Position numbers and translations under genes: made by a program
Part shown: positions 1 through 64,000 of the stretch, in pieces
Position numbering within the stretch: the first letter of the stretch is position 1
Layout: each line of letters opens with the position of its first letter
Source of the DNA: Eledone cirrhosa
Taxonomy: Eukaryota
DNA length: 64,000 nucleotides
Reading direction: 5' to 3'
NCBI GenBank assembly: GCA_964016885.1
Contig: OZ024740.1
Span: 275,962,001 to 276,026,000, forward strand
Notes under the pieces: generated by a model
The model's input: the letters and a program-made list of their open reading frames with translations, nothing else
Databases searched by the model: none
What the model was told of the DNA's origin: nothing

Positions 1-39
1 CACTACGCAATGCTTCAAGTAAACTACAATTTCCTTCTT

Positions 40-91
<52 letters not shown>

Positions 92-96
92 ATATA

Positions 97-301
97 ACGG
101 AGGAAATGTGGTAAGGAACCAGGTGGACCATAACGCACCAAAGTACTCAATACTTAGGGTAGTAGAGAGTAGAGTGGGTAATAGGAACAAATAAGACCCC
201 GACGGCTGAGCTCAAGTCGTTTCGGCGGCTAATTCTCTAATCATAGAATTAGCCGTCGATACGGCTTGAGCTCAGCCGTCGGGGTCTTATTTGTTCCTAT
301 T
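97..301. mobile_element. Fold-back element family A (asymmetric palindrome carrying 3' half of a hammerhead motif), Penelope pLTR-like
   Basis: Inverted arms ~181-236/245-300 plus a ~85-bp unique tail, flanked by (TA)n; same family at 39624-39830 and 54139-54341. Confidence 0.75.
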
Positions 302-317
302 ATATATATATATATAA

Positions 318-503
318 GGGCGGTGAATTGGCAGTATCGGTAGCGAGTTGGACGCCATGCTTTGACGCATAGAGTTACTGCCCTTGCCATTCTGAGTTCA
401 AATCCCGCCGAGGTTAACTTTGCCTTTCATCCTTACGGGGTCGATAAAATAAAGTACCAGTAATGTACTGGGTAATTGCTGGCCTTGTGCTAAAAGTAGA
501 AAC

Positions 504-507
<4 letters not shown>
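318..507 (+). mobile_element. tRNA-derived SINE (Meta-domain-like core)
   Basis: A-box-like TGGCAGTATCGG, B-box GAGTTCAAATCCC, core GCCTTTCATCCTTACGGGGTCGATAAAATAAAGTACCAG; more than 10 copies in the window. Confidence 0.8.
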
Positions 508-550
<43 letters not shown>

Positions 551-555
<5 letters not shown>

Positions 556-1878
556 GACGTAAAATAAGAAAATATTTTTTTAAAAAAATTTAAAAAAAAT
601 TTTTTTCTTACTTAAATTTTCACTCCAACTAATTAGTTTCTGCAATGGGATAAAGACAGTTACGTAATCCAACTGTCGAGAATTCATTGCGTCATCAGGA
701 AGTCTATTCTCAGTTAAGTCTCCAGGCAATGCGCGGACACTGGCGGCTCATATAAAAATAATAATAATTCGGTAGATCTAACAGCTTGCGAGGACTGGAT
801 TCTATGTACCGAAATTCTCACTGCTTCAAGTCAAATGGCCGATTCTAAAGAATCAATCACGTGACACAGAGGCTAGTTAGAAGGAATGGGATGGTAAGAT
901 GACTGACGCCTACTAACACCCCAAAAAAAATTTTTTTAGAAGTGGTTTTGACAAGTTTGCTCGACAAATCAGTGATTTGGAGATAAATATAGATAATTTA
1001 ATATATCAACTAACATAAGCGCACAGATGCACGCCCATGCCAGCAAATACACAGGTTATGTCATAGTACCTAGGTGGTTCAATGCAGGAGAATGCAGAAC
1101 AATAATATAAAGGACGTAAAATAAGAAAATATTTTTTTAAAAAAAATTTAAAAAAAAATTTTTTCTTACTTAAATTTTCACTCCAACTAATTAGTTTCTG
1201 CAATGGGATAAAGACAGTTACGTAATCCAACTGTCGAGAATTCATTGCGTCATCAGGAAGTCTATTCTCAGTTAAGTCTCCAGGCAATGCGCGGACACTG
1301 GCGGCTCATATAAAAATAATAATAATTCGGTAGATCTAACAGCTTGCGAGGACTGGATTCTATGTACCGAAATTCTCACTGCTTCAAGTCAAATGGCCGA
1401 TTCTAAAGAATCAATCACGTGACACAGAGGCTAGTTAGAAGGAATGGGATGGTAAGATGACTGACGCCTACTAACACCCCAAAAAAAATTTTTTTAGAAG
1501 TGGTTTTGACAAGTTTGCTCGACAAATCAGTGATTTGGAGATAAATATAGATAATTTAATATATCAACTAACATAAGCGCACAGATGCACGCCCATGCCA
1601 GCAAATACACAGGTTATGTCATAGTACCTAGGTGGTTCAATGCAGGAGAATGCAGAACAATAATATAAAGGACGTAAAATAAGAAAATATTTTTTTAAAA
1701 AAATTTAAAAAAATTTTTTTTCTTACTTAAATTTTCACTCCAACTAATTAGTTTCTGCAATGGGATAAAGACAGTTACGTAATCCAACTGTCGAGAATTC
1801 ATTGCGTCATCAGGAAGTCTATTCTCAGTTAAGTCTCCAGGCAATGCGCGGACACTGGCGGCTCATATAAAAATAATA
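551..1878 (-). repeat. Tandem array of ~558-bp units (about 2.4 copies), each with a hammerhead motif; retrozyme or tandem pLTR-like
   Basis: Unit start TAAAGGACGTAAAATAAG at 551, 1108 and 1666; near-identical copies; flanked by (TA)n. Confidence 0.9.
622..703 (-). ncRNA. Type I hammerhead ribozyme motif (copy 1 of 3; others at 1180-1261 and 1737-1818)
   Basis: Minus strand: ACTTC-CTGATGA-c-GCAATG...GACAGTT/AACTGTC...CATTGC-a-GAAA-CTAATTAG-TT-GGAGT; stems I, II and III all pair. Confidence 0.75.
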
Positions 1879-1898
1879 TATATAAAATATATATATAT

Positions 1899-1929
<31 letters not shown>

Positions 1930-1933
<4 letters not shown>

Positions 1934-2029
1934 ATAATAAATTTGAAGACTAAAATCCAGTTTCAGAAGATCCCGTTAAGGGTGAAAGCAGCGATTCTTT
2001 GCTTAAACTTTAATCTGTAATTTTAATAA

Positions 2030-2035
<6 letters not shown>
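1930..2035 (+). mobile_element. Family E pLTR-like fragment with variant-core hammerhead (1959-2009)
   Basis: AGTTT-CAGAAGA-TCCCGTTAAGGGT-GAAA-GCA..TGC-TT-AAACT followed by AATAAA; six copies in the window. Confidence 0.65.
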
Positions 2036-2072
<37 letters not shown>

Positions 2073-2085
2073 AATATATATATAT

Positions 2086-2545
2086 TTAGGGCGGGTAAAA
2101 TTCCCGAGATCCATGGACGAGTTCTCTCCAGCGGTCTCTGTCCCTCATTATCGCTGCTATGTCCTGCGTCTCCAACAAACTAGTGTCTGTCTTTAGGGCA
2201 TCAACATATGTTAACATCGGTCTTCCTCTTCCAGCATGTCTATGCAGGGGATCCCACAGGAGCACTGAGTGCAATGTCAACTCTGCATGTCGGTGAGCAT
2301 GTCCAGCCAACCTCAGTCTCCTCTGTGTCACTTTCTAGCTGACTTTTTGGGGGCTCCCGTACAGATCTGAGTTCTCCATCCTCAGTGTATACTGATTAAT
2401 GTTCATAGCCATCCTCAGCATTCTAGTGTTGCCCCCATCCACCATCTGAGTGAGTTACTTGGTCATTGTCCAAGTCTCAGACCCGTACAATAGCACAGAC
2501 TACACTACAGCAACGAAGAGACCGATCTTCAGATCTTTACTTGGG
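2086..2545 (-). mobile_element. RTE/RTEX-like LINE 3' fragment
   Basis: RRLRLAGH...LLWDP..GRGRP..TYVD.LK.D...MRDRDRW C-terminal motif; shorter 3' ends at 3017-3165 and ~51547-51585, each ending in (TA)n. Confidence 0.8.
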
Positions 2546-2808
2546 AAGGGTCATATTGTTGTAATAATATTGCCAGAAATAATAACAGAACACACTCACT
2601 GTTTGGTTGGTTTTCGCTTCTGTATCTTTTATATCTCCATAGTTAATTCAAAGGTCAAAAATACAGATATAAATATATATATATATAGTCTATCAAATTT
2701 CTTTCATTGCACATCTGCAACATCATCAGTGGTACTATTATTATGTTATTATGTTCCCTCTTATTATATTGTATTGTATTGTAATGTCTACGCCATATAT
2801 ATGTATAT

Positions 2809-2901
<93 letters not shown>

Positions 2902-3339
2902 CATACATGTATATATGCATTGAAATTTCTGTTAAGCAGCAAAATAATTAGTTCATCAAAAGAAATTATAATTGTTTGAAAAATAGGTAGGTGAGTGACT
3001 CAGATATATATATATATCTAGGGCGGGTAAAATTCCCGAGATCCATGGACAAGTTCTCTCCAGCGGTCTCTGTCCCTCATTATCGCTGCCATGTCCTGCG
3101 TCTCCAACAAACCAGTGTCTGTCCTTAGGGCATCAACATATGTTAACATCGGTCTTCCTCTTCCAATGTGTCAGAGCGACACGCATTAAAAATACTCCAC
3201 ACTACCACTAAGGTAAGCGGCACATAAAGAAAAATGTTCAAATATGCACACCACCACAAATATAGCCTTGAAAATGTAACTTTGAAATGTTATGCATAGA
3301 AAAACATAAAGTCTATCTCAAGTCAGGGGGTTAGTAAAG

Positions 3340-3587
3340 CCGGTGCTTATCCCGGTTTCATGTTGTGAAGTGACTGAGAGTAAAAGGCTCCCTCCTGGAC
3401 AGGACACCAGTCTATTGCAGGGTTAAACCACCCGCTATCGCTGGTACTCGTTTTCTGCTGAGTATACTGGAGCAACGTGAAATGAAGTGTTTTGCTCAAG
3501 AACACATTACACAACCCAGCCCAGGAATCGAACCTATGACATTCTGATCGTAAGTCCAACACCCTTACCACTAGGCCACGCGCCTCC
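3340..3587 (-). mobile_element. tRNA-derived SINE, second family (V/CORE-like)
   Basis: Minus strand GGAGGCGCGTGGCCTAGTGG...GGTTCGATTCC, then GTTCTTGAGCAAAACACTT; other copies at ~57870-58105 (-) and 62344-62462 (+). Confidence 0.8.
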
Positions 3588-3806
3588 AGTGTGGAAAACC
3601 GGTTAGTACAAAATCAATTTAGATTACTGTGATTCATTCTGTAAACCAACCTATTTTCTTTTTGATACTATAATTCATTTTGTATGAATAAATTATTTTC
3701 GTTATATAATGTAAATTTGCAAGTATATAAAAACATTAGGTATATCTTCAAAACTCTATTGACTTGTTGGTTTTCTTTTGTTGTTGTTGTACCAACGCAT
3801 TATATG

Positions 3807-3840
<34 letters not shown>

Positions 3841-3852
3841 TGTATGTATAAC

Positions 3853-4080
3853 GGCGGTGGATTGGCAGTATCGGAAGAGAGTCGAACGCCATGCTTTTCA
3901 GCATAGAGTTACGTCCCTTTACGGTCTGAGTTCAAATCTCGCCGAGGTTAACTTTGCCTTTCATCCTTACGGGATCGATAAAATAAAGCACCAGTAACGT
4001 ACTAGGAGTCGATTTAATCGACTTTCCACCCCCCCCCCTCAAAAAAAGAAGTACTGGTCTTTTGCCTATACTAGAAATCA
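3853..4080 (+). mobile_element. tRNA-derived SINE (Meta-like core)
   Basis: Homologous to 318-507. Confidence 0.8.
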
Positions 4081-4104
4081 CTATATGTATGTATATATGT
4101 ATGT

Positions 4105-4515
4105 TCTGTTTTTATAATTTCACAAATGTTTGCTAATAGAGAGAGAGTCGGTTTCTAGCATAGTTACAAGACTCTCTCATTGGAATTTACACAACATCAA
4201 CTAGGTAGATATGTATGTATTTCTGCATGCATGTGTGTGCAGGTATGGATGTTAATGTATGTGTAGATGTGTATGTTTTGAGTTGTATGTGTGCATGTGT
4301 ATATGCTTAGTATCTGTACATGTGTATATGCAGTTATTAGATGCAGAATTGATGTTTTACATATTTTTACTGTTCTATTAATAGATTGTACTTGTAATTT
4401 CCTAACTAGTTGTGTTCTTTCTGTTTCTGTGAAGGCCAGCTTCTCAAGATTTGTATTGAGGCAGTCACTAACATATCCCAGTGCCCCAATAATCACAGGC
4501 ATAAATCTAAAGGTA
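4105..4515 (-). mobile_element. 3' end of a REL-endonuclease non-LTR element (R4/HERO-like)
   Basis: FRFMPVIIGALGYV...RKLQVQSINRTVKICKT motif; flanked on both sides by (TATG)n. Confidence 0.65.
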
Positions 4516-4822
4516 ATGTATGTATGTATGTAATCATATTGCAAACTTGATTGTCACCACTGAATATGAACATGAAGATTGCGAAAGCATGAAAGTACTT
4601 GTTCAATTAACATTTAACAGTTAATATTCTATCATACTATTTCATTATAATATCATTATAATTTTAAAGGATTGTAAATAAAACGAATAAATCAGACAAA
4701 GTTGGAATTCCTTGTATTAATATAATCCTCTATACACAATCATGCACACCCGTGTATATTTATATATATATATATATCTGTATTTATCTATATATATATG
4801 TATGTGTGTGTGTGTGAACATA

Positions 4823-4947
<125 letters not shown>

Positions 4948-6089
4948 ATGTGTGTGTGTGTATATATATATATGTGTGTGTGTGTGTATATGTATGTGCA
5001 TATGTATCTATATGTATGTATGTGTGTGTGTGAATAGATTCATATATATATATATGTGTGTGTGTGTGTGTATGTTCATATGCATCTATATGTATGTATG
5101 TGTGTGTGTATGTGTGTGTGTGTGAATAGATTCATATATATGTATGTATATATGTATATGTGTGTGCATATGTACCTATATGACGAACAGTTCATGTTTT
5201 AGATAATGTTGTATCGACAATGCAATTGTGTTATCTTTTATCGTATTTACCATTTGTTATTTGCATATTGGTAAGAGTTTCTTGTTGTTTAATTGACACA
5301 TCAAGTTTTTCAAACCCATTATCAACATTTACAATTTGTATCCACTCATCTTCAAATTGAAGTGATGTTGTCATGTGTTGCAACTTTTTAATAATAGGCA
5401 GAACAATATGATCAGTGTAGACATTATCACTAGAACTTAAATTTCTGATCGTTAAATTATTCTTTTTATGTCATCATCAGATAATTTTGTTTGTCACTAA
5501 TGTATTCGTAAATAACACTGTTATTGTTCCAATCTGTCCACAAACACTCAACAAACACCTTAACCGAACGCCAACCTGTATTCAGGACTCCTACAAAACC
5601 ATTTATTTCTGTGGTTGTTTCCGGCGTGTTTTTGTCACAACTCTCCAATCCTATTATTTTCATTTTCGTGGTTAAAGTCTCACACATCATAAGTGTGTTA
5701 TGATACAGTATATTAGTGCTGCATTTTTATTTGTAATTAATTCTGTTCAACATAAGTTTCACACATCTATTTGCACTAATGTAAATTTGCCTTAAATTCC
5801 TGACGATTTTTTAATTGTTATTTCTATGAACAAGATGATACTGTGATCCACAAATGCTGAACTGTTATCCGTGAAATACTTCGATCGACTTTCATACGAT
5901 GTCAATGGAAATTTCCAGAATTTGGGGCAAAAAATAGGGTGCGTTGACTTTCATATGAGATCAACTATTACTCGAGTTAAGATCTTTTGAGTAATTCATT
6001 TTTTCTAGAAAATGTATTATATACGACGTTCGTGAGTTGGAGTTCGTTTTGGCTTCCGTTGCAGAACGGAATAAAATCCGGAAATAGCT

Positions 6090-6305
6090 GGCTGGATTTA
6101 TCCAGTAATTATTTTTTACAGCCTGTGGCGTCCGAGACGTTTGGTGGAGTTGAGCCGCTGACAGTGATGTTCTTGTCATCGTGGCGACACGCCTTACTGA
6201 TGTGTCAAGTGATGCCCGTGAGGGTGCCTGGTTGTTTCGCTTTAGCCTCGCCATCACTCGCGGCAATGCTGCAAACGTATTGGCTTGCCTCCAAGATGTT
6301 TGGTT
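6090..6305 (+). pseudogene. CRE-like non-LTR REL endonuclease C-terminal fragment (frameshifted)
   Basis: LQPVASETFGG...REGAWLFRFSLAITRGNAANVL; related fragments at ~47950-48030 and 50660-50895. Confidence 0.65.
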
Positions 6306-6532
6306 AACCCTTATGATGGAATGTATGGCCGATTATTGCACATGGTGGGGAACTGCTCCACCCCCTTTTTTTCTTCCTGTTTTTCTTCTTTTTTATGTTT
6401 TTTATCATTTTTATGCGTTTATATTTGTATATATTATATGTTTGTGTTTTCGTTCTGTAAACATTATATTATTGTATTTTTATACAACTGTCAATAAAAT
6501 ATTTTAAAGGTAAAAACAATGGATAGAACAAA

Positions 6533-7040
6533 TAATTGTTTCTACTTTTGGCACAAGGCCAGCAATTACCCAGTGCATTACTGGTACTTTATTTTATCGA
6601 CCCCGTAAGGATGAAAGGCAAAGTCAACCTAATAATGTTGATATAGTGAAAAGAAAAGAGAAATAACCATATTTTGGGAAGGAAGCTGATAGAAAATGAG
6701 TTTCTACTAATTGATTACTCATTTAGCTTTAACATGCCTAATATCTTAGACTAGGGGTCGGCGACCTACGGCCCGCGGGCCAGATCCGGCCCGCGAAGAG
6801 ATTTTGATCAATGAGTTGTTTACTTAAAATTTAAATTTATTGTAATATCAGAAGACGAGACTTTCGAATGCAGTAAGACTTAGACTATGGCGGTACGTTG
6901 GCAGAGTCGTCGGATAGTAGGCTTTGTAGTATTCGTTTTGACTCTCTCCTCCTTGAGTTGAAATCTTCAAATCCCGCCGAGATCAACATTACAATTCATT
7001 CATTCAAAGTCGATCAAAATGTATCAATCTAGTACTGGGG
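6533..7040. mobile_element. SINE fragments (6533-6630 minus, 6888-7040 plus) and a lone hAT-like TIR (~6752-6800)
   Basis: SINE core motif; AGGGGTCGGCGACCTACGGCCCGCGGGCC resembles a Charlie-type terminus. Confidence 0.6.
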
Positions 7041-7429
7041 TCTATTTTTCCTCTATATTTCTTTTTCACTTCCTTTCTCTCACTCTTTCCTTGTATTCCA
7101 ACATGGAGAGAATTGGGCTTCACAGGTTTTAAAGTGCCATAAAATCACCTTATGTTGATACTGCACCCCTAAGGCTCCCTCGGGAGTTACGAGATCATGC
7201 ATTCATGCATCCTAGATTAACCAAAAAGATAATTCCATACGAAGAAGAGCTTCTATTAGTTTCTATAGTACTGTCTTTTCTGTCGACGGAACGAGTCAAA
7301 TAGACCGATATATATATATATAAGTTTATCCCGGGTTCAATCGAGGTTAACCACAATAAGTAAGGTACTCAATACAAAGTAGAGTATACATATTTAATAC
7401 AGAAATGGCTTCTGAAGCCATTTCTATAT

Positions 7430-7541
<112 letters not shown>

Positions 7542-7873
7542 TATAATAAAGTATGTTTTCCTGCGTGCAAAAAATGCATATAGGGACACATGTATTATCC
7601 AACCGTATACCAATGTGGTTCTATGGCAGGTTAATAAATTAACGAGCCAGAACATTATTAATCTCCCCTAAGGTCGAGATAACATTTTGGTCGTTTTAAC
7701 TGCTGCTATTTCTAGTAGCAGGACATTGACCTTTCCGCCCTTGCCTTCTATCTTTACACACGGCACTAGACAAGATTGTTTCCTTATCATACACTCTCAT
7801 CCATGAACAGTTCTATATGGCGCCAGTTCGTGATTTGAACTCGGGAATTTTATATTCTCCGAATGAGAAGAAA

Positions 7874-7953
7874 CCTCTGACGAGAGTCTCCTTCTCAATG
7901 CTGGTCCGCATGGATTATCCATTTATTTTGACACTTGAAACCGCGCGGTAAGG
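7874..7953 (+). ncRNA. Type I hammerhead ribozyme motif
   Basis: CCT-CTGACGA-GAGTCTC...GACACTT-GAAA-CCGCGCGG-TA-AGG; palindromic stem III ACCGCGCGGT; GUA site. Confidence 0.7.
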
Positions 7954-8127
7954 GTAAATATAGTAAGTACAGTAAACTTTTTGAAATTTATTTAAAAACT
8001 TTTTCTCTATATTATATACATATATATATATATATAAATCAGGAAATAAGGTTGACATGGTTTGCTATACAAAAAAATAACTGGACTATACCTAAGTGGA
8101 CTGCATTTAACTATTATTTGTTACCCC

Positions 8128-8182
<55 letters not shown>

Positions 8183-8186
8183 GAGA

Positions 8187-8275
<89 letters not shown>

Positions 8276-8506
8276 GATAGAGAGAGAGAGGGGCAGAAAG
8301 ATATATATATATATATAAAGAGAAAGAGGCTGTGTGAGAGAGAGACAGATGTGGAGAGAGGTAGTGTCTTGTTAATGCCTTATGATAATTGGTAATATAT
8401 TAGTGATACCATTATGTAACTGTATGTAATGTTACGTAGTCTATAGAAATGTCTTAAGACTATGATAATCAGTTGAAATATGTGCAACCTGTAAGAATTA
8501 CACAAG

Positions 8507-8548
<42 letters not shown>

Positions 8549-8574
8549 TATACATATATATTCATATATATATA

Positions 8575-8690
8575 TATATTTATTAAAATAACAGATTAAA
8601 GTTTAAGCAAAGAATCACTGCTTTCACCCTTAACAGGATCTTCTGAAACTCTTTGGATTTTAGTCTTCAAATTTATTATCATTACTATAT
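8575..8690 (-). mobile_element. Family E fragment (variant hammerhead 8600-8650)
   Basis: Reverse complement of 1930-2035, within (TA)n. Confidence 0.65.
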
Positions 8691-8712
8691 ATATATATAT
8701 ATATATATATTC

Positions 8713-8796
<84 letters not shown>

Positions 8797-8827
8797 ATAT
8801 ATATATATATACATATTATATATATAT

Positions 8828-8903
<76 letters not shown>

Positions 8904-9026
8904 GCCTGTATTCAATCTGTGTTTGAATTCTTAAATAATTGAATATGGGCCTCAAGGCTAGAACTAAGTGGAATACTGAGGTTTCTCTCTAACCCCTTCT
9001 CATTTCTCTCTCTCTCTCTCTCTCTC

Positions 9027-9062
<36 letters not shown>

Positions 9063-9090
9063 TTTATTAATCTGTCTCATATCTATACAA

Positions 9091-9127
<37 letters not shown>

Positions 9128-9212
9128 GAGTATATGTATATATGCGTATGGTTATATATTTACATATATATATAGAGAGAGATATATATATGTTTATATA
9201 TATATATATATG

Positions 9213-9244
<32 letters not shown>

Positions 9245-9320
9245 ATACATATATAAATATACATATATATATATATATATACATATATACATATATATAT
9301 ATACATATATATATACACAC

Positions 9321-9356
<36 letters not shown>

Positions 9357-9823
9357 TTACACAAATATATATATATATGTATGTATATATATATATATGT
9401 ATGTATATATATATATATATATATATATAATGTATATATATATAGGTGTGTGTGTGTGCGTGTGTATGCATATGGGTTTACGTGGTTGTGTATATGTATT
9501 TACATGCATCCGGGAATTTACCTTCACAAACATACATTATTTATATTTTGTTGTTGAAATGTTTATTTATGTTATCCATATTTATTAAAATTATTTCTCC
9601 TATTTGTTTGCTTTTACCATTCAATTATATGACTGTTGTTACTTCTTTTTAGTTTATTACTTTTTATATAAACAATAATTACCTATATCTACTGGAGCTT
9701 TCGTCTTAGGTGAAAAAATAAGTTTTTTTTCTTTTTTTCTTTCAGTATCATATTCAATATTCAATACAAAATAAAGAGTACGAATTAGGTAGGATTTACA
9801 CACGCATATACACATAAACACAT

Positions 9824-9878
<55 letters not shown>

Positions 9879-10058
9879 CATACACACACGTACATACACA
9901 CACACACATTTCATTCGAAACAAATCATCAGGAAAGCCCTATATATATATATATATATATTGGTAAACGGAATAGAAAATGCTGACAAATTGTTCACAGT
10001 TGAAAAATGGTTTAATTAGGAATAAAAGAGTATTAGTGATTATATGGGTTAGTATTCA

Positions 10059-10170
<112 letters not shown>

Positions 10171-11378
10171 GTAGGAGGTGAGTTTTATTGTAGCACAATA
10201 AAGCAATGCAAATATCGGATAAGTAGCACTATACAGTTTATAGGACTGGAGTATAAATAATATTAGATCAAAAGATGGTTAAAAGAGTTCCAAGTATTTT
10301 ATTATGCGCATTTCAAAAACAAATATCATCATGGGATGATATCTGCGTTCTCATCAAATAAAATAGGGAAACATGATATGAAGCTTAAAAAACACTTGTG
10401 AGCAGTGAAGTGTTAAATTAACATATTCAAAAATAAAGTAAGATGGATATATGAGATTGGGAAAAAATGAGAGGGGGGGGGGGGTAGGAAAAGGTAATGA
10501 AGAGGAAGAAAGAAAATAAAGGATGGTGGGGGAGGAGTATAAGAAGGAAGGATGAGAGAGGAGGAGAAATGAGTGATAGAGAGAGAGAAATAGCCTTTAC
10601 AACTGAGAAAACATTGTCTCACAGAGAGAAATTAAAAAACCGTTGAAAGATAATAGATAATTTAAAAAGATTTTGAAATTAAAAGTTAATGAGGTTTATG
10701 GATGTTGATGTTTATGATTAAAGAAAAAGGAATTAGGAATTGTATTAATTTAGGTTTATGTATTGAAGGGTTTAATAATATGTGCGAAAAAAAGGGAGAA
10801 TTTATTAATATGTATTATTAAAATAAAAATATTAATGATATTAAGGATATAATGTGAAAGAAGGAGAAGAATAAATGAGTTATGAACTTAGAGGAATTAT
10901 TTAGGGTTTAATTTTGTTTTTATGTATTGTAATATGTAAAAGTAAATAGTAAGTTTAAAACAAGCACGGAAGGAGAGAAGAAAAAAGAGAATTTAAGGAA
11001 GAAAAAATATCTAACGTCAAAAAGTATATATACTTACAAAATTTTTCTAATGGTAATATTATTATATATTAAAAAATATATAGTTTCTATGGTCAATAAT
11101 GTGAGGAAAAATGGAAATGAGAAAATGCTGTAGTGAGTAATAATATGAATTGAGAGTAATTGGGAAGTAAAGGTTACAGATTAAAGATTAGAAATTAAAA
11201 AAGAAAAAAGGAAGAAAGGAAAAAGGATAAAAAGAAGAAAGATAGGGGATCACAACGACATAGAGTGAGTAAATTGTATAATATAATATACTGAAATAAG
11301 GTAGAAAGATGGGTATATTTGTAAAAGATATAAAAACCTTTGAGAAAAGAAGATTTTAAACTACTAGGTGTTGAGATA

Positions 11379-11730
11379 TTAGCTGTATACTTTATGGAAT
11401 GTTCTATGGGATTTATGCAAGCAGAGCGAAAATAAATCCGTACGTCTATTTATTATAGAATTAAAATTAGATATAATGGTAAATTTCTCGGCTAGGAAGA
11501 GATTACATGTTCTGGATAGGGAGGAATTCAGGTAAGGAAAGGTGTAGCAAATCTTTCTCCAAGAGATGTTATAGTTAATATTTTTGTCTTTTAAGGACCA
11601 TATGAGTTCTGAGAGTGCCGTGTTAGTTCTTTTAAGGTAGTATTTAAAAGACGATTTGTGATTATAAAATCTTGCTTTAAAGGAAGTGGAAGTGGAACCG
11701 AAATAGGTAAAAGAATTAGTACCAGTTATA
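11379..11730 (-). pseudogene. Penelope-type GIY-YIG endonuclease C-terminal remnant
   Basis: TYFGSTSTSFKARFYNHKSSF...TALSELIWSLK...CNLFLAEK..INRRTDLFSLCLH; the N-terminal part of listed ORF 11379-11831 comes from the inverted pLTR. Confidence 0.85.
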
Positions 11731-12147
11731 ACCTTTTTTTCGCACATATTATTAAACCCTTCAATACATAAATCTAAATTAATACTATTCCTAATTCCTT
11801 TTTCATAAACATCAACATCCATAAACCTCATTAACTTTTAATTTCAAAATCTTTTTAAATTATCTATTATCTTCCAACGGTTTTTTAATTTCTCTCTGTG
11901 AGACAATGTTTTCTCAGTTGTAAAGGCTATTTCTCTCTCTCTATCACTCATTTCTCCTCCTCTCTTCTCCTTCCTTCTTATACTCCTCCCCCACCATCCT
12001 TTATTTTCTTTCTTCCTCTTCCTTACCTTTTCCTACCCCCCTCTCATTTTTTCCCAATTTCATATATCCATCTTACTTTTTTTTTAATATGTTGATTTAA
12101 AACTTCACTGCTCACAAGTGGTTTTTAAGCTTCATATCATGTCTCCC

Positions 12148-12218
12148 TATTTTATCTGATGAGAACGCAGATATCATCCCATGATGATATTTGTTTTTGA
12201 AATGCGCATAATAAAATA
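12148..12218 (+). ncRNA. Type I hammerhead ribozyme motif (inverted twin at 10295-10365 has C3U)
   Basis: TATTTTAT-CTGATGA-GAACGCAGATATCATC-CCAT-GATGATATTTGTTTTT-GAAA-TGCGCA-TA-ATAAAATA. Confidence 0.8.
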
Positions 12219-12686
12219 CTTGGAACTCTTTTAACCATCTTTTGATCTTATATATATATATATATATATGCAAAAGTTCTATTTAAATTGTTGGGATACA
12301 ACAAGCAAATATTTTATAACTGATATAAAGCACTCAACAAGTATATGATTATTAACATTTCTAATTTTATTTATTCATTTCATCTCAATTGTTAAGTTAA
12401 CTCAACAAGATATGACTTAGAGTTTTCGTTCTCTCCCCTTCTCTCTGTCTCCTCTCTCTCTATATATCTTTCTCTCTCTGTTGTTTTGGTATCTCTCTCT
12501 CTTTTCTCTCTTTTTTTCTTTCTTTTTTTCTTTCTCGCTTTTTCTCTCTCTCCTTCTTTTTCTTTATAAATATCCAATACTAATAATAATATAAGTAAAC
12601 AACTCCACTATCCGGGAGCTTCCAACAGTAATGGTTGCATTTTTTAAGGGTATGTCAATATTTATTTATAAAACTGATCTATATTA

Positions 12687-12751
12687 TATTTTGTCTGATG
12701 AAAGCACGCCATAATTTAACTTGGTGTCCTTGAAATATGTATAATGAAATA
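12687..12751 (+). ncRNA. Type I hammerhead motif in repeat 12270-12790; homologue at 35605-35669 (-) in repeat 35475-35830
   Basis: TATTTTGT-CTGATGA-AAGCACGCCA-loop-TGGTGTCCTT-GAAA-TATGTA-TA-ATGAAATA. Confidence 0.75.
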
Positions 12752-13390
12752 AATATGGTTTTATAAATATAGTTTCCATTTGTTAATATCATATATATAT
12801 ATATATTTAAAAGAATAGTGTAACACACACTGACCATTATCACAACAATGAACCTCTTTACTACACACACACATATTTGTCGTGAAAGACGTATTTTTCA
12901 GTGACTTCTCAATCAGGTGAAAAAAGACACTCTTCGACAAACCTACATTTGGCGCAAAATCTATTTTGTAACATTCACGTGACTTCTACCGACCAATCAA
13001 AATTGTTTTGACCACAAGAATTTTTGCAACACAAATTGGCGCTAAACTTATTTTAATACCTCTGGAGCCACTTTTTTCACATAAAACAGGTATAATTTCC
13101 AAAACTGATCAGATTAGAGCAAACATCACGGGCGCTCTATCTCAAAATTATTTTTGAAAAGCATTAGAAACGCGCAACCGGTAAAAACTTAAAACCAAAA
13201 CTGAATACTAACCAATACTTATTACTAATTTTTACTTATTCCTAACCACCACCCCACTCTCCAGAGCGTGAAATTAATAAACATTCGTTGTACTGCCTCT
13301 CTGTTTTGTTCCTGTTCAAATTTTCCATTATATATATATATATAATAAAATGTGGAGAGGAAGCACACGAGTTAGGATATATATATATAT

Positions 13391-13884
13391 ATATGAAAAC
13401 AGGGAGAAAAAGACGATTATTGGGAAGAAAAATATTTTTTTTCCCTTTTTATTTCTTTCTGGGTTAGAAAATGATTAAAACGAAAGTCCACCATTTGCCT
13501 CCATCATGGATCAACTAAGCACCCTTGCTATATTAACACATTTTGATCTGCTTAACTTCAAGAACTATGCCTGTAAATAACATTATTCTTTCGGCACCAT
13601 TTCTTTAACATGTCCAACACCACCATTTTACACCAATACATATTATTATCATTTGATAATGCATAAAAATGCTGAAACCGGTAATAGACAATTATTAAAT
13701 ATATAAATAAATAAATAAATGCCATTGTTAATTAATAAATAAATCAACTAATACCTTAACACTTCACACAAAGTAAAATATTTCGTTTTAATAATTTTCT
13801 AACCCAGAAAAAAGAGAGACATAAATAAAAAGGGAAAAAAAATATACTTTTCTTCCTAATAATCGTCTTTTTCTCCCTGTTTTC

Positions 13885-13888
<4 letters not shown>
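13391..13888. mobile_element. Inverted-repeat-flanked element with internal variant hammerhead (13651-13685 +)
   Basis: Arms ~13391-13486/13781-13888 in (TA)n; TTGATAA-T-GCAT-AAAA-ATGC-T-GAAA-CCGG-TA. Confidence 0.65.
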
Positions 13889-13982
<94 letters not shown>

Positions 13983-13995
13983 TATATTTTTTTCA

Positions 13996-14190
13996 TATAG
14001 AAAAGCTTCTACAGGACTAGAACTGTTTCATTACTAAGAAATCATCAGGAAGCTCTTCGTGATGATTTCTCACGAATGAAACAGTTCTAGTCCTGTAGAA
14101 GCTTTTCTATATTAAAACATTTATACTCTGCTATCTATTAAGTACCTTACTTACTGTGCTTACCCCCGATTCAACCCGGAATAACTTATA
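13996..14190. mobile_element. Fold-back element with hammerhead in both arms (intact core 14004-14054 minus)
   Basis: Palindrome 13996-14112; minus AGCTTC-CTGATGA...GAAA-CAG..CTG-TA-GAAGCT; related copy at 7320-7437. Confidence 0.7.
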
Positions 14191-14268
<78 letters not shown>

Positions 14269-14415
14269 TATATAAACAGAGAGAGAGAGAGAGAGAGAGA
14301 CAGCGGGGAGAGAGAGGCGGGAGAAAGAGGTCATGAGAGAAATAGGCAGGTAGATTGGTTGGTAAAAAGATAGTTAATATGGTAAATAGGTGAGTTAGTT
14401 CGTAACCAGAGATAC

Positions 14416-14457
<42 letters not shown>

Positions 14458-14474
14458 CAGATAGATAGATAGAT

Positions 14475-14635
14475 ATATTTCTTTATTAGCCACAGGGGCA
14501 CAAAAGAAGGGGACAAATACAAAGGGGGAAGTTTACATACAATAAAAACGTGTAAAATGTTATCACAGATGGAATTTAAAAGTTAGTCGATTTTCCCCAA
14601 TAGAGGGAGACAGTTTATATGGGTAACACATACCC

Positions 14636-14673
<38 letters not shown>

Positions 14674-14674
14674 T

Positions 14675-14720
<46 letters not shown>

Positions 14721-14877
14721 TTCTTTATTAGCCACAGGGGCACAAAAGAAGGGGACAAATACAAAGGGGGAAGTTTACATACAATAAAAACGTGTAAAAT
14801 GTTATCACAGATGGAATTTAAAAGTTAGTCGATTTTCCCCAATAGAGGGAGACAGTTTATATGGGTAACACATACCC

Positions 14878-14880
<3 letters not shown>
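14475..14880 (-). mobile_element. Two tandem Tx1-like 3' UTR fragments in (GATA)n
   Basis: ~240-bp period duplication; matches the 3' end of 59367-59860. Confidence 0.7.
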
Positions 14881-14915
<35 letters not shown>

Positions 14916-14916
14916 T

Positions 14917-14976
<60 letters not shown>

Positions 14977-15927
14977 GTAAAAATAATAGATGAATATACA
15001 CATAACTGTTGTCACTGTTGTTTTGTTGGTGTTGTTGTTTAAACTGTGAGTAGTTCTAATCGAGTGTACAGGCCATCCCAGTCACGACATTCTTAACATC
15101 TTTCAATCTCACTGTTTCTAAACCTAGCGATCAACGTTTTCTTTTATTTTTAAGAGTGATGTGAAGGTGACTTAGTTATTACTTCTAACAAGTTACATGA
15201 CCCCGTAGACAAAGGATTGGAAGCCATTGCATGTCTTCAGACTTGAACGTGCCTACTGATGAAGTCTGAAAAAATAACATCTGAATAAACATTTAAGTGT
15301 TAAAACAAGTCAGTAATTTGATATAAATTGTATATATATGAATTTGTAGAATTAAAAATTCGTTATTTCCGTTCCTCTGCACAGATGTGCCCCATGGGTT
15401 CTTTCTTGTGCACTTGTGCACCTCTGTTACTATGATTTCTCACTCTTATCATAAATGTTCCCTGATTTTGGTGAGCCAATATGAAATAATTAATATTGTC
15501 TAGAAATCGCCATGAAACAAGCCAGTAAGAGAAACAATTCATTAGTCCGGAATGTCATTAACCCACTAAGTTATACTGCTTGACTAAAAAACACAGCAAG
15601 TTAAATAAACAATCAAAATTACAATAACAGCTTCTCCAACGCGAGATGAAAAAGAAAAGAGAAAACCATAGTAGAAGCTATTAAGCGATTTTTGTGTTTT
15701 AATTATCAGAACCAAGAATAGGTTTTATATACGCTGCTTTTGCTTTCACTATGTTTTTCTTTAACGTAATACGGGTAGCAGATTATATAACGTAATAGTT
15801 ATGCTATTCAATTTCTTAAGCAACATTTTGAAGAATGATTAAAATGGATTTACTTTTGGATTGAAAATGTGATAACTTGTTAGCATTGTGTTTTAATTTT
15901 GGCAGGTATATATACATATATATATAA

Positions 15928-15976
<49 letters not shown>

Positions 15977-15977
<1 letters not shown>

Positions 15978-17190
15978 TTTGAGTCTCAGTCATTGATGTT
16001 AGTTAACTGGAAAGTTTGTTGAAATGAATATCAAGCCACTACCTGCAGCCTCAGATATTCAGGACGTATCGGAGAGTTCTTGCCGTTCCCAGCAAGCATG
16101 CCTTTTGAAATGTTCCAAAAAGCGGGGCGGGGCCAATTTTCTTTAACCATCCCTGGAAACTTTTTGAGATAGTACCTAGTGCGCCTATGACAATCGGGAC
16201 CACTTTGACTTCATGGCAGTTCCAAATCCTTTTTACCTCCCAATTTAAGTCCTGGTATCGGTTAATTTTCTCCCTCTTCTTCTCTTGCACTCTCGTGTCG
16301 AATGGGCAGGCCACATCCACAATCAGGCACGATCTTTTTCCTTGTCCAAAACCACCAGGTCAGGTCTATTGTGTTCCAGTTTCTTGTCCGTCTGTATCCT
16401 AAAATCCCACAGCACCTTCACCTGATCGTTTTCTATCACCGACTCTGGCTTATGCTCATACCACTTCTCAGAATGTAGTAAATTGTTTACTTTGCATAGG
16501 TGCCAGTGTATCACCCTGCCCATCACATCATGTCTCCAGCCTTTATAGTGAGTTTGAGCTAATTGTTTACACTCGGATACAATGTGAGCCACAGTCTCCT
16601 CTCTCTCTCCACAGATCCTGCACAGTGGGCTAGCCTCCTCCTTGTAAATATGGTGTTTCAACCACTTCGTTTTGAGGGCCTGCTCTTGCGCAGCCATTAG
16701 CATTCATTCTGTAGCCTTTTTAAGGTTTCCTCTTCTCAACCAGTTCTATGTCTGTGGATCTCTAAATTCCGTTTTCTCAAAGAAGGTACTATGAAGGGAT
16801 TTTTCATGAAGGTTGCTCTTTCTCCTCTTTGTTATTACCCCCTTGGACATCCCCTGGTCTATTGTCCTCTCCTTCAGTAGAATTCTGAGCATTGGCTCCT
16901 TACTATCAGTCACGTATTTGTGTAGGTTGTTTTTCTCCAGCTGAACACAGTCCTCTATGCTGATAAGACCTCTTCCACCTTCAGATCTCCTTAAGTAGAG
17001 TCTATCGACATCACTTTTTTGTGGAACATGTTGTAGATAGTCAATAGCTTACTAAACTTCCTATCCATTTCTTTTTGTTCAGCAACATTCCATCTCAGAA
17101 TTCCCGCACTGTACCTAACAATAGACACAGCTCGGGAATTTACTGCACTTATGGCATTGCTACTGTTCAGATGTGACTTTAATACGCTCC
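15977..17190 (-). mobile_element. R4/Dong-like LINE, 5'-truncated copy 1 (CCHC knuckle + REL endonuclease)
   Basis: CRICGEREETVAHIVSEC, RHD, RPDLVV..DVACP..K..RY, VPIVIGALG, KACLLGT; flanked by (ATT)n. Confidence 0.9.
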
Positions 17191-17217
17191 TTATTATTAT
17201 TATTATTATTATTATTA

Positions 17218-17450
17218 CAGCTGCATTTATCTTGCTTTATGTTCATACGAGTTATCACCAAGTCACAACCAGTGACCTCAAGAGACAACAAGGTCCGCCA
17301 TGTTCAAGAAAGAACATATACTCACACATGCATCTTTAGTGTTTAGACTTGTGATGTACTTATATGGACAGAATCTTCCTTAGTGTATGGGCAGTTCCCA
17401 TTAGTACTATCTTTTGTATTTATCCTATACGCGGGTTTCCTGGGATTTGC
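17218..17450 (-). mobile_element. 3' end of a second R4/Dong-like family
   Basis: Minus strand encodes IQKIVLMGTAHTLRKILSI*; lies between (ATT)n tracts. Confidence 0.7.
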
Positions 17451-17486
17451 TATTATTATTATTATTATTATTATTATTGTTATTAC

Positions 17487-19050
17487 TCTTTGAGTCTCAG
17501 TCATTGATGTTAGTTAACTGGAAAGTTTGTTGAAATGAATATCAAGCCACTACCTGCAGCCTCAGATATTCAGGACGTATCGGAGGGATCTTGCTGTTCC
17601 CAGCAAGCATGCCTTTTGGAGCGTTCCAAAAAGCGTGAAGGGGCCAATTTTCTTTAACCATCTCTGGAAACTTTTTGAGATAGTCCCTAGTATCCTAAAA
17701 TCCCACAGTATTCCTTCTGTAGCCTTTTTAAGGTTTCCTCTTCTCAACCAGTTCTATGTCTGTGGATCTCTAAATTCCGTTTTCTCAAAGAAGGTACTAT
17801 GAAGGGATTTTTCCTGAAGGCTGCTCTTTCTCCTTGATGTTATTTCCTCCTTGGACATCCCCTGGCCTATTGTCCCCTCCTTCAGTACAATTCTGAGCAT
17901 TGGCTCCTTACTATCAGTCGCGTATTTGTGTAGGTTGTTTTTCTCCATCTGAACACAGTCCTCTATGCTGATAAGACCTCTTCCACCCTCAGATCTCCTT
18001 AAGTAGAGTCTATCGACATCACTCCTCTTGTGGAACATATTGTAGATAGTCAATAGCTTCCTAGTCTTCCTATCCATTTCTTTTTGTTCAGCAACATTCC
18101 ATCTCAGAATTCCCGCACTGTACCTAATAATAGACACAGCTCGGGAATTTACTACACTTATGGTATTCCTACTGTTCAGATGTGACTTTAATACGCTCCT
18201 TACTCTCCGAAGGTATTCAGTTCTTATCAATTCCTTCATTTTTTTGTTCTTGATGTCATCAGCCTCCAGAACGCCCAAATACTTGTATCCTTCCTCAGAG
18301 TCAATTTCTTTTATCATCTCACCTGTTGTTATCTGGATTCCGTTACTTCTGCTCAACTTACCCCTCCTCATCACAATGACTCCACACTTACTAATACCAA
18401 ATTGCATACATATATCATTGCTGAAAATACAGACAGTGTCAACAAGCACATCCAACTCCTTCTCACTCTTCCCGAAGAGCTTAAGATCGTCCATGAAGAG
18501 GAGGTGATTGATGGTAAGCCCTCCCTTTCCCAACTTGTATCCTGCTCTCACTTTTCGCAGTACACTGGTCAGGGGCATCAGGGCAAGGACAAACAACAGA
18601 GGGGACAGACTATCTCCCTGGAAGATACCTCTCTTGATCTTCACGCTTCCCAAGGATTCTCCAGTTGATGTTAACTCTGTTTCCCAGGACTTCATACTTT
18701 TGCCCAACAACTGTCTGATGTTATCTGCCACCTTGAAGATCTCTAGGCTTTTGGTGATCCAAGAATGAGGCACCATGTCAAATGCCTTTTTGTAGTCTAT
18801 CCATCCCATGGCAAGACCAGTGTGTCTCTTCCTGCAATTCCGCATTACCATCTTATCAATAAGCAACTGGTCCTTTGTACCACGTGACTTCTTTCGGCAT
18901 CCTTTCTGTTCGTCCGGTAACAAGTTGTTTGTGTGGAGGTGATGGTAGATTTCCTCAGACATAATGCTTGTCAACAGTTTCCACATTACGGACAGACATG
19001 TGATAGGTCTATAGTTGGTAACATCATTACCCTTGATTCGGTCTTTCATT
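17487..19050 (-). mobile_element. R4/Dong-like LINE copy 2 (RT; internal deletions remove most of CCHC/REL)
   Basis: Same 3' end as copy 1; (ATT)n on both sides. Confidence 0.9.
17754..19049 (-). CDS. Reverse transcriptase (partial, R4/Dong clade)
   Basis: [39 protein letters not shown] motifs; 431 aa open. Confidence 0.85.
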
Positions 19051-19056
19051 ATCAGA

Positions 19057-19104
<48 letters not shown>

Positions 19105-19689
19105 GGCGCACAACGTAGTAAATCGTATCATCGTGATCTCCGCAAAGGTTTGTTATTTTCAGTTGTTTAAAATTGCCATTCATGGAAACTTTTTATTGTT
19201 AACTCTATATAAGTGCACATACATTGTTATCTGAAAAGGACACGCAAAAAGATTGGGGCCTTCAACCCAAAATTTAAACTTTTATAATTATCAAACAAAA
19301 ATTTTTCTTTGAAAAATCATGGATGACTCAGAGTCACTCCTTCCTCACATACTAACACCTGACACCGACACCACCATTGTAAATATTGCTACGTTTGCCA
19401 ACACTAAAAATATAAGCAGTAGCAATATTTTAAATTTGTCTCAGGCAGACATTCATTTCCCGCCATTACCAATGACTGCAGGTGTTAAAGCCGCCACCAC
19501 CACCACCACCACCGCGAAAACCACCACCCCCACCACCACCGCGACAACAGAAACAAAAGAAAAAGTAAATTAACCCGTGATATCGAAATGAATTCAACCA
19601 AAATGAACTCTTCCACACCGAACACCACTGACGCCACCACCACCACAACTGAAACTAAAATTAATAATAATAAAAATAACGATAACAAC

Positions 19690-19870
19690 AACAGCAACAA
19701 TGCTTTCTTTATTAACCACAAGGGTTTACATAAAGTAGACATTAAGGACAGTACAGGACAATACAGGACGGTACAAATGGGCAATTCTGCGTGTAAAAAA
19801 AACAGAGGATGTAATGAAAAAAAATAACAATGAAAAATTCCCCAGTAGGGGGGAGACTTCCGAGGGACAT
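19690..19870 (-). mobile_element. Tx1-like 3' UTR fragment (antisense to the adjacent LINE)
   Basis: Minus TGTAAACCCTTGTGGTTAATAAAGAAA matches the tail at 24168-24197. Confidence 0.55.
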
Positions 19871-19872
19871 TT

Positions 19873-20918
19873 GTGGAGAAAGCCTACAACAGCAACAATG
19901 ACATTAAGAAAACCACCCTGACTTTTGCCAGAGTAGCAAAACAGTGCGAAGCATTTCAGGTAACTCAGGAGGAATTAGAAGAAGCAAAGAAAATGGTAAA
20001 GAAAGATGGGTACAGGGTCAGGCTCCCCCCCCCATCTAATAAAATGGAGCATCGGCGCCTATGCACCGTGTCTCATCGAACAATTAATATAAAATCGCGC
20101 CGAGTTGAACGGGCATCCGAGTCCTATATCCAAAAAGCTTTGGGACATGTGTGGCCAAAGAAAACCCACATCAGACATGGGCAAAAATATGGAACCGTGG
20201 ACGTGTTATTTGAAACACCACAGGAGGCTAGAGAACACTCCATGGCCCCATTAAGAAGTGACGACTTCACACTCGTCCCAAGCTATTGTGGCCAGAGACT
20301 CATAAAGATCAGGGTGACCCACGTTCCACCGGCCATCGAATTCCCTGGCTAATAGCTGCCGTCCTCGCCGGCATCGAAGCCAACACCAAGGTAATCGAAA
20401 TAGCGAAAGAAAAGCAGGAGAACTGGTCCGGATCAGGGATGGAGCTCCTGATCCAAGCGGACCAAAAAAGCATTGAGAAGATCCCAGAGGTAATAGACCT
20501 CACTGACGGCAGCCACCTCACCGTAATCGTCGAGGGCAGAAGGCCTAGGTGTGTGGTTTGTGGTGAAGGAACCCACCTAAGGGCTTTCTGCCCTCAGGCT
20601 AAAAGGTTGAGGCCACCTCTCTTACCCACCCCAGTGACTCAACCATCAACACCACCAGCAGCAGAGATGGCAGCAACAACTGTAGCAGCAACAACAGAAG
20701 CAACTGTAATAGCAACAATCCCAGCAACAGTAGCAAAACCAACACCACCACCACCCAACGCGCCAGAACTAGCACCAGCGCCTACACCATCCACCACGCC
20801 ACAACCAAAACCAACGCCTGTGGAGGATTTTCCACTCCCCGGCCTATCACAACTGGAGACAGATTGTGACGTCGAGGAGTGGGAGACGGTATCAGGAAAA
20901 AAGAAAAAAAAAACATAA
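19873..20918 (+). pseudogene. Tx1 ORF1 (gag-like, CCHC knuckle), frameshifted
   Basis: EGRRPRCVVCGEGTHLRAFCP, Pro/Thr-rich linker, EEWETVSGKKKKK. Confidence 0.75.
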
Positions 20919-21489
20919 AAGAAAAAATTCTCTCCCTCCCCCTCCAAAAACAAAATACAGAGGGAAACAAATAAACTATCAAACAAAAAAGTTAGGACAG
21001 ATATGCCACCATCCACACCAGCATCACCAACCCCATCAACACAAAGACCAACACCATCACCATCATTAACCCCAACACCACCATCACCAACACCACAAAA
21101 AGCGAAACAGAAACAAACCCACAACAAACGCAAACAAAACAGAACAACCAAAACGATACACACTACCGTGCATTAAATTTGAACAACAACCAATTATTAC
21201 ACTACATCCAACACAACACCAGCATCACAGAAAAAGACTACACAACAACCCAAAAGTTCACACTACCTCCACACATACAAAAACACTCGCATCACACAGA
21301 AAATGTACACGACACTAAAACAAAAATTCCCCAAAGACATCGGAGACTTCCGACAGACACTCTCCAGGAGGATTTATAAGGACATCCTTCCGGAGGAGGC
21401 CACAAACAGTGAAAAGGGTGGAGAAACCATCCTTCCTCTACGAGAAGTAAGGTAAGTGGTCTTTCCCATCTTTTCCACTCCATTTCAAC

Positions 21490-24165
21490 ATGACCTCACT
21501 CAGAATAGGCAGCATAAATGCGCGTGGCTTGGGGTCGTCATGGAAGCAGGGCCACCTGCTCAACGACCTCAGGTCACTAAACATAGATGTAGTGGCCATC
21601 AGCGAGACCAGAATCACCGAAGCACGGGCCTTCGCACCGATCTTTGGCGGCTACGATGTGTACGCATCTCCCAGCCGTCCGGGATCGGTGGGAGGAGTTG
21701 CTGTGCTTTTTCGGAGAGGTATGGATCTCGCCATACGGGCCATCTTCCTGGACCCAGAAGGGAAGTTGGTGGTGCTAGACCTGACCAGCGGAGACGGGCA
21801 AGCTTTCAGGCTAGTGGCCGTCTATGCCCCGACAGGAGCAGGGCGGCCTGATTTCTTCCGGCGTCTGGAGACCTTTCTTGGAACGTCCCGCTCTTTAGTG
21901 TTAGTGGGCGACTGGAACGGGATCTTAGATGCACGCTGGGACTGTGTGGGATTAGCGAATAGGGAAGGAGGGTGCAAGAGTCTCACTAACCTGCTCAGGC
22001 GTTTTGAACTGTCTGACAGGTACCGATTGGATTTCCCGAATGTGCCAATGTGGACTTGGACAAATCGCATAGGGTCATCCAGATCATATCTAGATAGAGT
22101 ATTTTGTAGGGAAATAGATATGTCTAGCATAGGCTGTCCACAATTCAAGATAGTCAGTTACACGGACCACAAATTCGTGATCTGTGTGCTTGACTTAGAT
22201 AGGCGTCATAGACGAGGACCCGGCTACTGGAAGCTAAACGCGTCCTTACCAGCGCGCAAGGCCTACAGAGACCGGATTAGCGAACTAGTTATGCGGGCGT
22301 TGACGAGGGCCATCGTCAACAACAAGTTGTGGTTTGCTCTGAAAAGAGCAATTAGAATAGAGTCCATTAGGTTTAGTAAGGCTTTAGCAATAGAGAAAAA
22401 TAGAGCAGAGGGAGAATTAGTTAGAAAATTAGAAGAGGCGCTTAGCAAAGGCATCGCGACCGACGTACTTGCGGCGAAATTGGCCCTTGACCAATTCTAG
22501 AATGCAAAGCACGAAGGCTGCGTTGTCAGAGCTAGGGTGCGTGCTCTCAGACACGAGGGGACGAAGCCGTTCAATGGGCCCGAGTGGCGGAGGCGCGTCG
22601 TGGCAACAAAGCCACGATCCGGTTTTGGTGGACCACGACAGGCGCATGCTACTCGATCCCGGGCAAATGTGTGAAGCTTTTCAGCGACACTTCGCACAGC
22701 TGTTCGGGAGCAGTGGCGGGCCGGATCGAGGGATGAACTTTAGTGTCTACCTCGACGGACTGCCGCGGTTCTCGGCCACTGAGGTGGAGTGTTGCGAAAA
22801 GCCGATAACAGCCGCTGAAGTACGGGAGGCAATGACTGGCTGCACAAGGGGTAAATCGCCTGGTTTGGATGGTCTGCCCTATGTCTTTACGTACAGATGC
22901 CAGACTTGTTCGGAGGCCTCTTGGCGGACGTCTACTGCAACTGGCAACAGAACGGGAGAATTCCCAGCTCTGTGAGCCGAGGAGCTGTGGTGCTGCTGAG
23001 AAAGGATCCGAACAAGGGGGATAACATAGATAATTTCAGGCCCATAACTCTGCTAAATACAGAGTCCAAGATTTTGGCCAAGGTGCTAGCAAAGAGGTTG
23101 GCGCTTGTCGTTCGTGGTCTGGTGGGAGAGGCGCAGACGTGCGCCATTCCCGACAGATCCATCCACGACAACCTCCACCTCATGCGATACATCGTAGAGA
23201 GGGTAGCTGGGGAACCTGGCACGGGTGGGTCCTTGATTAATTTAGATCAGTCGAAAGCTTTCGATAGGGTCGACCATCGTTACCTAGCGGCAGACCTGAG
23301 GACGGCTGGCTTTGGGCCCGTCTTCAGAGTCTGGATCGCTGCCATGCACAGCGACATCTGCTCTGTGGTGAGAGTGAACGGTCACCTTTCGGAACCCTTC
23401 AACATCATGCACTCGGCCCGCCAAGGATGTCCCCTCTCGTCCCTCTTGTACGTATTGACTCTCGAGCCATTACTACACAAACTGGAGAAGTTGAGGGGGT
23501 CCCGCGCGAACTAGGATGCGGAAGATCCGTGTCAGCATATGCGGACGATGTCACCGTAGTGGTCATCTACTACCGCCTGACCATCGTATCTTGTGCTAAG
23601 CCTCGCCTGACTGCGCTGGAGCGTTTGCTCTTTCGCTTTTTGTGGAAGGGACGCGCTCCGATGGTCAGGCGGTCCATCTGCTGTCAACACCCGCTACGTG
23701 GAGGGCTGGGCATGCCGTGGCTGATTATGCGCAGACACGCGCTCAGGATACGACATCTCTCTTCCTCGACGGTGATCAGGTGTGGTCGTCGTTTGCAAGA
23801 CGCGTCTTTCCCCAGCTCGTCTCCTTGACGGAGCTGCAGTCCTGGGTCAAGCGAAGACCGAGAGGGAGCACTGGGAGCACTGGGAGACTGGAATGTCTTC
23901 AGGCGCTCACAGCCCTCGACCAATCGGGCAATGTGATCGGTGGAAACTCCACCCTGGTGTTTTATAGAGGATTAGTGGAGGGGAAGAGCAACGACGTACT
24001 TGGGCAACTCTAGGCGTCGACGAAAATCAACTAGCCAATCTCTTCAGAAGAACTTTTGGGCCGGGGCCTATGGACAACTTCCAGAAATCCCTGGCCTGGC
24101 AGTGCTACCGAGGAGCTTTGCCAGTTCGGGATAAACTCTACAGGCAGGGAGGTGCCGTCAACAGG
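21490..24165 (+). pseudogene. Tx1 ORF2 (AP endonuclease + reverse transcriptase), disrupted
   Basis: SINARGL, SET, VYAP, GDWN, YLDR, TDH, GYWKLN; KSPGLDGLP, RPITLLN, DQSKAFDRVDH, RQGCPLS, YADD. Confidence 0.9.
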
Positions 24166-24898
24166 GCATGTAAACCCTTGTGGTTAATAGAGAAAACATT
24201 ATTATTATTATCATTATCATTATTATTATTATATATATATATATATATACATACCGTGTTTCTTTAGAAATACTAAATTTCTATACACATCTGTATACAG
24301 CTAAATCCTATTTCTATTCTATTATAAGTTGAGTCAACTTATGCATCTTCATATGCAAATGAGATTAATCACCTCATTTACACAGACGAGAAAACTATAT
24401 ATTCTCGACTGTTTTCAAGTCCAGCAGTCGCAAGTGTGGGAGGGGTCGTATTGATGAAGACCAGTTAATCACATCGGCGATTGTCCACCTTGCTTCCACT
24501 GGCCACTACCAGAGGTTGTTAGCCCCGGTGTTTTTTGCATAGCTACGGCTTCCTAAATGTTTACCCCGTAAACATACGTTGTTTCTTCAGAAATACGAAA
24601 TTTCTATACATATCTGTATACAGCTATGCTTGAAGCTAAATCCTACCTACCCCCCACTCTCCTGAGCGTGAATTTAATAAACATTTATTGTACTGCCTCT
24701 CTGTTCTGTCCCTGTTCAATTTTTCATTATATATATATATATATATATATATACAAAATTAAGATAAATCAAACGAATTTAATCTAAATCAAAATTATGG
24801 ATGTCATGCCAGGAAGACATGCGTGTGGTTACACACTTGTAAAAATTATCTCCTGTGATTATTCATGTTTATTTATATGTTAATCAATCTCTAGTTAT

Positions 24899-24947
<49 letters not shown>

Positions 24948-25260
24948 TGTATGTATACATATGGATTTGCGACCGACATATAGTATTAGCAATTGGAAAG
25001 ACCGATTTGACGAGCTCCACCTCACGCGTTAAGGGAATGAGGTCTGGGATATTGTCGATCGACTGTCGATATATGTATATGTATATAAGAGATGGAACAA
25101 CGACGACTGAGCTCTTGCCGTTTCTACAATTAGTTCCAGACTCAAGAGCTCAGCCGTCGGGGTCCCGACTCTTTTAAAAAACCATACTCTGCTGCCCCCA
25201 AGTATCGAGTACTCTAGTGAGTAATGATCTAACGAGTTTCTTACTATATCTATCTTTATT

Positions 25261-25375
<115 letters not shown>

Positions 25376-25560
25376 GTATGTGTGTGTATATGTGTGTGTG
25401 TGTGTATGTGTGTGTGCGTAACCGATATCTGGGAGATTTAATGGTTGATTACTTATAGCGGCCAATGCCAGCTTCTTTCCGTCTTAAAGGGTCGTCATTC
25501 TATCTTATAAGCTATTCTATGGCATCGCGGCGCATGAGCACATCATTATATATATATATA

Positions 25561-25641
<81 letters not shown>

Positions 25642-26699
25642 GCATATATATTTATATTATCATTTAATAGATATCACCACCCGACCTGTTATTCCCTATT
25701 CTCCCTTCTTACCTTTTCTACGCCTCAGTGTCCTTCTTTGTCCACATGTTGCACTACAGTCTTATTCTCTTCTCTTTTACTATTTCTCTCATGTCTATGT
25801 TGTTCTACTTTGGCTAAGCCCTTGCGCACTGTATATTTGTGTAATTTGCCTAAGGGCATATCTTGTCTCTACTTGTTTTGTTATGTCCCAATGTGCCTTG
25901 GAATGAACGGCACTGATCTTAATGAACCGAAAGCGTAGTGACTTCCAGAATTTGACTGAGGAGATAGGACTGTCCGTCTTTCCGTTGTTTTTCCATTGTG
26001 TTTGCCCTGTGCACCCCTACTTTGAATATATACGTATATATATATATATATCATAAAAGGAGAGTAAGATTTGCTGGCCACTGCCATTGTGCCACCTATG
26101 AGGCTGTTTCCCCGTTAGTGCTTTGGAAACCACAAGCAGTCACTAATAACTGAGGTGCAAGCTCTCCTATCCCGATGTCATTCCAGATATTCTGGTATAG
26201 AAATCCAGGATTTGGCAGCGGCAATGAACGACACACCCACGAAGAGATCAATTGTTGAGTCGATTTCGACTGAGGCCGCCGGATGATGATGATACCAGTT
26301 ATGTTCGGCTGTCTACCAATGGGTAGAACCAGCGGCTCAGTCTGGTAAACGATGATGCAACAAATTAATTAAAGCACTAAAAATTATGAAAATAATCCAT
26401 CGAAGATGTGCTATCCAGTGGCTGGTGCGGGAACGGAGTAAAGTATTAATTAAAACAGCAACAGAAGGCCGGACAGTCAAATTTATTTTAGAATTTTAAT
26501 CCCGCGAAAGCGCTATAGATATTTCGATGGCCCACCACTATCATCCAATTATGAGGCATGGCAAGGCGATTTCATCGGGCGTTAATTACAGAATTATGTA
26601 GCAGGATGACGTTGAACACAAACATAGAATAGAAGATAGGAGATACAAAATAGAAAATTCAATTCGGGGACAGCCTGCTAATATGGTAATATCGATATA

Positions 26700-27283
26700 G
26701 CTGATTGGATCTAGCTTTCGAAACGGCCGGAGCTCAGTCGTCGGGGGTCGTGACTCTTTTCATATTACCCACTCTACTACCCTAAGTATTGAGTACTCTG
26801 GTGTGTTATGGTCCACCTGGTACCTTACCACACCCTCTTTGTTATATACACAAAACGCCAGCATCAACAGTTTTCCAAGAAATATCAAAATGAATGGACC
26901 TGTTATTTTTATCTAAAGACATTTTTTTTCCAATTCCACCCCGCCCGTCCCTTCAATCTGTCTTATTTTTCATTCTTTCTCTTGATGAAGGACTAGCGTC
27001 CGAAATGTTAAGACCTTCTTCCTGCTATTTCAAGCGTTAACCTAGTATATTCCTTCCATATACTGTACGGATTGTGTTGTTATTTCTGTTTACCTTTTAC
27101 ATACATACATACACATACATATCTGAGTTTCAGAAGATCCCGTTAAGGGTGAAAGCAGCGATTCTTTGCTTGAACTTTAATCTGTTATTTTAATAAATAT
27201 TTGCTCTACGGTTCTTATGTATTTGATATATATTTATCCTTATCGAGCCCTCTTTGGATTTTAGTCTTCAAATTTATTATTAT

Positions 27284-27290
<7 letters not shown>
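26700..27290 (+). mobile_element. Cluster of pLTR-like cassettes: family A (26700-26845), family D (26850-27100, HHR 26978-27013), family E (27126-27290)
   Basis: Direct homology to other copies in the window. Confidence 0.7.
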
Positions 27291-27338
<48 letters not shown>

Positions 27339-27403
27339 CAAATAACGAAACGAAATTAAATTTCGTTTCGTTTGTAACTCACTTTTGTATGACTGACGCT
27401 TAA

Positions 27404-27516
27404 ACAATTAAGTTAAAAATGTACATCCACATATGTATACTGAAATACTAGTATGTGTGTATTCATATGCATACTAGCATTTCAGTATACATATGTGGAT
27501 GTACATTTTTAACTTA

Positions 27517-27521
<5 letters not shown>
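27404..27521. repeat. Near-perfect palindrome beside (TA)n
   Basis: ACAATTAAGTTAAAAATGTACATCCAC.../...GTGGATGTACATTTTTAACTTAATTGT. Confidence 0.85.
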
Positions 27522-27608
<87 letters not shown>

Positions 27609-28603
27609 ATCCTGGATGCAGTAATGGTTAATTACTACACTGGATAGAGTTGACATACGGGCAGGGGTTACTCAACGAGTTATGGAAGAATAGTTGAAGA
27701 AACTCAGTTCCTAATCCTTCTGTATCCCGGAGTGTAGATAAAGAATGAATAATAACAGGTAGACATCATAAAAAGGTAATTTATTCTGTGTGCTTACAAA
27801 TGTTTCCACGGTGGTTATACAGCCTAGTTATGCTGTGTGCAAATTTATAAATATTTGCAAAACTCAATTATCAAATGCTGTGACCACTGTGAGAGAGAAT
27901 GGAGAGAAAGAAAGAATGAATGCACGGTGGGCAGAGGAGCAGGGAAGAAAAAATATCCCCTTTCATCTCTTTATTTTATCTTATTTCCTTCTTTTCTCTT
28001 CCTTTAGAATGTCATTCTGATCCCCCACAACCCTTCTTCCCTGTCACTAGTCCCACATCCTTTCTCTGATCAACTGCTCTCGTGTTCGTATCATCAATAT
28101 TTCTCTCCTTAACCTATCGGTTAGTTCTTTTGAGTCTCGTCTGAAGACACACGATATTTTCCCTTCTTTCACCATTTAACTTTCTTGCTTTGTATTTACA
28201 TTCAAAAGAATGTTTTGTTTGTATTTACATATCCAAACATTCTTTTGTCATTTTGTCATATTTGCTTCTCTGTCAGTAGGTTATCTACATGATATTGATA
28301 ATTTCGTAAGGTACCCCGATTTCATGCTACTGTATTGTCCCACTTAGTCTAGAGACACACATATTTGGTATATTCGTTTCTTGCGTTGTTTATTTGCAAG
28401 TAACAAGAGCTTTATAAGCTATCGATGCAGCAATACGTCTGGTACCAACTTACGCATCGAAACCGGATTGTTACGTAATGCATACAGGTTGGTTGAATTG
28501 GCGAGTGTTGTTTCCTGCGTTGTTTCTGTCTTTAATATAAACATTTTGTCCTCGTTGTGATAATTTTGCTATCTATAAATATATATACACATACATGTAT
28601 GTA

Positions 28604-28647
<44 letters not shown>

Positions 28648-29202
28648 CCTAGCCTATTCAATAATTAAACCTCTTCTTCATTTGCTTATCAAGACGTTGA
28701 TACTGCGTCATATTCCGTGATCGTCGGAATCACAATCATCATCATCATCATCATTATAATCATTGCCACCATCATCATCAGTAGCAACCTACGCTTTCTC
28801 ACTGTCTGTCTTTCCCTCTCTGTCTTTCACTTTCTCTCTGTCTTCCACTTTCTTCTCAGCAGGCATTACTTTCCTCACCATCCCACTCCCTCAGTTCACC
28901 CAATATTTGCGCAAGATAACGACGTCAGTCCTACTTGGCAGCACTAATCAACACCACTAGCTATTAAGACGATAGAATTTTAATTACATACACTTCTAAT
29001 TAATACAATGTAGCTGTTTTCACAATAGGTCATTAAAGCAGATATATATCAATTGCCATACAAAATGTTTGTGTACGCTGACCCCTTCCTCTCTCTTTCT
29101 CTATCTCAATCTCTCTCTCATTTTCTGTCTCCCGCTATTTCTTATTATGTGTGTTTTATATATTTTCTTTCTGTATGTGTATATAGACTGTATATATATA
29201 CT

Positions 29203-29282
<80 letters not shown>

Positions 29283-29344
29283 AATATATACATACATTCA
29301 TATATATATATATATACAAATCCATATAGTTATATATATATGTA

Positions 29345-29472
<128 letters not shown>

Positions 29473-29489
29473 TTATATATATACACACA

Positions 29490-29555
<66 letters not shown>

Positions 29556-29571
29556 TTATATATATACACAC

Positions 29572-29639
<68 letters not shown>

Positions 29640-29751
29640 GCATATATGAATGTATTACGCTTTTTATATAATCTATTACCGTCATTTAAATAACAATAAG
29701 AGAAAGAAGAATATTAGGTTACACACACACATACACACACACACACACACA

Positions 29752-29860
<109 letters not shown>

Positions 29861-30276
29861 GCACGCTTATCATATATGCATATATTCGGACGTGTGATAG
29901 CTTAGTGAGAAACCTGTGACATTCTCTCAAGCTTTAACTAGGGAATAAGATATCTATACATATACTTGGGGACTTTTCTGTCTAACTTTTCTCTAGTTCC
30001 AGCATTTCTTTTTACTGTTCATTTGTAATCTTTATCTAATGCTAATCTAATTCACAAGGTTTCAACGAAGCTTGTTAGAATTTAGATGACTTAAACCTTT
30101 GAATCCCTTCCTCATCAGCCACTACTACTTTATACCTTGGATATATCATTCTTTCAATTTCCTTTACGTCTTTTATTGCTTCTCGATTTCAGCTATAGGG
30201 AAAGGGAAAGAAGATGAAAAAAGGAATGAAGCAACAAAGGGAAGGGATAGAGAATGAGTGGGTCATACTCTATATC

Positions 30277-30441
30277 CAATGCCGGATTAACCATTGAGCT
30301 TAGGTGTGCTTAAGCACAAGGCCCCGTTGGCTAGAAGAAGTGGGCCATCTGATAAAAAAAGGCTTTACGATGAATTTTTCAAATGTTTGAGGCTTCATAA
30401 CTTAACTAGCAAAGGACCCCATTTGTCCTAAATCCGGCACT
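30277..30441. mobile_element. Small MITE (hAT-like)
   Basis: TIR TGCCGGATT/AATCCGGCA; imperfect TSD CTATATC/CTACATC. Confidence 0.5.
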
Positions 30442-30740
30442 CTACATCCTAGTCTGAGCTGTTATTCGGCCGTGCCTCGTTGACTGAATGGCCAAGGCAT
30501 TGTCACGGAAAATGACCGGCGACACCTTCTGCAACAGCCACCCCACCCCACTGTGCTCCTTCCTAGGGAGGGGTGCTCGCTTTCCGATTTTGTGGAGAAA
30601 ATTGGCAGTGCGGGGCCCAAGGACACTATAGGTATTGTCAGCAACCGGTACGAAAAGAAAGTGATCGAATAAACCCGGAATTTGTTTATGTCAGCTATTC
30701 ATTAGCACCCAATATTACATATTTTTTAGATAGACACAAG

Positions 30741-30890
30741 GGCAGAAAATTGGCAGAGTTGTTAGAACGTCGGATAGAATGCTTTATGTTATTCGTTCCG
30801 GCTCTCGGAGTTCAAATCCCGCCGAGCTCAATTTTGCCTTTCATCCATTCGAGGTCGATAAAAAAAGTACCAGTCTAGTACTGGGTCGAT
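30741..30890 (+). mobile_element. tRNA-derived SINE (Meta-like core)
   Basis: Homologous to 318-507; further copies at 31915-32110 (-), ~33830-34010, ~34475-34690, ~49150-49270. Confidence 0.7.
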
Positions 30891-31339
30891 TCTCCATGTA
30901 AATCTCTTTCTGCTTTCCCCTCTCTCACTTTTTATCTTTCTCTGGAAGATATCTGCTGTACTCAGGCCTGGGAAGGAATGGGCTCCACCAGGCTTAAAAT
31001 GTCCAAGAAACGTCGTGTCAATACGGTGCGCCTACGACTCTATCAGGAGTTAGGAGTCCATACGTATATACACATTTCGGCACAATAATTGCAACAGTAA
31101 TATGTCATACAAATATATATATATGTGATGTTTACAAATTTTGATTATTTAATTAACTAATTAATTAGTTATCATTAATTTTTCTATTGCTTGTTTCATT
31201 CAGTCTCTGCAATATTTATTCTCTGAACAATTCTAATTTTCTAAACCAATTAATGAATAATCTTCTACATTTATTAAGTGAAACTGTCATCACTACCACA
31301 GCGTGTTCTCTTGAGTCTAGTAGGATCGGCTGAAATATT

Positions 31340-31840
31340 TACTAGCTGACTATGAAGGATTGATGCTAGAGCTGTGAAATCTTGCAATCGTTAATTTCAA
31401 TTCTTCTTATTTATAACTGCATTGTTTCTTTCCATGGACTATATTAAAAATTAAACATCGTTTGGTCATTCCATTAGAGCAGGGTTTCCCGATTTTTTTC
31501 AAACGCGAAACCCTTTTTGATTCAAAAACTTTTGAGGAAACCCCCAAGTCTTATACTGTACACTTCGTCCTCGAGGACGCACTCTAATTTTGACAACCAA
31601 AAATTTGAAAAAAATGATAAACAACCGTTGGCCTCCAGGACGCATGGTAGATTTTTGAGACTTATTTTAGGAAAAAAGTAGCGTCTTCGACGCCGGGAAA
31701 TATGGTATATTGTCGTAATATAAATATACTCCTCCACTTTTTTTCACGGAATCCCAGACACTCCTTTGCGGAACCCACTTTGGAAGCCACTTTATTAGAG
31801 TATCTTGGTCAGCCAGTGAACTTTTCAGCCGACCCTCGTA
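31340..31840. mobile_element. Nested DNA-transposon remnants: mariner-like MITE interrupted by hAT element (31480-31792) containing a pogo/Tigger-like MITE (~31553-31709)
   Basis: Outer halves match uninterrupted copy 33042-33290; 8-bp TSD CATTAGAG/TATTAGAG; inner ends TACTGTA...TATGGTA. Confidence 0.65.
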
Positions 31841-32476
31841 TGGTTCACTGATGTGGTCAAAATAAGATCATAGTGTATCACGAATTGTTACTAGTACTTA
31901 CTGAGAAAAGAAAATAATTGTTTCTACTTTGGGCACAAGGCCAGCAATTATACCAGTGCATTACTGGTACTTTATTTTTTCAACCCCGTAAGGATGAAAG
32001 GCAAAGTTAACCTCGGAGGGATTTGAATTCAGACCGTAAAGGGCCGTAACTCCATGCCGTAACCCCATGCTGCAAAGCATGGCGTCCGACCCCCTACCGA
32101 TACTGGCAATAATATTACACATTGAGTAATACTGTTTGCTTCTTACTGCATAAATATTTTTAGTGGGGTTTTTATTGCTTTCTGCGTTAAATATCTTAAC
32201 ACTAACTTAACTGTGGCCTGTTATGTTAACCAGATGGCATCTCTGAGTTATTTAGACTCTAATTAAGGTATAAATTATGGAAATCAACCAGCAGGTATAT
32301 TTTGCATTCTGCTTTCGATCCTTTGATTTTACGATCACAAACAGTAATACTCGAACTTTTACATGATGTGCTGTTTGTTCTTTTACACTCACAAAGTTCC
32401 CAAACCGACGTATTTCAATCTAGCATCAACGTTGCTGCTTTTCTCTCTCCCTTTCTCTCTCTCTCTCTCTCTCTCT

Positions 32477-32518
<42 letters not shown>

Positions 32519-33041
32519 CCCCTCTCTTTCTACCTCACCCTCTCTCTCCCTCTCTCTCTCTCTATCTCCTTCTCTCTCTCACCCCCTCTCTCTACCTCAC
32601 ACCCCTCTCTCTCTCTCCCTCTCTTTCTCTTCCCTCCCTCTCACCCCCCCTCTCTCTCTTTCTCACACATACATACTCACATACTCACATATAAATAGTA
32701 CGTTTACAAGTACAGCGCAAAATAGAAAATTGTACAGAACCACCCATAGGAATCAAACTACGTATCTGTCTTATCGATTACACCAGAGCATCTGAACGAT
32801 TGAAAGCATCAAATTAGTACCCATAAGCAATTTATTGTATAAATTACTTCATCTCGTCTCTCACACAAGGAGCATAAGTATATTTTCGTAAATATTCCAC
32901 CAACAGCAGTAGACAGGCATCTCCAAAGTTGTGTAAACTACTGCAGCATCATACAGAAATTCTGAAACAAATCTCAGAATATGAATAGTAGTTGATTACA
33001 ATAACTGGTTAAGATTTGTAATATAATATAACCTAAAATTA

Positions 33042-33290
33042 TACGAGGGTGTATTGAAAAGTTCATAGGCTGACAATGAAGGAGTGATGCTAGGACTGTG
33101 AAATCTTACATGCATTAATTTCAACTCAATAAAGAAACCGTTATTATTAATAAAGAAACCATTAATTTCAACTCGTTTTATTAATAACTGCATCGTTTCT
33201 GTCCAGGGACTATGCTGAAAAATAAACTTCATTTGGTCATTCCATGAGAGTATCTTGGTCAGCCTATGAATCTTTCAGCCGACCCTCGTA
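33042..33290. mobile_element. Tc1/mariner-type MITE
   Basis: TA-CGAGGGT..GAAAAGTTCATAGGCTGAC / GTCAGCCTATGAATCTTTC..ACCCTCG-TA. Confidence 0.8.
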
Positions 33291-34958
33291 TGTTTATCAA
33301 GGCACAGTGAAGAAAAAGTGTACAGAACCGCCTACTGGCACCGAACCTCTTAGCTGTCGTGTACCGATTACATCAAAGTGTCTATCAGTATGATGTCAAC
33401 AATTACTTTTTGACCTGTCTACTCAACCACACAATGAATACACCGAAAGGAAAAAAATTCAGCGGTCAAATAATTTAAGACCGAATAATACAACTAAGTC
33501 AACGAGGATTTAGAAAATAAATACACTTTATGTCACCCACCAGATTAGTTATCACATGTAACATCAGTAATGGATCAAGAAATGATTGCAGTGCATTTTC
33601 TCTTTTAAATAGGACTACCATTTTTCTGGATTGGGGGGGGGGGGGTCTCTTATTTTACTGAATAGACATTACTAAGATATGCCAGCCACTTGAAAAGCAG
33701 AATTAAATTAGTACGGATATATTTAATGTGTTATGCTTTAAAAAAGCTGATTAGAAATAATTATATGGTAATGAAAAGAAAATATTAGTTAATAACTTCT
33801 ATGTTTCAATTACTGATTTTATCAATTGTAGTGGATTTAGCAGAATTGATAGAGCGTTAGACCAAATGCTGTGTCGCATTTCTGTACCACAGTCAAATTT
33901 ACCTTTCATCCTTCCGACCTTTATGAAATAAAGAAATAATTAAAAACTGTGATAGATTCAGTCGATGAAATCCTCCGACAATTTTTCTGGTCATGTACTT
34001 ATATTAGAAATGAATCTTCTACTTATTCTTGCAGTTACGAAAGAGAACTCTCAACATGTTTTGTTCTTATTAGACATCAAGTAATCCATATATAAATTTG
34101 AGCGACTTCCGTCCGTCCGTCACACAATGTATGTGTGTTTGTATGAATGTATGTGTGTGTGTGTAAAAGGATGGAAGGGGATGGTGGAAAGACTATAGCA
34201 AAATAACGGCTGGCGTTTTCATTTGCTACGCTGTGTGGTGTGAGTGTATGTGTACGTGTGTGTTTGTGTACGTTTGTGAGTATGTGTGTTTGTATGAATG
34301 TATGTGTGTATGTCTGTGAGTGTATTTTTTTGTAAGTATGTCTGTGTTGGCGCGTTTATATTTATTTATATATTCATGCATATAAATGTATGCATATGCA
34401 CATACACACATGCACACATATATACACATACGCGTCAGCGTGTTGAAGAAATCCTAGTGATAAGAAAAACATGACGAATTGGCAAAGTCGTTATAACGTC
34501 GGACAGAATGCTTTGCGGAATATATTTATTGCTATTTACACTATGAGTTCAAATCCAGCTATGGTCAACTTCGTCTTTTAATCTTCTGGAATCTATAACA
34601 TGATAGAGTACCTGTTAAGTACTGGGACCCGATAGTACCAACAAACCCCTCCACCCCCAAATAAATGTGCTTAAAATTAGAAACCATAATTATGTTTCTA
34701 TTGTGATCGCTACATGTGCAGAAATCAATGTCATTTTATTTAATTTTGTATTTATTTCTTTGCTGAGGAAATACCTTTAGTACTAACAGTTTATAGCTAA
34801 CCTTTAGTCCAAGTTCAGTGTTTGAGTGACAATTGACAGTTGGCTGATATCATGTTTAGAAGACAGTGGTATGAGGAAATATGGTGGTGGTAGTTCCGGA
34901 AGTTGAATGAGTTTAGGTGGTTGAGAAACAGCGTTAGTGAATAAGTACAGTAAAACAA

Positions 34959-34992
<34 letters not shown>

Positions 34993-35887
34993 TAATAATA
35001 ATAATTTCTATTCATCCTTTTTTTCTTTTGATAATAATGGTGCAATATGAATGTGTGTGAGAGCATGAGTCAGAATTAAAAAATAATAAAACACACTATG
35101 TTTCATAGAGACGTAATTTATTTATTTATTTATTTATTTATTTATTCATTTATTTATTTTATTTATATTATTTATTGATTTAGTTTATTTATTTATTTGT
35201 TTATTTTTTTGTTTATTTATATATTGTTCATAATGAAATAAAATTGATTTATTTCATTTATTCAGCTACTGAAGCGTTAATGTGCTTTCCTTAGATCATT
35301 TTCATTCCTGATGTATGTATGTGTCGCAATGATATCTCACTGTGTTGTGTGTTGTTATTTTTTTTTATCACTAAATCTATCTCTCTATCTATCCATCTCA
35401 GTCTGTCTGACTGGCTATGTATGTTTATGTATGTATGTCTATGTATGTATGTCTATGTATATATATATATATATGTAAAAGTTCTATTTAAATTGTTGGG
35501 ATACAACAAGCAAATATTTTTATAACTGATATAAAGCACTCAACAAATATTTGGAGTAAAAATACGATATTAACAAATGGAAACTATATTTATAAAACCA
35601 TATTTATTTCATTATACATATTTCAAGGACACCAAGTTAAATTATGGTGTGCTTTCATCAGATAAAATATAATATAGATCAGTTTTATAAATAAATATTG
35701 ACATACCCTTAAAAAATGCAACCATTACTGTTGGAAGCTCCCGGATAGGGAGTTGTTTAATTATATTATTATTAGTATTGGATATTTTTATTTTTAAAAT
35801 AAGCCGTTGGGTTACAGAGAAAGAAAAAGATAAAGAAGGAGAGAGAGAAAAGAAAAAATATATATATATATATATGAATGTATATGA

Positions 35888-35961
<74 letters not shown>

Positions 35962-36396
35962 GCATACATATATATATAGTCACTCTTCTGTATCAGAATA
36001 GAACCACCTACACAATGAACAAAATAACAAGACAACAAACCACCAATAGCAGATACAATATTAATTAAAGTTGTATTATTGTGAGTGCTATTTAAATAGA
36101 ACTTTATTTCTTGATTGGCCATTCATAATAAATTTAGATTTAAAAAATACAACATTCCACCTAGTAGTGGCTGGCTCTCGTCTAACGTTTTTATTCTTCA
36201 TTTTTATGGATTCTCTGCTACTAGTAGAAGAAAAATTCCTCTTAGTTGTAAAATCTGAACTATGTGAAAATGCTTGTATATATACAATATGTAGAATTCC
36301 GAGTTGTATTATGTGTGTGGGGGGGGGGGGGAACCACACATGAAAGGTACTCAATACATTGGCAGAGTATAGGTATATGTGTTGTACCAGTCATTT

Positions 36397-36436
<40 letters not shown>

Positions 36437-36748
36437 AATAAACATTTAGCGAGAATCGCATTTCGGCGGGCAGATAAGGCGAAGCGAAATGCAAAAATCA
36501 GAAATGATACTGGCAAAGTGCTCAATAGTTGAAAACCAGAGCTAAACAATGTGTTAAGAAGCCATACAAAACTGAAAAGGTGGTCAAGAAGGCATTAACC
36601 ACCCAAGCCAAAAACCAAATCAAGCTAAACAGGTCAAAACAAAATAAATGATAACCAGACCTGGACTCCCGGAATTGCTGTTAAAATCCGATGTAGAGTT
36701 TCTGTGACACCTAAATCAAAATACAGTCTGCTTAAAAATATAAGCTTT

Positions 36749-36809
<61 letters not shown>

Positions 36810-37390
36810 ATACAATAACAGAGATAGTTTAAAGCTAAACTCTGACTGGTAACCATCTCACTCAACAAACATTAGGTTATATTTAAATATAAACCCAATT
36901 TAAGTGTTTGGGGTGCTAACAATATGTATAATGTGGAAAAACCAGTTGTATTATTTTATGAGATATAATTAAAGTTAAAGTACATCTCTTTCCAAACAAT
37001 TGTTTCATTATAAGTTTTCTACAAGTTGGGAGAATGTTTCCAGTTTATGTAGAAGCCTAATATATATTCATGTAAGAATATATTTAGGTGGGCACTTATA
37101 AATCATCAGTGGAAGCCCGTTAAACTTTGATATAAGAAAATAATTTCTTACCGCTGTCAAAAATCGTGTACGTAAAGTTACTCTCTCTCGCCTCGAATGA
37201 CCGCCAAATTTGAAATTCCAGCAGTTTTGGGTTGAGGGAGTATCATAGCGACACGAAGCGGGAAGGGGAGACAACCCACGATCCACAAAATGAGGAAAAA
37301 AAAATAATATACACGCGGGTTAATTAGTTTTTTTGAAAACATTATCAATCCAACGTGTTTAAGAACTCAATTGAAAATAAAATAAAATAT
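36810..37390 (-). mobile_element. Family F element with large hammerhead (36990-37114); diverged paralogue 40378-40930 (HHR 40562-40685)
   Basis: Shared blocks CCATCTCACTCAACAAACATTAGG, GTGTTTGGGGTGCTAAC, AAGAACTCAATTG. Confidence 0.75.
36990..37114 (-). ncRNA. Hammerhead ribozyme motif with ~90-nt branched stem II
   Basis: TTCCA-CTGATGA-T-TTATAAGT...ACTTATAA-T-GAAA-CAATTG-TT-TGGAA. Confidence 0.75.
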
Positions 37391-37499
37391 ATATAGATAT
37401 ATATAAAATAAGTAAGTCAAAAATGTAAAATTTGGCTTCGTTTATTATAAATTCTCTGCTATATATATTTCTGTGACAGCTATTATTGGCTGTTACCTC

Positions 37500-38047
<548 letters not shown>

Positions 38048-39159
38048 GTGAGCGATGAGACAGAAAAGGCATGAAAGGCATTACATGAGAGGAAGAATAG
38101 AACGTAGGAAAAAAGCGAAAGCCGGGAGTGAGTTGACAAGAAATTGTGAAAAATCTTTTCTCAGTGAAATTTGATACATATTTATTAAACGTAAGTATAT
38201 TACTCCGTACACCTCTCCCCACACACACATAGATTTTCCGTAAAAAAAAAGTTACTTATACTTTCTTTATATGGCCATATTCGAAATGATTATCTTCAAT
38301 CATTTATTTCATGTTGACATCCATCATAGCCACAGCTAACGTCTAATTTGCTGTATATTATCAGTAAATAAATACCTCAGATAGACGAATTAAGTTGGTA
38401 CTTGTGGATCTCGTGGTTCTGTCTACCACAGAAATCATTGATATATATTTTAATTGCTCTAACTCGATATATAAGTAGTTCTCTACTTTGGTAACACAAA
38501 ATTATTTTCAATTGTGTAATAAATGTGCTCATTTCGTTCTACTTTTGCGTTTCACTCTCTTCATATTAAGCTAATCAAAGTTGACTGTTATCTATATTCA
38601 GACTTTTGAGAAGCCACGGTCCTTCCATACCTTCTGAAGAAGTTAATAATAGCCACAAAAACACCTAGACATCTCAAAAGGTAAATATACATTTTTTTTT
38701 TGGGGGGGGGTAGACGATGTAGTCCCTGGTAATGTTATGTAAGTGACGCGAGGTTGGGGTGAGTGAGATATAGCGAGCTGGGGGTAAGTAAGAAGAAGGA
38801 AGAAGAAATCGTGTTTGAAATATTTTTGTTATACCAATCAAGTTGGCAGTTGCGATAGTGCCGGACAAAATCAAGTACCACTGATCTCTGCTCTGATGTT
38901 TATATTTTGAAGTCGATAAAGTATATTACAAGTCCAGAGTAATAGATATACAGAATAGTGAGAGAATTGGACAAGATGACTTATTGCATTTGTACTAGGT
39001 CTTTATTTTCTAAGTTCAAATCACCCCTGTGACCTATGTAAATGGAAGCCATAATATGTCACCTAGTTTACCAACATCACTTGACAATCTGGGTGCTTTT
39101 AGTAGATTTGCAAGCATTTATATATATATATATATCATTATCATCATCATCATCATCTT

Positions 39160-39537
39160 CATTTTACGTCCGCTTTTCCCTGCTTCCATTGATGGGACGG
39201 GTCCTATTCAGTACAGCATCTCTCCACTTGTCACGTCCTTCGCCATCTCCACCGTGAGCTTCAGCTATCTGAGGTCTGCTCTCACCACCTCCGCCCATGT
39301 TTTTCGTGGTCTTCCTCTGCTACGTCTTCCTTCAACTGGCATTTCTTGGCATTTCTTCACCCATCGGTCATCCTCCATGCGCATCACATGTCCATACCAT
39401 CGCAGTCTCCTCTCCCGCACACTACAACTTTTCCCTCTCAGACACAGTTTCTCTCTCAACGCATCCATACTCGGTCGTTCACGCACGTTGACATTGCACA
39501 TTCAACGGAGCATGCTTGCCTCATTTCTCTCCAGCCG

Positions 39538-39538
<1 letters not shown>
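39160..39538 (-). mobile_element. RTE-like LINE 3' fragment
   Basis: RERRLRWYGHVMRM...VEGRRSRGRPRKTWAEVVRADL; (GAT)n tail. Confidence 0.85.
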
Positions 39539-39623
<85 letters not shown>

Positions 39624-39628
<5 letters not shown>

Positions 39629-39830
39629 AACGAGTAGGACCCCGACGGCTGAGCTCAAGCCGTTTCGACGGCTAATTCTGGACTAAATTTTAGTCCAGAA
39701 TTAGCCGTCGAAACGGCTTGAGCTCAGCCGTCGGGGTCCTCCTCGTTCCTATTACCCACTCTACTACCCTAAGTATTGAGTACTTTGGTGCGTTATGGTC
39801 CACCTAGTTCCTTACCACATTTCCTTCGTT
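39624..39830. mobile_element. Fold-back family A copy
   Basis: Palindrome 39624-39752 plus tail; within (TA)n. Confidence 0.8.
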
Positions 39831-39852
39831 ATATATATATATATATATATAT

Positions 39853-40196
39853 ATATCACAAAAAGAAAGAGAATCAGTGTTGCAACGAATGGAATTTATT
39901 GGACATATTACAATCGTTTCTCTGGCGACCATCTCAAGGCACGATCGATGTGATGATCGAACTGACTCTGAAAATCGCAAGGTCCTCAGATACGTCTTCT
40001 TTCTACGAAGCAGATTTTCCAGATTTTTGGAAAATCTGCTTCGTAGAATCAAGACGTATCTGAGGACCTTGTGATTTTCAGAGTCAGTTCGATCATCACA
40101 TCGATCGTGCCTTGAGATGGTCGCCAGAGAAACGATTGTAATATGTCCAATAAATTCCATTCGTCGCAACACTGATTCTCTTTCTTTTTATGATAT
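39853..40196. mobile_element. Fold-back family B: ~340-bp palindrome with a complete hammerhead in each arm (39902-39996 minus; 40053-40147 plus)
   Basis: GACGTAT-CTGAGGA...GAAA-CGATTG-TA-ATATGTC followed by AATAAA. Confidence 0.8.
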
Positions 40197-40561
40197 CATA
40201 CTCTGCTCTGTGAGAGCATCGAATGCTCAAACGGCCTACCTTATACGGACGCTTTAAGCATCCAACACCAATTATATATATATATATATATATATAGCAC
40301 ACCTGAAACAATTATAAAGCCATAAGATGGTTTAGAATCTTCGATTCCACATTTATATATATATATATATATATATACAATCAATACATAGACAGAGAAA
40401 GCCTTAAGCGATACTCCGGCCAACTCCATCTCACTCAACAAACATTAGGATATACCTAAGTATTATCCCAATTTAGTGTTTGGGGTGCTAACTAATCAGT
40501 ATTTCGTGGATAGTTGGTTGTATTATTTTATGAGACATTATTAAATAAATATCTCTTTCCT

Positions 40562-40685
40562 TCCAGACGGCCGTTTCGTCATAAGATTTCTACAATTTGG
40601 GATAAATAATTTCCAGGTTATGTAGAAACTTGTATATAATCCATAGTTTTATACACAAGCGGGCTCATATAAACTCATCAGTGGA
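40562..40685 (-). ncRNA. Hammerhead ribozyme motif with branched stem II
   Basis: TCCA-CTGATGA-GTT...TGAC-GAAA-CGGCCG-TC-TGGA; GUC site. Confidence 0.75.
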
Positions 40686-41297
40686 TGCCCAACTAATATC
40701 GATATAAGAATTATATCGACATTAATAGATTGGTGATGGTCTCCCTCAGCGCTAAGAAGAGACTGGTAGATTAGAAAATCCAGCAGTCCTCCCAAAGATA
40801 AAATACACGCTGTCCCCAAAAGGGTAAAGGGAGGTCATCTTAAAATAAAACAATATACACGCTGGTCATTTAAACCTGTTAGGTATTAACCACGTGTATA
40901 AGAACTCAATTGGATATTAAAAGAATAACCATATGTATACACATATCCATATGTGGTTGACGGCTGAGAGACAAGAGTTCTCAATACCGAAGTAGAGTTC
41001 TAATATTCAATTTATTAAGAGTAAATAGTGACCCTCTGGATTTTTGCCTGTTTATATTTGTTGGACATTCAAGAAACTGACAGTGCCATCATCTTTGTTG
41101 AGGAATACACGTGTTCGCTATAGAAAAAAGCTGTATGCTCCCCTTTTCATCACAATAAGTATGTTGTGACCTGTTGAGGGATTCATAGATGTTGGGACAT
41201 AGCCACAGAGAAAAACACATGCTCAGGGTCTGACACAGTGTCTCGAGTAGCGTGATCAAACAATGCGTGGCATACAGAGAAAATAATGTATGTATAA

Positions 41298-41810
41298 ATA
41301 ATTGTTTCTACTTTAGGTACAAGGCCAGCAATTACCCAGTGCATTACTGGTACTTTATTTTATCGACCCCGTAAGGATGAAAGGCAAAGTCAACCTCGGC
41401 GGGATTTGAACCCAGATCGTAAAGGGACGTAACTATGCTGGAAAGCATGGCGTCCGACCCTCTACAATGATTTCTAGTACAGGCGAACGGCCAGTAATTT
41501 TGGGGGAGGGGAAAGTCGATTAAATCAAATCCAGTAAATTACTGGTATTTTATTTAATCGACATCGTAAGGATGAAAGGCAAAGTTAACCTTGGCAGGAT
41601 TTGAACTCAGAATGTAAAAGTCCGATAATCTATGCTGCAAAGCATGATTTCGACTCTACCGATACTGACAATCCATGCATAAATTCTGAGTTCAAATCCC
41701 GCCAAGGTTAACTTTGACTTTCATCCTTACGATGTCGATTAAATAAAATACCAGTAATTTACTGGGGTTGATTTAATCGACTTTCCCCTCGCCCCAAATT
41801 ACTGGCCTTG
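41298..41810. mobile_element. SINE cluster (two minus copies plus an inverted partial copy)
   Basis: Meta-like core three times; ~41490-41613 inverted against ~41683-41807. Confidence 0.75.
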
Positions 41811-42020
41811 TATATATATATATATATATATATATGTTTATATATATAGTTAGCTTCCCGTCCCCACGTAAAATTTGTAAATCAGTAGCTAGTTGAGAGA
41901 TAGAGTCCTATCGGGTGCCAGTTGCTAATAGCTTTACCGTGTCGGTCGTCACAAACAGTCATGGCCGGCATAGACTGGTCTTCGGATTCTATTGATCAAT
42001 TGGTTATTGATTAGGCGATA

Positions 42021-42129
42021 CCGGCTGATGAAGCCGCATAAGCCGATTGTGCATTGTTGCATAATATATGCAGACAGATGGTGCAGTGCACCTTACTGCT
42101 GCATTAGTGCGGCAGAAACTCGAGTCCGG
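42021..42129 (+). ncRNA. Hammerhead ribozyme motif with long stem II
   Basis: CCGG-CTGATGA-A-GCCGC...GCGGC-A-GAAA-CTCGAG-TC-CGG; stem I imperfect. Confidence 0.65.
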
Positions 42130-42278
42130 GAACCTTATAGGCACCCGTTTTACGTGTGTTGTGTTGAAGCAAATAACTTTGTGCATACTCTGGTAATGTA
42201 TCTTACATTGCCCATGGAGTGCGCTGAGATACAACCGGTAATGGCATTGATAAATATGCTGGGTCAGTCAACCCTTAT

Positions 42279-42405
<127 letters not shown>

Positions 42406-42659
42406 GTGTGCGTGAGAGAGAGAGTGGGCGTGTTTGTGTGGGTGTGGATGTCCGTGTGTCGTGAATATGCATGTCCTATGTAGGTCCTATCGCAAGCAAC
42501 CTTCTCCAAATGGACTGGCTGGACCACCCAAATCAACCAAGGTTGTGAATCTTATACAACCATCTTGGTCTCCTGTCATCTGACTCATGATTATTACCTT
42601 AAACCTTTTAAATATATCTTCCTGGTATTGGGGTGTAATCGCTTTATACGGTAAAGGCA

Positions 42660-42800
42660 GCGACTACACGTGAAGTGACTTCCCCACTCCTGCGATTTGC
42701 ACCCCATGGAGTAACGTTAAACCAGCAAACAATCGGTAGAAGCCCATTTCGGCTGCTTGTATTTGCAATCTTTTAATTTCATTCGTTACACAGAAAGAAT
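42660..42800 (-). mobile_element. RTE-like LINE fragment, degenerate
   Basis: [18 protein letters not shown] motif. Confidence 0.5.
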
Positions 42801-42804
42801 ACAG

Positions 42805-42848
<44 letters not shown>

Positions 42849-42916
42849 ACATATATATATCATATATATATATATGTATATATATATGTATATATATATA
42901 TGTATATATATATATG

Positions 42917-42995
<79 letters not shown>

Positions 42996-42999
<4 letters not shown>

Positions 43000-44095
43000 A
43001 TAATAATAATAAATTTGAAGACTAAAATCCAAAGAGGGCTCGATAAGGATAAATATATATCAAATATATAAGAACCGTAGAGCAAATATTTATTAAAATA
43101 ACAGATTAAAGTTTAAGCAAAGAATCGTTGCTTTCACCCTTAATGGGATCTTATGAAACTAACAAAGTCAATCTGTAAACGCAGAAGTTGATATTTCAAA
43201 AATCGTTGCAACCAAGACAGGAAGAAGATACTTTGGTTCGTGGAAACGTTCCCTGGCAAAGAACGTGAAAAAACGAATATAATACGTCATTAATAGGAGC
43301 GGGGAAAAACAATTACACGCAAAGACAGAACCACGTTATGGTATAAAAGAAGTCGTAGACTAATGTTCTCTTAGATGGTTCATAGAGACGTTCTCTGGCA
43401 ATGAACGGAAAACACGAAGATAATACGTCATATGTGGAGCGTGGAGAACAAAGCACGCAAAGACAAAACCACGTAAATGGTATAGCTGGAGTCGTAGAAT
43501 AAATTCTAACTAGGAAACCGAATGATTCTCCGCTTCAGAGTTAAGAATAAAGTAAATAAAATACAATACAGAGGTAATAGAAATTAAATAAATGCATACA
43601 CGCATCCAAATACGTACATACACAAGCATACGCGTAAACACTCGCCATAGGTATACAAAACCACGCACATATAAACTTGTGTGTGTGTGTGTGTGCGTGT
43701 ATACAAAAAAGTAATAAATAAGCGTATATAAATAAATAAATACGTATATAACAAGCGCACACACATACCAACAGGTAAATACACAAATGTTCGGAGACGT
43801 AAGTCAACCAAAACATGAAGTACACATATACACACACCCAACGTGGTTCTGTCTTTGCGTGTAATTGTTTTTCACCGCTGCTATTAATGACGTATTATAT
43901 TCGTTTTTTACCATTCTTTGCCAGGGAACGTTTCCACGAACCAAAGTATCGTCTTCCTGTCTTCCTCCGGCTGCAACGTTTTTTTAAATATCCACTTCTG
44001 CGTTCACAGATTGACTTTGTTAGTTTCAGAAGATCCCGTTAAGGGTGAAAGCAGCGATTCTTTGCTTAAACTTTTATCTGTTATTTTAATAAATA
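42996..44095. mobile_element. Family E element with ~255-bp inverted arms, each carrying a variant hammerhead
   Basis: ~43085-43338 inverted against ~43838-44095; HHR-like 43110-43160 (-) and 44022-44072 (+). Confidence 0.8.
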
Positions 44096-44238
44096 TATAT
44101 ATATATATATATAAATATATATACACATATATATGTATATATATGTATATATATATATATGTACATACATTCATACATACATATATATATATGTACATAC
44201 ATACATACATATATATATATATATACATATATATATAC

Positions 44239-44271
<33 letters not shown>

Positions 44272-44284
44272 CATATATATATAC

Positions 44285-44371
<87 letters not shown>

Positions 44372-44380
44372 TATACAAAT

Positions 44381-44517
<137 letters not shown>

Positions 44518-44849
44518 ATTCAGTTGCTAATTATCAGGTTAATTAAGTTTTCTCTGAGTGTGCATATCGGTATGAAGGGGTGTTTGGTTTGTCTGGGTAG
44601 CTGTGAGGGTGAGTATAAGTTTATGTGATACGTATATAAGTGTTTGATTGTTTGAGTGTTGGAATTTCTCTTGTTGCTAAAGAGGTAGCTATATATCTAT
44701 AGTAGTTTTATTTTTTATGCATTAACAAACCTGAAACATATAAATGTGTGTGTGTATAGTGAAAAAAGTGTGGATGTTAGAAAACGTTCTATAAAGAGCA
44801 CTTTATAAAAGAAAGTGATATAAAAGGGGTTTGAAAAACGCACATGTCA

Positions 44850-45060
44850 ACATGAATGGACCTGTTATTTTTATCTAAAGATATTTTTTCCAATTCCATC
44901 TTGCGCGTCCCCTCAATCTATTTCATTTCTCATTCTTTCTTTTGATGAAGGACTAGCGTCCGAAACGTTAAGACCCTCTTCCTGCTATATCATGCGTTAA
45001 CCTACTATGTACCTTCCATATACTCTACCGATTGTGTTGTTATTTCTGTTTACCTTTTAC
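44850..45060 (+). mobile_element. Family D pLTR-like cassette with minimal hammerhead (44938-44973)
   Basis: TTGATGA-A-GGAC-TAGC-GTCC-GAAA-CG-TT-AAGA. Confidence 0.7.
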
Positions 45061-45835
45061 ATACACAAACATATATGTATATATATATATATATATATAT
45101 AAACGGAAAAAAGGAAACGAAATTTCATTTCCCACTCTTAGTACGGCTGTTACTTAAATATAAGTATGTACACGTACATACATATATGTATACAGGCGTA
45201 CAGTAGTATGTATATATATATACATACATGCACACATATATATATGTACGTATGGATTCACCGAACATTTATTATACTGCTCGGTGTGTTTGTAAACAAA
45301 CATCCCGTATTAAGCCGTAGTGTCCAGCAACCATCGTTGCTCGTTTGTTCAACACTGACAAAGGAACGCTGTACTAGTTTCAAGCTTATTAGCTATCGTC
45401 AGCAACGTATACCTTCCTGCCAGATTGTTGAACGTATATACTTACCTTATGCATATTAACGGCTGGGTAGCCCAATTTGCATATCGAGTGGGTTAATCGG
45501 CCGGGTGCACCGAAAACGATAAACGGAAAAAATGAAACGAAATTTCATTTCCCACTCTTATATATAACAAGTACAAAAATTGATGTTAGCAAAGCTTGCT
45601 TTCTGCTTTCTCCGATTTGGATTACCAAAACATTTGTTATTAGGTTAAATTGTTTTTTTTTGTTATATCTCCTGCATGCTGATTCTCGACCATGTGGTAA
45701 TCCAAAACAATCGTTGACCATTTGATAATCCCAAACGTAGAAAGCAGGCTTCGCAAACATCAATGTTTATACATGTTATAAAGTTCGTTTATATATATTT
45801 CAGATGCGCTTTTCAAGTCCATTGGTATCATTTTC

Positions 45836-45895
<60 letters not shown>

Positions 45896-46125
45896 GGGGA
45901 GAGAGAGAGATAGTTAGATAGATAGATATGTGTGTGTTTGGGTGTGTGCATACATACATACATACAAGCAGAAACGCACATGCATAGTCATCCGCATATA
46001 TCCATATATATGATGCATTTTTATAATGCACAGTTGTACACGGATCGGCGAAACTGCTGTCGGGTCTTTGAAGAAAAAATAGGTATATTTTTTGTTTATT
46101 ATTTCCTCATATTTTGTAATTTGAT

Positions 46126-46175
<50 letters not shown>

Positions 46176-46217
46176 AAATATGAGAATAAACGTGCTGCGT
46201 GGTTGCTAATAGGTTAC

Positions 46218-46523
46218 ATATGAATAAAGTTAGTCCTTCATCAGTGATCTTCCAACCATCATTGGTATTTCATCGCTTTAAAGACCATATACCTCCGGTT
46301 GGTGCGAGCAACGGATAAAAAAAGTCGTTGGGACACGTAAATAAAGGGGACACCACTTTTCGTTGCTTCACCATCTTTGTTTGTTTACACTCTCGTGTCC
46401 CCTTTATTTACGTGTCCCAACAACTTTTTTTAGCCGTTGCTCGCACCAACCGGAGGTATATGGTCTTTAAAGCGATGAAATACCAATGATGGTTGGAAGA
46501 TCACTGATGAAGGACTAACTTTA

Positions 46524-46530
<7 letters not shown>
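46218..46530. repeat. Fold-back family C palindrome (~136-bp arms, ~41-bp spacer)
   Basis: Arms 46218-46353/46395-46530 near-identical; each has CTGATGAAGGAC near its outer end. Confidence 0.85.
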
Positions 46531-46575
<45 letters not shown>

Positions 46576-46957
46576 TGCATGTATGCGTATGCATCTATGT
46601 GTGTACGTATGTGTGTATGAATATATATATATATTTGTGCGTGTGTGTTTGTGTGTTTGTGTGTATGTGTGTCTGTGTGTGTATTTGAGTGTGTGTGTGT
46701 CTGTGTTTGTGTGTGCATACACAGATGCATAGTCACGCATATATCCATATGTATACATGCACACACATACACATACATACCTATTGATATCATTATAATA
46801 AAACACGATCACGTGATAGTCACTTCGTGATAATCTGGTAAGTGGTAGATTGAACATGTGATTTAATATTTATCCCTGTCCCTCTCTCTCATACCTAATA
46901 TTGACAAGACTTATGTTCACCGTTACGTGAGAGCTCGTAATACATATGTGTGTGTGT

Positions 46958-47003
<46 letters not shown>

Positions 47004-47189
47004 TGGAAATATGTGAGTGCGTATCTGAGTTTTTATTTCCCCACAACAACAAAGGTACCCACCCTATTGGTTTAATAGCATCTATTCATCCATATATCTG
47101 TCCTTGGACAATAAAAGCGAAATTTATCCCTTTATCTATCTGTCTGTCTATATATCAGTCTTTCTATCTATCTATCTATCTATTTACCT

Positions 47190-47575
47190 AACTGATTCTT
47201 TTTTTCAAATACCACTTTGGAAGGAGAATCAGGATGGAGAGAGAAGTGCTGTACCCCAGCAAGTTTTATGAAAGGTGGGTGAAAGTGGCGAGAATGGCCC
47301 GAGTGAATGGGCCTTCTCTCTATATCAGCCTGTAGGTTGAGGAAAGGGATGAGGAGAGGAAAGGAGTACAAACTCTTCGTACTCCTGGAGATGAGGGTTG
47401 CACATTTTTTCGGAGGTATGTGTTACCCATATGAACTGTCTCCCCCTATTGGGGAAAATCGACTAATTTTTTAAATTGCATTTATTATAATATTTTACAC
47501 GTTTTTATTGTATGTAAACTTCCCTCTTTGTATTTGTCCTCTTCTTTTGTGCCCCTGTGGCTAATAAAGAAACAT
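47190..47575 (+). mobile_element. Tx1-like 3' end in (TATC)n
   Basis: RRIRMEREVLYPSKFYERWVKVARM plus 3' UTR. Confidence 0.75.
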
Positions 47576-48089
47576 ATCTATCTATTTACCTAACTCTCTA
47601 TCGATCTATCTAATTTGGTCAGCTCTGTCCTGAGCCCTGACACAGCCGAGAATTATTAGTAAATCCCTTCCACTTTTCTTTTTATTTTACTTGTTTTACC
47701 TTCTTTATTTTCCTGTTTACCATAGTTTTCTTATTTTCAAACATCATCATCATCACCAGCAGCAATAGCAACACCAGAATCGAGATGTTCTTACTCACTA
47801 TTTCTTCTTCCTCCTAAACCTCACCCCTTATTTTTTTCACTACTTCCTTTTTAATTTCCACCCTCTTTCCATTCGAAGGAGGTAGATCCCCTCCTCTGGG
47901 ACGCCACCTTCTGTGACACGTTCTTCGCCTCCAGCTTCGTCGCTTCAGCCATAAGCCCCGGCATCGCAGCCCGCCTCGCAGAAGAACGTCGCACCGGTCG
48001 CCGTCGAGGCCTCAGGCGTATTTGGTCCCCGTAATATTTCCAATATCAACCAAACTTCTCTTAAATGACAACTTACCATATTTAAAATA

Positions 48090-48450
48090 TAGGTTTCTGA
48101 TTTAGGCATAAGACCAGCAGTGTTGGGGAGGGGAAGGTCGATTAAATGGATCCTGTAAAGATGAAAGGCAAAGCTAACCTCGGCGGGATTTGAACTCAGA
48201 ATGTAAAGGGCCATAACTCTGTGTCACTAAGCATGTTGTTCAACGCTCTACTGATACTGCCAATCCTTTAAAATAATTGTTTGTACGTTTGGCACAAGGC
48301 CAGCAATTATCTCGGTACATTATTGGTCATTTATTTTATCGACCCCGTAAGGACGAAAAGCGAATTTAACCTCGGTGGGATTTGAACTCAGACCGTAAAG
48401 GAGCGTAACTCTATGCTACAATGCATGGCGTCCGAACCTCTACCGATACT
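48090..48450 (-). mobile_element. Two tandem SINE copies
   Basis: Homologous to 318-507. Confidence 0.75.
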
Positions 48451-48742
48451 TCGAAGAATATATGTGATAGTAACCTGAATAGAATATATGTGATATGTAA
48501 CATGAAAAAAGAAATTTGATGATCATTGGTTGGAATGCTTTCAAACATAGTTGTGCACAATCAAGACTGAACAGGGGTAAACACCAATGACAAGATTAAT
48601 GATGACAATAGCTGTTGTACAACAGGTGGAACATTCCAAACATATTCACTCCAGCAACAGGTGTATTCCAGGTCAAAACGTGATATTACACCACTAAATA
48701 CACGTTTTGCTTATATCAACATCATCATCATCATCTTCATCG

Positions 48743-48777
<35 letters not shown>

Positions 48778-49409
48778 GTCGTCGTCGTCGTCATCATCAG
48801 CATCGTCGTCATCAGCCTCATCATTATCGTCAGTATCATCATCATCATCATCATCATCATCAGCGTTTTATCATCAACGTTTTATCCCTTGCATGGGTTA
48901 GATGCGTTATCCCGTTCTGCGGCTAGACAGGTTGAATGACTGGATCTCGCTTATATGTTCCATTATTGCGTCGTCTACAGTTGGGGTCACTTCCTAATGA
49001 TAACCTTTTCGCAGCATATACGGGGTATGTTTTATCATGACACTGCCACTACCATCTGATAGGGGCCACCATTACTACTTTACAGTGTGGGCTTGATGCA
49101 TATTATTATAACGGAAGTACTACCACTTTACAGTGCGAGCCTGAGTTCATTTGAATTCGACGTTAAATTTTCACTTCATCCTCATAGGGTTGTTAACAGG
49201 AGCACCAGTGACATATTGGGGTCGATTTCAACGATTATTCACTTCCCTGAAAATAACTGATCTTGTCATTATATTACCAAATCTCTACTTCATTATGTTC
49301 ATTAGTACTAGAAATTAGTATATGCACTTATTACTGACATTTATTTTAGTGTTATGAAAAATAGTGTTGAAATTCCATATTACAGTGTATATATTTAATT
49401 AGTCTAGAG

Positions 49410-49729
49410 CAGGGGTGTGCAACATATTCCATTGGCGGGCCACGTTTGAACATTGGAACAACTATTAGGGACATTGATATTTATCAAAGTACTATTCCAC
49501 AGATTCACCACAACTTCTTTCCATAACATAGAACAGGGAAATTATGACACACAGAACCCTATCAGTGAAGCCCTTTAGTATAGGTCAACTAACAGAAAAT
49601 TGTATTACGGTTACGAAAAAAATTCTAAATAAGCCTACAAGGTAAAAATTAAAAACGGTCATCGCGGGCCACTCTGACTGGTCTGGCGAGCCGGATTGTG
49701 GCCCGCAAGCCGCCTGTTGCACATCCCTG
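49410..49729. mobile_element. hAT (Charlie-like) MITE
   Basis: TIR CAGGGGTGTGCAACA/TGTTGCACATCCCTG; TSD GTCTAGAG/GTCTATTG. Confidence 0.8.
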
Positions 49730-50397
49730 GTCTATTGCTTTAGGTAGTTACCTCCCCTTGTTTCATAGAGGAAAGAAATTTGTATTATCACTTGAGGAAA
49801 CGAAGAAGAAAGTGCTTGTCTTTTAAAAGTAGAGAAACTACATTAGCAACGATTACAACAGAGATGAATGTTTGAGTATTAATAGATATCCTCAATGATC
49901 CCTTCAAACTTTCAAAATCAGTTTTTGAAACGAATGAAAGTGATTCCTATGATGTGTCTATGAGTGTTCCTTGATGTCTATGTGAAGTGTATACATTTAA
50001 ATTGTTTTCCTGGCATGATCCTATATATTATTGACACAATTCAACTTGTAATCACTACTAGAACCTGGTACGAATTTAGATGTGTCAAATTTTGACACGA
50101 GAATTTGCTGTAAAAGTCAATGCACCTGGTTTAATGGTATTTTGTGTGAATAACAATACAAAATGTGATCTGGTTGTCTTTAGATATTATTAGCTGGCTT
50201 ATTACAGTGTGGATGGGTAGAACATTTTCTGGTGCAAAACTGGTGCCTGGTACATCAAGATACATATTTCTAAGAAAGTAAAGATATTAGGAACTGAATA
50301 AACACCATAAGCCTCATTCATGTAATGGGAAAGATCGTTCTTTGGAGAATATAGAAAACAAAATTAAGAACTCCTGCATGTAAATTGAATTTGTCAA

Positions 50398-51005
50398 TAC
50401 AGTGTACCTCCGGCATTCGCGGTCCCGATTATTCGGGGAATTTTCCTTAGAACCTAACTAATAATTATTTGTGAAAACTACCATATATTCGCGGAATCGT
50501 AAATATTATCCGCGATTTTTTACGGATTTTTTTTCTTGGCAATATATACTTTTTAACGCTTTTTAACGCTAAATTCTCAGCAACAATATACAGTATTTGC
50601 CGGTCGATATTTTACGCATATTAAATAGGTTTATTTACAATAGTCTATAAATTTGCCTATTAATCCGTATGGTGAGCAAATGGGGTCCCACGTGCTGGCC
50701 TACCCACAGCCTCGGCGGACAGAATGGAGAAGGCGTTTCCCCAGAGGATGGTAAGGGAGATGCGCTGGAAGAGCCATTCCAACTCGGGAGGCTCACACCT
50801 GCAGCTGGCTAGCTCAGCACCAATGGTGATGAATAGGGAGGTAGCCCTAGGGCCAAGGACACCAGAAGTCTCCACTGCCAAGGGCACGACCGCGAACCTG
50901 GACGTTAATAGATATTGTTATGGACCACGTATAATATTCGCAGTTTTTCACTCTTAGCGGAGGCTCTAGGAACGTAACCCCGGCGGATTCCGAGGGAAAG
51001 CTGTA
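50398..51005. mobile_element. Tigger/pogo-like MITE containing a CRE-like endonuclease fragment (50660-50895 minus)
   Basis: TA-CAG..CCTC..ATTCGCGG / CGGCGGATTCCGAGG..CTG-TA; PLAVETSGVLG...WLFQRISLTILWGNA. Confidence 0.65.
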
Positions 51006-51583
51006 TTTCTTTGCAGACCAATATTATCGATGGATACCTGGGATTCGGTCATTTCGTTAATATTGTGACTGTTGTTTATCTCCCAGCCAGGTTTAATAAA
51101 GCAGCTCAATGAACAAAGGCATTCCTACCGGCACCAACGTTTTTTTTTTTTTTAGTTTCAGTCTCACCTTTTTAATAGACAACCATGTAATTTTAGGGCT
51201 TTGACTGTTATATCTAGCACGTCTAGTGACCATATAGAGGTTTTGTCGTTGGTTCCGTAAATATCCAGTTTGTAAAGAAAATATTAAAGACCCCCATGTT
51301 GTATGTTTTACATAATTGAATGATGTATGATAACTATTGAATGGGAATGTTGTTAGGTAGACGTTTCCAATCGACCAATTGTTAGTTCACTGCATTTCTG
51401 ATAGCAAGAGTCACAAAGGATTTTTTGTAATACAATACAGTACAAAGGCTGCAAAGGACTCATAAAGCATTTTTTTGATGTTCTTGCCAATATACATTGG
51501 CCAAAGATATAAACACACATACACACAAACTTATATATATATATATCTAGGGCAGGTAAAATTCCAAAGATCCTTGGACGAGT

Positions 51584-51624
<41 letters not shown>

Positions 51625-51647
51625 ATAAATAAAGAAATATATCTATC

Positions 51648-51709
<62 letters not shown>

Positions 51710-51712
<3 letters not shown>

Positions 51713-51960
51713 GGTAAACAGAAATAATAACACAATCGATACAGTATATGGAAGGGATATATTAGGTTAACGCTTGATATAGCAAGAAGAGGGTGTTAAC
51801 GTTTCGGACGCTAGCCCTTCATCAGAAGAAAGAATGAGAAATAATATAGATTGAGGGGACGGGCAGGTTGGAATTGGAAAAAATGTCTTTAGATAAAAAT
51901 AACAGGTCTATTCATCTTGACATCTCTTGCAAAACTGTTGGTGCTGGCGTTTTGTGTATG
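51710..51960 (-). mobile_element. Family D pLTR-like cassette with intact-core minimal hammerhead (51794-51829)
   Basis: Minus TCTT-CTGATGA-A-GGGC-TAGC-GTCC-GAAA-CG-TT; downstream of and co-oriented with the Penelope ORF. Confidence 0.75.
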
Positions 51961-52060
51961 ATTTATATTTTAGGAGCGCGTCTACCTGAAATTGAAAAAA
52001 CAACAACAAAAACGTTTTGTAAAAATAGCTATACTTGTGCACGTGCGTAAGCATGTGTGT

Positions 52061-54085
<2,025 letters not shown>

Positions 54086-54138
54086 GAAATATATATATAT
54101 ATATATATAAATACATATATATATATATATATATATAT

Positions 54139-54336
54139 AACGAAGGAAATGTGGTAAGGAACCAGGTGGACCATAACGCACCAAAGTACTCAATACTTGA
54201 GGTAGTAGAGTGGATAATAGGAACCAGTAAGACCCCGACAGCTGAGCTCAAGCCGTTTCGACGGCTAATTCTGGACTCAGAGTCCAGAATTAGCCGTCGA
54301 AACGGCTTGAGCTCAGCTGTCAGGGTCTTACTGGTT

Positions 54337-54341
<5 letters not shown>
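54139..54341. mobile_element. Fold-back family A copy
   Basis: Palindrome ~54217-54341; within (TA)n. Confidence 0.8.
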
Positions 54342-54386
<45 letters not shown>

Positions 54387-54612
54387 CATATGTGTGCATT
54401 TCCACAATGGAACTGGAGTTCCCGTTTTCGGCAGATTTTTATCGAAGTTCAGTCTGTTGACAGAGGCATTTTACCAATAGTAATAATTATGTCTGTGGCA
54501 TCATGGGACCTTTCTGAAAAGAGGAAGGTTAGGGTGGCCGAACGTTTGACGGTTATTTTTTAGGTTTGAGAACAAAGTGATTCTCACAGCCTTATATATA
54601 TATATAAGTATT

Positions 54613-54695
<83 letters not shown>

Positions 54696-54868
54696 TATTT
54701 TCCGTTGTGTTGTAATATAATGATGAAATGACAGTAAATAATAACATTGAAATATTGAATGTCTGCATAACTAAAAGTTTGTAGATAGCAGCTGTTTTAG
54801 GTTATGTAACTGTTATAGAAACACGTGTCAATAAATTCCTTTCAACTAAACTGTATCCATTCAAATCT

Positions 54869-54949
<81 letters not shown>

Positions 54950-55646
54950 TATTAATGGGAAATTTCACTTCCTTCATCCAAAAACCATATTTATTTTCCT
55001 ACATATGTTTAGAAAGGTTGGTAAGCATTTCGCATAATCATGGCAATTTATAGGTTTAGATATGTGTCTATAGAATCATATTCCTTCTCCTCAGAGAGAT
55101 GATAAAAGTCTTTATAATGAGTGGTGTTGTCAATCATTTTTATCATCCTCCGAAGAGAAGGAATATCACTTAATAGCCATATATCTAAACATGTAGATAG
55201 GCATGACTAATAGAAATGTTTATCAACATTTCGAAGAGTGGAATACATATATGTTTCTATTAAAACTCTTTTATTAATGTTCTGCTTTCATAACAATTCT
55301 TCATCACTATTATCTTTATATATAGAGAGAGGGTTGCAATATATAGAAAAATAGGGGGGTTATAATATATAGAGAGAGGATTAATGGTTATCACGGAGCT
55401 GTTGGCTATTTATGAAGGTACCCGGAAAAACCTTGTATCTCGGGAACCTGTGCTCCGATTTACGCGAAACTTTTATTCCATTCGTATTCCCATTTCAGGG
55501 GAAAATTCCTTTAAGATTTTCCCATTATGCACCGTTTTGGCTGTATTAAATTACAGACAATCGCACAATCACAGAGTTTTAGTAGTATATAGATGTATAC
55601 GCATTGAGCTATACGGTGCTTAAAAACTGACAATTATATACTATCA

Positions 55647-56504
55647 TTAGCAGTGGTACCCGGCGTTGCACGGGATAAGGTAATTTGGAACGCGGGCCGC
55701 CAACAGACCTAATCGTGGAAAAACTGCATGCGTGGACAATATGTAAAGAAAATAAACCGACTACTCTAATGGGTGGATAATCTTTAATATTTTCCTCGAT
55801 GAAGCAGGAAAAATGCAGATTTCCACCTAATGTAGGCCCTAGGAGATCAAGAAAATGAATTTTTTTTATGTGCATAATATGCCTTAAAATTTCGGGAAAA
55901 TCGGCTAGACCTAACGCCTCAAAAAATCCCTAAAAAGCTGAAAAAAATGAAGTTTTTCACCTAATGCGGGTCCTAGGCCATAAAAAAAGTTGGATTTTCT
56001 TTGCTCACGGTACGAAGAAAGACTGACTAATACATAGTTACAATTTCAAGAAAATCAGTCTGAAGTAACGCCTCAAAAAATCCCTAAAAACCTGAAAAAA
56101 CGCAGTTTTTCAACTAATGTGGGCCCTAGTGTATCAAAAAGTTGAATTTTTTATGTGCATCACACCCCCTCAAACATAAGTAATACACATGTAAAGTTTG
56201 AAAAAAGTCAAGTTTTAGGGATTCAAACTCACACACACACACACACACACACAGACATCCTCAAGTGACGTAATGCAGACTATCTAAAAAGAGAAAGACT
56301 AAGAATTAAAGAGAAACATCGCTAAATCACCTAATGCGGTCCTTAGGGCATAGAAAATTTGAAATTTCTTTTGCTCAGAACACTCCCTGAAACATAAGTA
56401 TTACATGTTCAAAGTTTGAAAACAGTCGGTTGGGTGGTTCTCGAGTTTTAGGGATTCAAACTCACACACACAGACAGACATCCTCAGTTTTATATATATA
56501 GAGA
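55647..56504 (-). mobile_element. Non-autonomous Helitron
   Basis: 5' TCTCTATATATATAAAA; 3' hairpin CCCGTGCAACGCCGGG followed by CTAA; A/T target site; internal subrepeats. Confidence 0.8.
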
Positions 56505-56609
56505 TTATAATTCTCTATTTTTTCTTTGAGAATTGTTTCTTTAGTTCTATACTCGGAATTTTACCATTCTTAAGTTTTTTAAGTTGCTATCCTATTTTTT
56601 TTGGCAATG

Positions 56610-56694
<85 letters not shown>

Positions 56695-58700
56695 CTTGGT
56701 GTGTAGCTTCCAGAGGTCCCAGAAACCTACTGAATACTTTTATCTAATCAACTCGAGGTCGTCCAGGTTAGTCTTCAAATTTATTATTATTACTATATAT
56801 ATATAGTAGCAGCTGAAAATGAACACAGAAAAACAGTTACATAAAACAGACAGACAAATGTGTCTCTACTTCATCAGCCGCCTTGCTGGCATGCAACTTC
56901 TCGCATTAAAGTGGAATTGCATTTATAATGGCAGTTTGCGCAACTGATTCGAAAGCAGCTATGTTAGTAAAATGTATGTGAGACAATGAGAAAACAAAGA
57001 ACGGGCAGGAAAGAATACGGGTATCATTTGACAAAAACAATGAAAAAATTATTTAAAATATTACGAGTAGAAATAATTAAACTATATATTTATCGTGTAA
57101 AATGCGCAATATGTTAAAACTGGAAAGATTTTTTTAAATTAGACTTTCGCCAAAAGAATATGAATTCTATTGCATCGAAGTTATAATGATTCCCAGAAGC
57201 TGACTGAAGAGAAAGGTCTGTCAATTTTTTCCGTTGTATTTGTCTTGTACGTCCCCACATTTTTTTTTATTCATATTCGATATGGCCATCGCTACGCGGA
57301 TCTTTTTAACATCTATCTAAAAATGACATTACGCTGCCCACAATCCATCTTCCTTTTTTTCCTTCCTTTCATGTACGTCTACTTTTTCTCCCTTTCTTTT
57401 TTTTATTGCCATCTCTCTCCTTCAAAGGACAGCTGGTCGCTGAGAATTCCCTTGTCCGGAATTCGCAAGTTATAGATTTATCATTAATCGATAATCAGCT
57501 GATTCTCCACGAAATTTGAAATAGTACTGTACCAGCTTAGATGTGTATTTTTGTACTCCGGCGGATTTGTGTGTGCTAAGCTAGGAGGATACTGGCTTCA
57601 TCACTCGATATCACATGATTTTTTAGTATTTGAATAGCTTGTAGCCTTAGAATGTGACCTTATCAAATGAACGCCTCAAAAGACTAATAATATTAGGTCG
57701 AGAGAGTTGCATACATGCCAACTCTGCAAAACATTGTAAGTCACTTGCAGGTCTAAAAATCCATATTCCTTTGCAATACCTATATGACTGATGTCGTTTG
57801 ATAAAGACACTCAATCATTGGGTGGCTAAACGACTAAAGTCTGTCTCGAGCTCAAAAGCTCATCAGGTAGGTACTTATCCCGGTTTCCCTGGCGTGAAGT
57901 GACTGAGAGTACAAGACTCACCACTGGACAAGACGTCAATCCATCACAGGATTAAACCCCTCTCTGTTGCTAGTACTTATTTTCAGCTGAGTATCCTGGA
58001 GCAACATGAAATGAAGTAGTTTGCTCAAGAACACAACACACAACCCAGTCCAGGAATCTCACTTACTACATTATTATTCAACACCCTTCCCACTAGGTCA
58101 CACACCTGTGGGGTGGCTGCTATCATATACATGTATATTGGAATTCCACATAGTATTCTTCTTTTAGATTCTTCTGATAAGTTATTCAACAACCTGGAGC
58201 AATGATAAAAGACACTTGTTCAGGTTACTATACTGATGGATTGAGTTCAGTACCACGTGATTGCAAAACAAACTTTCTAACTACACTGACATGCATGTTG
58301 AGAATTTCATTTGTTGCTAAAGATGGATCACGCACATTTTGAAGAATAATCTAAGTGCAAGTAATAAAATACCCCTAAAAAAAAAGAAAAAAGATTATCA
58401 GAAAGCGTAAAATCTCTTAGGGATTTCAGTGAATTGAAAATGCTAACAGAACATTAGAGATTAGAAAGAAAAAAAAAGGAAGAAAAATGAAAGGAGAGAA
58501 AAGAAAAGGATGAAAAAGGAATAAATACAAAGGTAGAATAACAAACAGTATTAAACTATAATGAAAAATTATTAGATTCTAAGTAAAAGATATGAAATGA
58601 AAACAGAAAAATACCACAAAACAAAAGTGGCGAAGAAAAATGAATCAGAAAAATATGGAAAAGTGATCATTATTATCATCATCATCATCATCATTATTAC

Positions 58701-58759
<59 letters not shown>

Positions 58760-59280
58760 AATATCTGGTTGATGTTGATAGGGACAGATTGTTAAATAAT
58801 TTTATTTTTTTAATCTGAAGAAGATTTTACTGACTCAAATACTTTAATTTAGAAGGAGTTCAAGAAATGTTATTTCTCAGGTGAAAAATTCTGTATATAT
58901 TTGTTAGTTTAGTTTTTTTACCTTTTTTTTTTTTGTATTATTTTATTATCTGCTTTTTTGTTGTTATTCTTCTTATTGTTTTTTCTCTTTTTTTCTCATC
59001 ACTTATTGTTTTTCACTGTGTGAATTTTGCCGTCTCTCTCTCTACCAAATGTTCATTCTTTCCCTCACTACCACTTTCTTTTTCACACGCTATCCTTCCG
59101 CATCACTTTATCTCTGTCATTTTTTGTTCTTTATCTTTATCTATCTATTAGTCTGTCTATCTATCTATCTATATATCTATCTGTCTGTCTATCTAGCTAT
59201 CTATATATCTATCTATCTGCCTGTCTACCTATCTATATATCTATCTATCCTATCTATCTAGCTGCCTGTCTATCTGCCTG

Positions 59281-59366
<86 letters not shown>

Positions 59367-59860
59367 AAAAACGAAGGAGAGGCGGTTTTCCTTTGTGTGA
59401 TAGCTATGGCGAAAGAGGTTGTATGGTGGACAAGGTTGAAAGGGCTGAGGTCAGACACCTTTCTCTCCGGCCAACAACTGATTCTTTTTTTCAAATACCA
59501 CTTTGGAAGAAGAATCAGGATGGAGAGAGAGGTGCTGTACCCCAGCAAGTTTTATGAAAGGTGGGTGAAAGTGGCGAGAATGGCCCGAGTGAATGGGCCT
59601 TCTCTCTATATCAGCCTGTAGGTTGAGGAAAAGGAGGAGGAGAGGAAGGGAGTACAAGCTCTTCGTACTCCTGGAGATGAGGGTTGCACATTTTTTTCGG
59701 GGGTCTGTGTTACCCATATAAACTGTCTCCCTCTATTGGGGAAAATCGACTAACTTTTAAATTCCATCTGTGATAACATTTTACACGTTTTTATTGTATG
59801 TAAACTTCCCCCTTTGTATTTGTCCCCTTCTTTTGTGCCCCTGTGGCTAATAAAGAAATA
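59367..59860 (+). mobile_element. Tx1-like 3' end in (TATC)n
   Basis: IAMAKEVVWWTRLK...RRIRMERE..F.ERW plus UTR ending GTGGCTAATAAAGAAA; TATC repeats on both sides. Confidence 0.8.
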
Positions 59861-60328
59861 TATCTATCTGCCCGTCTCTCTCTCTCTCTCTCATGTGCAG
59901 CACAAACGCTTCCTTACTTTGAAATTTAATACTCAAAAGCTGAAACAAATAAAAGACATAACCAAAAGTATGTTTAAAAAAAAAGACAAAAAAGAAGACA
60001 AAAAACAACAATAACAAATAAAAAGCCCACAGACAAAACAAAAGCAAGACACAATAGAACATGTGAATCCTTCTGGTAATTATGAAAGAATGGTTAAATG
60101 TTTTGGCATAATATCTTTTGAGGTCTGGGTATTTTTGTAAAGGAATTAAAAGAAAACAATAAACGCTCCATGTTTCTGGGCATGGTGACAGAACTAACAG
60201 TTTCTTTCAGGAATTTTTATTTAATGTATTTATTTGTTTTTATTATTTTGTTGTTATATTTTTGTTGTTGTTATTATGTTGTTGTTGCTTTAACTTGATC
60301 TTGCATTATGTTTTTAGTTTAATACGTA

Positions 60329-60359
<31 letters not shown>

Positions 60360-60368
<9 letters not shown>

Positions 60369-60530
60369 GGTATGTTCCTGTATGTATGTGTTTGCGTGGG
60401 TGTGTACGTTTCTGTGTGTGTTTGTGTGTGTGTGTGTGTGAGCGTGTGAGAGTGTGTGTGTGAGCGTGTGAGAGTGTGTGTGTGTCTGAGCATGCGTGAG
60501 TGTGTTTGTGTATGTGTGGGAGCATACGTG

Positions 60531-60580
<50 letters not shown>

Positions 60581-60930
60581 CGTGCATTAGTGTTTGTGCG
60601 TGTGTGAGCATGCGTGAGAGTGTTTGTGTGTGTGTGTGAGCGTGCATGGGTGTTTGGGTGTGTATGAGCTTGTGTGAGTGTGTTTATGTGTGTGCGAGCA
60701 TGCGAGAGTGTGCTTGTGTGTGTGTGCGAGCGTGGAAGAGTGTGTCTGTGTGTGTGTGATCGTGCGAGAGTGTGTTTGTGTGCGTGAGCATGCAAGAATG
60801 CGTTTGTGTTTGTGTCTGTTGCGAGCAAAAGTGTGTTTGGGTGTTTGTTTGTTTGTGTTTGTATGCGTCAGTGTATTTTGTATATGTATATATGTGTGTG
60901 TATATATTTGTGTATATGTTCGTATACGTA
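60360..60930. repeat. Degenerate (TG)n-derived array
   Basis: GTGTGTGAGCGTG/GCATG variants. Confidence 0.8.
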
Positions 60931-61489
60931 TCACTTTTTAACAGATTTTTTGTATATTTATTTGTTTTTTAGTTGTGAATATATTAATATAATATGGGGT
61001 GTGGTGGCTAAGTTGATAAGGCACCAACCAATTTGTTTGTTTGTTTTTTTTTTGTTTGTGCATGAGTCATGCGTTGGTTTATCACTATGTGCATACACTG
61101 CATCATGTTTCCCTTTGATTGTTTTTTTATTGTTATTTTGTTATTCTTGTTGTTTTTGTCTTGTCTTGGACAGAACAATTAACTTTACTTCGCAACAATC
61201 CGAGCAGATGCCAAATGCCATTACTGTTGTTCTCTTTTGCAATCAACACACAACAACTAAACTGTAAAAGAGATTGTTTTGTATCTTGGTAAACTGGTTA
61301 GTTATATATACAGTCTTGTACTACTGGGGTGACTATCATACCTGCTTTTGTGTCTATCCAAACGTGAGTATATATATACACATGTGTAGCAGCCTATATA
61401 TATATGTATATATATATATATATATCATCATCATTTTTATCATTATCATCATTTTAAGTCCGCTTTTCCCTGCTTGCAAGGGTGGGACG

Positions 61490-61546
<57 letters not shown>

Positions 61547-61550
<4 letters not shown>

Positions 61551-61690
61551 CATATTAACAATATGCTATGCCTTCCTCAGACAAAATACAATATAAACAG
61601 TTTTATAGATAAATAGATTTTGTATTTTGTCTGAGGAAGGCATAGCATATTGTTAATATGATATCCCTGAAATATATATAATGAAATATA
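61547..61690 (+). ncRNA. Hammerhead motif (61623-61688) with inverted partial copy (61547-61591)
   Basis: TATTTTGT-CTGAGGA-AGG..CATAT-TGTTA-ATATG..CCT-GAAA-TATATA-TA-ATGAAATA. Confidence 0.7.
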
Positions 61691-61768
61691 TATGTATATA
61701 TATATATTAGAAAGTTAGATTTTTTTACAAAATGAAAAATAACCGAGGTGTCCTACACGAGTGAAAGT

Positions 61769-61981
61769 ATAGGGAAAAAATATGAAATCGAAAATGCAAC
61801 TGGAGTCTTATTTAAAAAAATATATATATATTTATTTGGTTCCTGAAAAAAACCACAGACCCTCCATCTCAACTCTACTTTTGAAAAGCAGAAGAACTGC
61901 GAAACCGGTAAAGGAACCAAATAAATATATATATATTTTTTTTAATAAGACTCCAGTTGCATTTTCGATTTCATCTTTTCT

Positions 61982-61986
<5 letters not shown>
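61769..61986. mobile_element. Inverted-repeat cassette with variant hammerhead in the spacer (61878-61913 +)
   Basis: Arms ~61769-61844/61912-61986; CTT-TTGAAAA-GCAG-AAGAA-CTGC-GAAA-CCGG-TA-AAG. Confidence 0.7.
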
Positions 61987-62027
<41 letters not shown>

Positions 62028-62181
62028 TATGAAGAGAGAAGAAACATTTAGATATAATTAGTAATAAAATGTATCATACCTAAACTGTTCCTAAATTCCT
62101 TAACTCCGCACCCTTAACTCACAGTTGGGTGCGGATGCACTCGTGTATATATGTGTGTGTCCGCATGTATCTGTGTGTTTC

Positions 62182-62342
<161 letters not shown>

Positions 62343-62563
62343 TGAAGGCGTGTGGCTGAGTGGTTAGAGAATTGGATTCACAATCTTGAGGTTGTGAGTC
62401 CGATTCCTGGACCGGGCGATGCGTTATGCCCTTGAGCAAGGCACTTTATTTCACGTTGCTCCTTCTACCTGGAGTTGCGACCGATAGATAGTATTAGCAA
62501 CTGGAAAGACCAGCGGAAACATTGTTTCCTCGGTCCGATTTGACGAAAGTCGATCGCTAAAAA

Positions 62564-62631
<68 letters not shown>

Positions 62632-62660
62632 TATAAATATACATATATATATAATATATA

Positions 62661-63848
62661 TATAGTGTAAGAGTCAGGTCTATAACTTCACATTGGTGAC
62701 CTTGAGCCAATCCTCTGCAAAAACGCACGTAACAGGTAATATATATCTGTATATATATATAAAGCTGAAGTTTTCTGTGTGTGTGTGGACAATTTTTAAT
62801 GAGGGCTCATATATTCTAAACCATTCATGCGATTGTTTTGAAATTTTTTACAGGGCTTCTCCTTGCACAAAACCTGTGCATGATCTACAAAGGCTTTCAA
62901 AAATCGATATTGGGGAGACATTAAAAAACTTTCGATTATTTGTGTCAATTTTCGTGATTAAGTAAGACAAGAGTTATCTTTCGTCAATACAATAGGAACT
63001 CATTTTTGATGTTGGAAAACATTTTGTTTTGGGATTTTGATGATTACAATTCGGCTCATTCGGATTTTACTTTACTCTTTGTACTTGAAACAAAAGGTTT
63101 TACTGTTGTCAAAAAGTTATACCTAGACTGGATTTCTGTTGTTACATGGGATAACGGATGACATCGAGCTCACATATATATACTAGCTAAAGTACCCGTC
63201 CTTTGGTCGGTTCAAGTAGCTTTCGATGTAGCTCATAAAACTAAACAAAGTAAATTTGAATACATAGAAGAAAAACGTACTTTTTGTAAACATGAAAACC
63301 TTAGGCACTATTCTAGCGAAATAATTAATATGTGAGCTCGATGTCATCCGTTATCCCATGTAACAACAGAAATCCAGTCTAGGTATAATTTTTGTTGACA
63401 ACAGTAAAACCTTTTGTTTCAAGTACAAAGAGTAAAGTAAAATCCGAATGAGCCGAATTGTAATAATCAAAATCCCAAAACAAAATTTTTGACATCAAAA
63501 ATAAGTTCCTATTGTATTGAGGAAAGATAACTCTTGTCTTACTTAATCACGAAAATTGACACAAATAACCGAACATTTTTTAATGTCTCCAAAGGCCCCA
63601 ATATCGATTTTTGAAAGGCTTTGTAGATCATGTCCAGGTTTTGTGCAAGGGGAAGCTCTGTAAAAAATTTCAAAGAAATCGCATGAATGGTTTAGAATAT
63701 ATGAGCCCTCATTAAAAATTGTCCACACACACACGCAAAACTTCAGCTTTATATATATACAGATATATATTACCTGTTGCGTGCGTTTTTGCAGAGGATT
63801 GGCTCAACGTCACCAATGTGAAGTTATAGACCTGACTCTTACTCTATA
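62661..63848. repeat. ~1.2-kb palindrome (arms ~520 bp) built on a non-autonomous Helitron (63183-63763 minus)
   Basis: 62661-63180 inverted against 63328-63848; Helitron 5' TC-TGTATATATATAAAG, 3' imperfect hairpin + CTAG. Confidence 0.8.
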
Positions 63849-63889
63849 TATATATTATATATATATATGTATATTTATATATATATGTA

Positions 63890-63973
<84 letters not shown>

Positions 63974-64000
63974 GTTAGGTTTGTTGGTTCACCACTGGAT

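Follow-up and report, generated by a model that had tools for sequence, protein, structure and literature searches.

A family-wide A4 core in the hammerhead of a Hydra-like Penelope-type retrotransposon of Eledone cirrhosa, with copies that start at stem I

Hammerhead-fold motifs with A in place of the normally invariant U at core position 4 recur in the genome of Eledone cirrhosa. They are the pseudo-LTR (pLTR) hammerhead of an autonomous, Hydra-like Penelope-type retrotransposon, and A4 is a real, derived and family-wide core variant in an element of known kind. New here is that many copies have their 5′ end, mostly with an extra G, on the base that opens stem I. We favour, with rather more confidence than doubt, the reading that the motif sits at the capped 5′ end of the element RNA as an attenuated hammerhead, with A4 fixed in the master, the fold kept, and spread by way of uncut RNA. 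The window is the whole stretch of DNA that was analysed, 64,000 nt of the forward strand (GCA_964016885.1, OZ024740.1:275,962,001-276,026,000). Published work is cited from excerpts of the papers named.

A first-pass annotation of the window had listed six motifs, and all are present: 1959, 27126, 37873 and 44022 on the plus strand, 8600 and 43110 on the minus strand. Each has A at core position 4, and the copy at 43110 has the further change at G5 that was claimed for one of them. Stems I, II and III, described there as kept, do pair in all six copies, although three show a single wobble change: 8600 in stem II, and 27126 and 37873 one each in the 3′ strand of stem I. By the standard numbering, the core runs C3 A4 G5 A6 A7 G8 A9, U10.1/U11.1, G12 A13 A14, A15.1-U16.1 and U17. 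Stem I has 5 bp, the 3-bp stem II is closed by a U-U pair, and stem III has 5 bp, its fifth pair being a G-U beyond the four given earlier. The layout is that of a type I hammerhead, with three helices round the core and the ends in stem I. The other core bases (C3, G5, A6, G8, A9, G12-A14, A15.1-U16.1, H17) are the majority state in young and old subfamilies alike; the invariant U4 of the CUGA turn is absent. No match to the Rfam hammerhead models was found among the 150 of 185 window matches listed, nor among all 63 for an intact copy.

The first motif (1959..2009, plus strand) has its core at 1964-1970, A4 at 1965 and its predicted scissile bond between 2004 and 2005. This copy starts precisely at the first base of stem I. 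To its left lies an inverted short arm (1929..1959, minus), formed by element tail from +82 to +112 relative to the cleavage site and then (TA)n; to its right, element sequence (2010..2032, plus) continues to a short 3′ end at about +27, again followed by (TA)n. The 8600 insertion consists of a copy that spans the stretch between the opening base of stem I and the short 3′ end (8576..8650, minus; motif 8600-8650) and an inverted tail arm (8649..8688, plus). The copy at 27125..27289 (plus; motif 27126-27176) runs from the first base of stem I, at 27126, to the long 3′ end at +116, and has an extra G at 27125, a putative cap signature. At 37655..37945 (plus; motif 37873-37923) lies an older, 5′-truncated pLTR copy of 84% identity. 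The last two motifs are in a single inverted insertion: its left arm (42998..43840, minus) contains 3′ UTR/pLTR sequence, the motif at 43110-43160 with the changed G5 and the long tail, and its right arm (43840..44099, plus) contains the motif at 44022-44072. The six motifs therefore represent five insertion events. In the 44022 copy a distal extension of stem I can be formed between about 44006-44014 and 44073-44081. A tail-only fragment of the element (+88 to +116), without the motif, is found at 56768..56796 (plus).

Long copies of the element have the motif in both terminal repeats, 3,243 nt apart, flanking one ORF, and several of them have an open frame of 709 amino acids. The protein contains RWR, DKT, YRDD (a reverse-transcriptase motif), CNCRNRADC (a CxCx5C linker) and AYIGLT (GIY-YIG-like), with CDLC (CxxC) and CKH (CxH) in its C-terminal part; CCHH is absent, judged by eye. 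Copies sit in (TA)n and show pLTRs, a tail and inverted arms. Pfam and PDB searches with the element protein gave no significant match; atlas look-alikes at 0.96-0.97 have GIY-YIG or RVT_1 on part of their members. Elements of the Hydra clade likewise have a single ORF with a C-terminal GIY-YIG and the motifs RW(R/K), DKT, CxCx5C, CxxC and CxH, target (TA)n, have pLTRs with inverted 5′-truncated arms, and encode type I hammerheads, often with U10.1/U11.1 and U17 (PMC8557442). Unlike the Hydra hammerheads of File S2 in that paper, which all have U4, the present motif has A4 and a longer stem III loop, and the element unit of 3.24 kb compares with generally less than 3 kb for the Hydra families listed there. 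The element is filed as Hydra-like on its protein motifs; our tree is of sequences from the E. cirrhosa genome only. The element is not Hydra-1_Obim, from which it differs in motif and in N-terminal protein sequence. A non-autonomous retrozyme was also considered and is ruled out: the motif lies in an ORF-bearing element, and its copies are dispersed or inverted, not short tandem repeats. Among intact-ORF copies, L168, L169 and L173 start within 4 nt of one another, about 130 nt past the cleavage site; this clustering may be mere selection for a full ORF.

Exact matches to a 22-nt pattern that includes A4 number 22,207 in the genome (3.0 Gb), against none for its backwards control, so the recurrence of the motif is not due to chance. 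When A4 in this pattern is replaced by any of the other three bases, the total is 250 exact matches. Among the first 100 of these listed, T, G and C are found 36, 35 and 29 times (counted by eye), a split that looks like decay; U4 is thus estimated at about 90 exact matches against 22,207 for A4. Samples drawn in other ways agree. A4 is present in 121 of 122 copies with native upstream sequence, chosen irrespective of position 4, in every motif printed for copies found through the endonuclease protein (a core-blind search), and in every motif of the intact-ORF copies, at both ends where both are present. Old subfamilies were found with a pattern from the 3′ half of the motif (210 matches, 70 loci fetched); 33 of their copies retain the 5′ half of stem I, and position 4 in these is A in 30, C in one, T in one and a gap in one. 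Contig sets X1, X4, X5 (very shallow) and X6 show no other letter at position 4 at a 2% threshold. The proposal that A4 was already in the propagating master is borne out by these counts, and the genome-wide consensus, which had been put forward as the check, is A and not CUGAAGA.

A hidden canonical subfamily was sought with a loose canonical-core pattern and is rejected on the matches read. The pattern has 1,274 matches; 30 were read (by eye), and in none of them is the native stem I present. They comprise 23 palindromic junctions with position 4 at the centre, six other junctions just 5′ of the core and one member of another family. The symmetry axis of the palindromic junctions lies at position 4, and the T there is consequently the complement of the A in the other arm. 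Exact palindromes of this type number 669 genome-wide. Copies with T and a stem-I-like start lie at a junction in 8 of 13 cases, versus 3 of 16 for copies with G or C (by eye). The majority of seeming U4 copies are inversion junctions, palindromes with their axis at position 4, and they swell any naive U4 count. Hammerhead searches keyed to the canonical core miss the A4 family.

Related families in the same genome (35-52% protein identity) have U4 wherever a motif was found, from which it follows that A4 is derived. The nearest of them has U4 together with a U3-A8 swap; its placement has support 84/87 in a 15-row endonuclease tree. In this family (about 52% protein identity; L375:3450-3555, and L330 near 1650-1750 on the minus strand) stem II is long and stem III has 5 bp. 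A canonical-core hammerhead at L377:2440-2485 belongs to a more distant Hydra-like family; its short stem II and 5-nt loop are much like those of the A4 family, making it a natural U4 comparator. The window also holds an inverted insertion of another Hydra-like element (10300-10365 and 11397-11735 on the minus strand, 12148-12225 on the plus strand), with an endonuclease remnant of 39% identity and a pair of hammerheads, of which one is canonical and the other altered at C3. Other repeat families contribute hammerhead-like motifs near 12695 (plus), 35661 (minus), 61631 (plus) and 45402 (minus) and at 44941-44980 (plus); most of these have canonical cores, and in the last of them position 3 is occupied by U.

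Three of the six window copies start exactly at the first base of stem I, and this end recurs genome-wide. The native base just before stem I is T. Exact matches with another base there number 2,734, and G is that base in 56 of the first 100 listed; at a control position, just before A4, there are 1,006 such matches and G in 12 of the first 100 listed. The estimated number of G-preceded ends is about 1,500 at the stem I start versus 120 at the control. Thirty stem-I-start loci were read, of which 28 are junctions and two are point changes. For 10 of the 30 the inverted arm is a possible source of the base before stem I; in 18, three pairs of which overlap or are duplicates, it is explained by neither native sequence nor inverted arm, and in 14 of these 18 it is G. 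The inverted arm could supply the G in 5 of the 19 G junctions, and at several junctions both arms stop at the first A of stem I, each with a G. In LINE-1 and SVA an untemplated 5′ G is the signature of a copied m7G cap (PMC4859970). The site at the stem I start reads TTAGTT in young and TCAGTT in old subfamilies of the present element. Both match the initiator consensus. The 5′-end pile-up, the extra G and the initiator-like site together lead us to place a putative capped RNA polymerase II start on the opening base of stem I; going by genomic copy ends, the capped RNA of the element likely begins there. None of the seven long copies that cross the 5′ motif ends at this start, in a small sample chosen for long ORFs. 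Sequence depth shows a step at the stem I start, of about 2-fold in contig set X1 and about 20-fold in X4, figures that were not used as evidence. In a canonical-core family 16 of 30 5′ ends gather in a similar way at an initiator-like ACAGTT, which precedes the cleavage site by about 73 nt. That family (L305-L334) has a palindromic stem III and 3,120 exact tail matches, and its 5′ ends are often head-to-head palindromes.

The sequence at the core, with TTTCAG, matches the splice-acceptor and start-site consensus motifs. A4 could on this ground have been fixed as a 3′ splice acceptor or as a second transcription start within the core, an idea that is largely refuted and that we consider highly implausible. 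The element does splice introns in its 3′ UTR/pLTR, as seen from GT-AG joints in contigs and from intron-less genomic copies (ungapped estimates were used solely to spot spliced copies), and the Penelope intron of Drosophila virilis terminates at the 5′ end of helix I (PMC4209133). The acceptor in use, however, is about 100 nt upstream of the motif. A pattern joining either of the two known donor exons to either AG of the motif has 35 matches; none of the 20 read is spliced, and the other 15 are without the exact donor-exon letters. A second start is opposed by the control position before A4, where, among the same first 100 matches, G shows no excess. At the intron loci (L062:8090-8872, L135 near 4880 and L153 near 4925) at least two donors are joined to one acceptor; the introns are kept in most genomic copies, and a small share is spliced. 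The pLTR also has tandem units of about 140 bp, each with a terminal acceptor-like TTGCCAG (window 43234-43502; L062:8590-8880). In the use of a TATA-less internal pLTR promoter with an initiator, and in its partly retained introns, D. virilis Penelope resembles the present element (PMC2377424). In Penelope 46 bp separate the start from a 75-bp intron, which runs up to helix I, whereas here the putative start is helix I itself and the acceptor lies well upstream.

The 3′ ends of the element fall at two sites, about 29 and 95-116 nt past the scissile bond. This is as expected from internal priming; two internal priming sites 3′ of the hammerhead define the tail of the Anolis Poseidon element PAc (PMC11167929). 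Among 30 copies selected by their tails, 25 reach the scissile bond and none of the 25 ends there (upper 95% bound 11%). Among 30 long copies none begins at the bond and seven cross it. No insertion scar at the bond was found in 122 copies. Since copies run from the putative cap to the tail across the scissile bond, their templates were likely capped and uncut. The first-pass annotation had offered two explanations, a tolerated natural core or spread without cleavage: spread from uncut RNA has gained indirect support, and the two are not mutually exclusive. The canonical-core family has 0 of 29 ends at its own cleavage site, and the absence of such ends does not, for that reason, show A4 to be dead. 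Copy ends were accordingly set aside as proof of a dead ribozyme, being non-discriminating: the canonical control and the Anolis element, in which both strands are extended and no reads end at the cleavage site (PMC11167929), behave alike.

The pattern of change within the motif bears on whether the fold still matters. Young subfamilies have seven recurrent changes in the 54 nt upstream and none in the 51-nt motif (p=0.013), which disposes of the objection, raised beforehand, that the stems might be conserved no better than their flank. Old subfamilies differ in loop II, in loop III, in the tail and sometimes at N7. With the 3′ half of old copies set aside, since the search pattern had fixed it, recurrent changes between old and young affect 5 of the 6 free positions and 2 of the 22 in core or stems (p=0.001). 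Two of these seven, one free and one stem, may be due to CpG decay. Both stem changes keep G-U pairing. As judged from aligned copies, A4 has outlived several masters, the conservation pattern respects the fold, and the hammerhead fold is probably still selected. One could hold instead that the motif is a dead remnant in which A4 hitch-hiked in the master, conserved solely because it overlaps promoter and priming signals. We think this unlikely. It would fit the position of the motif at +1 to +51 of the putative transcript, where the internal promoters of Penelope-type elements sit (PMC2377424), the multiplication of Naiad elements without canonical hammerheads (PMC8557442), and the dispensability of cleavage in vitro (PMC11167929). 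It fits poorly with the identity of the changing positions, which are the ones left unconstrained in a hammerhead (N7, loops II and III, the stem-I bulge) and not a random subset, and with the G-U pairing retained in both stem changes.

A4 likely slows self-cleavage strongly, to judge from published mutants of the CUGA turn, from the contact made by U4 and from a predicted misfold. Single and double mutants of the turn have low activity, the C3-G8 swap excepted (PMC9901934), and U4 contacts the A6-N7 phosphate (PMC3088659). Our literature searches, of incomplete coverage, found no measured rate for U4A. In folding calculations a pair between A4 and U11.1 is possible, and a predicted misfold in which G12-A14 are buried rises from 0.05 to 0.53 when A4 is present in the 51-nt form, the effect being smaller in longer constructs (0.10 vs 0.01, and 0.32 vs 0.02). 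The hammerhead fold can be formed at 2-4 kcal/mol above the predicted minimum. Folding z-scores of the motif are not significant. A 9-bp distal stem I with a 7-nt bulge is predicted, from pairing alone, to be formable only in read-through RNA; RNA from the putative start is without it.

A4 might nevertheless be a tolerated variant that gives useful cleavage in vivo, by means of the distal stem I or the element protein, with only the uncut fraction being retrotransposed. Several observations lean this way. Change is seen at N7 and in loop II, whereas the other core bases and the stems stay the same from one subfamily to the next; a monomer would have a sufficiently stable stem III, and the distal stem I can form. 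The Anolis hammerhead cuts only with its protein added (PMC11167929), a viroid with a natural U4C core stays infectious although its hammerhead cuts much more slowly in vitro (PMC3088659), and the canonical-core family too is without ends at its cleavage site. We nonetheless rate this reading as rather doubtful, given the low activity of CUGA-turn mutants in saturation mutagenesis (PMC9901934), the lack of a visible compensating change in the core, the U4 of every Hydra hammerhead in File S2 (PMC8557442), the missing distal stem in RNA from the putative start and the misfold that A4 is predicted to favour. Some of the points in its favour also count against the attenuated hammerhead that we prefer: a slow core can suffice in vivo, as in the U4C viroid, and the retention of every other catalytic base across subfamilies fits a working ribozyme equally.

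The attenuated hammerhead would operate as follows. RNA polymerase II would start at the initiator-like TCAGTT/TTAGTT, whose A is the first base of stem I. Primed by the element protein at two internal sites (about 29 and 95-116 nt past the scissile bond), reverse transcription would pass through the uncut motif and copy the cap. Two such cDNAs would often be joined head to head, giving palindromic insertions. A slower core would cost little and may help, because cleavage would remove a capped 46-nt leader from the mRNA. What would persist is the fold, either as a ribozyme that cuts slowly, perhaps with help from a protein, or as a structure that binds protein and overlaps the promoter. The host element, and the way the motif overlaps the putative transcription start, go beyond what the first-pass annotation had proposed.

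A bolder version, which we put forward only tentatively, is that, in a very successful retrotransposon lineage, a hammerhead set at the capped 5′ end of the mRNA was later detuned, its fold being retained as a protein-gated switch or purely as an RNP handle, with protection of the cap as the result. A4 would both break the U-turn and pair with U11.1, locking the catalytic GAA away and preserving the cap for translation and reverse transcription. If that were true, the cap-to-tail mini-copies would be a genome-wide fossil record of internal priming on a capped, uncut 5′ leader.

Natural hammerheads with other core variants include viroid U4C, U3-A8, A6C and U15.1-A16.1 (PMC3088659, PMC4209133). 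Like A4 these are rare departures from the consensus, some with low but real activity. U4A is not named among natural variants in the excerpts of those two papers; here it is fixed in more than 22,000 copies and several subfamilies. Unlike the A4 element, PAc has a canonical core, one that cleaves with its protein added (PMC11167929). Its catalytic hammerhead mutants are unimpaired in insertion in vitro (PMC11167929). A capped start at stem I, which the copy ends suggest for the A4 element, is not reported for PAc in the excerpts of that paper. Our literature searches found no report of an A4 variant or of a capped start at stem I, within a coverage incomplete enough that a prior report is possible.

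Penelope-like elements have hammerheads in most clades, though cleavage is dispensable in the sole in vitro system. The A4 family is a natural experiment in which a normally invariant base was replaced and the replacement kept through several rounds of amplification, and related families with canonical cores coexist with it in one genome. The copy ends place a likely capped start at stem I and speak for priming in vivo from within uncut RNA. At stake is whether A4 defines a new tolerated core or whether a ribozyme fold has been retained for another job.
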